A stretch of DNA of 64,000 nt, taken from contig OY761556.1 in NCBI GenBank assembly GCA_963664705.1, positions 2,080,001-2,144,000 of the forward strand, given 5' to 3'. The translations under genes were made by a program, and so were the position numbers. Position 1 is the stretch's first letter. Each line of letters opens with the position of its first letter. Under the pieces are notes generated by a model. It was not told where the DNA came from. It did not search any database and saw nothing but the letters and a program-made list of their open reading frames with translations. This stretch comes from Acidobacteriota bacterium (lineage in GTDB: Bacteria > Acidobacteriota > UBA6911). Shown piece by piece: positions 1 to 64,000 of the stretch.

Positions 1-1317
1 TTCGTTTGACTGCACCGTCTGTTCCGGCTTCGGGGCCGCAGGTTTCCAGCTATTGCTTTTGACTGAATCGAGATATTCGATCAGTTCCGGAATGGACACT
101 TCCCATTGTCGCGATTCACGAAGACTCTTGATGGCATACCGATCTTGTGCAAGTTCATTGTCGCCAATGATCAGCACGTGTTCCGAATTCAGCTTATTGG
201 CCTGGCGCATCTGGCTTTTCAGACTTCCCTGCCCAAATTCCACATAGCAGGAATGGCCGCGATGCCTCAACGTGCGGGCAATCTCCAGCGCCTTTCTGAA
301 CGCCGGTTCTCCCATAAAGGCCAGATATAATTCGGGTTTGAACTGCGCTTCCGCACTCTGCTCCTGCGGCATCACCATGACCAGACGATCCAATCCCATG
401 GCAAAACCGATGCCTTTGGCCGGAGGGCCGCCCAGCACTTCGGAAAGCCCATCGTATCGCCCCCCGCCAACCAGTGCATTCTGCGCGCCGAGGTCTCCGC
501 TCACGATTTCAAATGCCGTCTTGACGTAGTAATCCAGCCCACGCACAAGTCTGGGAACGATCTGGAATAGAATCCCCGCCGCGTCCAGGTATCCGCGAAC
601 GCTCTCGAAATGGCTGCGGCATTCCTCACACAGGTGATCCGTTATGACGGGAAGCTTCTGAATATATGGCTGACAGCTTTCCACCTTGCAATCCAGAACA
701 CGAAGGCTGTTGGTCGTGGCGCGCCTGCGGCAATCTTCACAAAAATGAGGCAGATCTTCCTGCAGCGCACGGCGGAGCATCTCAATATATGCCGGTCTGC
801 AGTTGCCGCAGCCGACCGAATTCAGGAGCAGCCGTCCCTTAACCCCGATGGAATCCAGGAACCACAAAGCCATTTCAATCAGCTCGGCATCGACGGCCGG
901 ATGATCTGATCCGAGCGATTCTGCACCAATCTGGTAGAACTGGCGCCACCGGCCCTTCTGCTTTTTCTCGTGTCGAAACATAGGCCCGATGTAATACATC
1001 TTGGTAAGCCCGCCGCCGCGATACATTGTATGCTGGATGTAGGCACGAACCACGGAAGCCGTCGCCTCCGGGCGAAGCGTTACGGAACGTTCGCTCTGGT
1101 CCACAAATGTATACATTTCCTTGCCTACGATATCCGTATCCCCACCGATCCCCCGGGCAAACAGCTCGGTGGGCTCAATGATCGGAGTACGTATTTCAAG
1201 ATATCCGTACTTTTGGAAAATATTTCGCGCGCGTTCTTCCGCCACATGCCAGCAGGCAATCTCCTCCGGCAGAAGGTCTCTGGTTCCAGGAAGGTTGCTT
1301 AAAACGAGTTCATCCAT
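1..1317 (-). CDS. hisS: Histidine--tRNA ligase (3' end runs off window)
   Basis: Not in the ORF track; read manually on the minus strand from ATG 1317 (MDELVLSNLPGTRDLLPEE...). Contains LRPEATASVVRAY, FRHEKKQKGRWRQFYQIGAE, LVRGLDYYVKTAFE and GGGRYDGL HisRS motifs. Confidence 0.96.
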   Translation of the reverse strand, partial: MDELVLSNLPGTRDLLPEEIACWHVAEERARNIFQKYGYLEIRTPIIEPTELFARGIGGDTDIVGKEMYTFVDQSERSVTLRPEATASVVRAYIQHTMYRGGGLTKMYYIGPMFRHEKKQKGRWRQFYQIGAESLGSDHPAVDAELIEMALWFLDSIGVKGRLLLNSVGCGNCRPAYIEMLRRALQEDLPHFCEDCRRRATTNSLRVLDCKVESCQPYIQKLPVITDHLCEECRSHFESVRGYLDAAGILFQIVPRLVRGLDYYVKTAFEIVSGDLGAQNALVGGGRYDGLSEVLGGPPAKGIGFAMGLDRLVMVMPQEQSAEAQFKPELYLAFMGEPAFRKALEIARTLRHRGHSCYVEFGQGSLKSQMRQANKLNSEHVLIIGDNELAQDRYAIKSLRESRQWEVSIPELIEYLDSVKSNSWKPAAPKPEQTVQSNE

Positions 1318-1584
1318 CGTATGTCCTTCGGATAAATAAGGTAAGCAGCTATGGTAGCAAATTCCCGCCGCTCTGGTAATGGTTTTCCGACAAGGCAGGC
1401 CCCCTGTGGCTGGAAGCTATTGGATCTGGATATTTTTCGACTTCCGTTATCAGTATCTTCATAACGTCTGCACCTTTAACTGTTTATGTATCCAGAAATG
1501 CTCGCCTCTGTGCAACTTCCTCCGCGGGAAACTATCAGAATAGTCAGGGAGCCCAGGATGGGTACGAGAAACAGGAGGGTGCCG

Positions 1585-2568
1585 ATGTTGAAAGAGCAGG
1601 AGTTGAGAGAACAACTCAGGAAAGAGATCATTGGACAGGACAAGGCGATTGATGCCATGGTCCGCGCTGTGATGGTTGCCAATCTTGGAATCTGCGATCC
1701 GCAGCGACCATTGGGTACATTTCTGTTCCTTGGGCCGACCGGGACAGGCAAGAGTCAGATCGGCCGATCACTGGCCCAGATTCTGCATGGAAACGACTCG
1801 GGGCTTCTTGTCATCAACTGCACGGAATTCAAGAATCCGCACGATGTTTCCAAGCTCACAGGAGCGCCTCCGGGATATATCGGCCACGACCATCCGCCTT
1901 TTCTTACCCCTGAGCGCTTGGAAAAAAAGCAGACCATCGTCATTTTCGAAGAATTGGAGAAGGCCGATCGTGCGCTCAATGACCTCCTTCTGCAAATTCT
2001 TGAAAGAGGTGAATTGAAGACCGGACTCGGCGTGGATCTCAGCTTCAGGAATTGCTTCATTATTCTGACCAGCAATGTCTGTGCGAAGGAAGTGGATCAG
2101 ATAACCACCAACTCCTACATTGGCTTCAATCCGGTCTATCCCAAGCTTGAAGGTATGGACCAGGATGTCGCCAATGACAAAATCCGTTCCGTCTGCATTG
2201 GCGCCGTCGAGGACTTTTTCAGTCCCGAATTTATCAATCGCATCGATGAAATAGTGACGTTTAATCGCCTGAAAGACGATCACCTGATGCTGATCCTTGA
2301 GAAGTTTCTCGCCGACACCAGAGCGCGCCTGGCAACTGCGGGGATTGCCGCCATCGTTTCAGAGGCTTCCAAGCGCTTTCTTATCCGAAAAGGAACCAAT
2401 CTTCGCTATGGAGCCCGGCCCTTGCGCCGAGCGGTACGGGAATACCTGGAATACCCGCTGGCTGCACTGATTGCTGAAGAGGGAGCGACTCGCAACCAGA
2501 TTGTGCATGTGGAGGCTGAGGAGGAGTGCCTGTCCTTCCACTTTGCCAGAATGGCGGCAGCGTCTTAG
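1585..2568 (+). CDS. Stand-alone ClpA/ClpB-type AAA+ ATPase (NBD2 plus small domain only)
   Basis: IIGQDKAI, RPLGTFLFLGPTGTGKS (Walker A), GAPPGYIG pore loop, FSPEFINRIDEIV, YGARPLRR. AGGAGG SD precedes ATG 1585 (ORF track starts at 1486). Confidence 0.88.
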   Translation: MLKEQELREQLRKEIIGQDKAIDAMVRAVMVANLGICDPQRPLGTFLFLGPTGTGKSQIGRSLAQILHGNDSGLLVINCTEFKNPHDVSKLTGAPPGYIGHDHPPFLTPERLEKKQTIVIFEELEKADRALNDLLLQILERGELKTGLGVDLSFRNCFIILTSNVCAKEVDQITTNSYIGFNPVYPKLEGMDQDVANDKIRSVCIGAVEDFFSPEFINRIDEIVTFNRLKDDHLMLILEKFLADTRARLATAGIAAIVSEASKRFLIRKGTNLRYGARPLRRAVREYLEYPLAALIAEEGATRNQIVHVEAEEECLSFHFARMAAAS

Positions 2569-2718
2569 AAGACTTCCAGCGAAATTCCAGATTCCGGATT
2601 CCTATTCCAGACTGAGCGTTTCGCCGGCACAGGCGTAGCCTCCACGATGCGGATGACGCATACACCTTGTCTAAGCCCTGCAAGGCCAGTGAAGCGACAG
2701 GCCCGGAGGGCTGCTGAA

Positions 2719-4131
2719 TTATTGGCTTTCCCTGAAAACGCTTCGCTTGGACACTTCCTGAATCAGGGTCTCGAGGTAGCTGACGAACTTTCGCATTCTC
2801 GTGCGGATTTCGGCAAGGTTGATGGAAACAACGATTGCATCTGAAAAGCTTTCAAATTCCGCCCAGTCCCGATACATCAGCGAGTGGAGCGATGAATCCT
2901 TGAAAGCCCCGATGCGTTCCACGATGCGCGTCGCATCCAGTTCCTCTTTATCCGCAAGCAAATCCATCAGCCAGCGTCGCAAATCCCAAAGATCCTGACG
3001 GAGCTTTTCGGCGGCGACCAGTTGACCGGCACGAGCCGGGAATAGAGTGGATCCGTCAAAGTTCTTATCCAGGGATTGAATCAGACTCACGATGCAACTT
3101 TGACAGCAATTGCGAAGCAGTCCATGGCTGTTTTCCATCCGGCTGTAAACAACCCTGGGGTCCATTTCGCGAGCAATGCCGACCAGTTCCCGGGATTGCA
3201 CCCGCTGGGATTCCATCTTCATCGAATAGGTAACAAGTTCAGCTGCATTTTGAAGCGCGGGAGCGACGTCGTTATTGCGCAAAATGCGGGCTTTCATAAA
3301 ATCGGCCAGGCTTCCCATTTCCTCATGAATGAGGGCAAAGATCACAAGGTGCTGCTTCAGCGGCCTGTCCTTGGTCAAATCAGCCATGACAATTCGCAGG
3401 TATTTCAGGAAACGGAAGAGATAGAGAAAAACCAGCGCGACATTTCTTCTGACCGTCTCATGCGGGATGCGCCGAAGCGTGGCAATCAGCGCCTTGTTTT
3501 CGATAAGATCGTACTGCAATTTGAATCGCTGACTAATCAGCATGTCGACATAGCGGCAGTTCTTCAGCTCGCGGCTGAAGTTTCGGCCCAGGGAAATGAA
3601 CAGCTGGAAATCCCGACCGGGCTGAAGATTCAGTGAATCGATGGTGATACGCAGATCGTTGAGAGCCTGCAACAATTGCGACAGGCTGTCGGCCGGTGTT
3701 AACTGTTCTGCGATGCGGCTGATATTCGAATCCAGGATTCTGTCCCGTCGCATCTGGTCTTCGATGAAATCCTCAAACTCGAACTTATCGTCCTGCCCCG
3801 CCCGAATGATGTCACAGGTGAACGCCTCACACCGTTGAACGGACTCGCGCACAATTCCGATCTCCGGCGCAAAGCTGCGCATTGCCAGCCCTGTTCTTTC
3901 CGACTCCCCGAGCGGCAGATGATCCAGGTCGAAGTATGCTTGGATCGCTTTCAGGCATGTTTCCATTCCAAAGAGGCTTTCAATTGCCCCCCTTTCCTGG
4001 ATCTGCTTGATCCACCTTGTGAGATTTTCCGTTCCTGCAATTATCTCGGAGTGCAGCGCATCGACAAAGGAGTTCTGAATGCGAAGACCTTTTCCCGGCT
4101 CCAGAGGCATACCCATCTCCCGATCAATCAA
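2719..4131 (-). CDS. Hypothetical protein, 470 aa, helical-looking
   Basis: Long ORF overlapping the stop of the upstream gene; no motif recognised. Confidence 0.8.
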   Translation of the reverse strand: MIDREMGMPLEPGKGLRIQNSFVDALHSEIIAGTENLTRWIKQIQERGAIESLFGMETCLKAIQAYFDLDHLPLGESERTGLAMRSFAPEIGIVRESVQRCEAFTCDIIRAGQDDKFEFEDFIEDQMRRDRILDSNISRIAEQLTPADSLSQLLQALNDLRITIDSLNLQPGRDFQLFISLGRNFSRELKNCRYVDMLISQRFKLQYDLIENKALIATLRRIPHETVRRNVALVFLYLFRFLKYLRIVMADLTKDRPLKQHLVIFALIHEEMGSLADFMKARILRNNDVAPALQNAAELVTYSMKMESQRVQSRELVGIAREMDPRVVYSRMENSHGLLRNCCQSCIVSLIQSLDKNFDGSTLFPARAGQLVAAEKLRQDLWDLRRWLMDLLADKEELDATRIVERIGAFKDSSLHSLMYRDWAEFESFSDAIVVSINLAEIRTRMRKFVSYLETLIQEVSKRSVFRESQ

Positions 4132-4490
4132 AGCGCCGATGACGAAAGCCTCCGAAATTCCTCGGTGCTTTTTCGCATTGCCAGCCAGTCTTCAAAGATA
4201 GCGGGGGTCTCCAGCCAGATGCGGAACCACTCGGCAATCTCCTGTTTCTGCAGGCGCTTCTGCAATGAAACCTTTCGGTTGCGGCCGATAAGCTCCGCCC
4301 GGTATCGCCCCAAACTGGCAATTCGGCGACAATACTCCACTCCTTTCTTATCGCTCGTTTCGCGATATTTTCGGCATAAATTTTCAAGCGTAAGTAGGGT
4401 CGACTCCGCCTCCTCCAGGGTAGCAAAAGCCAAAACACCCGTAAGTGCTTCGCTATAGGGAGGTTCTATGTTCAGCTCTTTGTGCGCCAT
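4128..4490 (-). CDS. Hypothetical protein, 120 aa
   Basis: ORF tightly packed between the neighbouring minus-strand genes (11-nt gap, 4-nt overlap). Confidence 0.75.
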   Translation of the reverse strand: MAHKELNIEPPYSEALTGVLAFATLEEAESTLLTLENLCRKYRETSDKKGVEYCRRIASLGRYRAELIGRNRKVSLQKRLQKQEIAEWFRIWLETPAIFEDWLAMRKSTEEFRRLSSSAL

Positions 4491-4501
4491 GAAGTTGCAG
4501 A

Positions 4502-5155
4502 CTAGCGCGGGCCGGCGGAAATCGCAGTCTCCAGCCCAATCTCAAAAAAGATCATCCTGGACCCATTATCCCGCCGGTACACATTGGGAATATAGACCAC
4601 GGAATCTTTGAGATATGAAGTAAGGTCGTCAGAATTTATATGCAGGTACAGAAAGCCGCTCCCCTTGCTGTGCGGCTCCACAATCTTTTCCATGAGAAAC
4701 TTGGAGTCGAAATCATCCAAAGCATCCTGATTCAGATCAGATCTTGGAATTCTCGGCAGCACGGTTTTCGGAAACCATGATTTATCCTTCCGAAACAGGC
4801 GGTATACAACCTCATTCGGAGATAACGTCTTGGTATGATCTGAGCCGTGAATCAGCTCAATGGAGAGACCGTCGACCTCAATTGGAAAGTTGTTGTCATT
4901 GAAAATGATAACGGCCAACGGCATAATTCCGCGTGTTATCATATCGGGCTTGTCAAAGACACGTGCGGCCAGGGCGTCATTGAAAAGAGGCTCTGCCGCG
5001 ATAGTGACCCCTTCGCTCGTCAGGGTTGCAGGGTAAGTGGAGCGTTCACGAACAATCCATGGGCGGCTCTTATACCCACCCGCCCAGCCAGGCAGCGCAA
5101 CCCATGAAAACGCAATTACGAGCAGGAAGATCGAGAACAGCCTGATTTGTTTCAT
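4502..5155 (-). CDS. Secreted hypothetical protein (paralog of 59130..59756)
   Basis: Signal peptide MKQIRLFSIFLLVIAFSWVALPGWA; shares GVxIAAxP, RGxxPxxVIIxN and GFL motifs with 59130..59756. Confidence 0.8.
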   Translation of the reverse strand: MKQIRLFSIFLLVIAFSWVALPGWAGGYKSRPWIVRERSTYPATLTSEGVTIAAEPLFNDALAARVFDKPDMITRGIMPLAVIIFNDNNFPIEVDGLSIELIHGSDHTKTLSPNEVVYRLFRKDKSWFPKTVLPRIPRSDLNQDALDDFDSKFLMEKIVEPHSKGSGFLYLHINSDDLTSYLKDSVVYIPNVYRRDNGSRMIFFEIGLETAISAGPR

Positions 5156-5212
5156 ATTGGTATGGTAACAGATAAGTCGCTTTGATGGTTAACTATACCA
5201 TCGCTTGGGAGC

Positions 5213-6187
5213 TTGGCGGAATTGGATTCCTATCTTGTCTACATGCTCGCGGTTTGCGTCATTGCGCTATTTCGGCTTCTGCCGCGAAAGATTGGTTCGT
5301 GGATCATTCATTTTCTGGGCACCTGCGCCTACTACATCGATGCCCGGCACAGGCATATCGCCCATGTGAATCTCAGGATTGCCTTTCCCGAATTGAGCGC
5401 GAACGAAAGAGCAAGGATCGCGCGCAAAAGCTTCGGGAATACCGGGATGAATCTTCTGGAAATCAGCAAACTCTCAATCCTGACACCCGAAAATATAGGA
5501 TCCCTGGCTGATTATGATTCCGTGCATGGCATCGAAAACTACAAAGCGGCGCTGGCCAAAGGGAAAGGCATCCTTTATCTCACAGGGCATTTCAGCTCCT
5601 GGGAATTGCTTCCATCCGCCCATGCACTGCATGGCTATCCGTTAAGCTTTATCACGCGCCCGCTGGATAATGCTCCGCTTGAAAGATACCTGCTGAAAGT
5701 GCGCGAATCGAAGGGAAACCGTGTAATCAACAAGAAGAATTCAGCACGCGCCATCCTGAAAAGCCTGTCTTCCGCGGGTACCGCCGGGATACTAATGGAT
5801 CAGAATACCAGCCTGCAGGAGGGCATTTTTGTAGATTTTTTTGGCATTCCTGCCGCGACCACTACAAGTGTTGCCTTGTTTGCGCTTCGCACCGAGGCCC
5901 CTGTTCTGCCAGGCTATCTTACTCTGATGCAAAATGGCCGCTATCGCATCAAATTCCTGAGCCCGGTTGAAATGGTTCGGACGGGAGACACAAGCCGCGA
6001 CCTGGAGGTCAACACCCGCCGATTCAATGAAATTTTCGAAAGCATTATCCGTGAACAGCCGGAATCATGGCTCTGGGGACATCGGCGCTGGAAATATCAG
6101 CCTTCGGGAAATCCCCCGGATCTCTATGCTCTTTCCGATGAGGAATTATCCAGCTTCCTGCAAAAAGCCCGCGTCGGTAAAAACTGA
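5213..6187 (+). CDS. lpxL: Lipid A late acyltransferase (LpxL/HtrB family)
   Basis: TGHFSSWEL, ILMDQN, FFGIPAATT and PESWLWGHRRWK motifs. Confidence 0.88.
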   Translation: MAELDSYLVYMLAVCVIALFRLLPRKIGSWIIHFLGTCAYYIDARHRHIAHVNLRIAFPELSANERARIARKSFGNTGMNLLEISKLSILTPENIGSLADYDSVHGIENYKAALAKGKGILYLTGHFSSWELLPSAHALHGYPLSFITRPLDNAPLERYLLKVRESKGNRVINKKNSARAILKSLSSAGTAGILMDQNTSLQEGIFVDFFGIPAATTTSVALFALRTEAPVLPGYLTLMQNGRYRIKFLSPVEMVRTGDTSRDLEVNTRRFNEIFESIIREQPESWLWGHRRWKYQPSGNPPDLYALSDEELSSFLQKARVGKN

Positions 6188-6196
6188 CGACCGGCA

Positions 6197-7684
6197 TCAA
6201 CGCGATGGAGAATTCATAAGGCGGGTAAAGGAGTCTTTGTAGCGGATACTGTCCAGAACGGAATGAACCTTCTTCAATTCCTCTTTCAGGATAGGACGGT
6301 ATTTCTCCGGCTCCATTTCAATTGCTTTCCCGAAGGCAGCAATGGATGGATCCGGCTGTTGAGCTTTGGCATATAGAATCCCAAGCCTGAAATAGTCGAG
6401 GGATTGGCCTTTCCCAAGTGCAATCACTTTTTCGTGCGCCTGGATTGCATCCTTATCCAATTCGAGTTTTTCCGCTACAAGTGCCAGATTGCCCCAGGCA
6501 GCGGCATATCCCGGGTCCAACTGGACCGCAATTCTCAGCTCGGCGATTGCTTCGTCCATCCGCTTCTGTTCCGCATACAGCGTCCCCAGGTTGTAGTGCA
6601 CTTCCTTTTGTTTTGGACTTATCTCGAGAGCCCGCTTATAGGCAGCGATAGCATCATCGGGACGATTCAGTTCCCCATACAGATCGCCCAACAGGAAATA
6701 GGCATTGGCATTCCCCGCATCAAGTCGAGTGGCCGATTCCAAAGCCTTTGCCGCTTCCTCCGCCCGATTCGAATTCGCCAGGCTGAATCCAAGCTTGGTA
6801 TAAACGGCGGCTTGCTCCGTTGTCTTTTCCAAAGCAGCCCGGTAGGCCGTGATCGCTTTTGCATGCTGCTGCAGATAGGAATAGGCATCGCCCAGTCTCT
6901 CGAGCAGATCGGGGTTCCCCCCTTTCACAGCATTTGCCGCCTCGAGTTTGGCAGCCGCCTCGGGATAGTTTTTCTGACGAAGAAAGATCAAGCCGAGATT
7001 AAACAGTGCGGTGAAGTTGTTCGGCTCCGTGATCAGCGCATCCTTATAGTGGCTGATCGCGGGATCCACCTGATTATTGCGTTGATATAACTGGGCAAGT
7101 TCAATGCGCGACTGAACGTCGGCCGGTTCCTTCTCGAGGACCAGCTGAAGATTTTTCATGGCCGCATCGTCTTCTTTATTGTTGAACTGGAGATACGCCA
7201 GGGCTCTCAGCATTTTAATATCGCCCGGCTTCCTTTTCAGTCCCTCTTCCAGCGCAATTACCGCTTGTGGCGTGTTACCAAGTTCCTGATGTGCGGCGGC
7301 CAGCATGAAAAAGATTCCGCCATCAAACTTGGGCTCCAGCTTCAGAACCATTTCAAATTCGACGATCGCATCCTTCATCTGCTTTCGGCTGGCGTGGATC
7401 AGACCGAGATTATAATGCGCTTCCATAAAATCCGGCTTGATCTCAATGGCCTTTTGAAAATATCCCATCTGCTCGTCGCTGTTTTCCTTCGGCGTGCCGA
7501 TCAGGTCCTCTCCCTTTTTGAACCAGACCATTGCATCCCGATAGATCCTGGCATCATCCATCGTTACTACTTTCTTTTCCGGCGGTTTTTGAGTCTTCCG
7601 CGATTGGGCGGTCGCTGAAATCGCCCCGCAAAGAAAGATGCAGGAAATCAAGAGTGCTCGATATTTCGGAGATTGGATGAACAT
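6197..7684 (-). CDS. Secreted multi-TPR protein
   Basis: Signal peptide followed by many TPR units (AHYNLG, ALFNLG, AYFLLG, VHYNLG). Start chosen at ATG 7684, just after a TACAAT box. Confidence 0.88.
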   Translation of the reverse strand: MFIQSPKYRALLISCIFLCGAISATAQSRKTQKPPEKKVVTMDDARIYRDAMVWFKKGEDLIGTPKENSDEQMGYFQKAIEIKPDFMEAHYNLGLIHASRKQMKDAIVEFEMVLKLEPKFDGGIFFMLAAAHQELGNTPQAVIALEEGLKRKPGDIKMLRALAYLQFNNKEDDAAMKNLQLVLEKEPADVQSRIELAQLYQRNNQVDPAISHYKDALITEPNNFTALFNLGLIFLRQKNYPEAAAKLEAANAVKGGNPDLLERLGDAYSYLQQHAKAITAYRAALEKTTEQAAVYTKLGFSLANSNRAEEAAKALESATRLDAGNANAYFLLGDLYGELNRPDDAIAAYKRALEISPKQKEVHYNLGTLYAEQKRMDEAIAELRIAVQLDPGYAAAWGNLALVAEKLELDKDAIQAHEKVIALGKGQSLDYFRLGILYAKAQQPDPSIAAFGKAIEMEPEKYRPILKEELKKVHSVLDSIRYKDSFTRLMNSPSR

Positions 7685-7775
7685 AGGGGAAATTGTAATC
7701 CATGCCTTGTGGAACCGCAAAGATACCGTGCAGGCAGAGTTTTTTCAGCAGAGTATCCTCGCGGTCCCGTCAAGT

Positions 7776-8720
7776 CTATAGTTCCGGCAGCGGCTCCGTG
7801 GACTTTGCGGCCAGATCCTCAAAGTAAGAGAGCTGCCTGAACTCGCGGTAGCGCTGTTCAATCTCAGGAAACGTGAGATTCCCCAGATTGTAGGGGCCAA
7901 AATCCATAATATTGAAAGATGCCATGACGGTTCCAAAAACAACCGCCTTTCGCAAGGCCGCATCGTCATGAGTGCCGCAGGCTGCAAGGTAACCCATCAG
8001 CCCGCCGGCAAACGAATCCCCTGCCCCCGTCGGATCCGTCACTTCCTCCATCGGGAAAGCGGGAATACTGAAGATGGACTTGCCGCAAAACATCAGCACA
8101 CCATGCTCGCCCCTCTTCATCACGAGAATCTTGGGTCCCATTGTCAGTACACGCTTTGCCGCCCGGATCAGATTGGATTCTTCCGCAAGCTGACGCGTTT
8201 CCTCATCGTTGATCACCAGGAGATCGATCATTGAGAGGGTGTTCAAAAGCGATTTGCGCTTGCTCTCTATCCAGTAATTCATCGTATCGCAACCGACGAG
8301 CTTGGGGCGCTTTGTCATCTGCTCCAGCACGGATCGCTGCAGATCAGGATCGATATTGCCCAGGAACAGGTATTCCTGCGCCCGATGCGCGCTCATCAAT
8401 TTCGGAGTGAAATCAGCAAAGACATTGAGCTGCGTATCCAGGGTTGTACGGGAATTGAGATCGATTCCATACTCCCCCTTCCATCGAAACGTTCGCCCGA
8501 CCTTTCGCTCCATCCCGGAAATATCGATCCCTTTCTTTTGCAGAAAAGAAACATGCGTCTCCGGAAAATCTTCGCCGACCACAGCCACAATGCCGACTTC
8601 CGTGAAATAGCTTGCCGCGATGCTGAAATACGTTGCGGCGCCCCCCAGGACCTCGTCTCTGCTTCCCGTGGGAGTCTTGACGGAATCGAACGCAACCGAA
8701 CCGACAACCAGAATGCCCAT
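7776..8720 (-). CDS. PfkB/ribokinase-family carbohydrate or nucleoside kinase
   Basis: VVGSVAFD, LGGAATY, DPTGAGDSFAGG. Confidence 0.92.
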   Translation of the reverse strand: MGILVVGSVAFDSVKTPTGSRDEVLGGAATYFSIAASYFTEVGIVAVVGEDFPETHVSFLQKKGIDISGMERKVGRTFRWKGEYGIDLNSRTTLDTQLNVFADFTPKLMSAHRAQEYLFLGNIDPDLQRSVLEQMTKRPKLVGCDTMNYWIESKRKSLLNTLSMIDLLVINDEETRQLAEESNLIRAAKRVLTMGPKILVMKRGEHGVLMFCGKSIFSIPAFPMEEVTDPTGAGDSFAGGLMGYLAACGTHDDAALRKAVVFGTVMASFNIMDFGPYNLGNLTFPEIEQRYREFRQLSYFEDLAAKSTEPLPEL

Positions 8721-8760
8721 CCTTATCTCCTACCGCGCCTTCTTTCGCGCACTACAAAGC

Positions 8761-9621
8761 CTATAGATACTTACCCACGATGCAATTCAGCCGGCTTTTT
8801 GTTTCTTCCGGAATCCGCGTCTTATCCGTGATCAACGCATATTTCAGCGCTTCGCCGCACTGGCATTTTCTCGATTGATTCATATCCTTGACAGTCTGCA
8901 GAATAATCGCCTGGGCGGCCTGAACGTTTTTCTGAAGATTGGAAACAATCATGTCCACACTGACCGTTTCGTGGGATTCATGCCAGCAGTCGTAATCCGT
9001 TACAAGCGCGATGGTGACATAACAGATTTCGGCCTCCCGAGCCAGCTTGGCCTCCTGCAGGTTTGTCATTCCGATGACATCCATTCCCCAGCTGCGGTAC
9101 AGATTGGACTCTGCCTTTGTCGAAAATGCGGGCCCTTCCATGCAAACGTACGTTCCTCCCTTTTTTGAAGGGATCCCGGCTTTGTGTGCCGCGGTATTGA
9201 CCTGTTCCAGGAGATCCGGGCATACGGGATCGCCAAACGCAATGTGCGCAACAAGGCCATTGCCGAAAAAGGTCGAGATCCGGCCACGTGTTCGATCGAG
9301 GAACTGATCCGGCAGGACAATATCCAGAGGGGCCAACTCTTTCTTCAGCGAGCCCACCGCGCTAACTGAGAGAATTCTCTCCACGCCCAGGGCTTTCATT
9401 GCATAGATGTTTGCGCGGAAGTTCAATTCGGATGGCATAAACCGGTGTCCCCGTCCGTGCCTGGCAAGGAAGGCAACCTTCTGTCCAGAAAGCGTGCCGA
9501 TAATGAACCGGTCGCTGGGAGCACCGAAGGGAGTATCCACATCCATTTCGCTGCGTTCCGTCAACCCCGGCATGTCATATAATCCGCTACCACCGATGAT
9601 ACCGATCTTGATCTTTTCCAT
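8761..9621 (-). CDS. mtnP: S-methyl-5'-thioadenosine phosphorylase
   Basis: [52 protein letters not shown]; start MEKIKIG. Confidence 0.93.
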
Positions 9622-9755
9622 GGTTCTTATCTCGAATTTGGCTATTTCACTTTTATTGAACGACTGTCGACTTATGATTTTCCCGCGCATCTTAGCAGTA
9701 CAGATCGAATTTGGAAAGAAAACCATCTCGATGAAGCACGACTCTCTGCCGGGTC

Positions 9756-10721
9756 TTATCCGTCATCCACAGTCTGACATTGCAGTCGAATTATTTCTTC
9801 CGCCGCGGTAAAAGGATCGGTTTTACGGTCAACGAGCATCCGTGCAAGTTCCTGAATCCGCGCGGCATTGTGTTTATCATTGAGAAGATTCCATCGCGCC
9901 TGCGTGCAAGCCAATTCGAGCAGCCGCTCTTTTTGCGCCTCAATTCTCTGCTCGCGCCTCAAGGCAGAGTTCTGTGAAAATTCCCGAAATGCTTCGATGG
10001 CACGGAGGCACTCGCGAACCCCTACTCCTTCCGAAGCGATCGTCCGAACAACCCCGGGAGTCCAATGGTCTCCGCGCGCACTCATCGACAGCAGCGCCTT
10101 TACTTCCGACTCCACCCGGTCCGCACCGGCATGATCGGATTTGTTTATAACGAAAAGATCGGCAATTTCCATGATCCCCGCCTTCATCATCTGCACATCA
10201 TCTCCCATGCCGGGGACCAGCAGCACTAATGCCATGTCCGCAATTTTGGCGACCTCGACTTCTCCCTGCCCTACTCCAACGGTCTCCAGGAGAATGACAT
10301 CGAACCCGGCCGCATCCAAAACCATCATGGCATCGGATGTCGTGCTCGCGAGGCCACCCATGTGGCCACGCGTTGCCATACTCCGGATGAACGTGCCCGG
10401 ATCAAGACTGCGGGATTGCATTCGGATCCGATCGCCGAGAATCGCGCCGCCGGTAAAGGGACTGGTGGGATCCACCGCAATAATTCCCACTTTCTTACCT
10501 TCAGCCCGATAGGTTTCGGCAAGCCTGTCCACGAGAGTGCTTTTGCCCGCCCCTGGAGCGCCTGTAATCCCTATCGACAGACCTCGCCCGGTGTGGGGAT
10601 AGAGTTCGCGCAGGATAGGAATAACTTCGGGAGATCGGTTCTCAACCAATGTCAAAAACCGCGCAACGGTTCGGAAATCACACGTCAGGATTCGATCGAT
10701 CACTTCACGTTGAGCCTGCAT
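9756..10721 (-). CDS. meaB: Methylmalonyl-CoA mutase-associated GTPase
   Basis: [51 protein letters not shown]. Confidence 0.94.
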
Positions 10722-10769
10722 TTCAGATGCTTTGCTTCCTCGGCTTGAGAAGTAGCGGTTTCTCCAGAC

Positions 10770-11912
10770 CTATTCAAGGATCTCTCTCGCGATGACCATT
10801 CGCTGAATTTCGCTCGTACCTTCTCCAATGGTGCACAATTTTGCATCCCGATAGAACTTTTCCACCGGGAAGTCCTTGATAAATCCATACCCGCCGTGAA
10901 TCTGAACCGCCTCATTGGCCACGCGCACGGCAACCTCACTGGAGAAGAGCTTTGCCATTGACGATTCCTTCGAGGTCTTCTTCCCTTCCTGTTTCAGAAT
11001 CGCGGCACGCTCCGTCAACAATCTGGCCGCTTCAATCTCGGTTGCCATATCCGCAAGTTTGAAGCGTATTGCCTGAAATTGCGCGATCGATTTGCCAAAT
11101 TGCTCCCGCTCTTTTGCATAGCGCAAGGCATTTTCATATGCCCCTTGTGCAATCCCCACACCGAGCGCAGCAATCGATATGCGGCCGCCATCGAGAACCT
11201 TCATGCAGTCGCGGAAGGCCGAACCCTCCTGCCCCAACAGGCTATTCACGGGAATGCGACAATCATCCAGCAGGATGCTTGCAGTATCGCTCGCACGCAT
11301 GCCGAGCTTGTTTTCTTTTTTGCCGATGGAAAGCCCCGGCCTTTCCCGTTCGACGATGAAAGCGGAAATTTCCTTTTTCCGGGGATTCGTCATCGCCATG
11401 ACGACGTAGGTTCCCGCCACCGACGCATTGGTTGTAAAATGCTTGGAGCCATTCAGCACATAAGAATCCCCATCGCGAACAGCCGTCGTTTTCATGCCGC
11501 TCGCATCGCTTCCCGATCCCGCCTCTGTAATCCCCCAGGCCCCGAGCTTCCTTCCGGAAGCCAGGTCAGGCAGGTATCGGCGTTTCTGCTCCGCGGTACC
11601 GAACAGAAAAATATGATTTGAGCACAGGGAGTTGTGAGCGGCTACAAAAAGACCGACCGAGCCGTCGATCCTTGCAAGCTCCTCAATAACGACAATGTAC
11701 TCGGGATAGGAAAGCCCAGCACCGCCGAACTCGGGAGGAATAATCGCGCCCAGGATTCCCATTTCTCCAAGCCTGGACACGATCTCCATTGGGAAATGCT
11801 GCGCTTCATCCCATTCGAGGACATGGGAAGCGATCTCTCCTTCGGCAAATTCCCGAATCGAATTGCGTAAAATGCGGTTCTCTTCCATCGCATCAGAAAC
11901 CATCAGGCTCAT
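10770..11912 (-). CDS. Acyl-CoA dehydrogenase (short/branched-chain type)
   Basis: [53 protein letters not shown]. Confidence 0.93.
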
Positions 11913-12949
11913 GCTCCAAATATTTGCTTAAATTTATCGGCAGCCTGGATGATTTGATCGCGATTTACATCATTATGCGTTACCAGTCGAATCCTGGCTG
12001 AATCCAACAGGGACACCCAAACGCCATGCTCTTTCAGAACTGCCGCCACATTTTCGCTCGTTTGACCGGTTCTCTTGACACCAACCATTAGTATGTTGGT
12101 ACGGACCTTTTCCGGTTCAACATCCAGCACCGCTATTTCTGACAGCAGTTCGGCCATTAAGCGCGCATTCCCATGATCCTCCGCGAGACGCGCCGGCATT
12201 TTTTCAAGAGAAATCAATCCGGCGGCCGCGAGCACACCCACTTGTCGCATTCCGCCGCCCAGCATTTTCCGAACACAACGCGACTGTTCAATAAATTCGG
12301 CAGATCCGACGAGCATTGAGCCAACCGGTGCTGCCAATCCCTTGGATAGACAAAACATGATGGAATCACACTTCGCGGTAAGGCTCGCGACATCCGTTCC
12401 AAGCGCCGTCGCGGCATTGAAAATGCGCGCTCCATCCAGGTGAACCGGAAGTTTGACATCGTGCGCATGGTCGCAGATGTCATCGATTTGGGATTTCTCA
12501 TACAGCGATCCGCCGGCCATGTTGTGCGTATTCTCCAAAGCAATCAACCCCGTCTGCGCCCTGTAATAAATTTTCGGGCGAATTGCAGCCTGAATCCTCT
12601 TCCAATCGAGGATCCCATCCGCCGTCGGAACCGGTCGCGCCAGCACGCCGCTGACTGCCGCCATGGCGGCCATTTCAAATTCGAATATATGCGCGTGGCC
12701 TTCAGTGATCACTTCCTGCCCCGGCTTGGTATGCACATTGATTGCAATCTGATTCCCCATGGTTCCGGAGGGAACAAATAGGGCCGCCTCCTTTCCAAAA
12801 ATAGCCGCAGCCCGCTCCTGCAGGCGGTTTACCGTGGGGTCACCCAGAAATACATCATCTCCCACCTCCGCGGATGCCATTGCGGCGCGCATTTCGGGAG
12901 TTGGCTTTGTAACCGTGTCACTTCTCAGATCGATAGCATTGATGTTCAT
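11909..12949 (-). CDS. ltaE: Low-specificity L-threonine aldolase
   Basis: [41 protein letters not shown] (PLP lysine). Confidence 0.93.
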
Positions 12950-12955
12950 AGCGAG

Positions 12956-14089
12956 TCAGATAAACAGTTGAAATATTTCGTTGGAGAGCAGCATGCCTGA
13001 TTCCGTAAGACGTATCCTCGAGCCGTTCCGCTCGATCAACCCTCTTGTTGAGAGATCCTGCAAGCCAGGTTCAAATGGTGACAGACTGTCGGCGTCGTAT
13101 TCTTTCATCAACAGTTCCCAATCGACACCCTGTCGAAGACGTAACCCTAAAAACAGAGATTCCGAAAGCGATTGACGTTCGGAAACAACCTCTCGCCACC
13201 CAACCGGACTTTCGCCGGCCAACACCGATTCCGTATAGCGTTCAAGTTGCGCATGATTGCTATATCTGGACGCACCATCAAAAGAATGGCTGCCGACGCC
13301 GAATCCATAAACCGGCCCGCGCTTCCAGTATTTCATGTTATGGCGGCAGATGTGGCCATCTTTTGCAAAGTTGCTGATTTCGTACTGACGCAATCCCCTG
13401 GATTCCAAAAACTCGATCGTTTCCAGGTAAAGGTCGGATACAAAATCCTCCTCAGGCAGACTCACAATGCCGGATTCTACCAACCCTTTCATTGGGCAAT
13501 CATCGTCCAGATCCAGCATATAAACGGAGAGGTGTGGAATGCCAAGAGCAATCACCAATTGCAGATTCTGTCGCCAGCTTTCCACGGTCTGACCCGGCAG
13601 GCCCAGCATCAGGTCGAGGTTAATATTTGAGAATCCGCCCTTTCGCAACTGGATAATTGATCTCTCGATCATCTCCGCATTGTGTACCCGTCCAATGGAT
13701 TTCAGTTCTTCGTTGCAGAAAGACTGCGCCCCCAGAGATATGCGATTAATGCCCGAACGCCGATAGGCGTCCACCTTCTCCCCCGAAAGAGTGCCCGGGT
13801 TTGCTTCCAGGGAAATTTCACAATCCTTCGTTACCTGGAACAGAAGCCTGCAGGAGTTGAGAATTTGTTCTATATGGTGCTCAGGAATCAGGCTGGGCGT
13901 CCCCCCGCCAAAATAAATCGAGTCCACGACCCATTGAGTACTCCCGGGATCGGTGTGCCGCTCCAGTTCGAGAAGAATGGCCCGCTGATAACGCTCCTCG
14001 TCCGACTGGATCCAGGGCCTGCTTATGAAGTGGCAATAGCTGCATTTGGATCGGCAGAATGGAATATGGAAATAAATCCCGCGAGTCAA
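12956..14089 (-). CDS. hemW: Radical SAM heme chaperone HemW (HemN-like)
   Basis: [14 protein letters not shown] (CxxxCxxC), GGGTPS, YEISN, HNMKYW. Confidence 0.9.
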
Positions 14090-14149
14090 AGTGTCCTATC
14101 CGTTTCCCCCCGCCGGCAATATTGCCAATGGGAGAAGTCAGTGCCGGGT

Positions 14150-14755
14150 TCACGCTGAAGCAGCACCCAGGAGCGTGTCGAGCAAAATAAATTCAACCCC
14201 CGCCTGACGCATTTCCTCGAGAGCTTCCTTTTCCGTTTTTGGAGACAGCCCCTTTGCGGCATCGGTGACCAGCGCCACCGGCACACCCGCACGGCGAATG
14301 CCCAGGCATGCAAGTTTCACACAATACTCTGTGGCCACCCCGAAAACGATCGCATGCGGGGGCAAAACGCGCAACAGTCGCTCGGATACCGGGTTGGTGA
14401 ACATATCCAGAGCCTGCTTTTCAATGATGATCTGCTGATGCTTTCTCAAGGCGTCCATCAAATTGCGATCCGCAGGTTTGTTCGCGATGACAAGCGGTCG
14501 AGGCAACAGAGTCTCATCAAGTTTTCGTTGCCCATCTGTTCCAGCTACGCAATGAGGCGGAAATTGCGCAAATTCCGGATCGGCCGCCACGTGCGCATCC
14601 GTGGTGGAAAGTATCGATATTTGATTTTTCTTTGCGAAATCAAAGAGCCGGCGCAGTTTTGGAATAATTCGCTCTGCTCCGGGGACATAGAGGGAGCCCG
14701 TTGAGAGCATAAAATCACGCTGCGTATCCACATCCACAAAAAAGATATTCTTCAT
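14150..14755 (-). CDS. Nicotinamidase / isochorismatase-family cysteine hydrolase
   Basis: VDVDTQRDF, DAH, FPPHCV, GVATEYCV. Confidence 0.88.
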   Translation of the reverse strand: MKNIFFVDVDTQRDFMLSTGSLYVPGAERIIPKLRRLFDFAKKNQISILSTTDAHVAADPEFAQFPPHCVAGTDGQRKLDETLLPRPLVIANKPADRNLMDALRKHQQIIIEKQALDMFTNPVSERLLRVLPPHAIVFGVATEYCVKLACLGIRRAGVPVALVTDAAKGLSPKTEKEALEEMRQAGVEFILLDTLLGAASA

Positions 14756-15012
14756 CCCCCTATTATACATCTTCCCGGGACGTACCAAGGCAGGTTGAAT
14801 GGAATCAATAGTTATGGAAAAAGAACGCCCGCGATAGAGCCTTGGAATTTGTTTCTGCCAGCATTTTCAATTCTAGCGAGGATAGGCGGGGACCCAATCC
14901 AAAGACGGGGTTGGAAAATGAAAAGCAGCCCTAGAATGCGCCAGGGACCTCTCTTAAGCGCTTCGGTGCAATATATCATCCGTCCAAGCCGGGCGATCAC
15001 CAGCCGAATAGA

Positions 15013-16002
15013 TTACCTGGATGAAATAAAGGGAATTGCGTCGCTTCGAGATTGAATTTCATGGAGCGGGCGGATGCCCGATCGGGCGCCGAGATAACCG
15101 CAGCTTAAACCGGCGGCAACATTTGCAAACCGCATGATCTGCTCCAGGGGCCAGTTCTGAAGAAGCCCATAGAGGAAACCTCCGTGGAAAATGTCTCCCG
15201 CGCCCGTTGTGTCGACGGCATCCACCTTCAAGCCAGGGAATGTCACACACTGATCGTCAATCCAGGTCAATGCCCCGCCGGATCCAACCGTTACGGCCAG
15301 AAAACCGCTAAAGCATTTACGAAGCTCCCGCAAGGCTCGCGCCGGGTCGTCTATTCCGGTGAACTCCACAGGGAAATTTGAGCTGACGATAAGAAAGTCA
15401 ATTTTCTCAATCAATTTCTCACAGTTGGGAAAGGCCTTGTCCAGATCAATACTGACCGGGATCCCCTCTTCCTGGCACCATGCGGCTGCCGCTGCTGATC
15501 CCTCCATGTCATACCCATCGAGATGCAGAATCCGGCCGGCGCAGACGTCACTCCGGATCAGTTCAGAGGCCTGGAAATCCAATCCGCTCTTCCTTTGAGA
15601 GAGAATTGTCCTTTCCCCGCTGTCTTTTTCGACGACAATGACCGCGAACTGATTCTCGGCCTTCTCTTCAACTATTACCGATGAAATATCGATCGATTCA
15701 GTAACAAAGCTCTCCAGCGAGAACCGGCCGATCTCATCTCCCCCCACTTTTCCTATATATTTGGTCTTCAGCCCCATGCGTGCCAGAAATGTCAGGGCTG
15801 TTGCCACCTGCCCGCCGGCAAGCCTGGAATATTGCAGAATTTCCGTTTTGGATTGAAGCGCGGGGAATTTTTGTACAATGCAAAGGTGATCGACCGAATT
15901 CGTGCCAAAACCCACGACATCAAATCGCCGGGATCGGGAAAACTCAAGATCAAATCGGTGCGACGATGTCCTGGGCTGAATCACTTTCATGCCATCGATC
16001 AT
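15013..16002 (-). CDS. PfkB-family carbohydrate kinase
   Basis: AGGQVATA, GKVGGD, DTTGAGDIFHGG. Confidence 0.9.
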   Translation of the reverse strand: MIDGMKVIQPRTSSHRFDLEFSRSRRFDVVGFGTNSVDHLCIVQKFPALQSKTEILQYSRLAGGQVATALTFLARMGLKTKYIGKVGGDEIGRFSLESFVTESIDISSVIVEEKAENQFAVIVVEKDSGERTILSQRKSGLDFQASELIRSDVCAGRILHLDGYDMEGSAAAAAWCQEEGIPVSIDLDKAFPNCEKLIEKIDFLIVSSNFPVEFTGIDDPARALRELRKCFSGFLAVTVGSGGALTWIDDQCVTFPGLKVDAVDTTGAGDIFHGGFLYGLLQNWPLEQIMRFANVAAGLSCGYLGARSGIRPLHEIQSRSDAIPFISSR

Positions 16003-16020
16003 ACTGCATGAGTCAGAAAT

Positions 16021-16677
16021 TCAGGAGTCCGAAGTCTGAATTTCCGATCCGGGCATTCTTCCCGCATTCACCAGGCCTGCATCCGCAAAACTATAATAGT
16101 CATCATAGCCAAAGACGATGTGGTCCAAAACTCTGATGCCGAGGATTTGCCCGGCATGAACCAGTCGCTGGGTACAGTCTCTGTCCTCCCGGCTTGGTGC
16201 AGGATCGCCAGATGGATGATTGTGAATGAAGATTAGAGATGCCGTACTATCCCGGACAGCCGGAGCAAATACTTCCCGTGGATGCACCACCGAGGTGCTC
16301 AGGCTCCCGATCGACACAAGCACTTCCCGGATAAGTTGGTTCTTTGAATTGAGATGCAGCGAAAAGAAATGCTCCTTGTTGGCGCTAAAAAAGCGTGCGC
16401 GGTATCGGTGATACAGCTCGCGGCTGTTGCAGAATCGCTCTCCGGCGCGCAATGGCACAGAACAAACCTGGCGCCCCAGTTGAAGGGAGGCGTAGAGGGA
16501 CATCGCTTGCCGCTCGGATAGTTTTCCAGCCTGGCGCATTTCCTCCTGCGTTGCCTGCGCGAGCGCCTGCGCCGAACCGAAATGCTGCAGCAATCTTTGC
16601 GATGCAGCATAGGAAGCCTGGCTCGAATGACCTCTTCCGAGAACGTCTGTAAGCAGATCGATGATTTCAGAAGCCAT
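16021..16677 (-). CDS. radC: RadC / JAB-domain protein (UPF0758)
   Basis: KEHF, VHPREVF, HNHPSGDPAPSRED, LDHIV; HhH-like N-terminal part. Start uncertain (ORF track gives 16803). Confidence 0.9.
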   Translation of the reverse strand: MASEIIDLLTDVLGRGHSSQASYAASQRLLQHFGSAQALAQATQEEMRQAGKLSERQAMSLYASLQLGRQVCSVPLRAGERFCNSRELYHRYRARFFSANKEHFFSLHLNSKNQLIREVLVSIGSLSTSVVHPREVFAPAVRDSTASLIFIHNHPSGDPAPSREDRDCTQRLVHAGQILGIRVLDHIVFGYDDYYSFADAGLVNAGRMPGSEIQTSDS

Positions 16678-16684
16678 ATGTTCA

Positions 16685-16712
16685 AATGACGAAGGACGAA
16701 TGACGAATGGCG
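16685..16712. repeat. Heptamer tandem repeat (AATGACG-like x4)
   Basis: aatgacg aaggacg aatgacg aatggcg. Confidence 0.7.
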
Positions 16713-16812
16713 ACTTGAGCAAAAAGGCCGTTCCCTTTTTGCTCATACATCTAATGCAGAGTTTGGAAGAAGTGCCAAGAAAAAGATGGGAGCATGCGGC
16801 CAAACTTCGTAA

Positions 16813-17556
16813 TTACATTGCAAGGCCGCCGTCAGCCTGGAGGACCTGGCCGGTGATATAGCGGGATTCTTCAGAAAGCAGAAATGCCGCAATCCGGGCC
16901 ACCTCTCCGGTGGAACCAAATCGGCCCAAAGGTATATTTTGCTGCATCGAAGAGCGATATTCGTCCGAAAGTCCTTGGGTCATCTCTGTATCAATGACTC
17001 CCAACGCGAGCGCGTTCACGGTAATCCCGCGTCCAGCCAGTTCCCGGGCCAAAGCCTTGGTCATTCCAATCATCCCCGCCTTGGAGGCAGAATAATTCAC
17101 CTGACCGGACATGCCCCTGATTCCGCTTACCGAGGTTATGTTGAGAATGGATCCGGTGCGTGCCCGAATCATGATCGGAGCGACCGCCTTGGAAAAACTG
17201 AACGCTCCTTTCAGATTCGTGTCGATAACGTCGTCCCAGTCCTTTTCATGCATGCGCAGGATCAGTTTGTCACGAACGATTCCGGCATTGTTCACAAGAT
17301 AATCGACACCACCGAATCGCTCCTTCACCTGCTGAACCATGGTCTCCGCTGCCGTGAAATCCTCCGCATTTGCCTTGAAGGCCTCTGCCTTGCGGCCTGA
17401 TCCTTTCAATTCAGCCAAAAGACTCTCCGCGTCACTACTGCTTTTCCAGTAACTGAACGCCACATTGCAGCCTCTGGCCGCAAGTTCGAGGCAAATCGCC
17501 CGCCCGATACCCCGGCTCCCCCCCGTTATAATTGCCGTTCGATTTTCAAAGCTCAC
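16813..17556 (-). CDS. fabG: 3-oxoacyl-ACP reductase (SDR)
   Basis: TGGSRGIG, NNAG, YSASKAG, NIPLGRFG; probable GTG start at 17556. Confidence 0.9.
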   Translation of the reverse strand: MSFENRTAIITGGSRGIGRAICLELAARGCNVAFSYWKSSSDAESLLAELKGSGRKAEAFKANAEDFTAAETMVQQVKERFGGVDYLVNNAGIVRDKLILRMHEKDWDDVIDTNLKGAFSFSKAVAPIMIRARTGSILNITSVSGIRGMSGQVNYSASKAGMIGMTKALARELAGRGITVNALALGVIDTEMTQGLSDEYRSSMQQNIPLGRFGSTGEVARIAAFLLSEESRYITGQVLQADGGLAM

Positions 17557-17605
17557 TGCGGTCCCTCTGCGTTGCCCTGTGCAGGTGTATTCGATCTGTT
17601 CCGTA

Positions 17606-18664
17606 TTAAGCCAGTTCCCGAATGCGCTGACACACTGCATTCCCGGCTTCGACTGTCCCGAGTTGCCCACCGATATCCGGGGTGCATTCATCCTCACGAA
17701 TGCATTCCCGTATCGCCGCCTCGATCAGAATTCCCTCGGCCTTGTATCCCAGGTGATCCAGCAGCATTTGAAGTGAGAGAATGGCGGCAAACGGATTGGC
17801 CAGATTCCTTCCCGCATATTTCGGGGCCGAACCATGCACGGGCTCAAACATGCAAGTTCCTTTGGGGTTCACATTGCCCGATGCTGCTATTCCGAGTCCC
17901 CCCTGCAGCTGCGCGCCCAGGTCTGTGATGATGTCTCCGAACATATTGCTGGTAACGATAACCTCGAACCTTGATGGTTCTCGAATCAGCGCCATGGCCA
18001 GCGCATCGATATAGAGGTGTTCCGATTCTATCTGCGGATACCGCGCGGCTACTTCGACAAAGATCCTCTGCCACAGATCCCCGGTAAAACGAAGCGCATT
18101 GCTTTTGTCCGACATCGTCACGCGCTTGAGCTTATTGCTCACCGCGAACCGGAAGCCGGCATCCAGAATGCGCTCAACCCCCTTGCGAGTGGCAACGCTT
18201 TCCTGGATAGCCATTTCGTCCGGAGTGTCCTTCTTGAAGGTTCCACCAATCCCGACATACAAGTCTTCGGTATTTTCGCGGAATACTGTGAAATCCACGT
18301 CGCTTTCCACGGCCCCCTTCAACGGGCACAGTCTTCGATCCAAGAGCTTTACTGTCCGAATGTTTGCATATAGATCCAGCCCGAAACGGATACCAAACAG
18401 GATATCCACCGCGTGCTTCATGTCCGGAATTCGCGGGTCTCCCAGCGCGCCCAGCAGAATAGCATCAAATTCAGAACGAAATTGATCCAATGCCTCGGGA
18501 GGGAGTGCCACGCCCTCTCTCAGGTAGCGTTCTGCGCCATAGTCAAAGGCCACCGTCTCAATCTTCTTCCCTGATAAATCCGTCAGGGTGCGCAACACCT
18601 TCAATGCTTCCGCGACAACTTCGACACCGATACCATCGCCGGGTATAACCGCTATGCGCGTCAT
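17606..18664 (-). CDS. leuB: 3-isopropylmalate/tartrate dehydrogenase family
   Basis: [38 protein letters not shown]. Confidence 0.8.
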
Positions 18665-18782
18665 AGGTACCTCTCAAGATAAGGCTTCGACACAAGGAAA
18701 GAGGTCAGGGAGGAAAGTCTGCGTGCAATCAGGGCGCGGTATGAATTCATGACCATGCCTGCCGCTCCGGACCAGTCGGCTG

Positions 18783-18956
18783 CTAAAACGGGAAGGGATA
18801 CATCAGCCATCCGGCCACAAAGGAAAGGACAATAAAGGATCCGAAGAGAACCAGAAAATACCGCAGCCGCTCTTCGGACTCACTCTTTCCAATATACGAC
18901 AGAACGAGAGAGGTCAGAATGCTGAAAATAAACATTAATACGAAATGATTTTTCAT
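18783..18956 (-). CDS. Small 2-TM membrane protein (57 aa)
   Basis: Manual translation MKNHFVLMLFFSILTSLVLSYIGKSESEERLRYFLVLFGSFIVLSFVAGWLMYPFPF; ATGA overlap with the upstream gene; below the ORF-track cutoff. Confidence 0.75.
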   Translation of the reverse strand: MKNHFVLMFIFSILTSLVLSYIGKSESEERLRYFLVLFGSFIVLSFVAGWLMYPFPF

Positions 18957-19381
18957 CGCTTTCTGCCAAGCGCTATATCAAAGATATCAACAACGACAAG
19001 CATATTCAGGAGACCCGCAACATAAATAAAAACATTGGCGTAATCAAAGGTATACGCCGTCGGATCTCCCACTCCGGCACCCTTCAGCCAGGGGATCCAA
19101 TACAAAAGCCCGGATCCCGCTTCGGCCAGGAACTTCAGCGTTGAAAACAAATCCCCGAATTCTGGGCCAACCAGCTTCCCCTGCAGCTGAATACCAAGAA
19201 CCAGCATAATAGTAATGCTGCCGAAGAAGACGGCGGCTCGATCCCACTTTCGCAGGATCGCATGCCCAATTCCAGGGATGAAATACCCCGACATACAGGC
19301 AACGATCGTCAACACCAATCCTGCCTGAGGATAAATGGGTTGAGCACCTGCGGTTCCATCAGGGATCTCTTGCGTTTCCAT
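18953..19381 (-). CDS. Membrane protein (DUF6677-like)
   Basis: FIPGIGH motif, about three hydrophobic segments, AGLLNMLVVVDIFD C-terminus. Confidence 0.75.
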   Translation of the reverse strand: METQEIPDGTAGAQPIYPQAGLVLTIVACMSGYFIPGIGHAILRKWDRAAVFFGSITIMLVLGIQLQGKLVGPEFGDLFSTLKFLAEAGSGLLYWIPWLKGAGVGDPTAYTFDYANVFIYVAGLLNMLVVVDIFDIALGRKR

Positions 19382-19616
19382 AGGTAGGCAATCTTACGGG
19401 AAGGAGATGGGGCAGTCAAGTGAAAGCCCTTTGATAACAATGGATTCGCCCGCTCTCGCGGATTTTTTCGGCGAGCGATTGCAAAAGCTATTGTTCTCCG
19501 GTCTGTCAGCCGATAGCGATAATCGAGACATTGCAACTCAATTGGAACCTGACCGCGCCGGTTGGCCGGGCTGCAACCAATGAAGTATTTTTGGACAATA
19601 CTTCCAAAGGACATGT

Positions 19617-20735
19617 ATGAATCTGGATACTTTGCTCAGAGTTATGGTTTCCAAGGGCGCATCCGATTTGCACCTGAAAGTAAACTGCTTTCCCCACGTC
19701 CGGATCAACGGAGAACTCGTGCCCTTGGCCGACCAGGGGAAACTGGGTAAGGAAGATTCGCTGATGATGGCTTTTTCCATCATGAATGCCAAACAAAAAG
19801 AGCGGTTCAGGGATACAGCGGAAGTAGATATCGGCTATGGCGTGCGCGGCCTGGGTAGGTTCCGTGTCAACGTATTCCAGCAACGCGGCAATGTCTCGGT
19901 CGCAATCCGCGCCGTCCCCACCGCTATCTCGACTTTTGAGGAACTCTATCTTCCGGGCATCCTCGAAACCATCACCAACGAGCCCAGAGGATTGGTTCTC
20001 GTGACGGGAACTACCGGATCCGGAAAATCCACGACCATTGCCTCCATGTTGAATTACATCAACCAACACACCATGCGCCACATCATCACCGTGGAAGATC
20101 CGATCGAATTTCTTTACACCGACCGGATGAGCCTGATCAGTCAGCGCGAAATTGGAGTGGATGCCTACAGTTTTGCCGGAGCCCTGCGCAGCGCTCTGCG
20201 TCAGGACCCTGACGTAATCCTCGTCGGTGAAATGCGCGACCTGGAAACAATTGAAACGGCCCTGATTGCCGCCGAAACCGGCCACCTGGTTTTCTCCACC
20301 CTGCATACGCTGGATGCCGTCGAAACTATCAACCGTATCATCGCGGTGTTTCCGATCCACCAGCAAAGACAGATCCGCCTCCAGCTTTCCATGGTGTTGA
20401 AGGCGGTCATCTCCATGCGACTGATGCGCCGGACCGATCTTCCCGGTCGCGTTCCCGCCATCGAAATCATGCGGACAACCGACTTCATTAAGAGCTGCGT
20501 TGTCGATCCCGATAAAACGCGATTGCTGCGCGAAGCCATCGCGGCAGGGACATCCCAGTACGGAATGCAAACCTTCGATCAATCCATCTACGAGCACTGG
20601 AAGGCCGGTCGAATCACGCTGGAAGATGCCTTGAGCTATTCCACGAATCCCGAAGAATTCAAACTCAGGGTGCAGGGCATCTATACAACCAAAGATGCCG
20701 CGATCGAATCGATGGAAAATGAGATGGCGCGTTAG
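19617..20735 (+). CDS. pilT: Type IV pilus retraction ATPase (PilT/PilU family)
   Basis: ASDLHL, GTTGSGKST, TVEDPIE, LRQDPDVILVGEMRD, AETGHLVFSTLHT, GMQTFD. Confidence 0.92.
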   Translation: MNLDTLLRVMVSKGASDLHLKVNCFPHVRINGELVPLADQGKLGKEDSLMMAFSIMNAKQKERFRDTAEVDIGYGVRGLGRFRVNVFQQRGNVSVAIRAVPTAISTFEELYLPGILETITNEPRGLVLVTGTTGSGKSTTIASMLNYINQHTMRHIITVEDPIEFLYTDRMSLISQREIGVDAYSFAGALRSALRQDPDVILVGEMRDLETIETALIAAETGHLVFSTLHTLDAVETINRIIAVFPIHQQRQIRLQLSMVLKAVISMRLMRRTDLPGRVPAIEIMRTTDFIKSCVVDPDKTRLLREAIAAGTSQYGMQTFDQSIYEHWKAGRITLEDALSYSTNPEEFKLRVQGIYTTKDAAIESMENEMAR

Positions 20736-20878
20736 CCCACTGCATTCCGCATACCCGGTGCATTATCTTACCGCCGCATCCATGCCCCTTTAAGGGACCA
20801 TGTCGGCTCTGCAAGTTATTGCGATGTTTTCGCGATGATTCGTGGAATTTGCTCCATGGAATCTGTGATAATCGTGCT

Positions 20879-21382
20879 GTGGACGAAACATTTAAAATTC
20901 TGATGCAAAAGGCCGGGGCGCTGTTGGCACGCCGCGCTTACAGCCGCGCCGAGTTGGGCAATCGCCTCGCCCGATTTGCCGGGGAATTTCCCCTGGATAC
21001 TATTCTGGATCGGCTGGAGCAGCTGAACCTTCTCAATGACGCCGATTATGCGTATAATTTTGCTCTTTGCCGCATGAAGCAGGATGGCTGGGGGCCATCA
21101 AAGATTCAACGCTCCCTCCTCCTCCATCAGGTTGAGCAAAGCATCATTGATGCAGCCCTTTTGAGGGTCGAAAATGAACTGGGCCGGGGCACCGCCATTG
21201 AGCGTTATGTGCAGGAATACTTCGCAAAAAAAGGGCAGCCTGCCGATTTGAAAGCGCTCCGCAGATTCGTTGCGCACCTGGGTCACAAGGGCTTTGATGA
21301 GGATGGCATTGTAAGTGTGTTGAGACGGATGGTTCCCGCAAACCTATGGCACCGATTCGAGACAGGAGAGTCCATTGAATAG
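20879..21382 (+). CDS. recX: Regulatory protein RecX
   Basis: LLARRAYSRAEL, LLNDADYA, WGPSKI, KGF; recX-alaS adjacency. Probable GTG start at 20879. Confidence 0.85.
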   Translation: MDETFKILMQKAGALLARRAYSRAELGNRLARFAGEFPLDTILDRLEQLNLLNDADYAYNFALCRMKQDGWGPSKIQRSLLLHQVEQSIIDAALLRVENELGRGTAIERYVQEYFAKKGQPADLKALRRFVAHLGHKGFDEDGIVSVLRRMVPANLWHRFETGESIE

Positions 21383-24008
21383 CAGCAATCAAATTCGTGA
21401 AACCTTTCTTAAATACTTCGAACAGAATGGTCACAAAATCGTATCCAGCTCCTCGCTGATTCCATTCAATGACCCCACACTCCTGTTCACCAATGCGGGC
21501 ATGAATCAATTCAAGGATATCTTCCTTGGAAATGAAACCAGGCCCTATAAAAGGTCGACTACAAGCCAGAAATGCATGCGGGTGAGCGGCAAGCACAACG
21601 ACTTTAAGGATGTCGGCCACTCCTTCCGTCACCACACATTCTTTGAAATGCTCGGCAATTTTTCCTTCGGCGACTATTTCAAGAAGGATGCGGTCCATTT
21701 TGCATGGGAACTGCTAACCCGGAAAGTCGGTCTCGATCCCCGCAGGCTTTGGGTCACCGTTTATCGCGATGACGACGAAGCCTGGGAAATCTGGCACAAG
21801 CAGGAAAACATACCCGAAAACAAAATCATGCGCCTCGGAGAGGCCGACAATTTCTGGGCCATGGGAGATACCGGCCCCTGCGGACCCTGTTCCGAATTGC
21901 ATTACGATTTCGGCAAGAGCCCGCTGCCCGACCATGGGGAATGCGATCTGACCTGCTCCTGCGGCCGCTGGGTAGAGGTCTGGAATCTTGTATTTATGCA
22001 ATACAACCGCGATGCCGGCGGGAACATGAACCCGCTCCCTTCCCCCTCTATTGATACAGGCATGGGCTTTGAGCGCATCACTACGGTACTGCAGGAAAAG
22101 ACCTCAAACTACGACACCGACCTCTTCCAGCCCCTGCTGAATGAAATCGGGCAGATTGCAAACACCGAGTACGGCGCCAATCCGAACGATGATGTCTCGA
22201 TGAGAATTATCGCCGATCATGCCCGAGCCGCCACTTTTGTGATCGGCGATGGGCAGTATCCCGGCAATGACAAACGCGGCTACGTATTGCGCAAGATCAT
22301 GCGTCGGGCCATGGTGCACGGCAAAAGACTTGGGATTGAGGATCCATTCATTTACAAAGTCGCGGGAACAGTGATCGAGCACATGAAAGGCGCCTATCCC
22401 GAGCTCATTCAATCTCGTGAAACCATTGCCCGCGTGATTCGCCGCGAAGAAGACTCCTTCGCCGGAACCCTGGGAGAGGGGTTGAAGGATTTTAACGATC
22501 GCGCCAAAAAACTGAAAGCCACCGGATCCCGAACGCTTCCGGGAGAAGATGCCTTCTTCCTTTATGACACGCGCGGACTACCGCTGGAAATCATTGAGGA
22601 TCTGGCACAGGAAAACGGGCTTGTAGTTGATGAAGCAGCCTTTACCAAGGCGTTTGAAACACAGCGGGAGCGCTCCAGACAGGACTATCAGTCCGGAAAG
22701 ATACGTCCAGAAGTTGCCCAGGCTCTATTTGAAGGCAAAACCACCTTTGCCGGGTATGGCCTCGAGGGGCCATTGCCCGCATCGATCCTGGCCATTATTG
22801 TCGACGGAGAAAGAGCGGAAATCATCGAGGCGGGACAATCCGGCGAAGTGGTTCTGGATGCCACGCCTTTTTATGCCGAATCCGGCGGCCAGGTTGGAGA
22901 CACCGGGCTTATCACCAAGGATCAAAGCCGTGCGCGTGTAGTGAACACCAACTATCGCGGCACCACCATTACGCATCAGGTCCAGATTGAAGCAGGATCC
23001 CTGCAGGTAGGCGATGCGATCGAGGCCTCCGTTGACCTGGAAAAGCGCCGGCTAACCATGAAAAACCATACCGCAACGCATCTGCTGCAGGCTGCCTTGC
23101 AAAGAGTTCTGGGCTCCCAGGTGAAGCAGGCCGGGTCCATGGTCTCTCCGGATCGACTTCGATTCGACTTCACTCACTACGCTCCTTTGACACCGGCGGA
23201 AATACAGAAGATCGAGGACTTGGTCAATGAACAGATCTGGCGCAATGCCGCGGTTGAGACAACCGTAATGGATTTGGACGCCGCTATGAAATCGGGCGCA
23301 ATGGCACTTTTTGGAGAAAAATACCAGGAATCCGTACGTGTTGTTGAGATCCCCGGATTCAGCAAAGAACTGTGCGGAGGCACCCATGTCCCCGCCACCG
23401 GAACCATTGGGCTTTTCAAGATCGTCAGCGAAGGGGGGATTTCCGCCGGAATCAGGCGAATCGAAGCCGTTACCGGTCCTGGTTCGCTCGCCCGCTTCCG
23501 CGCCGGCGAAAGCCTCCTGGACATCGTTCAAATGGATAACAAAATTGCCCGACAGGATATCCCGGCCTTCATCGAAAGATTGCAGACACAGGTTAGGGAT
23601 TTGCAAAAGCAGATTCTTGATCTGAAAGCGCAGTCGGCGCGATCCAACATCGGCTCCATGCTGGCCCAGACCAAGGATGTCAAGGGCGTCAAGGTGCTGG
23701 CCCAGGTGCTTTCCGGCGCCGATCGCACCAGCCTCCGCAATCTGGCGGATGAGCTCAAACAGAAACTCGGATCCGGAATTGTCGTATTGGGAACACCCCA
23801 GGATGGCAAGCCGGCCCTGGTCGTTATGGTTACCAACGATATTGCAAAAAAAGTACCCGCCGGCCAGATCATCAAGCAAATTGCTCCACTTGTAGGAGGA
23901 GCCGGCGGCGGCAAGCCGGAACTTGCAGAAGCCGGTGGCAAAGATGCATCCAAGCTTGCCGAAGCTATCGAACATAGTTATTCTGTAGTCGAGAACTTGT
24001 TGAAATAG
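21375..24008 (+). CDS. alaS: Alanine--tRNA ligase
   Basis: DPTLLFTNAGMNQFK, HHTFFEMLGNFSFGDYFK, NHTATHLL, ELCGGTHV, GGGKP. Confidence 0.98.
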   Translation: MNSSNQIRETFLKYFEQNGHKIVSSSSLIPFNDPTLLFTNAGMNQFKDIFLGNETRPYKRSTTSQKCMRVSGKHNDFKDVGHSFRHHTFFEMLGNFSFGDYFKKDAVHFAWELLTRKVGLDPRRLWVTVYRDDDEAWEIWHKQENIPENKIMRLGEADNFWAMGDTGPCGPCSELHYDFGKSPLPDHGECDLTCSCGRWVEVWNLVFMQYNRDAGGNMNPLPSPSIDTGMGFERITTVLQEKTSNYDTDLFQPLLNEIGQIANTEYGANPNDDVSMRIIADHARAATFVIGDGQYPGNDKRGYVLRKIMRRAMVHGKRLGIEDPFIYKVAGTVIEHMKGAYPELIQSRETIARVIRREEDSFAGTLGEGLKDFNDRAKKLKATGSRTLPGEDAFFLYDTRGLPLEIIEDLAQENGLVVDEAAFTKAFETQRERSRQDYQSGKIRPEVAQALFEGKTTFAGYGLEGPLPASILAIIVDGERAEIIEAGQSGEVVLDATPFYAESGGQVGDTGLITKDQSRARVVNTNYRGTTITHQVQIEAGSLQVGDAIEASVDLEKRRLTMKNHTATHLLQAALQRVLGSQVKQAGSMVSPDRLRFDFTHYAPLTPAEIQKIEDLVNEQIWRNAAVETTVMDLDAAMKSGAMALFGEKYQESVRVVEIPGFSKELCGGTHVPATGTIGLFKIVSEGGISAGIRRIEAVTGPGSLARFRAGESLLDIVQMDNKIARQDIPAFIERLQTQVRDLQKQILDLKAQSARSNIGSMLAQTKDVKGVKVLAQVLSGADRTSLRNLADELKQKLGSGIVVLGTPQDGKPALVVMVTNDIAKKVPAGQIIKQIAPLVGGAGGGKPELAEAGGKDASKLAEAIEHSYSVVENLLK

Positions 24009-24172
24009 AATAAATCACGGCAAATTGTGATTTTGCTAACAGAATAATTGTGACGGATGGCCGAAGATCTGTTTGGGTCTCCTGATTTCTGAAATTTGAT
24101 TTTTTGTTTAGACTTTTTTGCCTCCCCGGGTATCTGTTTAGTTTGTTTTCGGATCGGGAGACGCATTTTGAT

Positions 24173-24913
24173 ATGAAGAGACTGCTATTCTGGCTTTTTA
24201 CCGTTTTCACATTCCTGGTTTTTTCTGCCCTTTCCTATGGACAGGCGTTGTACACCTATACGGATGAAAACGGTGTTCAGAATATTACGAATATTCCGCC
24301 GGTTCGCCGCGTGGCCGATTTAACGATCAGCGGCGCACCCGAGCCGGTGGCAGTTCCAGCTCCCGCCTCTCCGGCCGAGCCAAAATCGAAGAATTTCGAT
24401 CCTATCATCGAAAAAGTCGCGGCTGAACATCAACTCGACCCCTCGCTTATTCGCTCGATCATAGCCCAGGAATCGGGCTTTAACGCGAAAGCCGTCTCAC
24501 CCAAGGGCGCCCGGGGATTGATGCAGTTAATGCCGGCAACTGCGGAACGACTCGGGGTAAAAAACAGCTTCGATCCTGAACAGAACATCCAGGGCGGAGT
24601 TAAGCATTTTCGCGGCCTGATGAACAATTTCAACAACAATCTGGAATTGAGCCTGGCGGCCTATAATGCAGGTGAAAATCTCGTACAGCGACTGGGACGA
24701 GTCCCTTCCATTCCAGAAACTAAAAACTACGTACAATCCATAACAACGCGATATGGCAAAAAGGCCCCTCTGGCGGCCAAAACGCCAGCTCCCCCGGAAC
24801 ACCCTCCCATCTTCCAGTTTGTCGATGACGGGGGAATCCAGAATTGGACCAACATCCCTCCTCAAAATGTGAATTACCTGCACAGGGACACTGGAATCCA
24901 AAGTCAGAATTGA
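24173..24913 (+). CDS. Lytic transglycosylase (SLT) with DUF4124-like terminal domains
   Basis: QESGFN, SPKGARGLMQLMP, LAAYNAG, ETKNYV; YTDENG and FVDDGG..WTNIPP segments at both ends. Confidence 0.9.
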   Translation: MKRLLFWLFTVFTFLVFSALSYGQALYTYTDENGVQNITNIPPVRRVADLTISGAPEPVAVPAPASPAEPKSKNFDPIIEKVAAEHQLDPSLIRSIIAQESGFNAKAVSPKGARGLMQLMPATAERLGVKNSFDPEQNIQGGVKHFRGLMNNFNNNLELSLAAYNAGENLVQRLGRVPSIPETKNYVQSITTRYGKKAPLAAKTPAPPEHPPIFQFVDDGGIQNWTNIPPQNVNYLHRDTGIQSQN

Positions 24914-25020
24914 TCTTCAGATTCTGTCATCCACAGCGCGGCTCTGTTCGCCCGACTGTCCCGCCGGAATTATCTCTCTGCAAGTACCTTAATTTTCAAT
25001 AAGTTCTAAACAATTAGCGC

Positions 25021-25049
25021 TTGACATAGCCCCGCCCCCCCATTATTAT
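25021..25049 (+). promoter_or_regulatory. sigma70-type promoter of the amidase operon (leaderless geometry)
   Basis: TTGACA-N17-TATTAT, then 7 nt to ATG 25057. Confidence 0.7.
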
Positions 25050-25056
25050 TCAGGCC

Positions 25057-27303
25057 ATGAAATTGACCCGGTGCGTCGCATGTCCTTCGCGCACAATATT
25101 CGGTCTTGTTGTCTCTTTGGCACTCCTATTCCCTGCATCTTTCATAGCCGCGCATCGGTGGGACTCCCAGGGGGCGGCGGCCGCGTTTAAACTTGCACGC
25201 GAAAAGCGGGCTGAAATCGCGGCAACAGCTAAGCCAACGCTGGATCAATACCTGGATTGTGCCAAAACCTACCGAAAAGTTCACGGCAAAGACCCTCACT
25301 ATGGCCGGACAGGGGATGCCATTTACGAAGAAGCACTCATCTATCAGGAAGCGGCCGAGAAATTTTCCAAGCCTGAATACTTTAAAACGGCCGCGGCAAG
25401 ATTCCGCCTGCTTGTGAAGGAATACGGGGGAACCGCCAGCTGTCGCGATGCGCTGGTCCGACTTGGATTCATCTACTCCAAGCGACTCGATGATCAGACT
25501 GCCGCCGACGAGGTTTATCGTTCACTGCAAAGCCAATACCGTTATTCTGCCGAAGCGATCAAAAGAATTCGGAATGAATCGCCTGTGCCCCCTGCGCGTC
25601 CCGAACCAGCCGCTGTGCAGGAAAAGCCCGAACTGCCGAAGGCTCAAGCCCCATCTGAAACGTCTCCCGGTTCCCTATCCACGGTTCAGAGCATCCGCTT
25701 CTGGTCGACAAACGACTATACGCGGGTGCTGATTGACATGGATTCCGACGCCCGGTACACCAAGGAACAACTGCATAATCCAGACAGGGTGTATTTTGAC
25801 ATTGCGAATTCCAAAATCAGCCGCGATTTGAACCGCGACATCCGGCTGACCGACGGTATCGTGAAGCAGATTCGCCTGGCAACCAATCGCGCCAATGTCG
25901 TTCGGATCGTGTTGGACACCACCGAAACGGGAGATTTCTCCGTATCCGAAATGCATGATCCCTTCCGGATAGTTGTCGATCTTCGAAAAAAGGGATCGCC
26001 GGCCCCCGCCGCAGCGGAGCCGAATCCATCCAGCGCTGTGAGGCCTCCGGAAATCACGACTTCAAAACCGGGTCCGCCGCCACAAGCCGTCACGGAGTTG
26101 AAGCCGGCTGCGCCAAAAAGCAGTTTTCCCGCTAAGTCAAATGAAGTGCCGAATGGCGGCAAAGATAAGCCCGCGGCTCCACCGATCGTGGAATCCCCGG
26201 CAATGGTTGCAGAGTCAAAGTCGCTAAAACCGCCGTCTGTAACCGATATACCGCCGCCCATAACAACTCCGGCCAAACCGGCAAGAGTTGCGACATCGGC
26301 GGAGGGAGATACCGCAGCCGCCACCCGGCAGGGCGATAAGCTGCCACCATCCAATCAGGCACCGCCCGCCCGGATGGCTCCATCGGCCCCGCTCAAAGCT
26401 GAACCTGCGCACGCCGGTGCCTCAGAACCTGGGCCGGTCGATTCCAGGACTTCAACTGCAAGATTGGATCCTGACGTCAAGAGCAGCAAGCCCAAAACCC
26501 CGCTTGTACCCAAGCAGGATTCCTTGCCGCTCCCCAAGCAGTCGGAACCGACTAGCAAGGGGGATCGAACGCTGACACGCATGCTTGGTCTTAAGGTAGG
26601 ACGCATTGTTATCGACCCCGGGCATGGCGGCCATGATCAAGGCAGCATTGGGCCCGGAGGGTTGCTGGAAAAGGACTTGGTTTTGTCCATCGCTCAATCC
26701 CTTGGAAAGATGCTGGAAGAAAAGCTGGGAGCGGAGGTTGTCTTAACCAGGCAAGATGATACGTTTGTTCCTCTGGAAGAGCGCACCGCAATTGCCAACC
26801 AGCACAAAGCCGATCTCTTTGTCTCGATACATGCCAATTCCAGCAGGATTCGATCCATAAGCGGAGTTGAAACGTATTACCTGGATTTTGCCAAAACCGA
26901 TTCAGAACGGGAAATTGCGGCTCGCGAAAATGCCACCTCCGCCAACAATGTCCGCGATCTCGAAGATCTTATCAAAAAGATCGCGCAGGCCGATAAATCC
27001 TCTGAATCCAGGGAACTGGCATCGATATTGCAAAAAAAGCTCTTCTCCGGCGTCCGGCAGGTGATCCCTTTGAGCAACAACCGCGGCGTCCGCAGCGCTC
27101 CCTTTATCGTACTGATCGGAGCCAATATGCCGTCGGTACTTGCAGAAGTGTCCTTTATCAGTAATCCTAAAGATGAAAAACTTTTGAAAAAGGATGCTTT
27201 CCGGCAGACTCTGGTCAGAGCTCTCTTTTCGGGCATCGACGGCTATATGAAAACGCTCGGAAGTGATGTGGTTCATAATCAGGCAGCCAGTCAAGGCAAA
27301 TGA
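25057..27303 (+). CDS. N-acetylmuramoyl-L-alanine amidase (TPR-like + AMIN + Pro-rich linker + Amidase_3)
   Basis: TRVLID / PDRVYFD AMIN features; IVIDPGHGGHD, LEKD, FVSIHANS, VLAEVSFISN. Confidence 0.92.
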   Translation: MKLTRCVACPSRTIFGLVVSLALLFPASFIAAHRWDSQGAAAAFKLAREKRAEIAATAKPTLDQYLDCAKTYRKVHGKDPHYGRTGDAIYEEALIYQEAAEKFSKPEYFKTAAARFRLLVKEYGGTASCRDALVRLGFIYSKRLDDQTAADEVYRSLQSQYRYSAEAIKRIRNESPVPPARPEPAAVQEKPELPKAQAPSETSPGSLSTVQSIRFWSTNDYTRVLIDMDSDARYTKEQLHNPDRVYFDIANSKISRDLNRDIRLTDGIVKQIRLATNRANVVRIVLDTTETGDFSVSEMHDPFRIVVDLRKKGSPAPAAAEPNPSSAVRPPEITTSKPGPPPQAVTELKPAAPKSSFPAKSNEVPNGGKDKPAAPPIVESPAMVAESKSLKPPSVTDIPPPITTPAKPARVATSAEGDTAAATRQGDKLPPSNQAPPARMAPSAPLKAEPAHAGASEPGPVDSRTSTARLDPDVKSSKPKTPLVPKQDSLPLPKQSEPTSKGDRTLTRMLGLKVGRIVIDPGHGGHDQGSIGPGGLLEKDLVLSIAQSLGKMLEEKLGAEVVLTRQDDTFVPLEERTAIANQHKADLFVSIHANSSRIRSISGVETYYLDFAKTDSEREIAARENATSANNVRDLEDLIKKIAQADKSSESRELASILQKKLFSGVRQVIPLSNNRGVRSAPFIVLIGANMPSVLAEVSFISNPKDEKLLKKDAFRQTLVRALFSGIDGYMKTLGSDVVHNQAASQGK

Positions 27304-28394
27304 AATATATCGCGATTCTTCTCTTCATATTTGTCATCGCCGTGTCTACCGCCACGGCCCAGATAGAGCTTTTGTCCGGCAGCTATTTTCCTGCGGAGTT
27401 TGAATTCAGTGAGCTTGCCAAAATCACAGCGCAGGAAAACATCGAAGATTCAGCCCGCCTCACCAAAGTTGAAGACAAAGAGCTCATTACGGACGTTGGC
27501 TTTGTCAAATACGCCCGGCGTGCCTATACCACGCCAGACAAGGGTACGCTTTCCATCGAGATATTTACCTTGCTGGACAAGCGGGCAGCCTATTCGCTGC
27601 AGACGCTCCTGCGAACAGGCGATTTGCAGGATGGGCCTCCCGGCGATATCTTCACAACCACTCCCAATGGGCTGCTGTTTTCCCACGGTAGGTTTTGGGT
27701 CCGAATCAAGGGGGCTGGCGTCCCTGCCGACCTGATCAAACGCGTTGCGGTCTCGATCAGCAATCGCATGGGAACAGCCCGCTCCAAACCTCCATCTCTT
27801 ATCTCTCATCTCCCAAAGAGCGGCTTTGATCGCACCAGCCTTCGCTATTACCCGGGAGTAACTGCCTTCCGCGCCTATTCGGGAAAGGTTGGAGGTACAC
27901 CGCTCAAGATTGAGCTGGACGCTGAAATTGCCCAGGCGCGCTACACGCTGAATGGCCGAACTGGAACCCTTTCGCTGATCAGCTTTCCTACAAAGGAAAT
28001 TGCTGAAGACTTTTTTGCGGAGCTTTCGGCCCAACCGGCCGAAAAGAAAGGGGGAGAGAAATCTTTTGCCAAGAAGGCCGGTCCTATCGTTGGAATTCTC
28101 GTGGGACCATTTGACCCGGCCAGCGCAAACAGGATTCTAGGCACGATTCAATACAGCTATTCAGTCAAATGGGTGCATGAAAAGGGCCAGAACCAGAAAA
28201 CGACCTGGGGAGTTCCGGTCGGCATTTTGTCGACAGTCGTAAAATCGCTGTTTTTTGTTGTTTTATTATTCGCAGCCTCGATATTGGTAGGAATTGGGTT
28301 TGCAATCTTTCGAGTGTTCCTGAAAAAACGGGCGCCCAGGCATTCGCCCGACGGCCAGGATCCCGACGAAATGACACGGTTGAAAATGCAATGA
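27300..28394 (+). CDS. Secreted, C-terminally membrane-anchored protein (DUF6599-like)
   Basis: Signal peptide, C-terminal TM helix, ATGA coupling to the amidase gene. Confidence 0.7.
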   Translation: MKYIAILLFIFVIAVSTATAQIELLSGSYFPAEFEFSELAKITAQENIEDSARLTKVEDKELITDVGFVKYARRAYTTPDKGTLSIEIFTLLDKRAAYSLQTLLRTGDLQDGPPGDIFTTTPNGLLFSHGRFWVRIKGAGVPADLIKRVAVSISNRMGTARSKPPSLISHLPKSGFDRTSLRYYPGVTAFRAYSGKVGGTPLKIELDAEIAQARYTLNGRTGTLSLISFPTKEIAEDFFAELSAQPAEKKGGEKSFAKKAGPIVGILVGPFDPASANRILGTIQYSYSVKWVHEKGQNQKTTWGVPVGILSTVVKSLFFVVLLFAASILVGIGFAIFRVFLKKRAPRHSPDGQDPDEMTRLKMQ

Positions 28395-29071
28395 AAGTTG
28401 ACCTGATTCGAACCGTTCCACTGTTTTCCACACTGAGCGACGACGAGTTTAATCAGCTGTCGCACATCTTCGTCGCCCGCGCATACCGCAAAAACCAGGT
28501 TATTTTCCTTGAAGAAGAAACCGGCAATTACATGTACCTGGTTCTGTCCGGAAAAGTAAAGGTTGCCAAGGCAGGAGCCGGCGGCAAAGAAACCATTCTG
28601 GCCATTCATCGAACGGGAGACTTCTTTGGAGAGATGTCCCTGCTTGATGGAAAAACCGCACCGGCGACCGTGTCCGCAATGGAGGATTCAAGAATCATCT
28701 CCGTCAGTGGAACCGACTTTCACAAATATCTGCTGCACAATGAGAAAGTAATGCTGCAAATCATCCAGGTTCTCTGCGGCAGACTCCGGCAGGTTTGGCA
28801 GACGCAGAGCCTCAACTCGAGCACAGCCGATGCAAGAATCCGCAGAGGCGTATACGACCTGGCCAAACGTCATGGCATCCGTGATGCCCATGGCACCATC
28901 ATCGATCTCAAGATAACCCATCAGGAATTGGCGGAAATGGTGGGTACATCCCGCGAAACGGTGACGCGCGTACTCACGCGTCTTCGTGAACAGGGCGTCA
29001 TCGAAATCGACCAGCGTCGCATTACCCTACTGGACGCCAAGGCCCTCCTTGCGGATGATGAGGATCAGTAG
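28391..29071 (+). CDS. Crp/Fnr-family transcriptional regulator
   Basis: cNMP domain (GDFFGEMSLL) plus HTH THQELAEMVGTSRETVTR. Confidence 0.93.
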   Translation: MKVDLIRTVPLFSTLSDDEFNQLSHIFVARAYRKNQVIFLEEETGNYMYLVLSGKVKVAKAGAGGKETILAIHRTGDFFGEMSLLDGKTAPATVSAMEDSRIISVSGTDFHKYLLHNEKVMLQIIQVLCGRLRQVWQTQSLNSSTADARIRRGVYDLAKRHGIRDAHGTIIDLKITHQELAEMVGTSRETVTRVLTRLREQGVIEIDQRRITLLDAKALLADDEDQ

Positions 29072-29129
29072 CACGGATCTCACTGGAAGCGCCGCCATCC
29101 CGGATGCATTTCCAGCGGACCCCACGCTC

Positions 29130-30872
29130 CTAATCGGACTCAGGACTCAGCCTCGCTTCACGCCATTTCCGAACCGAGTTGATCAGGTATATCCTTGAAC
29201 AGCGTTTCAGATCCTCCAGGGAAACAACCCGTTCATGGATGATTCCCTGTTCCAGCAGGGATGCGCGGAAGGTTCCCGCCAGCAATCCGGAGTTTACCGG
29301 TGGCGTAAGCAGCTCTCCATCAATCTCCACCACCACATTTGCAATGGTGCTTTCGGTAATTTCGCGCCGCTCATTCCACAGCAGCACATCGTCACACGCC
29401 GGACACGATCTCAAGGCTTTCTCATAGGAACTTCGATGCGTTGTCTTGTGGTATAGAAAAATATCCAATGTATCCATGGGTTCGGCTGCAATCCGAATTT
29501 GGACAGGTTTCTCCTGAGCCGCAGCCAACTCCGCCGACTCGATACGAATATCTCCATTCGCACCGAGAAGGCAACGAATACGCTGCGGACTCCTGCTAAA
29601 CTCGCCGGTAAGAATCTCGAGCTTTTGTCGAATTTCCGCCGGCCGGATGGAATAGCCAAAATAGTCGGCAGATTCAACCAACCGCTTCATATGATAATCG
29701 AGGAGGAAATACCCTTCTTCCGGAGTCCACAGGATGGTTTCAAGCAGCGCAAACTCCGGGCGCTGTTCGGTTAGAACCCGCGCCTTAAGCAGCGCCTCCT
29801 TGAATTCATCATCAGCCACGGAATCCCACACAATGCCGCCGCCCGCCCCGTATTCAGCCTTGCCCGTGCCCTTATCCACGACAGCAGTTCGAATTGCCAC
29901 GCTAAACTGAGCGAAATTCTCAGGGGAGATAAATCCAATGCAACCGGTGTAGACGCCCCTCGGAGTCGGTTCGAGCTCCGCAATGATCTCCGTAGTCCGT
30001 ACCTTTGGGGCTCCGGTAATAGAGGCGCAGGGGAACAACGATTGAAATAATTCTCTTACCGACTTTCGGCATTCAGCCGTTACGGTGGAGGTCATCTGCC
30101 ACAGTGTGTGGTGTCGTTCGACTTCAAACAGCTGCGGAACGCTGACGCTTCCAGTCTCGGCCACGCGCCCAAGGTCATTGCGAATCATGTCGACAATCAT
30201 CAGGTTTTCGGCGCGGTTTTTCTCTGATTGATGCAGCCATTCCGCAAGTTCAATATCTTCAGCCTGCGTTCGGCCCCGCCTCACCGTGCCCTTCATCGGC
30301 TTGCACGTGAGGGCGCCCTTTTCCAGGCGAAAGAACAGTTCCGGCGATGCCGAACAAATAGCATATCGCCCGGTATCGACCCAGCCTGCGTATCCGGGTG
30401 ATTGAGCTCGTACCATAGCCAGAAACAGATGCCATGCATCGCCGGTAAACGGCATTTCCATTCGGATTGTGTAGTTGACCTGATAGGTATCGCCAGCCTG
30501 AATATAGTCCTTAATGTACTGGATGGCTTGTCGGTACTCGGACAGGCCGACGGAGGGGATTGGGGCGCCCAATTCATAGGCGCTATAGTCCGGTTCAGGG
30601 AGGTCAATTTCCTCCGGATCCGAATAAAGCCCAAACCACAGAAGGGGCAACCCCCCCGGCTTGTGCGTTACAATCGCGGAGTCAAAGGCGCTCGAAGCTT
30701 CGTATGTCAGGAAACCGGCTGCATACCAGCGATTTTTGTTTACCCACGTTTCGATTTGATCCAAAGCAGGCAATACATCGCGAAGGGCATTTACCGCCAC
30801 GACCTGATGTGGATTTCTGAAACGAAGCCACCGACCTGCCGTTGCATCGTGGAGAACGATCTGATCACTCAC
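29130..30872 (-). CDS. pabB: Aminodeoxychorismate synthase component I fused to a class IV aminotransferase-like (PabC-like) domain
   Basis: GDTYQVN, SPELFF, KPMKGT, AENLMIVDMIRNDLG, SITGAPK; C-terminal HKTT, GLLAGT, INSVR. Confidence 0.9.
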   Translation of the reverse strand: MSDQIVLHDATAGRWLRFRNPHQVVAVNALRDVLPALDQIETWVNKNRWYAAGFLTYEASSAFDSAIVTHKPGGLPLLWFGLYSDPEEIDLPEPDYSAYELGAPIPSVGLSEYRQAIQYIKDYIQAGDTYQVNYTIRMEMPFTGDAWHLFLAMVRAQSPGYAGWVDTGRYAICSASPELFFRLEKGALTCKPMKGTVRRGRTQAEDIELAEWLHQSEKNRAENLMIVDMIRNDLGRVAETGSVSVPQLFEVERHHTLWQMTSTVTAECRKSVRELFQSLFPCASITGAPKVRTTEIIAELEPTPRGVYTGCIGFISPENFAQFSVAIRTAVVDKGTGKAEYGAGGGIVWDSVADDEFKEALLKARVLTEQRPEFALLETILWTPEEGYFLLDYHMKRLVESADYFGYSIRPAEIRQKLEILTGEFSRSPQRIRCLLGANGDIRIESAELAAAQEKPVQIRIAAEPMDTLDIFLYHKTTHRSSYEKALRSCPACDDVLLWNERREITESTIANVVVEIDGELLTPPVNSGLLAGTFRASLLEQGIIHERVVSLEDLKRCSRIYLINSVRKWREARLSPESD

Positions 30873-30920
30873 CGTTTCCCCCTCCGATTCCCGCCATTTG
30901 CCCGGAATCACCGACTCTTT

Positions 30921-31877
30921 CTACACAAACAAAGAATCAACGAAAGATTCAGGGGAAAATTCCAGCAGATCTTCCAGCGATTCTCCGACTCCGATGAATC
31001 TTACCGGAATACCGAGTTCCTGGCAGATGCCGAACAGAATGCCGCCTTTGGCCGTTCCATCGAGCTTTGTCACGATCAGGCCTGTTATCCCGGTAGCCTT
31101 CATAAACTCCTGCGCCTGGGACAAACCGTTCTGTCCGGTTGTCGCATCGACGACCAGGAGCACCTCATGCGGGGCGCCAGGCAGCTTTCGACTGGCCACA
31201 CGCCGCATCTTATCCAGTTCCTGCATAAGATTGCTTTTTGTATGCAGCCGTCCTGCGGTGTCGATAATGACCAAATCCATTCCCCTCGCGGAGGCAGCCG
31301 ATAGAGCGTCGTGCAATACCGCCGATGGATCCATTCCAGTTTTGCTTTTTACCAGCTGAGCCCCCGAGCGCTCCGCCCAAACCGCAAGCTGTTCGATAGC
31401 CGCGGGCCTGAAAGTATCGGCCGCACAGACCAGGACTTTCTTTCCGTCGCCGGCAATTCGTGCTGCCAGCTTCCCAACGGTTGTCGTCTTTCCCGTTCCA
31501 TTGACGCCCACAACCATCCAAACCTGCAAAGCTCCCTCCGCGCTGCCGGATTCCCCGCGCGGATTCGCCTTCAGGATTTCGAGCAATTGCCGCCGGATCT
31601 CCGCCTTGGCGTCCTCAGGCGTACGAACCATTCCCTTCTTATGCTGTTGGCGGATTGCGTCCATCACTCTTTCGGTTACCCGAACACCCAAATCGGCACC
31701 CAGTAATGTGCCCTCGAGCTCGTCCAGCACGCCCTCGTCAATGGCGGGGCGGGATGAAAGAACCGCCTCGATCTTGCTGACAAGGTTTTCCTTGGTAGCA
31801 CCAAGGGCCTTCTTCATCCTTTCGAAAATGCCGGCTTTCTTTTCGGGATTTTCTTTGGAGGATCGGTTAAACAGCAT
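30921..31877 (-). CDS. ftsY: Signal recognition particle receptor
   Basis: GVNGTGKTTT, DTFRPAA, DTAGRL, TKLDGTAKGG. Confidence 0.96.
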   Translation of the reverse strand: MLFNRSSKENPEKKAGIFERMKKALGATKENLVSKIEAVLSSRPAIDEGVLDELEGTLLGADLGVRVTERVMDAIRQQHKKGMVRTPEDAKAEIRRQLLEILKANPRGESGSAEGALQVWMVVGVNGTGKTTTVGKLAARIAGDGKKVLVCAADTFRPAAIEQLAVWAERSGAQLVKSKTGMDPSAVLHDALSAASARGMDLVIIDTAGRLHTKSNLMQELDKMRRVASRKLPGAPHEVLLVVDATTGQNGLSQAQEFMKATGITGLIVTKLDGTAKGGILFGICQELGIPVRFIGVGESLEDLLEFSPESFVDSLFV

Positions 31878-31905
31878 TTCCTCTCCTTATAACAAAACCT
31901 GAATC

Positions 31906-32892
31906 TTAATTCTCTTCGGCTTTACTCACGCTAACATCGGCCGCATAGACTGTTTCCACAGTGCCGTCCGGCGTCTTGACCATCAGGGCGCCGATCTCAT
32001 TCAGCCCGCATGTTACGGCACTTCGCCGCTCCTCACCTTCCGTAATCCAGACGCGCGTATCCTTCCACATCGTGGAATGACCTTTCCATCTTTCCAGCAA
32101 TTCGACATGACGTCCCTGTTCGAAAATGAGGAAACCTTCCTGGAAATTCCTCAAAAAGGTTACGAGGACCTGCCGACGCGGCACCATAACGCCGGCCATA
32201 TCATCCAGGCAGGTGGCCACCGACTCCAACGGCTCAGGCACGCTGCCAGACCGGACGTTGATCCCCACGCCAACGACGGCCGCGCTCGATGCTCCCACCG
32301 TTGTTGCCTCCAGCAGTATGCCGGCGCATTTCCTGCCCGAAATCATGACGTCATTCGGCCACTTGAGATCGATGTCCAGGGAGTTCCGAAAAATGCCGAG
32401 GCCCTGAAGCTCTTTCAGAGTCTCCGCCAGTGCAAGCGAGGCCACGTGCGTTAGCAAAGGCCACAACTGCATTTCCGGAGTCGGACGGAGCACCACCGTA
32501 AAGAAGAGGCCTTTCCGGGCATTTGAAAACCAGGATCGGCCGTTTCTTCCCTTACCCGCCGTCTGTTCTTCGGTAATAACCAGCGTTCCGGAAGGCGCTC
32601 CCTTCCGCACCAGTTCGAGCGCTTCACTGTTTGTCGAATGCGTTCTGAAAAATCCGTTCACCCTTAAGAGCGGCCATGCGGTCGCCGGAGTTTCCTGCTC
32701 TATCCAGTAAGGGATCAGCTGATCCTGGTCAAATTCGAGCCGCACACGCCCGTCCGCAACTTTGAGCCGGATCCCCCATTCCCTGCACTGCTCCAGTTCG
32801 CGTTGGAACCACGGGGCAGCATTCAGGGGCAATCCGTTTTCACCTACGTGTCCAAGGTCAATAAGCAGAGAAGGAACTTTGAGAATTGGCAT
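31906..32892 (-). CDS. birA: Biotin--protein ligase
   Basis: STN, EEQTAGKGRNGRSW, KWPND, KCAGIL, GVGIN. Confidence 0.92.
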   Translation of the reverse strand: MPILKVPSLLIDLGHVGENGLPLNAAPWFQRELEQCREWGIRLKVADGRVRLEFDQDQLIPYWIEQETPATAWPLLRVNGFFRTHSTNSEALELVRKGAPSGTLVITEEQTAGKGRNGRSWFSNARKGLFFTVVLRPTPEMQLWPLLTHVASLALAETLKELQGLGIFRNSLDIDLKWPNDVMISGRKCAGILLEATTVGASSAAVVGVGINVRSGSVPEPLESVATCLDDMAGVMVPRRQVLVTFLRNFQEGFLIFEQGRHVELLERWKGHSTMWKDTRVWITEGEERRSAVTCGLNEIGALMVKTPDGTVETVYAADVSVSKAEEN

Positions 32893-32933
32893 AGTTGCTT
32901 GAATCCCTCAACCCATAATGGTGAGCCAGGAGC

Positions 32934-35609
32934 CTAATCAACCGGCAGCCTTGCCAGGTTTGACTCCAGTTTACGCTGTCGGTCCATCAGTTCATCATGA
33001 CGAGTACGATTTTCGGATACGATGGCTTCAGGCGCGCGTGCAACGAAATCGGCGTTATTCAGTTTATTCAAAATTCGCCCAATCTCTTCCGCAACTTTGC
33101 CGATCTCCTTCGTCATCCGCTCGCGCTCGGACGCGACGTTGATGGCATCATGTACATCCAGCCCGAACTCTCCGAGCCGGCTGACTCCCCGCAGCAAATT
33201 CCCTGCCGCTGCAGCCGAAAACTCAAACGCATTCAGCCGCGCCAGCGATCGAATCTTCGGCAGGTTGGCCTCAACCAGGGTTTTGTCGGTTTCTGAAGAG
33301 GTCACAAGCACTGCGTCCAGGGCCTTCTTGGGATCAATATTCATCTCCGCGCGCAGCGACCGTATGGCGCTGATAAGCTCCATTAAATCCTGCATTTTCT
33401 GCGAAGCATCGGCATTTTCCAGCGCTTTCCGGAACTGCGGGAATGCCTGCACCATGATAGACCCGCCGTCGTGGGGAAGCTTCTGCCAGATCTCCTCTGT
33501 AATGAATGGCATGAATGGATGCAGCATCCTCAGAGCGAAATCCATTGTGTGGAGCAGGACCTGAATGCGTGGATGCCGCTCGGCCTGCGGCAAAGACGGA
33601 TTGGTTAGAACAGGCTTGACCAGCTCGATATACCAGTCGCACAGCTCATGCCATATGAATTGATAAATCAGCGCGGAGGCTTCGTGGAATCTGAATTTGT
33701 CGAGCGCTTCCGAGATCTCCGCGGCAACCTGATTCAGCCGGTGCAGGATCCACTGGTCTTCAATCGGCATCGCTTCTCTATTCGATTGAACGAGCGCATC
33801 GATGATTTCCGGGGCGACGTAATCATCCTCGTCCCTCAAATTCATCATAATAAATCGCGCTGCATTCCAGACCTTGTTGGCAAAGGCGCTATAGCCCTTC
33901 ATCCGATCCGATGAAAATGGAATGTCGGTCCCCGGTACTGCCATGGACGAAAGAGTGAATCGAACCGCATCGGCTCCAAACTCATCGATCAGCTGAAGCG
34001 GCTCAATGATATTCCCCTTTGTCTTGCTCATCTTCTGCCGCGCCGCATCCCGCACGATTCCATTGATGTGAACCTGCTTGAAGGGGATGTCTTTTGCAAA
34101 CTTCAGCCCCATCATGATCATTCGTGCAACCCAGAAGAAGATAATATCCGGGCCGGTAATTAGAACATCCGTCGGGTAGAAAGTCCGGAGATCGGCGCTG
34201 TCTTCCGGCCATCCGAGTGTCGAGAACGGCCAGAGCGCTGAACTAAACCATGTGTCCAGGATATCCTCTTCCGCACGCAGCGGGCCGCCGCAACGGCTGC
34301 ATTGCGAGGGCGCGGTTCTCGCCACCATAATTTCCCCGCAGGCATCACAATACCAGGCCGGAATCCGATGCCCCCACCAGAGTTGTCGGGAAATGCACCA
34401 ATCGTGGATGTTGTACATCCAGTCGAAATAGCGATTTTTAAAGTTGTCCGGCACAAACTGAATACTGCTGTTTTCAACGGCTTCGATGGCAGGTTTTGCC
34501 AGGCTTTCTATCTTCAGATACCACTGCATCGAGACTTTCGGTTCCACGACGGTGGAACATCGATAACACTGCGCTACATTGTGGCTGTAGTCATCAATCT
34601 TCCACAAATAGCCTTCATGCTCCAGTTGCTGCACCAGCTTTTTGCGGCATTCAAAACGGTCCATTCCCTTGTATGGGCCTGCCGCTTCGGTCATCTTCGC
34701 ATCATCATCGATAACCGTTATCTTGGCTAATCCATGCCGCACACCCGCCGAATAGTCATTCGGATCATGCGCCGGAGTAACCTTGACCGCTCCCGTTCCG
34801 AACTCGCGATCGACAAAGGAATCCGCGATAATCGGAATCTCCCGGTTCATTACCGGCAGCAGCACTTTTTTCCCTACCAGATTTGTGTACCGTTCGTCGT
34901 CCGGATGAACCGCAACCGCGGTATCGCCCAGCATGGTTTCCGGTCGCGTTGTTGCCACGATGACATATTCGTCGGTGCCCACCACGGGATATCGGATGTG
35001 CCATAGTTTCCCGCTATTCGCAGGCGCATAGACCACTTCAAGATCGGAAATGGCCGTCTTGCAGCGTGGACACCAATTGACGATATATTCGCCGCGGTAA
35101 ATCAGCCCCTCTTCGTAAAGGCGGACAAAAACCTCGACCACAGCCCGCGAGAGCTGTTCATCCATCGTGAAACGCTCTCGACTCCAGTCACACGACACAC
35201 CCATGCGCCGCATCTGGTTCAGGATGGTCCCGCCGCTCGACTGCTTCCATTCCCAGGCGACTTTCATGAATTCGTCGCGCCCAAGATCGAAACGGCTTCG
35301 TTTCTCTTTCTCGAACCGCTTATCCAATACGTAATGCACCGCAATGCTTGCATGATCGGTCCCGGGCAGCCAGAGCGTGTTGAATCCGCTCATCCTCTTC
35401 CAGCGCACGAGTATGTCGTGCAACGTATGCTGCAAGGCATGCCCCATATGCAGGGAACCCGTAACATTCGGCGGCGGGATGACAATCGAAAACTTGGGTT
35501 TTGTAGATGCATTATCGGCCTGGAAGAATCCACTGTTTTCCCAGAAGCCATACCACTTCTGCTCGAATGTGCCCGGTTCATAGGATTTGGCAAGCTGTTC
35601 GCGAGACAT
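32934..35609 (-). CDS. valS: Valine--tRNA ligase
   Basis: PPPNVTGSLHMGH, DWCISRQLWWGHRIP, KMSKT, C-terminal coiled coil. Confidence 0.98.
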   Translation of the reverse strand: MSREQLAKSYEPGTFEQKWYGFWENSGFFQADNASTKPKFSIVIPPPNVTGSLHMGHALQHTLHDILVRWKRMSGFNTLWLPGTDHASIAVHYVLDKRFEKEKRSRFDLGRDEFMKVAWEWKQSSGGTILNQMRRMGVSCDWSRERFTMDEQLSRAVVEVFVRLYEEGLIYRGEYIVNWCPRCKTAISDLEVVYAPANSGKLWHIRYPVVGTDEYVIVATTRPETMLGDTAVAVHPDDERYTNLVGKKVLLPVMNREIPIIADSFVDREFGTGAVKVTPAHDPNDYSAGVRHGLAKITVIDDDAKMTEAAGPYKGMDRFECRKKLVQQLEHEGYLWKIDDYSHNVAQCYRCSTVVEPKVSMQWYLKIESLAKPAIEAVENSSIQFVPDNFKNRYFDWMYNIHDWCISRQLWWGHRIPAWYCDACGEIMVARTAPSQCSRCGGPLRAEEDILDTWFSSALWPFSTLGWPEDSADLRTFYPTDVLITGPDIIFFWVARMIMMGLKFAKDIPFKQVHINGIVRDAARQKMSKTKGNIIEPLQLIDEFGADAVRFTLSSMAVPGTDIPFSSDRMKGYSAFANKVWNAARFIMMNLRDEDDYVAPEIIDALVQSNREAMPIEDQWILHRLNQVAAEISEALDKFRFHEASALIYQFIWHELCDWYIELVKPVLTNPSLPQAERHPRIQVLLHTMDFALRMLHPFMPFITEEIWQKLPHDGGSIMVQAFPQFRKALENADASQKMQDLMELISAIRSLRAEMNIDPKKALDAVLVTSSETDKTLVEANLPKIRSLARLNAFEFSAAAAGNLLRGVSRLGEFGLDVHDAINVASERERMTKEIGKVAEEIGRILNKLNNADFVARAPEAIVSENRTRHDELMDRQRKLESNLARLPVD

Positions 35610-35748
35610 TTCGGATACCTCTTCAAATGGTTAAAAACTGGAGCGAGACAAAAGTTTGAATTTTATTCGAATCTTGAGGTTTAGTCTAGCGAATCACCAC
35701 GGGGAGTACACGGGCTTCTTGCCGCGGCTGGAAATTATCAATCGGCAA

Positions 35749-35910
35749 CGGGAGGCACCGCCGTCCCGGCATCAGCCTCGTGGAAGCGGACATGCTCTTG
35801 GCAGGGGTGAAGCGCACCAACCTCCGACTGGATTAGGAGCCCTGAGGGGGCGAAAGATCGGCAATTGCAAAAAAGTAAATGGCAGTAGGCGAGACGCCGG
35901 CGCTCCCGGT
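35749..35910. repeat. REP/REPIN-like doublet, copy A
   Basis: Left arm cgggaggcaccgccgtcccggcatc (35749-35773) and right arm ggcgagacgccggcgctcccggt (35888-35910) match the element at 62199-62280 in inverted orientation. Confidence 0.65.
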
Positions 35911-35918
35911 GGTCTCGC

Positions 35919-36629
35919 TTATTGCTGATCCTTCATCGTATCGCGGATTATTGCTTCCGATAACTCAGGAACAACCTCCCAGGCCACGTCGCGAATTACC
36001 TCCGGAGACATTTTGCGGACAACCCTGTCGACAATATCGTTCAGGGTTTCCTCGGAAATGGCCGGTGCTGCCACAGCTTGCGGCTGCGGCTCAGGCTTGG
36101 TGATAGTTTGCACGGAAGCGCCGGCAGATCTGACTTCGGGACTGAATATATCCAGAACTCTCTTTTCGCCAAGAAAGGACTGGATGGCTGCCTGGCTTAC
36201 CATTCCTTTGCCGGCAATCGCCGGGGCAGAAATGGCGCTATTCGGGTTTGTGTAGCCCACCAACTGGTGAACGGTCTGGATGAGCTCCTCGGTATCAAAG
36301 GGCTTCGTGAGATGCCCATCGCACCGCACCCTAGAGGCTTCCTCATCATCAAATGGTTCAAACGTTCCGACCAGCAGGACAACGGGTATTTTCTTAAACT
36401 CCGGATCTTCCTTGATGCGGGCGCAGAGTTCATAGCCGCTGCATCCCGGCATGAACACATCGGCCAAAACGATGTCCGGTTTGAATCGCCGAAGCGCTTC
36501 AAACGCAGATTCCCCATCAGAAACCGCCTCAATCGCGGCATCCTCTCCGCAAAAAGCGAGGCTGACAATTTTTTGGATTGTTATACTGTCATCCGCGATA
36601 AAGACTTTTAAGGTCATTGGGGGGCTCAC
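35919..36629 (-). CDS. RomR-like response regulator (receiver plus conserved C-terminal helical motif)
   Basis: FIADDS, LADVFMP, TKPF receiver; C-terminus VIRDVAWEVVPELSEAIIRD; directly upstream of valS. Alternative start 36617. Confidence 0.8.
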   Translation of the reverse strand: MSPPMTLKVFIADDSITIQKIVSLAFCGEDAAIEAVSDGESAFEALRRFKPDIVLADVFMPGCSGYELCARIKEDPEFKKIPVVLLVGTFEPFDDEEASRVRCDGHLTKPFDTEELIQTVHQLVGYTNPNSAISAPAIAGKGMVSQAAIQSFLGEKRVLDIFSPEVRSAGASVQTITKPEPQPQAVAAPAISEETLNDIVDRVVRKMSPEVIRDVAWEVVPELSEAIIRDTMKDQQ

Positions 36630-37768
36630 GAAGGTTTTTTGACGTTTTTCTTTCTGGTTTTGGTCGGCTCTTTTTTCTTTTCCTCGGCGTTCTGCTGAGG
36701 CGGCGCGGGAACCGGGCCCACAACCGTGGTATCCTGAGTCTCGCCGGTGGCGCTCTTTTTGATCGTCACCTGAATCTCAGTGCCGGACTGCCCTTCACCC
36801 GTTTTGCCTGCGGCAGTGGCTTCTGCCGTCTTCGACTCTTCTACCGTCCGCTTGGCCTGCTCATAGACATCGGGGGGAGCTACAATGCCGAGTGCCTTCC
36901 CGAATTCGATAAACGGCTTCAGGGGCGAAAAACTTTCAGGCGGCTTGATCCGTGCCTGATTCATGGCCGCAACTGTTATATCGACAGAAGGAACGGGTTT
37001 GCCCAGTGAATTCAGCTTCGCCTTTGCCTCATCGGCATGCCGGCTGAAGGGGTATGCGCTCACAATCTTGGAATAATTGATCGCCGCTTCATCCGGATTG
37101 TTGGCTTTTTCCTGAATGCCTGCCAGGTTGAAAAGGACCTCGTCCATTTTGGAATAATGATCGTATTTGTCCTTCACCTCCTGATAGCGCAAACGAGCTC
37201 CGGCGAGGTTGGCCTTCCCTTCATAAAACTGCCCGACCATCATATCCGCGGTTGCCAGGCTTTCCTGAACCTCGAGCTTATACTGATTCACGATTGGGAT
37301 ATAGTCGCTCTCTGGAAACTGGGTTTGGAATTTATTGATGTTTTCGAGCGTTTTGTACGAGTACTGCTGATCCCGATCCGGAGAACGCATCATGCGATAA
37401 TTCAGAGCGATGACCTTCAGAGCCGCATCCGGCGCTTTGGGATGCGTAGGGAAAAAGATGATGAAGTTCTTGTAGGAGTCCTCCGCCTGCAGCAGATTCT
37501 CGGTTCCGCCTTCGTCGTAGTAGGAATCCCCAATAGCCAGCACGGCATCCGGCGCCACATCACTGTCGGGGTACGTGTTCATCAGTGTCTGGAAAGCCAG
37601 GCGCGCCTTGATGTACTGACTCTTCTTCAAATAATCCGACCCGGTTTCGAAAAGGGTCTTGTCCGGGGGGACGACGCTCTTCTGCAACTTGGCTGTTTTC
37701 TGGACGCAGCCCCCTGAATAAAGCAGGATAGCGCTTAGAATAACAGTACGTATCGTGGGTCTCATCAC
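36626..37768 (-). CDS. bamD: Outer membrane protein assembly factor BamD
   Basis: Lipobox-like SGGC, TPR helices, FPTHPKA, PDRDQ, FPESDY. Confidence 0.88.
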   Translation of the reverse strand: MMRPTIRTVILSAILLYSGGCVQKTAKLQKSVVPPDKTLFETGSDYLKKSQYIKARLAFQTLMNTYPDSDVAPDAVLAIGDSYYDEGGTENLLQAEDSYKNFIIFFPTHPKAPDAALKVIALNYRMMRSPDRDQQYSYKTLENINKFQTQFPESDYIPIVNQYKLEVQESLATADMMVGQFYEGKANLAGARLRYQEVKDKYDHYSKMDEVLFNLAGIQEKANNPDEAAINYSKIVSAYPFSRHADEAKAKLNSLGKPVPSVDITVAAMNQARIKPPESFSPLKPFIEFGKALGIVAPPDVYEQAKRTVEESKTAEATAAGKTGEGQSGTEIQVTIKKSATGETQDTTVVGPVPAPPQQNAEEKKKEPTKTRKKNVKKPS

Positions 37769-37812
37769 CTAAATTGCCTCCAAATTCAAGGACGCCAGGC
37801 GGATAGAATGGG

Positions 37813-38499
37813 CTAACCCAGACTTCCGGAATACTGCGCGGCAATCCTCTTCATGTCTTGTACCGCCTCGGAAGCACCCCTCTCAGAGCTGAAGACGGCA
37901 GATCCAGCAACGATGATCTCAGCTCCGGCAGCGAGAACATCCTGTAGATTACCCGGACCTATTCCCCCATCCACCTCAATCCGGGTCGAATACCCATTGG
38001 ATACGATAATCTCTCGCAGCTGTCTCACTTTTTTTAACGTATAGGGGATAAATTTCTGACCGCCGAATCCGGGATTCACAGTCATGATGAGAACAAAGTC
38101 GGCGATGGGAAGCACTTGTTCCAGTGAACTCAAGGCGGTTCCGGGATTAATCGCTACCCCGGCCCGAACTCCATTTGCCTTCAGATACTGCAGAGAACGA
38201 TCCAGATGCGTATCTGCCTCGACATGCACAGATAACCAGTTCACCCCGGCCTGGATAAACGAGTCCAGGTACCGATCAGGCGTTTCGATCATGAGATGGG
38301 CATCTAATGGAAGTCCAGTAATTTTGCGAATCGAACCGACAACGGGAGGACCTATCGTGATATTCGGAACAAAATGGCCGTCCATCACGTCCAGGTGAAT
38401 GACGTCAGCTCCACCCTGTTCCGCTTTTTCAATCTCATGAGCCAGCTGGGCAAAATCCGCCGACAGGATGGATGGGGCAATTTCTATTTTCGGTCTCAA
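37813..38499 (-). CDS. rpe: Ribulose-phosphate 3-epimerase
   Basis: APSILSADF, HLDVMDGHFVPNIT, MTVNPGFGGQ, VDGG. Confidence 0.97.
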   Translation of the reverse strand: MRPKIEIAPSILSADFAQLAHEIEKAEQGGADVIHLDVMDGHFVPNITIGPPVVGSIRKITGLPLDAHLMIETPDRYLDSFIQAGVNWLSVHVEADTHLDRSLQYLKANGVRAGVAINPGTALSSLEQVLPIADFVLIMTVNPGFGGQKFIPYTLKKVRQLREIIVSNGYSTRIEVDGGIGPGNLQDVLAAGAEIIVAGSAVFSSERGASEAVQDMKRIAAQYSGSLG

Positions 38500-38637
38500 T
38501 TTGCAATACCACCTTTAGGCGCTGCGCGCGCGTCGGTGAAGAGTAGCACACCCCCAGAAGCCAATCAAGCCGATTGCCTCCTAACAGCTTGCAGCGTCAA
38601 GAGTTTCCAGACACTTCAGAGTGCGGCTTCCTGCGAC

Positions 38638-39924
38638 TTATTTGGTGCGAACCAGCAGCGCCGCAAAAAAGCCATCCCAAAGCCTTGCCGTCGGAAAAGT
38701 CCTTACCATTCCGTCTTCACCAATCCAATTCTCTATTCCACCAGGTGAAACCGGGCGCTCGAGGCTGAACTCCGGATGCGCCTTCAAAAAGGCTTCCACT
38801 ACCTGCTCATTCTCCTCCGGCTCGGTTGAACAGGTCGAATACAACAGCCTTCCGCCAATGCGCACTTGGGACGAAACCGCCTCCAGGATCTGACTTTGCG
38901 ATTGGCACAGGAGAGGAAAATTCCTTTCCGGTTCAAAACTCCACTTTATTTCCGGGTTTCTTCTCAAAGTTCCCAGGCCGGAACACGGGACATCGGCCAG
39001 AACCGCGTCATAGGCATGCCGGAATGGAGCCGGCTTGGATGCGTCGGCCACCAAAACCAACCGACTGCCGGTCTCTCCCTGGCATCTGAGATCGCCCAGT
39101 CGCCGAGCTCGATCCAGGCGCAAATCGCTGGCCACCACCGTCCCCGAAACTCCGCACAGAAAGCTCAGCACGGCACTCTTACCGCCCGGCGCCGCACACG
39201 CATCCCAGACACGCCATCCCTCGATGTCACCCAATAAATAGGGAATCAGCTGGGATCCCTCGTCCTGGTATTGAACGCCTGGATCCTGTTCAGAGGAAGC
39301 CGACGTACGGATAGCCGCCCCCGGAACGGTATCCGAGCGGACCGCTTCAAACGGCAGCGATTCTATCTGATTTCCGTCGAGGCGAAAAGCAGCCTGCGGC
39401 GGCCGATTCAGCGACTGAGCAAACTCCATGGCCATCGCTTCGCCAAATCGGCTTTGCCATCGATCCCACAGCCATTGAGGGAGCGATGCCCGAATCCAGG
39501 CAGGAGCCTGCTGGAGAAAACCCTTTCGTGTCCACGGTCGCGTGCGCGAAAAATGCCGCAGGATGCCATTTAAATACCGGTCAATTCCCCGCCCGACTTC
39601 CCTCTTGGCAATTTCGACCGCATCATTGACCAGGGCATGATCGGGGATCCGATCCATCTGCCACATCTGGTAGAGACTCATTCTCAGCAATGTCCGGGCA
39701 CGTGGGTCGACATCCTGCAAAGGTCTGGACGAGGCTCCCGCCAGCAAAAAATCGAGCGTCCCCTGCCAGCGTAGCGTCCCGTAAACAATTTCGGTGGTAA
39801 GATGCCGGTCCCGGACATCCAGCTCGCCCATGGCGTCGGAATTCAGGGCATCATCGCTAAACACACGTTCGGCCGCGATTTTTCGAAGCAGCCTATAGGA
39901 TAGTTTTCTCGCCGGAGATATCAT
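38638..39924 (-). CDS. rsmB: 16S rRNA m5C967 methyltransferase
   Basis: NusB-like N-terminus, DACAAPGGKS, DVPCSGLG, YSTCS. Confidence 0.93.
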   Translation of the reverse strand: MISPARKLSYRLLRKIAAERVFSDDALNSDAMGELDVRDRHLTTEIVYGTLRWQGTLDFLLAGASSRPLQDVDPRARTLLRMSLYQMWQMDRIPDHALVNDAVEIAKREVGRGIDRYLNGILRHFSRTRPWTRKGFLQQAPAWIRASLPQWLWDRWQSRFGEAMAMEFAQSLNRPPQAAFRLDGNQIESLPFEAVRSDTVPGAAIRTSASSEQDPGVQYQDEGSQLIPYLLGDIEGWRVWDACAAPGGKSAVLSFLCGVSGTVVASDLRLDRARRLGDLRCQGETGSRLVLVADASKPAPFRHAYDAVLADVPCSGLGTLRRNPEIKWSFEPERNFPLLCQSQSQILEAVSSQVRIGGRLLYSTCSTEPEENEQVVEAFLKAHPEFSLERPVSPGGIENWIGEDGMVRTFPTARLWDGFFAALLVRTK

Positions 39925-39995
39925 TCAATCATTCACAAGCGTGGAATTCGGGTAATTGAAGCACTAGCGCTGTCGGTCGCCAGAGTTTGACTGGA

Positions 39996-40928
39996 TCAGG
40001 CGATCCTGTCGCCGATATGAAGGCGCGCCCCATTGGCAAACTGCCTTCCTGTAATATGCGCCTTCCCGGGCATCTGCACCTCGTGCAGCCCGAGGACCGT
40101 TCGGTCTCCGCACTGAACCAGCATCGCGTCCCCCGCAAAACCCAGCAGTTTCCCGGGAACATCGTTGGAACGGGCCTCCTGGAGATCGCTTCTCCAGATA
40201 TGCAGTCGCACTCCGCGAAACTCACAGTAAGCCGCTGGCCATGGGTTCAGACCGCGAATCTGGTTGTGGATCTCCTGGGCCGGCCTTTCCAGCGATATCC
40301 TGGCAATCTCCTTGGTAATGCGAGGAGCCCAGGTCACCAGACCTTCCTCCTGCTCCACGGGCACCAATTCCTTCCGCTGCAATTTCGCTAGGGTTTGGAT
40401 CAGCAGATTGGCACCCATCTCCGATAAAGCACTCGATAGCTCTCCGGCGGTCATCTGGGGCGGCAACGGAAACGATTGCTGCATAAGGATCGGGCCCGCA
40501 TCCAGCTTTTCACGCATGATCATGGTTGAAACGCCTGTCTCCGTCTCCCCCTTCAGAATCGCCCACGGCATGGGCGCGGCGCCACGGTAATACGGAAGGA
40601 GCGAGGCATGGATATTGATCGGTGCTATGCGTGCCGACTCAAGAAGCCAACCCGGAAGAATCTGCCCATAGGCAACTACCACGAGAAAATCAGGCTGCAG
40701 TCTTTCAAAAATAGCCCGGTTTTCGTCCAGCCTTATCTTCTCCGGCTGAAAAACCGGGATTCCTCGCACCAGCGCGAGGGTTTTTATCGGACTCGGATGC
40801 AGCTTGTGCCCTCTGCCTGAAGGTCGGTCCGGCTGCGTAAAGACCGCGCCGACCTCGTAGGAGTTATCCAGCAGTTGCCGCAGCGCCGGGACAGCAAACT
40901 CAGGTGTGCCTAAAAAGACAACGCGCAT
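39996..40928 (-). CDS. fmt: Methionyl-tRNA formyltransferase
   Basis: FLGTPEFA, TQPDRP, NIHASLLP, LDAGP. Confidence 0.96.
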   Translation of the reverse strand: MRVVFLGTPEFAVPALRQLLDNSYEVGAVFTQPDRPSGRGHKLHPSPIKTLALVRGIPVFQPEKIRLDENRAIFERLQPDFLVVVAYGQILPGWLLESARIAPINIHASLLPYYRGAAPMPWAILKGETETGVSTMIMREKLDAGPILMQQSFPLPPQMTAGELSSALSEMGANLLIQTLAKLQRKELVPVEQEEGLVTWAPRITKEIARISLERPAQEIHNQIRGLNPWPAAYCEFRGVRLHIWRSDLQEARSNDVPGKLLGFAGDAMLVQCGDRTVLGLHEVQMPGKAHITGRQFANGARLHIGDRIA

Positions 40929-40931
40929 TGT

Positions 40932-41441
40932 CTACCAATCACCGGCTTTTGCCAGCTTTTTGATTTTGTTTCGGATCAGTGTTCTTTTTAACGGACTCAA
41001 ACGGTCTACAAAGAGGATGCCATCCAGGTGATCGATCTCATGGCAGAAGCAGCGCGCCAGCAGGCCATCGCCCGTATATTGCACTTCTTCTCCCTTCAGA
41101 TTGACAGCCCGGATTGTGAGCTTTTGCGGTCGGACGACGGTATCGCTGAAATCGGGAATGCTGAGACAACCCTCATCATTTTTCTGCTCGCCTTCGCTCG
41201 AGACGATCTCAGGATTACAAATCACCATCAGCTGAGCCGGATCCTCTCCAACGGACAGGTCTATGGTCACCAGCCGAATATTCACGCCAACCTGGGGCGC
41301 AGCAAGTCCTATCCCCGGCGAACTGTACATGGTTTCGATCATGTTCTGCGCGAGCTTTTCCAGTTCTTCGTCAAAAACATCCACCGGCTTGCTGACTTTT
41401 CTGAGTTCCGGGGATCCGTATTTCAATATCGGTAGTATCAT
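40932..41441 (-). CDS. def: Peptide deformylase
   Basis: GIGLAAPQ, EGCLS, HEIDHLDG. Confidence 0.97.
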   Translation of the reverse strand: MILPILKYGSPELRKVSKPVDVFDEELEKLAQNMIETMYSSPGIGLAAPQVGVNIRLVTIDLSVGEDPAQLMVICNPEIVSSEGEQKNDEGCLSIPDFSDTVVRPQKLTIRAVNLKGEEVQYTGDGLLARCFCHEIDHLDGILFVDRLSPLKRTLIRNKIKKLAKAGDW

Positions 41442-41541
41442 AAACAATTAATTTTAATGGACATACCACCGGGTGTAAAGAGACAACACCTTGAAAATCG
41501 GCATTCAGGTTCGCCAAACGCCTCGGCAGCCTCCGCCTTCG

Positions 41542-42714
41542 TCAGTATTTGTCCAGGCAGCTCAGATAGTTGGCGTAACGGGATTCCATCTCAGAGATGG
41601 AATCGCCGCCGAACTTCTCAACAAATGCCCCGGCGAGGACAATGCTCAGCATCGCTTCCGCAACGACGCCGGCCGCCGGAACAACGCAGACATCACTTCG
41701 TTCCACAACGGCTTCAAAGGCTTCCTTCGTAACAACATCGATAGACGAAAGAGGTTTTCCCAGGGTAGGGATCGGCTTCACATAAGCCCGTACACGCAAA
41801 TCCTCTCCATTGGTGATCCCGCCTTCCAGTCCACCGGCTCTATTCGTTTTCCGAATGAAGCGTTTCTCCGGGGCGTTATAGAAAATCTCATCGTGCACGG
41901 CGGAACCGGCATTTCCTGAGCCTTCAATGCCACAGCCGATTTCTACCGCTTTAACGGAAGGAATGCTCATGATCGCCTGCGCAATCTGTCCGTCCAGCCG
42001 CCGGTCCCATTGGATATGGCTCCCGAGTCCCGTCGGCATTGGCCCCGCAATGACCTCAACGCAGCCGCCCAACGTATCGCCCGCCTGTTTGGCCGCATCA
42101 ATAGCTGCCATCATGCGCTTTCCGGCTTCCGCGTCCAGGCAACGGACAGGCGATTGTAGATCCATGTCGAACACAGCATCACGCACAGGATTTTCAAACT
42201 CACTGCCGATAGGCTCCTTCCCGATGGCAATGACATGGCTGCCGATCCGGATTCCAAAACGCGCCAGCAGCAGCCGGCACAAGGCTCCCACCGCCACACG
42301 CGTTGTCGTCTCACGGGCACTGGCACGCTCGAGAATATCCCGGACATCATGCGTCTGGAATTTAAGTCCGCCCGGCAGATCGGCGTGTCCGGGGCGAGGA
42401 CGCGTGACTCGCCTGAAGTCCACTCCCCCGGGCAAAGCATCGACCGCCATTGCTTCCTGCCAGCTCTCCCAGTCCTTGTTTCGAATGCTGAAGGCGATGG
42501 GGCTTCCAAGAGCCAATCCGTGCCGCACTCCGGAGGTAATCTCAATCACGTCACTCTCAATCTTCATGCGGCCGCCACGGCCATAACCAAGCTGCCGCCG
42601 ATGCAGCTCCTGGTTGATGAAATCAACATCGATCGCCAAGCCATGCGGCAATCCTTCCAACACTCCCGTCAGAGCTTGTCCATGAGATTCACCGGCAGTC
42701 AGGAAACGCAGCAT
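41542..42714 (-). CDS. aroC: Chorismate synthase
   Basis: MLRFLTAGESHG, RPGHAD, ERASARET, GGLEGGITNG, ERSD. Confidence 0.96.
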   Translation of the reverse strand: MLRFLTAGESHGQALTGVLEGLPHGLAIDVDFINQELHRRQLGYGRGGRMKIESDVIEITSGVRHGLALGSPIAFSIRNKDWESWQEAMAVDALPGGVDFRRVTRPRPGHADLPGGLKFQTHDVRDILERASARETTTRVAVGALCRLLLARFGIRIGSHVIAIGKEPIGSEFENPVRDAVFDMDLQSPVRCLDAEAGKRMMAAIDAAKQAGDTLGGCVEVIAGPMPTGLGSHIQWDRRLDGQIAQAIMSIPSVKAVEIGCGIEGSGNAGSAVHDEIFYNAPEKRFIRKTNRAGGLEGGITNGEDLRVRAYVKPIPTLGKPLSSIDVVTKEAFEAVVERSDVCVVPAAGVVAEAMLSIVLAGAFVEKFGGDSISEMESRYANYLSCLDKY

Positions 42715-42963
42715 AGGCAGATCCTTTCGCATCAGAAGCCCGGCAAAAACAGGGAGTGAACACAGATCCTGTTTCTCCGACAGACTCCCAGGGATTGTAT
42801 CAAAGGAAATGAAAAGCGCCGAAATTGTTTTGGAATGTGTAAACAATTCACAAATTCCTCGGACAAAACCTCCGATTTTCCCAATGCCGATGAAAGATCT
42901 TAGATCCTTTGCATATTTCGCAGCCTCATTCGCATATCAGCATGGAATTACCCGTCTAACCCC

Positions 42964-42992
42964 TTGACTAGCAAGGTTTCCGTCAATACACT
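42964..42992 (+). promoter_or_regulatory. sigma70-type promoter of the mlaEFD operon
   Basis: TTGACT-N17-TACACT, 20 nt before ATG 43013. Confidence 0.55.
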
Positions 42993-43012
42993 TCACCGAG
43001 GTCAGCAACAAT

Positions 43013-43819
43013 ATGGAAAATACTCTTACCACTGTGTTGGAGTCGCCTTACCGATTTTTCCTGAGAGCACTCTGGGAAATTCAGTCCTATACCATTCTCT
43101 CCAGTCGGGCCATCGCGAATCTTTTTACCAAGCCGATCTACTGGCGCGAAATCATTATGCAAATGGATCGGATTGGTGTGGGCTCGCTGACGATTGTTTT
43201 ACTGACCGGCTTTTTCACGGGAGCCGTTCTGGCCATTCAATCGGAGGGTGCACTTCGTAGATATGGGGCGGTCAGCATGACTGGTCAGCTGGTAGCTCTT
43301 ACCCTGATCAGGGAATTGGGCCCGGTGCTTTCCGCACTGATGCTCTCGGGGCGGATTGGATCGGGAATCGCATCAGAACTGGGATCCATGGTTGTTTCGG
43401 AGCAAATCAGCGCCATGCGCGCCCTTGGAACGGACCCGACACGGCGCCTGGTCACGCCGCGCATGATCTCCATGGTCATCATGCTTCCGCTGTTGACTAT
43501 TGTCTGCGATGCCATGGGAATGCTGGGAGGCTGGGTAATCGGTACCTACAAGCTGCTGATCAGCTCGAATCAATTCTGGTCCGATGCCATGAACGCACTC
43601 CAGTTCTCCGATGTTGTGGGAACGCTGATCAAACCGGTCTTTTTTGGATTCATCATCTCCATGACAGGGTGCTACGTGGGGTTGCGCACACATGGAGGAA
43701 CCGAGGGGGTCGGCAAGTCTACGACGCAGGCAGTTGTCAGCAGTTCCATCCTGGTCATAGCCTCCGATTTCTTTTTAAACAATCTCCTCATCTATCTGGC
43801 ACCCATGATCAATACATGA
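43013..43819 (+). CDS. mlaE: MlaE-family ABC permease
   Basis: IRELGPV, GRIGSGIASELGSM, EQISAM, GVGKSTTQAVV. Confidence 0.93.
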   Translation: MENTLTTVLESPYRFFLRALWEIQSYTILSSRAIANLFTKPIYWREIIMQMDRIGVGSLTIVLLTGFFTGAVLAIQSEGALRRYGAVSMTGQLVALTLIRELGPVLSALMLSGRIGSGIASELGSMVVSEQISAMRALGTDPTRRLVTPRMISMVIMLPLLTIVCDAMGMLGGWVIGTYKLLISSNQFWSDAMNALQFSDVVGTLIKPVFFGFIISMTGCYVGLRTHGGTEGVGKSTTQAVVSSSILVIASDFFLNNLLIYLAPMINT

Positions 43820-44607
43820 TTGAATTTCAGAACGTATACAAATCATTCGACGAAGACACGATCCTGAAGGATGTCAGTTTCACGATCAAGCGCGGAGAAA
43901 CCAAGATTATTCTTGGAGCCAGCGGGTCTGGGAAATCGACAATTCTGAAGCTGATTCTTGGCCTGATCCGGCCCGACGCCGGAAACATCTATTTTGACGG
44001 ACGAGATATCACCCATCTTGCCGAGCGGGAACTGGTCGTCATTCGGCGCGATATCGGGATGGTATTTCAGGAGGGGGCGCTTTTCGACTCTCTCAGCGTA
44101 CGGGAAAACGTCGGGTATCGGCTCAATGAAGAGGGCCGCATGGAAGAAGGCGCTGTTGATCTTGAGGTCTTCAAGCTCCTTGGTTTCGTGGGACTCGAAG
44201 AGGCGATTGACAAAATGCCGGCGGAGCTTTCCGGAGGAATGAAACGCCGCGTCGGCATTGCCCGTGCACTTGTGGGCACACCCAAGGTGGTGTTGTACGA
44301 CGAACCCACGGCAGGGCTCGACCCAATCACCAAAAGGGTTATCGTGGAGTTGATGATCAAACTCCGGGATATCGAGGGAGTGACTACCGTGTTTGTAACC
44401 CATGACCTTCAGGCCGCATCTATCATAGCAACCGAGTATGCCGCAGCCCGCCCCGACGGCAGTGTGGAGATCCGGTCTGACGCGGACGGAGGCACGCCCG
44501 ATAACATCAATTTCATCATGATCCAGGACGGGATAATCTGTTTCGAAGGCGGCTATAAAGAATTGATGAATTCAAAGGTGCCATACATTCAGGAATTTAT
44601 AGCGTAA
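43816..44607 (+). CDS. mlaF: MlaF/Mkl-family ABC ATPase
   Basis: GASGSGKS, FQEGALFDSL, LSGGMKRRV, YDEPTAGLDP; start MIEFQNV overlapping the mlaE stop. Confidence 0.92.
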   Translation: MIEFQNVYKSFDEDTILKDVSFTIKRGETKIILGASGSGKSTILKLILGLIRPDAGNIYFDGRDITHLAERELVVIRRDIGMVFQEGALFDSLSVRENVGYRLNEEGRMEEGAVDLEVFKLLGFVGLEEAIDKMPAELSGGMKRRVGIARALVGTPKVVLYDEPTAGLDPITKRVIVELMIKLRDIEGVTTVFVTHDLQAASIIATEYAAARPDGSVEIRSDADGGTPDNINFIMIQDGIICFEGGYKELMNSKVPYIQEFIA

Positions 44608-44679
44608 TAATTTTGTAGTGTACTGAAAGCTTGCCCGGGGATTTGTACCTGGTGAGACCGTGCCGGTAAAAGGAGCAAC

Positions 44680-45903
44680 ATGCCGCAAAAAAAACAGGTC
44701 AGCTTGGCTGAGATGAAGGTTGGTATTTTTGTGACCGTCGCCCTTCTGCTGCTCTCTGCCTTAATTCTGCAGCAGAGTTGGGGTCTCAACTGGTTTTCCA
44801 AATCCGTAAAAATCGTAACCTATCTCCCGGATGTCGGCGGATTGAAATCCGGAGCTCCGGTCTGGCTCGCGGGGATGGAGATCGGCCGAGTCCGAAAAGT
44901 GACGATTGTTCCGCCTGAGGTTTTCCCTCAAAACGCCAGGATCTTTCGAAAGATCGAGGAGATTAAGAAAGAAATTGAGGCTACCGATACTAAACAGCCC
45001 GCGGCCCGGAAAAATATCGAGGATCTGCAGGATCAGATCCGAAACCTCAAATCCGATATCCGGCTTGTCGAAGTTCAGCTCGAAATACGTCCACAGTTTC
45101 TAAACAGAATCGGCAGTGATTCCGAAGTCAGCATTGATTCCCGAGGATTGATCGGAGACTCTTTTATCAATATTTCTCCCGGAACCTATGGAGAGCTGCC
45201 TCCAAAGCAGGGCGAGTTCTACGTGATTGAGAGCATCCAGCGTCCGGGATTTCGCGAGATCATGGGCGGCGCCAACGATGTCGTGGCCAACTTTGGCGTT
45301 CTTTCCGAACAGTTCAAGAACATTGTCATGAAGCTGAATGTCGACAAAATAGGAGCCGGCGTCGGGGGAACTCTGCAGGATCTTCAGAAAACCGTACGGC
45401 AGGCCAACACAGCATTCGCCCGTGCCACAGTGCTTATTGATTCTCTGAACAGCGGTAACGGCACCATTGGCCGCATGGTGTCCGACCCCGATTTGTACAA
45501 CCGCCTGAATACCTCTCTGGAGAAATTCAACCAGATCGCCGAGAATATTCAGAATGGGAAAGGAACCCTCGGCAAGTTTGTCAGCGACCCGGCCCTCTAT
45601 GATTCTGCCACTCAAACCCTGAAGAAGGCGGAATCTGTGATGGACAGAATTGAGAAGGGTGAAGGGACTCTTGGAAAGCTGTCCAAAGATGTTGAGCTTT
45701 ACGAGAAAACAAAAACTGCGCTGGATCGATTTGCTGCCGTTGCGGAGAAAATCGATAAGGGCGAAGGAACCATGGGGAAGCTGCTGAAGGACCCCAGCCT
45801 GTATAACAACCTGGATCAGTCCAGCGCGGAGATCACGAAACTTCTCTATGATCTTCGGCAGGATCCCAAGAAATATCTGACCATTCGCGTTCGCATCTTC
45901 TGA
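44680..45903 (+). CDS. mlaD: MCE/MlaD-family protein with long helical extension
   Basis: N-terminal TM, GLKSGAPVWLAGMEIGRV, GLIGDSFINISPG, four GT(L/I/M)G(K/R)..DxxLY repeats. Confidence 0.9.
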   Translation: MPQKKQVSLAEMKVGIFVTVALLLLSALILQQSWGLNWFSKSVKIVTYLPDVGGLKSGAPVWLAGMEIGRVRKVTIVPPEVFPQNARIFRKIEEIKKEIEATDTKQPAARKNIEDLQDQIRNLKSDIRLVEVQLEIRPQFLNRIGSDSEVSIDSRGLIGDSFINISPGTYGELPPKQGEFYVIESIQRPGFREIMGGANDVVANFGVLSEQFKNIVMKLNVDKIGAGVGGTLQDLQKTVRQANTAFARATVLIDSLNSGNGTIGRMVSDPDLYNRLNTSLEKFNQIAENIQNGKGTLGKFVSDPALYDSATQTLKKAESVMDRIEKGEGTLGKLSKDVELYEKTKTALDRFAAVAEKIDKGEGTMGKLLKDPSLYNNLDQSSAEITKLLYDLRQDPKKYLTIRVRIF

Positions 45904-46157
45904 CCTGGTAGCCCGCCGGCATTGGCGCAGCCGCTTCCACAACACTAATGCCGCTTTGGAATCTGGAATCCGAAATCTGAGAGCCTGTAGCGGGACCCCG
46001 GAAGATATCCCTGGCTCCCAGGGTCCCCTAACCATGCACTCTGACCAGGAGGATACAATGGTTGGGAATATTATCCGTCCTGATAGAGATTTCTGTTGTT
46101 AATCATTTGTAAAGACTCTCTTTACCTGCATTATATTTCGCACCCAAGACTAAAATC

Positions 46158-46186
46158 TTGACAAGGTTTTCGAATCTGTCTAGCCT
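46158..46186 (+). promoter_or_regulatory. sigma70-type promoter (leaderless geometry)
   Basis: TTGACA-N17-TAGCCT, then 7 nt to ATG 46194. Confidence 0.6.
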
Positions 46187-46193
46187 AAGCGCC

Positions 46194-46808
46194 ATGTTTG
46201 CATTTAGTGATGCTATCGGACGTGGCGGCAAATTCCTACTCGACAAGATCGTGGGCTTCCTGAGCCGCTATCGTGTCAATCCTAATATCCTCACTTTTAC
46301 GGGCGTGCTGATCAGCCTCTGGGCTGCATTCGAGTTCGGCTATGGCGCATTTTTCAAAGCAGGACTCGTCATCATCTTCGCTGGACTTTTCGACATGCTG
46401 GATGGCGAGGTTGCCCGTGTTACCAGATCCGTTTCGGAATTCGGTGCCTTCTACGATTCCGTCATCGACCGCTATTCCGATGTCATTTTGTTTCAGGGCC
46501 TGATTGTCTATTACGCGCGAAAGCAAATGCTAGGCTATGTTGTGCTGGTGGGAATTGTGGTTATGGGCGCGGTTCTGACCAGCTATGCGCGCGCGCGGGC
46601 GGAATCGCTCATTCCATCCGGTAAAGTCGGGTTCATGGAACGCCCGGAGAGAATCGTACTGCTGATCATCGGCGCTCTTTCCAACAGGATGGAAGCAGTC
46701 TTATGGGTTCTTGCCATTCTCGGCAACTGGACTGTGATTGACAGGATTTACTACACTTGGAAGGAACTCCCGAAACCGGATCGTTCCCATTCCTCGGCAT
46801 CCGTCTAG
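46194..46808 (+). CDS. CDP-alcohol phosphatidyltransferase (PIP/PG synthase-like)
   Basis: NPNILT, DMLDGEVAR....FGAFYDSVIDR signature, SYARARAES, ERPER. Confidence 0.92.
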   Translation: MFAFSDAIGRGGKFLLDKIVGFLSRYRVNPNILTFTGVLISLWAAFEFGYGAFFKAGLVIIFAGLFDMLDGEVARVTRSVSEFGAFYDSVIDRYSDVILFQGLIVYYARKQMLGYVVLVGIVVMGAVLTSYARARAESLIPSGKVGFMERPERIVLLIIGALSNRMEAVLWVLAILGNWTVIDRIYYTWKELPKPDRSHSSASV

Positions 46809-47019
46809 CTTGAACAGTGTGCTGGCAATCAGTGGCGCAGACAATAGGAAAGAGCTTCCATAACTATGACGCTATCTAATTGCCCTGCAGCAGAATGAGC
46901 CCCAAAATTATTTGCGGTCTTCGTGGTCTTCGTGGTCTTCGCGGTTCAAAGACAAAAACCAATCAACGCCACTTATTTATGGAACTCCCGAAACCGGATC
47001 GTTCCCATTCCTCGGCATC
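46763..47019. repeat. 39-bp direct repeat (46763-46801 and 46981-47019) enclosing an IR-bounded insert with a 9-bp tandem repeat
   Basis: ggaactcccgaaaccggatcgttcccattcctcggcatc occurs twice; AATCAGTGGCG at 46827 and CGCCACTTATT at 46967; (tcgtggtct)-type units at 46912-46947. Confidence 0.85.
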
Positions 47020-47041
47020 GGTTTGAGCGGCGCTTCGGGCG

Positions 47042-47779
47042 CTACTGCAGCTTTTGAATTTCCACTCCGGACGGCAATTTCTGCTCAAACTTTGAATCCG
47101 CTATCTTCTGGTTCATTTTCTCATCCGTAAAGGTCACCAGGAGGTAGTCTCGATTGGGTTCCTGCAGTTTATATTGAGTGGGAATCCCTGATGACTGCTT
47201 TACCCAGAGAACAATCAGTGCATAGTAGGCAGCGGTCTTAGGATCCTTGGGCGCCAGGTTCAAGATGGAGCACGGGGCTCCCGCAACCGATTCTGTTCCC
47301 TGGTAAGTTACGTTGAAGTTCTTCTGCAATTCCGACGGGGGCTGCCCGATGCCGATGGCAAGATACTCCGCTTTATCTTTGTTCTTTCCGAGATTCACAA
47401 CCTGAGCTTCTTTGACTCCCGGCTGGTAAACCGTCGCGATCCCATCCTTGATGGTCAGTATCTTCCTCCCCGGATTTGTGATTTCCTGGCGAATCATGGA
47501 AGACCCATCCTTGGCCCGCGCAAAATAAAATTCGCCGCTTTCGGGCGGTCCGAATTCTTTCAGAATTGCCGTGTATTTTTTCTGAACCTGCTTTGCGGAG
47601 AAACTGCGAAATCCTTTTCCTGCAGCTTCCATCTGGCGGAAAACCTTTTGCAGATTCGCATCTTCTTTTCCCTGGGCAAACACCATCGCTAATGCGGCAA
47701 AGCAACAGAGAACCACCGCCGGAATCCGATATCTTTGGGTCCCGGTCAGAGCGTCGAAGCTATTTTTTTGTGTTTTCAT
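47042..47779 (-). CDS. LolA-like periplasmic carrier protein
   Basis: Signal peptide; SFSAK..Q, ESGEFYF, VYQPGVKEAQV and N..I.DSKF..KLPSGVEI pattern typical of the LolA fold. Start uncertain. Confidence 0.75.
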   Translation of the reverse strand: MKTQKNSFDALTGTQRYRIPAVVLCCFAALAMVFAQGKEDANLQKVFRQMEAAGKGFRSFSAKQVQKKYTAILKEFGPPESGEFYFARAKDGSSMIRQEITNPGRKILTIKDGIATVYQPGVKEAQVVNLGKNKDKAEYLAIGIGQPPSELQKNFNVTYQGTESVAGAPCSILNLAPKDPKTAAYYALIVLWVKQSSGIPTQYKLQEPNRDYLLVTFTDEKMNQKIADSKFEQKLPSGVEIQKLQ

Positions 47780-47981
47780 CACTTGTTGGCGTCGGTTGAG
47801 GAACGGAGGAAGTCTTTTTGACCGCCGGTGACGGAGGGACCGCCCGAGCGGAGACAAAACAGCTGCGCGGCACAAAAAAGATGAAGGCAAGGATCAGGGC
47901 GCAGATTATGTCGTACTGAAGCGTCCCCCGCCCATATTTCCAAACAATCAGATTCCGAAGTGTTGTCCTGACGCTTTCCAT
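47760..47981 (-). CDS. Small membrane protein (73 aa)
   Basis: WKYGRGTLQYDIICALILAFIFFVPR single TM; tightly packed in the operon. Confidence 0.7.
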   Translation of the reverse strand: MESVRTTLRNLIVWKYGRGTLQYDIICALILAFIFFVPRSCFVSARAVPPSPAVKKTSSVPQPTPTSDENTKK

Positions 47982-47987
47982 TGGGTT

Positions 47988-48719
47988 TCAGTACAATCGC
48001 TCAAATTCCGGTTCGTAAGAAAACTTGGACGCGGGGCTGAGAATCTGCCCGTCCTTCATTTCGACGATACGGCTTGCCATGGAGGCAGCTTCAGAATCGT
48101 GAGTAATCATCACAATCGTTTGTTTTAGTTTTTCGTTGAGGTCGCGGAGTATTTGGAGCACCGAGTGGGAATTGCGGGAGTCCAGGCTTCCTGTCGGCTC
48201 ATCCGCCAGGATAATCGAAGGCTTGTTCACCACAGCCCTCACGATGGCAACGCGCTGCTGCTCACCCCCGGAAAGCTCGGACGGCCGGAAGTTAATCTTG
48301 TGGCTCAGCCCAAGCATGTCCACGAGATGTTCGACGCCGTTGGGGCTCCCATGGCCATTCCCGTGAATTTTTTTGGCCAGCTCGATATTGGCTTTTGCAG
48401 AGAGGGTCGGCAACAGATTAAACCGCTGGAAGACGTACCCGATCTTCTTGCGCCGCACCGCAGTTCGCTCCGCATCGGAGAGCTTTGAGATATCGATCCC
48501 ATCCAACAATATCTTGCCGGAACTTGGCTGCAGCAATCCTCCCAAAAGGTGCAGCAGCGTGGACTTCCCGCAACCGGAAGGTCCCATCACGGCAATAAAT
48601 TCGCCTTGCTTGACAGTAAGATTGACGTTGTGTAGCGCTGGGACTTCCACCTTTCCCGACCGATATGTCATGGTCAAATCAACGGTCTGGATTGCGTGGG
48701 TTGAAGATGAGTCCGTCAT
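47988..48719 (-). CDS. ABC transporter ATP-binding protein (LolD/MacB-like)
   Basis: [41 protein letters not shown]. Confidence 0.92.
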
Positions 48720-48792
48720 ATTTCGTCCGTTTCCCTACTCTTGACTTGATGCCTCCAGGGCATCCCTCCGGGCTGCTGCCTTATATGCGACT

Positions 48793-48861
48793 CTATAAGG
48801 AACGGCCCACTCCTGCGCCCAAACCCAAAGAGAAATGGGGCGCGTCCATCCGAATACCCAT
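48793..48861 (-). CDS. Candidate 22-aa small ORF MGIRMDAPHFSLGLGAGVGRSL
   Basis: GGAGGAG SD just upstream of the ATG; read manually; no homology known to me. Confidence 0.3.
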   Translation of the reverse strand: MGIRMDAPHFSLGLGAGVGRSL

Positions 48862-49045
48862 TGACTCCTCCGGGCCTGGAAATCGACAAGGAATCACTAT
48901 TCTTGCGAATTCCAATTCCAACGAGTGGATTCAAACAGCATATAATAACAGATTATTCAAAAATGATGCCAACTATAAAATCGCGCGCGCATTCGGCGAT
49001 TCCGCATCCAGCCTCGCCGACCCATCGAATAACTGATTCAAGCCC

Positions 49046-49987
49046 TTACCGGCTCTTCTCCCGCAAAATGACTTCCTTCGCACCAGGCGGCGTCTGCAAC
49101 TGGAAGGCATCCTCCGGAAGATCCGGGTTGATGCGCCAATTCTTAAAACTCAGATCCAGCGTGTAGCCATCCATCGGCCGATCGATATGCATTTGTTGGG
49201 GCATAGAGACACCATCGACCTGTATCGGATCGGAATAGGTAATGTCGCTTACAATCTGCCCCTCCTCGGCATATACCTGCTGCCGGGCAATTGTCAGACC
49301 GGCACGCTCGATCCAGATCTTGCGAATGGTGTGCAGTCTGGGATGAGTTCCCTCCTTAGCAAAGGTGAGAATGTAATACCTGGACCGGTCATCTTTTTGT
49401 TCGTCCTTGCTCACCCAGACTCCCGGGGAATTCAGAGAGATGCTCTGCGGGAAGATCGCCTCGAAGATATGATTTCCCCGTATTGGGATCGAAAACTCCT
49501 TGGGTCCGGAAGGATCGTCCGCAATAAGCTCCTTCGCGCTGTTCAGCCCTTTATAAAGCTCGTTCTTCCTGGGATTCCAGACCGTAAAATTATCTCCCAC
49601 GGAAAGCACATCCACGAGCTTGGATTGTGTGATCGGTATCAGGAGAACCAGGTGTGTGGCGTCGGGGCGTTTCAAAAGGATGTATCCCTTGACCGTCCTA
49701 TACTTCTCCTCCCATTCCCCGTTCTCTATTTTTTTGGACGAGGTGAGAGTCAACCGCATATCGTTGCAGGCCAACGATTGGATTTTGTCGGCTCCCCTGA
49801 TGATACTCAGGAGTTCATCAAACCCGGCGGTCTTTGCCTGAAGGATGGCTTGGGGAACCTGGACTTTTGTGGTCTGCTTGACGCCGCACGCGGGAGTCGT
49901 GAACAACGCGAACAGCAAAGCACCGAGGAATAGGAAAACCCGGAGTCCAGGCTCTGTAAATTGTGGAGATATCTTGGTTTCTTTCAT
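49046..49987 (-). CDS. Lipoprotein with LolA/LolB-like fold (DUF4292-like)
   Basis: Hydrophobic stretch ending TPAC; beta-rich; C-terminal INPDLPEDAFQLQTPPGA. Start moved from the ORF track's 50251. Confidence 0.65.
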   Translation of the reverse strand: MKETKISPQFTEPGLRVFLFLGALLFALFTTPACGVKQTTKVQVPQAILQAKTAGFDELLSIIRGADKIQSLACNDMRLTLTSSKKIENGEWEEKYRTVKGYILLKRPDATHLVLLIPITQSKLVDVLSVGDNFTVWNPRKNELYKGLNSAKELIADDPSGPKEFSIPIRGNHIFEAIFPQSISLNSPGVWVSKDEQKDDRSRYYILTFAKEGTHPRLHTIRKIWIERAGLTIARQQVYAEEGQIVSDITYSDPIQVDGVSMPQQMHIDRPMDGYTLDLSFKNWRINPDLPEDAFQLQTPPGAKEVILREKSR

Positions 49988-50091
49988 CGATATACATCGC
50001 CAAGAGAGCGGGGTGAATCTAACAGACTGACCGAACGTTGTCAATTTTCGTTTTGCGGCAAGCTCTTGTCTCCATGGGAAATGGCCTGAAC

Positions 50092-50754
50092 TTACCGCTC
50101 CTTTCCTCCCAGTGCGGGCCGGAAACGAAACCAGAAGCACACGCCGATTCCAAGGATAAAAATACCAAACAGGACCAGCCCCACCATGTGAAGATTCCTC
50201 TGCATAAAAAGCTTTACCGAATTTCCATAGAGAACGGCCAGAATCCCCCACATGGAATAGCGAATGGTGCGGCCCACCAGAACGGCAACCAGGAACTCCA
50301 GGGTTTTCAGCCGAAAGACACCGGCACTCAGGACGAAGATTTTAAAAGGCATTGGAGGAGGAAGAATGCTGGGGATCACAACCGTCAGCATACCGTATTT
50401 CTCGAACAATTTTTCCGCCTTGTCGATGCTTCGAGGCGAAAACCTGCGGCGCAAAAGAGGACTTCCCCCCTTGCGTCCAACTGAATAGAGAAGCAGGCAT
50501 CCCAATACTGAGCCCATAATGGTCATCGCCACAAAATAGGCCATATTCCCCCAGGATTTCCCCGAGGAAAGTACAACAATCAGCAGGTCATTCCCTTCCG
50601 GAAGGCTCAAAAAGGAGGAATCGCACACTGCCAGGCACATCACTCCCGGCCCACCCATGCTTATGACGAAACTGCTGACCGCAGCCCAGAGCTTTGCCAG
50701 CCAATGCTGATCCGAAATCAATAATACAAATGCATTCTGACCGGAGTAGCTCAT
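50092..50754 (-). CDS. DedA/VTT-domain (YqaA-like) membrane protein
   Basis: DSSFLSLP, GSVLG..LLYSVGRKGG, PPPMPFKIFVLSAG, GRTIRY. Confidence 0.88.
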   Translation of the reverse strand: MSYSGQNAFVLLISDQHWLAKLWAAVSSFVISMGGPGVMCLAVCDSSFLSLPEGNDLLIVVLSSGKSWGNMAYFVAMTIMGSVLGCLLLYSVGRKGGSPLLRRRFSPRSIDKAEKLFEKYGMLTVVIPSILPPPMPFKIFVLSAGVFRLKTLEFLVAVLVGRTIRYSMWGILAVLYGNSVKLFMQRNLHMVGLVLFGIFILGIGVCFWFRFRPALGGKER

Positions 50755-50943
50755 TGAAGTTTAGGAGCTTTCGCGAATCCCATTGATTTGAAATTAGCAT
50801 AGCGACTGGTTGCGGGAAAAGTGCTTTCATTCATTCCAGCCTGCGGAACTTGAACTCTGCTGGTAAAATAGTCTATGGAATGCACTCAGGAGAGAGCCTT
50901 GGCTTCTGCCGCTAAACCCTATGAACAAGCTAACCGTAAATTA

Positions 50944-50973
50944 TTGACATTGCATAGGTCTCGAAAGTAAAAT
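50944..50973 (+). promoter_or_regulatory. Putative sigma70 promoter of the rodZ-like operon
   Basis: TTGACA-N18-TAAAAT. Confidence 0.45.
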
Positions 50974-51048
50974 ATGTATTCCAGGGTAAAGTAATCTCAA
51001 ACTATTTTTGGCCGAGACGGGGATTCGCCGCAAAACCCCAGCCCAGCT

Positions 51049-51984
51049 ATGGGAACTGTTGCCTCAGAACTGAAGTCAGAGCGGGAAAAGCGCAAGATTT
51101 CCCTCACTCATATTGCGTCTGAAACACGCATCAGCCTTCGACACCTCGAAAGCCTTGAGGAGGGACGCTTCAGCGATTTGCCTGGGGGTATCTATAATCG
51201 TGCATTCTTGCGCGCTTACTGTGAAGCGCTGCAGCTGGATAATCTCCAGGAAATTATGCAGCGGTATGAGAGCGAGCTTCCTGCAAATGCCGACAAAACG
51301 CCCAGATCCAAGATTTATCTGCCGTCCCAATCGCGATCTTTCCATATCAGTCCGCTTTTGATCTGGGGGATTATGCTGCTGCTTTCCGCGACCGGGCTCT
51401 TTTTCAGCAGAAACTGGATTACGGCGGTTTTTTCCCCCTATTTTTCCCATACTCCGCCTGCCGCCGTTCCCTATGAACCGGCACGCACCAAACCGGTTCA
51501 AACGCCGCCGGTTGTGACGGCAAAGCCGGCTGAACCGACAGCTCCGCCAACATCGCTTGTTCCGGCGACTGTGGAGCCTACTCCAAGTTCGCCAGCACCC
51601 TCAGTGCCGGCGCAGCCTCCGGTGGTGGGAAGTCCCACGCCGGCAGGCACAGCAGCCCCGACAGCATTGCCCTCCACTCAACCCCTGACTGCGGGCGTTG
51701 CCGCCACCCAGCAATTGCGGCTGGAAATCAGCGCAACGGCCGAGTGTTGGGTATCGCTGGATAAAGATGGCAGCCCGGTATTCCGCAAAACAATGCAACC
51801 CGGAGAAATACAACAAGTAAGCGCGGGGGAAAAATTCCAGATCATTCTTGGCAATGCCGGGGGAATCCAACTTAAAATCAATGGCAAGCCTGCGAAGCCG
51901 CTTGGAAAACCTGGAGAAGTCATCAAGCTCATCATTGATGCGGGCAAATTACAGGAACTCCTCGACCAGTCCGCGGGTAGGTAA
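51049..51984 (+). CDS. rodZ: RodZ-like cell-shape protein (HTH, TM, Pro-rich linker, DUF4115)
   Basis: TRISLRHLESLEEG...PGGIYNRAFLRAY, TM segment, LGNAGG..LKING...LGKPGEV. Confidence 0.88.
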   Translation: MGTVASELKSEREKRKISLTHIASETRISLRHLESLEEGRFSDLPGGIYNRAFLRAYCEALQLDNLQEIMQRYESELPANADKTPRSKIYLPSQSRSFHISPLLIWGIMLLLSATGLFFSRNWITAVFSPYFSHTPPAAVPYEPARTKPVQTPPVVTAKPAEPTAPPTSLVPATVEPTPSSPAPSVPAQPPVVGSPTPAGTAAPTALPSTQPLTAGVAATQQLRLEISATAECWVSLDKDGSPVFRKTMQPGEIQQVSAGEKFQIILGNAGGIQLKINGKPAKPLGKPGEVIKLIIDAGKLQELLDQSAGR

Positions 51985-53025
51985 ATGGCTCCCGGCAATC
52001 TGCTGCAAATCCTTCAAAAAGGGGACTCTCCGAAAAGCCTCCGAATGCTTGTTGCCCGCGGCTCCGCACCACTTCCGGCCAAGGATGTATTGGAATTGCT
52101 GGTATACCTCCTGAAGGACGAGGACCAGGAAATATCATCCAGCGCCGCCCAGACACTTTCGTCGTGGGACAAAGATGAAGTCCTGGGCTACCTTCAAGAA
52201 GAAGACTGTGCGGTGACCGTATTAGAACATTTTGCGAATTCAGAAACAACCGAAGCTGTTCTGCAGGCAATCATTTCCAATCAGTCAACTCCGGCCAAAA
52301 CTATTGCCTCGCTTGCGTTGTCCGTACCAGCGCCACTGATATCCAAGATTTTGGATAACCGCGTCCGCATTTTGGAGCATCCGGGTATTCTGGACAACAT
52401 AAATAAAAACCCCTTTGCCAGCGCGGAAACTCGCAGAATTGCCCACGAAATAGAACTGGAATTCTTCGGCAGCAAGAAAAAAGACTATGCGGTTCAGGAA
52501 TCCGCAGAGGAAACGGAACCTACCTTTGAGGAAATCCTCCTGGAATCAGAGGCTCCTCTGGATGATTTGATTCTTGAAGGCTTACCGGTAGACCCCGATG
52601 ATCGGCAGGCCGAAATCACGCGGCAGATAGCAAGCCTTCCCGTCAGGCAAAAGATCAAATATGCCCTGTTTGGAAATCGTGAAATCCGCGCCGTGCTTAT
52701 TCGAGATACCAATAAAGAGGTCGCCCGAAGCGTGCTGCACAGTCCCAAGCTTACCGACAACGAAGTGGAATCTATCGCTGCCATGCGTACGGTGGCTGAA
52801 GATATTCTCCGCGAAATCGGGAACAGCCGCGAATGGACGCGAAGCTATGTTGTGATTCAGAATCTTGTCCGGAATCCTAAAACTCCACCCACCATCTCGC
52901 AGCGTCTGCTATCGAGGCTTCGACTCCGGGATCTTACACTGCTCTCAAGAGATCGAAGCATCCCTGATGCGGTACGCTATACTGCGGCGCGGGCTTTAGT
53001 CCAGCGCTCGAGGTCCTCACAATGA
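51985..53025 (+). CDS. Hypothetical helical-repeat protein (346 aa)
   Basis: Long ORF abutting the rodZ stop; repeated N/H.xTP motifs; GNREIRAVLIRD, LVRNPKTP. Confidence 0.8.
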   Translation: MAPGNLLQILQKGDSPKSLRMLVARGSAPLPAKDVLELLVYLLKDEDQEISSSAAQTLSSWDKDEVLGYLQEEDCAVTVLEHFANSETTEAVLQAIISNQSTPAKTIASLALSVPAPLISKILDNRVRILEHPGILDNINKNPFASAETRRIAHEIELEFFGSKKKDYAVQESAEETEPTFEEILLESEAPLDDLILEGLPVDPDDRQAEITRQIASLPVRQKIKYALFGNREIRAVLIRDTNKEVARSVLHSPKLTDNEVESIAAMRTVAEDILREIGNSREWTRSYVVIQNLVRNPKTPPTISQRLLSRLRLRDLTLLSRDRSIPDAVRYTAARALVQRSRSSQ

Positions 53026-53468
53026 AGCAGCCTACTATCTCGAACAGCGGCAGGATCCGGTACACTCAGCTATTGCAGTCCTCCGGGCGGTATTCGGAGT
53101 TGATCGAGGCCTATAAGACACAGGTGCTGACCCAAAAGACCAGGACAATCCGTCTCCTCGGCAGAAAGAGTTCCGCCAAAATCATCAACACCCTGCTCGG
53201 CTTCGAGGTTCAGGCTTCCTACAAGCGAATTCAGTGCCCTGATCTCGTAACGGCTCGCTATCTGCGTTTGTTCTCGGAAATCGGCTGTCATTCCATCAAG
53301 CTTCCCTACGATCCCACTCTAACTCAAAAACTGATTCCGGAATTTGAAGCGACCCTGGAGGAGATCCATCACGCCATCCTGGATCTCTATCCCAATGATT
53401 TGTCGATGCAACTATATGCAACACGCAAAATCTATGGGACCATCCGGAGTCATCTCGCCGCGCTCTGA
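53022..53468 (+). CDS. Hypothetical protein (148 aa)
   Basis: ATGA-coupled ORF; no motif recognised. Confidence 0.7.
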   Translation: MKQPTISNSGRIRYTQLLQSSGRYSELIEAYKTQVLTQKTRTIRLLGRKSSAKIINTLLGFEVQASYKRIQCPDLVTARYLRLFSEIGCHSIKLPYDPTLTQKLIPEFEATLEEIHHAILDLYPNDLSMQLYATRKIYGTIRSHLAAL

Positions 53469-53710
53469 TCGAAAATTCGGCATCGAAATCCCCGCTCAAA
53501 AAACTCGCCCACTCCCTGAAATTGTCTACAAACACCCCTGCGGACTGTGCTATAAGTCTAATCATTCAAGGCCCAAAACATCGGGAATAAACAGCAATAT
53601 GAACTAGGAGATTAGGTGCCGGATCCGGGAGAGGATGCGTACTCCCCCGTGAACCAGGATTTCCAGAACGGAATGGCTCATACGAGCCTGAGTGTGGAGA
53701 GGATGAGGCT

Positions 53711-54169
53711 ATGCAATTTCCTAAGATACTTATTTCTATGACTGCTGCAGTACTGCTTTTCTCATGGACAATCTGGGCTCAGGACAAAATTGACAAAGAG
53801 GTGGAAATTCACAAGAACATAAAGCTTGTCGTGCTTGCTGCCGCGAGCGATATCCCGGAAGATTTGGCCAAGCAATATCAGAGCTTCCTGCCGGTCCTGG
53901 AGGCTTCACTGAAAGAAATCACCGTCGACCAACCGGATGATTGCTCGCTAACGCTTCGCGTTGGAGCCGCGGTGAAAGAAGTCGGAAGCGCAAAAACCAA
54001 ACGCCCCCAGGCCAAAGTTACGGCTTTCCGCAGAAACTCAAAACAGGAATACCAGGGAGCGTTCATCCTGTACAGCTATATCAATTCAGGTCCGGTAAAC
54101 AAGGAAGAGACCAATCAGTTTTTGAAAAAGCAGATATTGGAACCGGCGGAGTGCCGCAAAGCGGAATAG
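53711..54169 (+). CDS. Secreted hypothetical protein
   Basis: GAGG SD; signal peptide ending IWA-Q. Confidence 0.75.
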   Translation: MQFPKILISMTAAVLLFSWTIWAQDKIDKEVEIHKNIKLVVLAAASDIPEDLAKQYQSFLPVLEASLKEITVDQPDDCSLTLRVGAAVKEVGSAKTKRPQAKVTAFRRNSKQEYQGAFILYSYINSGPVNKEETNQFLKKQILEPAECRKAE

Positions 54170-54179
54170 CGATCGGAAC

Positions 54180-54228
54180 ACGTTGAACGTTTAACGTTGG
54201 ACGTTGGACGTTGGACGTTAAACGTTCA
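54180..54228. repeat. Heptamer (ACGTTNN)x7 forming a 14-bp perfect inverted repeat; probable bidirectional terminator-like element
   Basis: tgaacgtttaacgt (54184-54197) and acgttaaacgttca (54215-54228), between convergent genes. Confidence 0.75.
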
Positions 54229-54247
54229 GCGTGGGACAGTGGATTTT

Positions 54248-54964
54248 CTACTCGGATAACAAATCTCGACGGACTACTTCCAGGTCCTGCGCGGGGATGA
54301 GCAAACGGACCAGGCGTCCGTCCTTTGTAGTAGTCAATGTGCCGCTCCAAATCCCGACAAATTCGGTCTTGTACTGCCGGACATCCAGCGAACCTCCGGT
54401 CTTGAGCGGAATTTTGCCGTCTCCCATGAACGTCAGCGCGATCGGTATATCATTGGCGATTACCGGGATAAAGTTGGCAAATGTCTGCCGTCCGCCCTTT
54501 TTCAAATCATATCTGCGGACAAGGTAGTCGTATTGGTGATAGACGTTGAAATCAACAAAAACCATGTTGGGTTCGAACGGGACCGTCATGTCACTGGTTC
54601 GCCCGCCCCGATTCAGAACACGCGTAATCTGCCCGTTGGCAATGGTAACTTCATAGGAATCGCCCGTGCCTCCCGACGTGTACCAATAGCTGTAGGACAT
54701 CGGCACTCCGGTGCCCTTGGCCAAGACCATTCTCGTCGAAAACTTCATGCTTTTCGTTTCCGTCCCCTCGTTTACAAGCATTTCATGTTCGGAGGTGGAA
54801 ACGATATTGCCGCTGGGATCTGCTTTTTCCGTGACGATCTCGGTGCCGGCAATGGATCGATTGATGATAATGGCGTAAGATTCTGAATAGTTTGAAGCCG
54901 CCGGACTTTCCCCACAAACCATTGCCGCCAACAAGACGCCCAAACACAGCCTCCACATATTCAT
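54248..54964 (-). CDS. Secreted beta-rich protein (DUF3108-like)
   Basis: Signal peptide, alternating beta-strand pattern; overlaps the hspR stop. Confidence 0.65.
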   Translation of the reverse strand: MNMWRLCLGVLLAAMVCGESPAASNYSESYAIIINRSIAGTEIVTEKADPSGNIVSTSEHEMLVNEGTETKSMKFSTRMVLAKGTGVPMSYSYWYTSGGTGDSYEVTIANGQITRVLNRGGRTSDMTVPFEPNMVFVDFNVYHQYDYLVRRYDLKKGGRQTFANFIPVIANDIPIALTFMGDGKIPLKTGGSLDVRQYKTEFVGIWSGTLTTTKDGRLVRLLIPAQDLEVVRRDLLSE

Positions 54965-55338
54965 CGCCGACTCCGAACAATTTGGGACGCAGGAACCCGC
55001 ACCAGTGCACTTCTTAATGAACCTGCCAGGTTTGGTGAGATCTGGTCCTGGACAAAAGCAATCATCTCCTCGACCTGTTGCTGCATTTGCTCCATCTTCT
55101 CCCGCATATTCAAAATTACTTCCACGCCGGCCAGGTTTACTCCCAATTCCCGCGTCAAGGTAAGAATCACCTCCAGCCGTTGAAGATCGTCATCCGTATA
55201 CAGGCGAGTATTCCCATCGCTGCGCGACGGCTGCAACAAACCCAGCCGCTCGTATAAACGCAGCGTTTGCGGGTGGATCTGGTAGGATTCGGCGACGGAA
55301 CTGATCATGTATCCGGCCTTTTTTCGCGGACTCACCAT
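54961..55338 (-). CDS. hspR: MerR-family heat-shock repressor HspR
   Basis: ISSVAE..IHPQTLRLYERLGLLQPSRSDGNTRLY, ELGVNLAGV; downstream of dnaJ. Confidence 0.9.
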   Translation of the reverse strand: MVSPRKKAGYMISSVAESYQIHPQTLRLYERLGLLQPSRSDGNTRLYTDDDLQRLEVILTLTRELGVNLAGVEVILNMREKMEQMQQQVEEMIAFVQDQISPNLAGSLRSALVRVPASQIVRSRR

Positions 55339-55348
55339 TCACCCCCAA

Positions 55349-56476
55349 TCATTGAGCGAGATTTGCCCTGGGATCCTCCGGATTAAGCCTTGCAAGCTCT
55401 CGCAGAATCTCCTTTGAGCGTTCATCCGCAATTTTGGGCACCACGACCTTCACTTCAACGATCTGATTCCCGGGAGAATCACCTCGAATCGAGGGCGCAC
55501 CTTTGCCCCGCAACCTGAATTTTTGGCCGCTTTGCGTTCCCGGCGGTATACGCAACAGCGCCTTCCCATCGATGGACGGCACTTCTATCTTGGTGCCCAG
55601 TGCGGCTTCCGTAACAGTAATCGGGACCGTACAGATAATGTCGTTTCCCTCCCGCTGGAAGAAATCATGCGGTCGCACCGCAATGCTCAGATACAAATCG
55701 CCCGGGGGACCGCCGGCCCTCCCGGCATTTCCCTTTCCCGGCACACGCATTCGATACCCATTTGCCACACCGGCAGGAATGCGCACGGTAATGTTCTCCT
55801 GGAAAGAGACCGTTCCAGCCCCTCCACACGTATTGCAGCGCCCGCCCACGCGGCCCGTTCCGTTGCAAACCCGGCAGGGTCCGGAAAATCGCATAAATCC
55901 ATGGGATTTGCCTTCCTGTCCCGTTCCCTGGCATCGGGAACAGATCTGTTGTCCCGCCGAGCGATCCAATCCACTCCCGTCGCATGCGGAACAGGCGGCT
56001 TTCCGGTTAAAGGCCATCCGAGTCGAAAGCCCCTGGATGCTTTCCATAAAGGAGATATTGAGGTGGTGCTCTAGATCTTCCCCCTTTTGCGGACCGGTAT
56101 TGCGACCGCGGGCTCCACCACCGCTAAAAAAGTCCGAAAACAGATCCCTGAAACTGCCCTGCCCGGATTCGCCGAAATCCATCCCGGAAAAATCAAAACC
56201 AGGCGGAAATCCACCGCCCTGCCCACGTCCTCCGCCCGGCTGCTCCTTGAAGTTTTCCGAATAGAAACCATACTGGTCGTAAACGCCGCGCTTTTTGGGA
56301 TCGCTTAATACATCGTACGCTTCCTGTATCTTCTTGAAGCGTTCTTCGGCTCCCTTGTCGCCAGGGTTTACATCCGGATGGTTCTTCCTGGCCATGCGCC
56401 GGTATGCCTTCTTGATATCCGGCTCCTTCGCATTTCGGGGGATGCCCAGTACTGAGTAATAATCTTCCTTAGCCAT
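55349..56476 (-). CDS. dnaJ: Chaperone DnaJ
   Basis: HPD J-domain, G/F region, four CxxCxGxG motifs. Confidence 0.96.
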
Positions 56477-56611
56477 ACTCGAGAGTTTCCAGGGCAGAGC
56501 TTAAATCACTGGCATTGCGGCCGCCCATGCGGCCCGAACTAAACCGGATTCGGAACCGGCGTGAAAATTCCCGTCGATCCCGAATCCTCAAAACCAAAGC
56601 CTGCTTACCGT

Positions 56612-58537
56612 TTATTCATTTTTATCCATGTCGACATACTCGGCATCGATGACTTCATCTTCCTTTTTGTCTGAGCCCGGCTTTGGTCCGCCGGCCTGCT
56701 CAGAGCCCGGCCCTCCGTGAGGGGGCGCCTGGCTCGCGGTCTTTTGGTACATAATCTCCGCAAGCCGATGGGACGCTTTGGTGAGTTCCTCGGCAGCCGT
56801 GTTCAGATCCGAAGCCTCCGACGATCCTTCCAGTACGCCCTTTGCCTTGGAGAGCGCCGCATCCAACGATCCGGCATCCGCGTCCGAGATCTTGTCCCGG
56901 TTCTCTTTCAGGATCTTTTCCGTGTTGTAGATCAAACTGTCCAGCTTGTTCTTGGCTTCGATCTTTTCCTTGTTCTTCTGATCCTCGTCCGCATGGGATT
57001 GAGCATCCTGGGTCATCTTATCAATCTCATCCTTGCTCAAACCGCTCGAAGCCGTAATCGTGATTTTCTGTTCCTTGCTGGTAGCCAGATCCTTGGCCGA
57101 AACATTCACAATACCATTGGCATCGATGTCAAAGGTCACCTCAACCTGGGGCACGCCCCGAGGCGCGGGAGGAATTCCCACCAAATGGAATTTCCCAAGG
57201 GTTCGGTTGTCTCTCGCCATGGCGCGCTCACCCTGGAGAACGTGAATTTCAACGGAGGTCTGATTATCGGCCGCCGTCGAAAAAATCTCCGACTTCCTCG
57301 TGGGAATCGTGGTGTTTCTGTCAATCAGCTTAGTGAAAACACCCCCGAGGGTCTCGATACCAAGAGACAGCGGGGTTACGTCAAGCAACAGCAGGTCTTT
57401 GACGTCTCCGGCCAGAACGCCGGCCTGGATCGCGGCGCCGACCGCCACAACCTCATCCGGATTCACGCCCTTGTGCGGCTCTTTTCCAAAATACTCTTTC
57501 ACCATCTGCTGCACGCGCGGGATACGCGTCGACCCGCCCACGAGCACCACTTCATCAATATCTCCGGGCTTCATGCCGGCATCGGAAAGCGCCTGCCGAA
57601 GCGGAGCGATAGTCCGCTGGAGAATATCTTCAACCATTTGTTCAAACTTTGACCTTGAAAGCCTCATGTTTAAATGCTTTGGTCCCGAAGCATCCGCTGT
57701 GATAAACGGCAGGTTGATCTCCGTTTCCATAACGGTGGAGAGCTCCATTTTTGCCTTTTCAGCCGCTTCGCGCAGCCGCTGCAAAGCCATCTTGTCCTTT
57801 GAAAGATCGATACCCTGATCCTTTTTGAAATCCTCGATGATCCAGTCCATCAGGCGCTGATCGATGTTGTCGCCGCCGAGGTGGGTATCCCCGTTGGTTG
57901 ACTTAACCTCAACCACGCCTTCCCCTACTTCAAGGATCGAAATGTCGAAGGTGCCACCGCCGAAATCAAATACGGCGATTGTCTCATCCTTCTTCTTGTC
58001 CAGACCGTAGGCCAGTGCGGCCGCGGTCGGCTCATTGACAATACGCACTATCTCCATGCCGGCAATCTTTCCAGCATCCTTCGTGGCCTGCCGCTGGCTG
58101 TCATTGAAGTAGGCCGGAACGGTAATGACCGCTTTTTCCACCTTTTCTCCAAGGTATTCCTCAGCCGCCTGGCGCATCTTCTGCAGAATCATGGCCGAAA
58201 TCTCAGGCGGGGTATACGCCCGATCTCCCATTTTTACCTGAGCATCGGAATTGGGACCGGAAACCACCTTGTATGGCACCAGCTTAACCTCTTCTCCGAC
58301 CTCCCCGGTCTTTCGCCCCATGAAGCGTTTGATCGAAAAAATCGTATTCTCCGGATTGGTAACCGCCTGTCTCTTGGCAACCTGCCCGACAAAACGCTCG
58401 TTGTTCTTTCCCACGGCCACAACGGACGGAGTGAGCCGGCCCCCTTCTGGATTGGTGATAACCTTGGGCTCTCCGCCCTCCATAACCGCAACCACGGAGT
58501 TTGTCGTACCAAGGTCAATTCCGATAATCTTACCCAT
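56612..58537 (-). CDS. dnaK: Chaperone DnaK
   Basis: [43 protein letters not shown]. Confidence 0.98.
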
Positions 58538-58628
58538 TTCTTTCCTCCTAAAAGAATCGCACCCGTATTGTGTAAAGGTGAATCATTAGTGCAGATCTCA
58601 TAAACGCCTTTTGTCTTAGCGCGTATGT

Positions 58629-58658
58629 TATATAGAATCTGAGTGTAGCATTGTCAAG
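58629..58658 (-). promoter_or_regulatory. dnaK promoter overlapped by a HAIR-like HspR operator
   Basis: Minus strand TTGACA-N17-TATATA(AC); TCTGAGT-N7-TGTCAAG (58638-58658) versus HAIR consensus CTTGAGT-N7-ACTCAAG. Confidence 0.65.
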
Positions 58659-58698
58659 CTGTCGATTAAGATTCTGAGCAAGGAATCAGGAGCGCTCT

Positions 58699-59181
58699 CA
58701 ATTGTGGCTCAATTGTGGTCAATTGTGGACACCCACTGATTTTTTCTCAGTTTTTGAGTGGAAACTGGGGCCGGGAATGAAGGGAAATGAAGGGCTGGCG
58801 GGCATGCCCTGGATTAAGCTAAAAATCGCGCTACGTGGAAATTTGTGTCTGTCTTCTGACTCCTGTCTCCTGACTTCTATCTCCTTGCCCGCAAACGCTA
58901 TTTCTTCAGCGCCGGATCCAGTGGAATAGAAAAGGGCCCGAGAGCTTTGGGCAATTGTGGACACCCACTGATTTTTTCTCAATTTGTGAGTGGAAACTAG
59001 CACCGGGAATGAAGGGAAATGAAGGGCTGGTGGGTATGCCCTGGATTAAGCTAAAAATCTCACTGCGCGGAAATTCGTGTCTATCTTCTGACTCCTGTCT
59101 CCTGACTTCTATCTCCTTGCCCGGAAACGCTATTTCTTCAGCGCCGGATCCAGTGGAATAGAAAAGGGCCCGAGGGCTTTG
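58699..59181. repeat. Tandem duplication with 232-bp period (58720-58949 and 58952-59181) preceded by CAATTGTGG stutters
   Basis: Aligned by eye, about 15 substitutions; includes the last 52 nt of the gene at 59130..59756. Confidence 0.93.
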
Positions 59182-59756
59182 CGTGTCCCCTCTTCTTCCA
59201 GTTTAGGAATGTATAGGGTACTTCCAGCAAAGAAGTCGTCCTTCGGTTCCGGAGTGAAGAAAAAAAGGAAACCGTCCGCCACTGTTTCGGGGTCGACGAG
59301 TCGGTTTGTCAATTCCTTGCTGGTAAAATCGGAGAGAGGGGATCCCACTTTGGTTGAAGTCGACTGGTCGCGGGACTTCATTTTAGGGAGCTTGCTAACC
59401 AGCCCAGCCCGGACAACATCCTCGACTACGACGGTGGCGGGTGTTGTATATAGCTGCTTGCCCGCGGCGGTAATCAGGACAACATTCCGCGTCCGGACAT
59501 TAAAAAAGCTCTGGGATCCGTTCCGAATGATGACGTGAACAGGAAAATAGCCGCGCGAGTTCAGGTTCTTTACATCGAAGGCGGTGAAGGATTTATTGTC
59601 GTCGGTGTAGGGATCGGCGGCAATGGCAACACCGCCCAGCTCCGCTCTTGCCGGATAGCTCTCGATCGGCTTCACGGCAACCGTTTTGACCTGGTAATCC
59701 GCAAAGAGCGCAAGCGCCCCAAAAACAGCAAACGCAATGGCTAGATGGATTTTCAT
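59130..59756 (-). CDS. Secreted hypothetical protein (paralog of 4502..5155)
   Basis: Signal peptide; YPA..E.GGVAIAADP, RGYFPVHVIIRN, GFLFF. Confidence 0.8.
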   Translation of the reverse strand: MKIHLAIAFAVFGALALFADYQVKTVAVKPIESYPARAELGGVAIAADPYTDDNKSFTAFDVKNLNSRGYFPVHVIIRNGSQSFFNVRTRNVVLITAAGKQLYTTPATVVVEDVVRAGLVSKLPKMKSRDQSTSTKVGSPLSDFTSKELTNRLVDPETVADGFLFFFTPEPKDDFFAGSTLYIPKLEEEGTRKALGPFSIPLDPALKK

Positions 59757-59816
59757 ACCGCGTCATAATAGCACAAACCGAAAGTCAAAGCCCCTTCCGT
59801 CAACATTCTCCGACTT

Positions 59817-62045
59817 CTACTTCCGTAATTTATCCCCGGAGGCTTCCTGTTTCATCTGCTCTAAAAGCTCGTCCGCCTCGTGAGTTTCCAGGGCTGATTC
59901 CAGTCGCCGCAGGGCTACGCGCACGACGTCCCGATGATGCAGCTTGTAATCAAGACCTTTGCCGGTGAGATTCAGCCACAGTTTATGCAGCAATTCCACA
60001 TCTTCCGGCCACAAGCGCGGTGGATGCGGCCCCAAGTTAAAGAACATCTGTTTCCCGGAGCTCTCGTCGAGGATTTCCAGCGATAATTGCGGTCTGGGAG
60101 CCGGCAAGCGTTCCCAGGCATCTCCAAATGCCTTGGCCTGCTGAGAAGCTGTCATCTTGGCGGATAATCCCATGACGACCAGGCTCGATTTCAGCCGCTG
60201 AGCGACTTCAACGATAGCCCGGTTGTAGTCACGTCCCGGAACGACCAAAAGTTCCACGTGTTTCCCGGCCTTCTCTGCAACGGACACCACGTGCGTGAAC
60301 AGCTGCGCGATTTTATCCGTAAAGATCTGATCGGTTTCGAGCTCAAATCCGCCGGACCCGTGCTGCGACACACGCTTCACTGTCAACGCCACAACATCCA
60401 GCTTCCGGGTATCTACGCGATCGAGGACACGGATCAGGTGCCGCAGTTCGTACGGATTGCGTACCGCGACAAGAACATTGCCGGGACGAAGCCTGACGGA
60501 TTCCTGGGACAGGATCTCCTGCGTTACCAGGCGGAACTTCTCCAGCTCCCCGCCCTGTCTTGCTTTCCTTTTATTGTAATGCTCGGAAATCGCAAAGATG
60601 GTGTAAATACAGACGGTGAAGGTCAGCCCCCAGATGGTAGCCACCTTTTTTGTAAACAGGTTTGTAATTGCAAATCCGAAGAGCACCAGAGTAATGAGGC
60701 CCAATCCCAACGGCAGCTCTTTTCCGAACAGCTTGAGATTCAGCGGCACCTTCCACTGAGGCTCCTCCGGCTGTTTATAACGCAAAACGAGAACTGCGAG
60801 CCCCTGCAGTGCGAAACTCCAGACAATTCCAAAGGCGTAGGCATCGCCCAACAGTTGGATATTGCCGCGTGTCAAAATAATCGTGACAATCTGCAACCCG
60901 ACAATCATGCTGATAATGCGCGCAGTGGTTCCATACTTTTTATGCGGAGTCCGAAACCAGTCCGGAAGCACACGGTCTTCCGCAACTCGGTTGAGAACAC
61001 CATTGGACCCTACAATTGCCGTGTTCACGGCGCCGGAAAGCAGAATAGTGCCTACAATCACAACGAAGGCATGAAACAACAGACGAATGGGGAGCGGGCC
61101 GACGACATTCATCGCCAGGCCACCGATCAGATTATCAATATAGATATGCACTCGTTCGTTGTCGGGAATGATCATCACCGCAAAAAACGAAACCAGCGTG
61201 GTGAAAACCATGCTGTAGACAAAAATAACAATAGCGGCACGCTTCAGATTCTTGAGCTTGGGAGATGCAATTTCCCGGTTAACCTGGGCCAAGCTTTCCT
61301 CTCCGCTCATCGCAAGGACTGAATGTCCCAACCCGATCATGATGGCAAAAACATATATCTGGGTAAAAAAGCTCCCCTTGAGCCAACCTACAGCCTCGTC
61401 ATTGAAGTGAATGGTGCTCAGGGAAGGAAACGGCACCGGATTATAGCCGCGTTGCAGAATGGTGACGATGCACCAGACGATTAGAATCACGACCATCACG
61501 GAGGTTACCTGCATGATGCGCAGCGCCTTCTGACTTGATTCGTGCATTCCGATTATGTTTTTGCGCCAGAAATAAAGCGTCACGAGAATTGTGAAAAAGG
61601 CTGCAAAATAGGGCGGATTGACTTTGAATCCGGGCGATTTCAAAAGATCCGAGGTCTCATTGATGAGGCCGGCCAGGTACAGGCCGGCACTGACTCCGCT
61701 GATGGGCCCGGTCAAGATGTAGTCGAACATCAGAGCGGAAACCGAGACCTTGGCCAGCGTCCCACCCAAGGCTTCATATACCACGCGGTATACGCCGCCC
61801 CGCACGAACATGCTGCAGGCCTCGATATATACAATTCGGACCGCCGACGCAAAAAGCATGATCCCAAGGATGAACCAGGGCGCGGATTTGCCAAGGTATC
61901 CTTCAGAAATACCGGCGGCATAATAGGCCGAGGAACCCAAATCACACAGCACTATAGCCGCCGCTCTCCAGAAGGAAATGAACGACAGCATGACCGTGGT
62001 TGCAACAACTACTTTATTTACACTCGCATCGTCTCGTGCGCTCAT
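59817..62045 (-). CDS. APC-family permease with cytoplasmic C-terminal domain
   Basis: DLGSSAYY, GGVY, DYILTGPIS, SGEES, about 12 TM segments, then a soluble USP-like region. Confidence 0.88.
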   Translation of the reverse strand: MSARDDASVNKVVVATTVMLSFISFWRAAAIVLCDLGSSAYYAAGISEGYLGKSAPWFILGIMLFASAVRIVYIEACSMFVRGGVYRVVYEALGGTLAKVSVSALMFDYILTGPISGVSAGLYLAGLINETSDLLKSPGFKVNPPYFAAFFTILVTLYFWRKNIIGMHESSQKALRIMQVTSVMVVILIVWCIVTILQRGYNPVPFPSLSTIHFNDEAVGWLKGSFFTQIYVFAIMIGLGHSVLAMSGEESLAQVNREIASPKLKNLKRAAIVIFVYSMVFTTLVSFFAVMIIPDNERVHIYIDNLIGGLAMNVVGPLPIRLLFHAFVVIVGTILLSGAVNTAIVGSNGVLNRVAEDRVLPDWFRTPHKKYGTTARIISMIVGLQIVTIILTRGNIQLLGDAYAFGIVWSFALQGLAVLVLRYKQPEEPQWKVPLNLKLFGKELPLGLGLITLVLFGFAITNLFTKKVATIWGLTFTVCIYTIFAISEHYNKRKARQGGELEKFRLVTQEILSQESVRLRPGNVLVAVRNPYELRHLIRVLDRVDTRKLDVVALTVKRVSQHGSGGFELETDQIFTDKIAQLFTHVVSVAEKAGKHVELLVVPGRDYNRAIVEVAQRLKSSLVVMGLSAKMTASQQAKAFGDAWERLPAPRPQLSLEILDESSGKQMFFNLGPHPPRLWPEDVELLHKLWLNLTGKGLDYKLHHRDVVRVALRRLESALETHEADELLEQMKQEASGDKLRK

Positions 62046-62198
62046 AGCTATCCCGTAAGCAAAAGAGCCATGATTGTACCACTGAATGCCCTAAGTTTTA
62101 ATTGCCGGGTTCACAAATAAATCGATGATTGCAAAATGACTGCTAAGCGCTTTGGATGATTGATACTGCGGGGATAAACATGGAGTGGAAATGCCAGC

Positions 62199-62280
62199 AC
62201 CGGGAGCGCCGGCGACTCGCCAGCAAGGGTCTTGTGATTGCTTGCATGGTGCCGATGCCGCCGGGACGGCGACGCTCCCG
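62199..62280. repeat. REP/REPIN-like doublet, copy B
   Basis: accgggagcgccggcgactcgcc ... gccgggacggcgacgctcccg imperfect inverted pair, related to 35749-35910. Confidence 0.7.
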
Positions 62281-62289
62281 ATGCTTCAA

Positions 62290-62898
62290 TTACTTGCGTT
62301 TGATTCTGTAAACGTCCGCATATACTCTACGCAAAGGCGCAACGCAGTATTTGTGAATCAATTCCATGAAGTTTGGCGGATCCGAGATCAGCTCCTCCAG
62401 AAATTCGCCATCAACCCCAAACGAGAGGCGAACGATGTCGGCCTTCCCTTCCCGGGTCTCGACTTTGATGCATTGATGCAAGTCATCCGTGAGATGAAAT
62501 ACATCGCAATTTCGGATCTTCTTTACCTTCTTAAATCCTTCGATCGCATTATCGCGATTGGATTGGTAGTAGGTCTCCAACCTGCGTACGAGCTCGCTGT
62601 AATTGAAGTTTGGAACCTTGTTGTTAACACTCGCCTCAAGGATGCAATCGTCATTTGCGGTCATAAGACTGAGACCGTATGTAAAATCAAGATCACCCTT
62701 GTTGAACTTGATCCGATGACCGGTTTCATCGTGAAAGCGCTTCAATTCCTCAGGAACCTGTATATCAGGATTTTCCTTCTTTTTTTCTGCGGTGATGTAG
62801 TAATCGCTGACACTCAGGTACCACTGATCAATGATGGCTTCCAACGATTTATCGATTAACTCAGCAGTTTTTGGTGGGGTTTTTTTCTTTCCAGGCAA
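62290..62898 (-). CDS. Hypothetical protein (202 aa)
   Basis: TTG start with GAGG SD; Lys/Asp/Glu-rich; no motif recognised. Confidence 0.75.
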   Translation of the reverse strand: MPGKKKTPPKTAELIDKSLEAIIDQWYLSVSDYYITAEKKKENPDIQVPEELKRFHDETGHRIKFNKGDLDFTYGLSLMTANDDCILEASVNNKVPNFNYSELVRRLETYYQSNRDNAIEGFKKVKKIRNCDVFHLTDDLHQCIKVETREGKADIVRLSFGVDGEFLEELISDPPNFMELIHKYCVAPLRRVYADVYRIKRK

Positions 62899-63034
62899 CT
62901 GTCTATTCCTCAGATATGATTAACAGAAAAATTACCGCGCCGGCATGAACCGGAATAGTCAGTATAGCACGGAGCTTTTCACTGATGTTAGCATTTCGGC
63001 TTTAAATGGATATTGGTATGTATTCGATAAATAG

Positions 63035-63094
63035 AAAAACCTGGACACCCATGATTTGTTCGTCAAAAACCTGGACACCCACGATTTGTTCGTC
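63035..63094. repeat. 30-bp tandem duplication, probable terminus of the Y1 transposase element
   Basis: aaaaacctggacaccca(t/c)gatttgttcgtc x2, about 220 nt beyond the transposase stop. Confidence 0.85.
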
Positions 63095-63311
63095 TGACCG
63101 AATGAGGAGTTTCGGAAAGGTCTTGGCGGAAATTCCCGACCGATGATTCATGTTGCTGAGGAATACGGGAAGAAAGCTTGTAATGGGCTTAGCTGTTACT
63201 ACTTGAGGCGAGTAAACAAGCCTGTTGCGAGGAGAGATGCGAAGTCTGGAGGGGCGCGTAGTTTAGGTTCGGAATAGATCCTTTTGATCCGGAATGCAAT
63301 TGGCCTTGAGG

Positions 63312-64000
63312 CTATGTAAAAGCAGACCGAGCGGCCGACAAGCCCTTTATCCAATGCCGGTTGAGCCGTCCCGCGAATTCACGCATGTGCGTCAGGCTGC
63401 CGGCGGCCACCTGGAATGCGGAACCAAAATGCGACACTGTTTCAATCCATTCCTTGGGAATAACTCCAATGCGATTCAGGATCGGGGCAAGACGGCTATC
63501 AATGAACCCGCGCTTGTCAGAGCGAATCATGCGTCCCGATCGGTCGACCAAATCAAAATACTCGGCTGTGGATGTGTCGAGGATACCACGCCGGCTCGGG
63601 GTTGATTGAATTGGGGCCAACCAACAGTCTGCAGAATCCCGAAGAGAAGAGCTCGAAGCAGTTCCGGGTGTTGAGGGAGCATTAATCGTGTCATCAGTTT
63701 GACAAGGAGAACAATCGAAAGCCGGGCCCGAATCACTGGGTTGAGGGGCTGGTTGCTGGGACAAGGATTGGCGATGCCAGGCGCGGATACGCTCCTGAAT
63801 GCTGGTGAAGTCGCTGTCTTCGGGAGTGGAGGCAGCGCCGGCCCGAACCATATTCAGATCCACATAGACCAAGCAAGCTGTAATAGCAGAAGCATCCAGA
63901 AGCACCAGGCATTTAAAGCGAGATTCCCAGAAGCGGCCCTTGACCTTATCTTCCTTGTTAGCCTTGCGAGCGATGAATTCACTGAGTTTGGCCACGAACC
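63312..64000 (-). mobile_element. Y1/HUH-superfamily transposase (RAYT/IS200-like), C-terminal part; N-terminus off window
   Basis: WF..LSEFIARKANKED..KGRFWESRFK, CLVYVDLNMVRAG (catalytic Tyr region), SDFTSIQERI, YFDLVDRSGR.IRSDKRG. Confidence 0.88.

Follow-up and report, generated by a model that had tools for sequence, protein, structure and literature searches.

The window analysed here is a 64,000-nt stretch of an Acidobacteriota genome (GCA_963664705.1, contig OY761556.1, positions 2,080,001 to 2,144,000) with a gene for a Y1 transposase at its right border and tandem duplications that lie at a common short word (Table 1). The question raised by this locus is whether such an enzyme writes duplications at dispersed copies of the word, as the original prediction held. 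The sequences on which that prediction had been built are all present, namely the 30-nt pair, the 232-bp duplication and the threefold CAATTGTGG (58699, 58710 and 58720), so that units of 10, 30 and 232 nt occur. Moreover, the four word copies named in it do lie at duplication junctions, each 7-8 nt inside a copy start. The duplications are not artefacts of assembly: short-read contigs (Logan) from the likely source sample cover the 232-bp junction (58913-59113) with 0 differences, and contigs of the same sample also span the stutter (58300-58881) and both 30-mers. An assembly artefact was therefore rejected; as the short-read runs represent one sample, they are a check of the assembly, not of generality.

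Table 1. Positions of the duplications, the transposase element and the neighbouring host gene within the window
Feature	Position	Strand	Remarks
Stutter, two 9-11-nt partial copies of the outer edge of the word (CAATTGTGG plus 1-2 nt)	58699-58719	+	
Outer 232-bp copy	58720-58951	+	Starts 7 nt before GGACACCCA (58727-58735); junction bridged by short-read contigs
Copied 3′ tail of the neighbouring host gene, 17 codons plus stop (54 nt)	58898-58951	-	Sole clear host coding DNA in the duplication
Inner 232-bp copy	58952-59183	+	Word at 58959-58967, then about 30 nt similar to a decayed mini-element with an inverted word pair
Conserved 208-aa host gene	59130-59756	-	Source of the copied tail
Outer 30-nt copy of the element right end	63035-63064	+	Starts 8 nt before GGACACCCA (63043-63051)
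Right end and 3′ non-coding part of the element	63065-63311	+	Word at 63073-63081; 99% identical in two other genomic copies
3′ two-thirds of the transposase gene	63312-64000	-	Continues to window-equivalent 64415

The transposase element, of a little-studied kind, is 1.43 kb long, encodes a protein of 367 aa (homolog median 357 aa) and is present in 10 genomic copies, some of them 99% identical. Its gene starts outside the window at genome position 2144415, and its left terminal word, with a stutter of its own, is located at genome positions 2144496-2144530. The protein carries the motifs NHVH (70-73), FWE (162-164) and YVDLN (184-188), of which H71, H73, Y184 and N188 are conserved; residue 189 is M and is P in 114 of 150 homologs. 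H73 and Y184 are 111 aa apart and T204-S205 forms the proximal TS motif. The predicted structure (pLDDT 90.6) argues for a Y1 HUH fold, the best match being TnpA-REP 4ER8 (Foldseek E 3e-4; VIA Z 12.7, rmsd 2.7 over 159). The family PF01797 was detected in 62 of 120 alignment members and stayed below the cut-off in the 367-aa protein, Pfam scans of the transposase matched no HTH family, and PDB sequence searches gave no relative. Judged by the motifs in Table 1 of the classification by Quentin et al. 2018 (PMC6006769), the protein is assigned to TnpA-Y1 subclass 2.3, with which it shares the NHxH, WE, YVDLN and TS motifs, the long H-to-Y spacing (about 110 aa), the long protein and the occurrence of several copies per genome. 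The subclass comprises 1140 clusters (50% identity, E below 1e-30).

The word, best read as AAWYST-GGACACCCA, is the inverted terminal word of this element and of its mini-derivatives. The proposal that the word is the terminal motif of the transposase was borne out, since it is found at both ends of all 9 full copies in this genome and at one end or more of all 23 loci of relatives (41-72% identity; both ends in 15). The conserved part of the word extends on the opposite side from that first described. The right end folds no differently from shuffled sequences, and its word forms no hairpin; the hairpin at the left end spans the ribosome site.

Across the genome, a re-copy on the outer side was found at 35 of 117 TGGGTGTCC sites, compared with 43 of 3859 control sites (occurrences of 60 shuffled words), which confirms the predicted enrichment at duplication junctions. 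On the inner side only 6 of the 117 sites are re-copied, 27 single-base variants of the word gave 0-3 re-copied sites each, and chance word sites inside genes showed a re-copy in 0 of 36 cases. Of 24 non-coding word loci distant from transposase genes, 12 still carry a duplication. Word sites are duplication hotspots across the genome, and chance is ruled out. The copies start 7-9 nt before GGACACCCA and their 3′ ends lie inward at varying length; this start applies to 26 of the 35 nearest copies in the genome and to 25 of 34 in relatives, versus 8 of 2319 control sites, and conservation of the sequence preceding the word ends at about -6/-7. Anchored copies of 83-116 nt are present in relatives (loci L058, L072, L075 and L022). 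Among the 80 word matches listed in a scan of contigs from unrelated genomes, 4 carry anchored copies, all labelled Acidobacteria, and 76 do not; a transposase match was found at 1.

The direction of copying departs from the original prediction, according to which adjacent host DNA is copied: the copies go from the word into the element and not outward. Most of them duplicate the element's own end, and clear host DNA is found in the 232-bp copy only. The 10-mers are the edge of the word and the 30-mer is the end of the element, which it matches at 30/30 and 29/30 positions in the other two family-A copies; within the tandem pair (63035-63064 and 63065-63094) there is one mismatch.

The word is a hotspot for one-sided duplications, likely because the enzyme nicks just before it and the copied strand is rejoined. 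We assign a probability of about 0.6 to a mechanism in which the enzyme would nick the GGACACCCA strand 7-9 nt before GGACACCCA, the host polymerase would extend the free 3′ end through the word and further inward, over distances that vary, and the newly made end would join the 5′ end held by the enzyme, thereby giving the tandem copy. Most runs would end within 10-40 nt and copy the end of the element only, and rarer runs would reach 80-230 nt. Among 88 distinct junctions 27 are flush, 38 contain additional letters and 6 have at least 3 letters in common; end-joining fits these figures better than slippage. The retained H-u-H, Y184 and N188 and the TnpA-REP-like fold of the protein also speak for this mechanism. 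A comparison of junctions against background (62 cases) did not discriminate.

Several observations speak against this mechanism: 15 of 18 long non-coding tandem duplications of the genome are without the word, and in the two others besides the 232-bp unit that hold it (1320202 and 1489217) the repeat runs beyond the predicted start; 76 of the 80 listed word matches from unrelated genomes lack an anchored copy; the match to a mini-element is weak; the short-read contigs showed no new event and list no empty-site or circular junction; and some partial copies are closer to a distant donor than to their neighbour. The last of these bears on a reading that we regard as improbable, though not negligible: the stacks could be footprints of repeated transposition, in which whole, partial or mini elements enter or leave at existing words and numerous partial copies derive from donor sites elsewhere. 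It is consistent with the near-identical copies (99-99.9%) at unrelated sites, with the lack of the element at the orthologous site of all 24 relatives (24 of 24), and with a 477-nt partial copy that has 3-4 mismatches to distant copies and 21 to its neighbour. The outer 30-mer likewise matches a distant donor, as it has the allele of the copy at 2993886, but one transition suffices to explain this allele. Long direct repeats enclose 4 of the 19 inverted word pairs of the genome, one of them perfect over 59 bp; however, a short target duplication of constant length was found in none of these 19 pairs or of 18 pairs from relatives. Site-specific outer hexamers, moreover, recur in the stutters, and since the 232-bp unit contains the end of the adjacent gene, its template was local.

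The two 232-nt copies differ by 16 mismatches (6.9%) and meet at a flush junction with no shared letters across; the placement at 58716-58947 returned by the repeat search is a chance extension. The unit starts at -7, a start common to the 10-mers, and given a word in the unit, the chance of a junction within the 3-nt window is estimated at about 1% (3/232). The copy probably starts at a decayed mini-element, for which the profile match at the inner copy is weak (E 0.44); 3 of 12 relatives have an inverted word pair at this site. An inverted near-word with one mismatch (59180-59188) lies at the far junction; it was not adopted as the stop of the copy because it is ancestral coding sequence and the junction falls inside it. 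The nearby transposase, previously proposed as the maker of this copy, finds no support in that role. Judged by divergence (6.9% versus about 1% among family-A elements), the duplication is older than the family of this transposase, the hexamers before the word differ (AATTGT as against AAACCT), and at a distance of 4.6 kb the unit is simply the nearest of 14 distant word loci. Under the nick-and-extension mechanism, the copy would have started at the left arm of the mini-element upstream of dnaK, as a long run that continued into the end of the next gene, and would predate the transposase copy now about 4 kb off.

Slightly less probable than repeated transposition is that the short stutters are linked to the enzyme, while the 232-bp copy is a general long intergenic duplication with its junction at the word by chance or through a secondary hotspot effect. 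The 15 loci without the word, because of which the word was rejected as marking the junctions of long duplications in general, point in this direction, as do the age of the unit and the 6-9-nt tandem repeats that it shares with most long duplication loci. Against this, its flush junction at -7 has the same start as the stutters, the word occurs in 3 of the 18 loci (14.4 kb in all) versus about 0.25 expected (estimated from 117 sites in 6.9 Mb), and the anchored copies of relatives reach 83-116 nt. An origin without any role of the enzyme, whether by slippage of the polymerase at an A/T-rich motif or by an error of assembly, is largely refuted: units of 9-12 nt are within the slippage size range, but stutters are missing at coding chance sites and at almost all single-base variants, microhomology is missing at most junctions, and short-read contigs bridge them.

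With regard to known systems, the element differs from IS200/IS605 by YVDLN instead of YxxxQ, by a protein of 367 aa instead of a short TnpA, by its terminal inverted words and by the lack of subterminal hairpins at both ends. IS91, ISCR and Helitron elements perform one-ended rolling-circle transposition, have distinct ori and ter ends and move captured DNA elsewhere. A fixed start, a variable end and the capture of DNA beyond the element are shared with them; unlike in IS91/ISCR, the same word with stutters is found here at both ends and the copies remain in tandem.

TIRtrons (TIRYT; Di Nocera et al. 2013, PMC3733652) likewise hold a RAYT-like gene between terminal inverted repeats, which are dispersed as singles, dimers and groups, and dispersal is also seen here. 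Their consensus GGGGWSAS, which some TIRs lack, is not found in the word, they belong mostly to subclass 2.1 with a C-terminal HTH, and as far as that account goes no fixed-start duplications are described for them (PMC3733652). The predicted fold of the 367-aa protein is that of the REPtron TnpA-REP (4ER8). REPs, however, form hairpins with a GTAG foot, with the cut at CT but at varying distance, and the REPtron gene exists in a single copy that is not mobile as a unit (PMC3333891), whereas the element found here is multi-copy, has a linear word and shows a narrow window for copy starts. The 5′-phosphotyrosine chemistry has been published for TnpA-REP (PMC3333891; PMC3479197), and in the BIME model a nick, primer extension and attack on the Tyr-5′P end add a tandem unit, possibly with capture of flanking genes (PMC3333891, Fig. 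7B). Describing the system as neither IS transposition nor REPIN replication thus overstated its novelty, and the mechanism here is likely the published BIME model acting on TIRtron-like ends with predicted cutting. For class 2 the classification, within the part drawn on, describes neither a REP-like flanking structure nor evidence that the genes are mobile (PMC6006769); in contrast, the element found here has defined ends in inverted orientation and dispersed copies with 99% identity, and both mini-derivatives and one-sided duplications occur. Literature searches yielded no paper naming the word or one-sided copies; Figure 9 of PMC3733652 and the supplements of both classification papers, outside their scope, could hold the word.

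A broader reading, which is possible but has the odds against it, is that subclass 2.3 Y1 enzymes are word-directed one-sided duplicators. They would act in trans on any copy of the 15-nt word and write tandem copies of 10 to several hundred bases including parts of host genes. The same 5′-end transfer would also mobilise their own element, leave target repeats that are long and of variable length, and invert the DNA nearby, and would thus be a hitherto undescribed way of HUH transposition in which two origins are equivalent. The family of subclass 2.3 proteins is very large and without a solved member, and for it the classification, as far as consulted text extends, gives neither a DNA site nor proof of mobility (PMC6006769). 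The genome analysed here supplies a site, a candidate strand and a predicted cut position, which opens the activity of subclass 2.3 and the long-standing BIME model to an oligonucleotide assay. If the long run-on copies are real, these elements would reshape intergenic DNA and duplicate gene tails beside promoters such as that of dnaK.

Tandem re-copying was found to be concentrated at the word AAWYST-GGACACCCA, the inverted terminal word of a 1.43-kb element that encodes a 367-aa HUH transposase. Conservation reaches 6-7 nt ahead of GGACACCCA (AAWYST), and words extended in this way number 52 in this genome and occur in 26 of 29 congeners, whereas the reversed control gave none. In agreement with the enrichment proposed in the original prediction, re-copies on the outer side were detected at 35 of 117 word sites vs 43 of 3859 sites of 60 shuffled words, and inner-side re-copies at 6 of 117. 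Because the copies themselves create sites, loci were counted as well, and re-copies were present at 13/19 element ends, 12/24 distant non-coding loci and 0/35 coding loci. The copies start at positions -7 to -9 before GGACACCCA, on its strand, in 26 of 35 cases here and in 25 of 34 in relatives (78 sites), and their ends are variable. Of 88 junctions, 27 were flush, 38 contained extra letters and 6 shared at least three letters; a background set of junctions failed to discriminate from them. Anchored copies of 83-116 nt are present in relatives, and 76 of the 80 matches listed from unrelated genomes gave no anchored copy.

It is established that nicking by Y1 enzymes yields a 5′-phosphotyrosine and a free 3′-OH, and that the link can be resolved by another 3′-OH (PMC3333891, PMC3479197). 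The GGACACCCA strand would be nicked at -7 to -9, extension would proceed inward from the nick, and the held 5′ end would be joined to the new 3′ end, the predicted outcome being exactly a tandem copy whose start is fixed, whose end varies and whose junction lacks microhomology. With a probability of about 0.6, nick-extension-joining accounts for the tandem copies. Against it stand the 76 unrelated matches free of anchored copies, the long duplications that lack the word or extend past the predicted start, the partial copies closer to distant donors, and contigs in which no new event or circle appeared. The view that the system is neither classical IS nor REPIN goes too far: IS200/IS605, REPtron and IS91 were each ruled out as the identity of the element, but the proposed mechanism corresponds to the published BIME amplification model (PMC3333891, Fig. 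7B), whose authors foresaw the capture of flanking gene parts.

The transposase gene extends beyond the window edge. The motifs NHVH, FWE, YVDLN and TS, conserved over 150 homologs, and the H73-to-Y184 spacing of 111 aa fit the entry for subclass 2.3 in PMC6006769 (Table 1). By these motifs the protein belongs to this subclass, and the arrangement of the element resembles that of a TIRtron, but the TIRtron consensus GGGGWSAS is missing. The predicted structure (pLDDT 90.6) best matched TnpA-REP 4ER8 (Z 12.7, rmsd 2.7 over 159 residues), followed by IS608 TnpA. Just past the window, the transposase gene is predicted to have its ribosome site and start codon paired with an upstream tract in a hairpin, as in translationally repressed IS genes; such pairing is also predicted for many relatives, with z below -2 in 9 of 23 loci folded.

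Ten element copies were identified, comprising three of family A, to which the copy at the right edge of the window belongs (99.0-99.2% identity across 1432 nt), and seven of family B (six full, one partial), including pairs that are 99.7 and 99.9% identical. All nine full copies carry the word at both ends, outward-facing as TGGGTGTCC. The expected presence of the word beside homologous transposases was confirmed in relatives at 41-72% identity, on at least one side in 23 of 23 loci and on both in 15; among more distant homologs (25-36%), five lacked it and the sixth locus is a fragment. None of the 24 relatives compared (268-1501 nt of flank) has an element at the site occupied in the window, and near-identical copies are dispersed, so the element unit moves, although PMC6006769 itself reported no evidence that class 2 is mobile. 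Small inverted word pairs (mini-elements, 36-144 nt) are also present and resemble the TIR dimers described in PMC3733652. Four of 19 inverted pairs sit within long direct repeats that recall very long target duplications: those flanking a full element are a perfect 59 bp, those at mini-elements ~100-300 bp and more diverged. None of 18 pairs from relatives has such repeats.

Coordinates of duplications and associated features (window positions unless marked; G000:C1, contig of the source genome; other G and L numbers, genomes of relatives and loci compared)
Feature	Location	Remarks
30-nt tandem pair	63035-63094	1 mismatch
Long tandem duplication	58720-58951 and 58952-59183	232 nt, 16 mismatches, flush junction
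CAATTGTGG	first at 58699	x3
Inverted pairs within long direct repeats	G000:C1:2287515-2289169; 4447237-4447546; 4483450-4484400; 1320092-1320552	
Variant word GGACATCCA, inverted pair	L003, L007, L016 (G011, G016, G020)	beside dnaK promoter; stuttered (short tandem partial copies of outer edge) in 2/3
Transposase gene	genome 2144415-2143312	367 aa
Predicted hairpin	G000:C1:2144400-2144480	
Inverted block	63035 to genome ~2146110 (L229)	3 kb
Partial element	G000:C1:4158783-4159301	477 nt
PEP-CTERM-like genes	G000:C1:2144662-2145276 and ~4157400-4158170	adjoin element copies
tRNA-like sequences	next to the element copies at genome 374763, 1304577, 4155755	adjoin element copies
Wordless duplications	G000, e.g. 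3262363, 5193577, 5547943, 5929678	130-400 bp, 15 loci
Inverted array of ACGTTGA-type heptamers	54179-54243	

Copying heads from the word into the element and not, as originally proposed, into the flank. The 30-mer corresponds to the right end of the element itself, and clear host DNA is found only in the 232-bp unit (the 3′ tail of the next gene, 17 codons plus the stop). That the copies are transposition footprints from other donors is unlikely, though favoured by the outer 30-mer, closer to a distant donor than to its neighbour, and by the partial element (its left end and 130 codons), which abuts another same-direction word at the predicted nick position and resembles distant copies more closely than the full copy 2 kb off. 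The inverted block holds the element, a PEP-CTERM gene and a tRNA-Ala with its promoter; the tRNA-Ala lies on the minus strand here, whereas in 8/8 relatives it is on the plus strand with the same genes on either side, and one breakpoint is no more than ~50 nt from the element end that is duplicated. PEP-CTERM-like genes adjoin two element copies and tRNA-like sequences three.

At the 232-bp site, the gap measures 596 nt, vs 206-212 nt without word or duplication in relatives with the same gene order. The 30 nt past the word weakly resemble mini-elements (E 0.44) and in 3 of 12 relatives a variant word forms an intact inverted pair at the same position, a pair absent from the other nine, so the site is, judged from sequence, probably a decayed mini-element. 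The duplication predates family A (6.9% vs 1% divergence), its hexamer differs, and its 4.6 kb is merely the shortest distance among 14 distant word loci, the others lying 8-458 kb away; the nearby transposase gene, initially named as its maker, is therefore not established as actor. Still less probable than footprints is a 232-bp copy unrelated to the word-linked process, a reading favoured by the lack of the word in 15 of the 18 long non-coding duplications of the genome; in the other two that hold it, the repeat reaches past the predicted start. The wordless non-coding tandem duplications mostly carry 6-9-nt tandem repeats. Among 12 relatives, the gene at 59130-59756 shares the orientation of dnaK in 2, as it does here, and is opposite in 10. 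The heptamer repeat type was found again elsewhere in the genome.

All sequences described in the original prediction (30-nt pair, long duplication, CAATTGTGG repeats) are present, and short-read contigs, likely of the source sample (one sample, silent on generality), span every junction with 0 differences; therefore the duplications are not assembly errors and the suspected artefact is removed. Slippage or artefact is a very improbable origin of the copies. These contigs revealed no new event or circle.

The word and its one-sided copies were named nowhere in the literature searched, of which figures and supplements could hold them. This window contributes a long copy that includes the tail of a host gene, almost identical element copies dispersed in the genome together with a site that is empty in relatives, and, at element ends, long flanking repeats as well as a 3-kb inversion.
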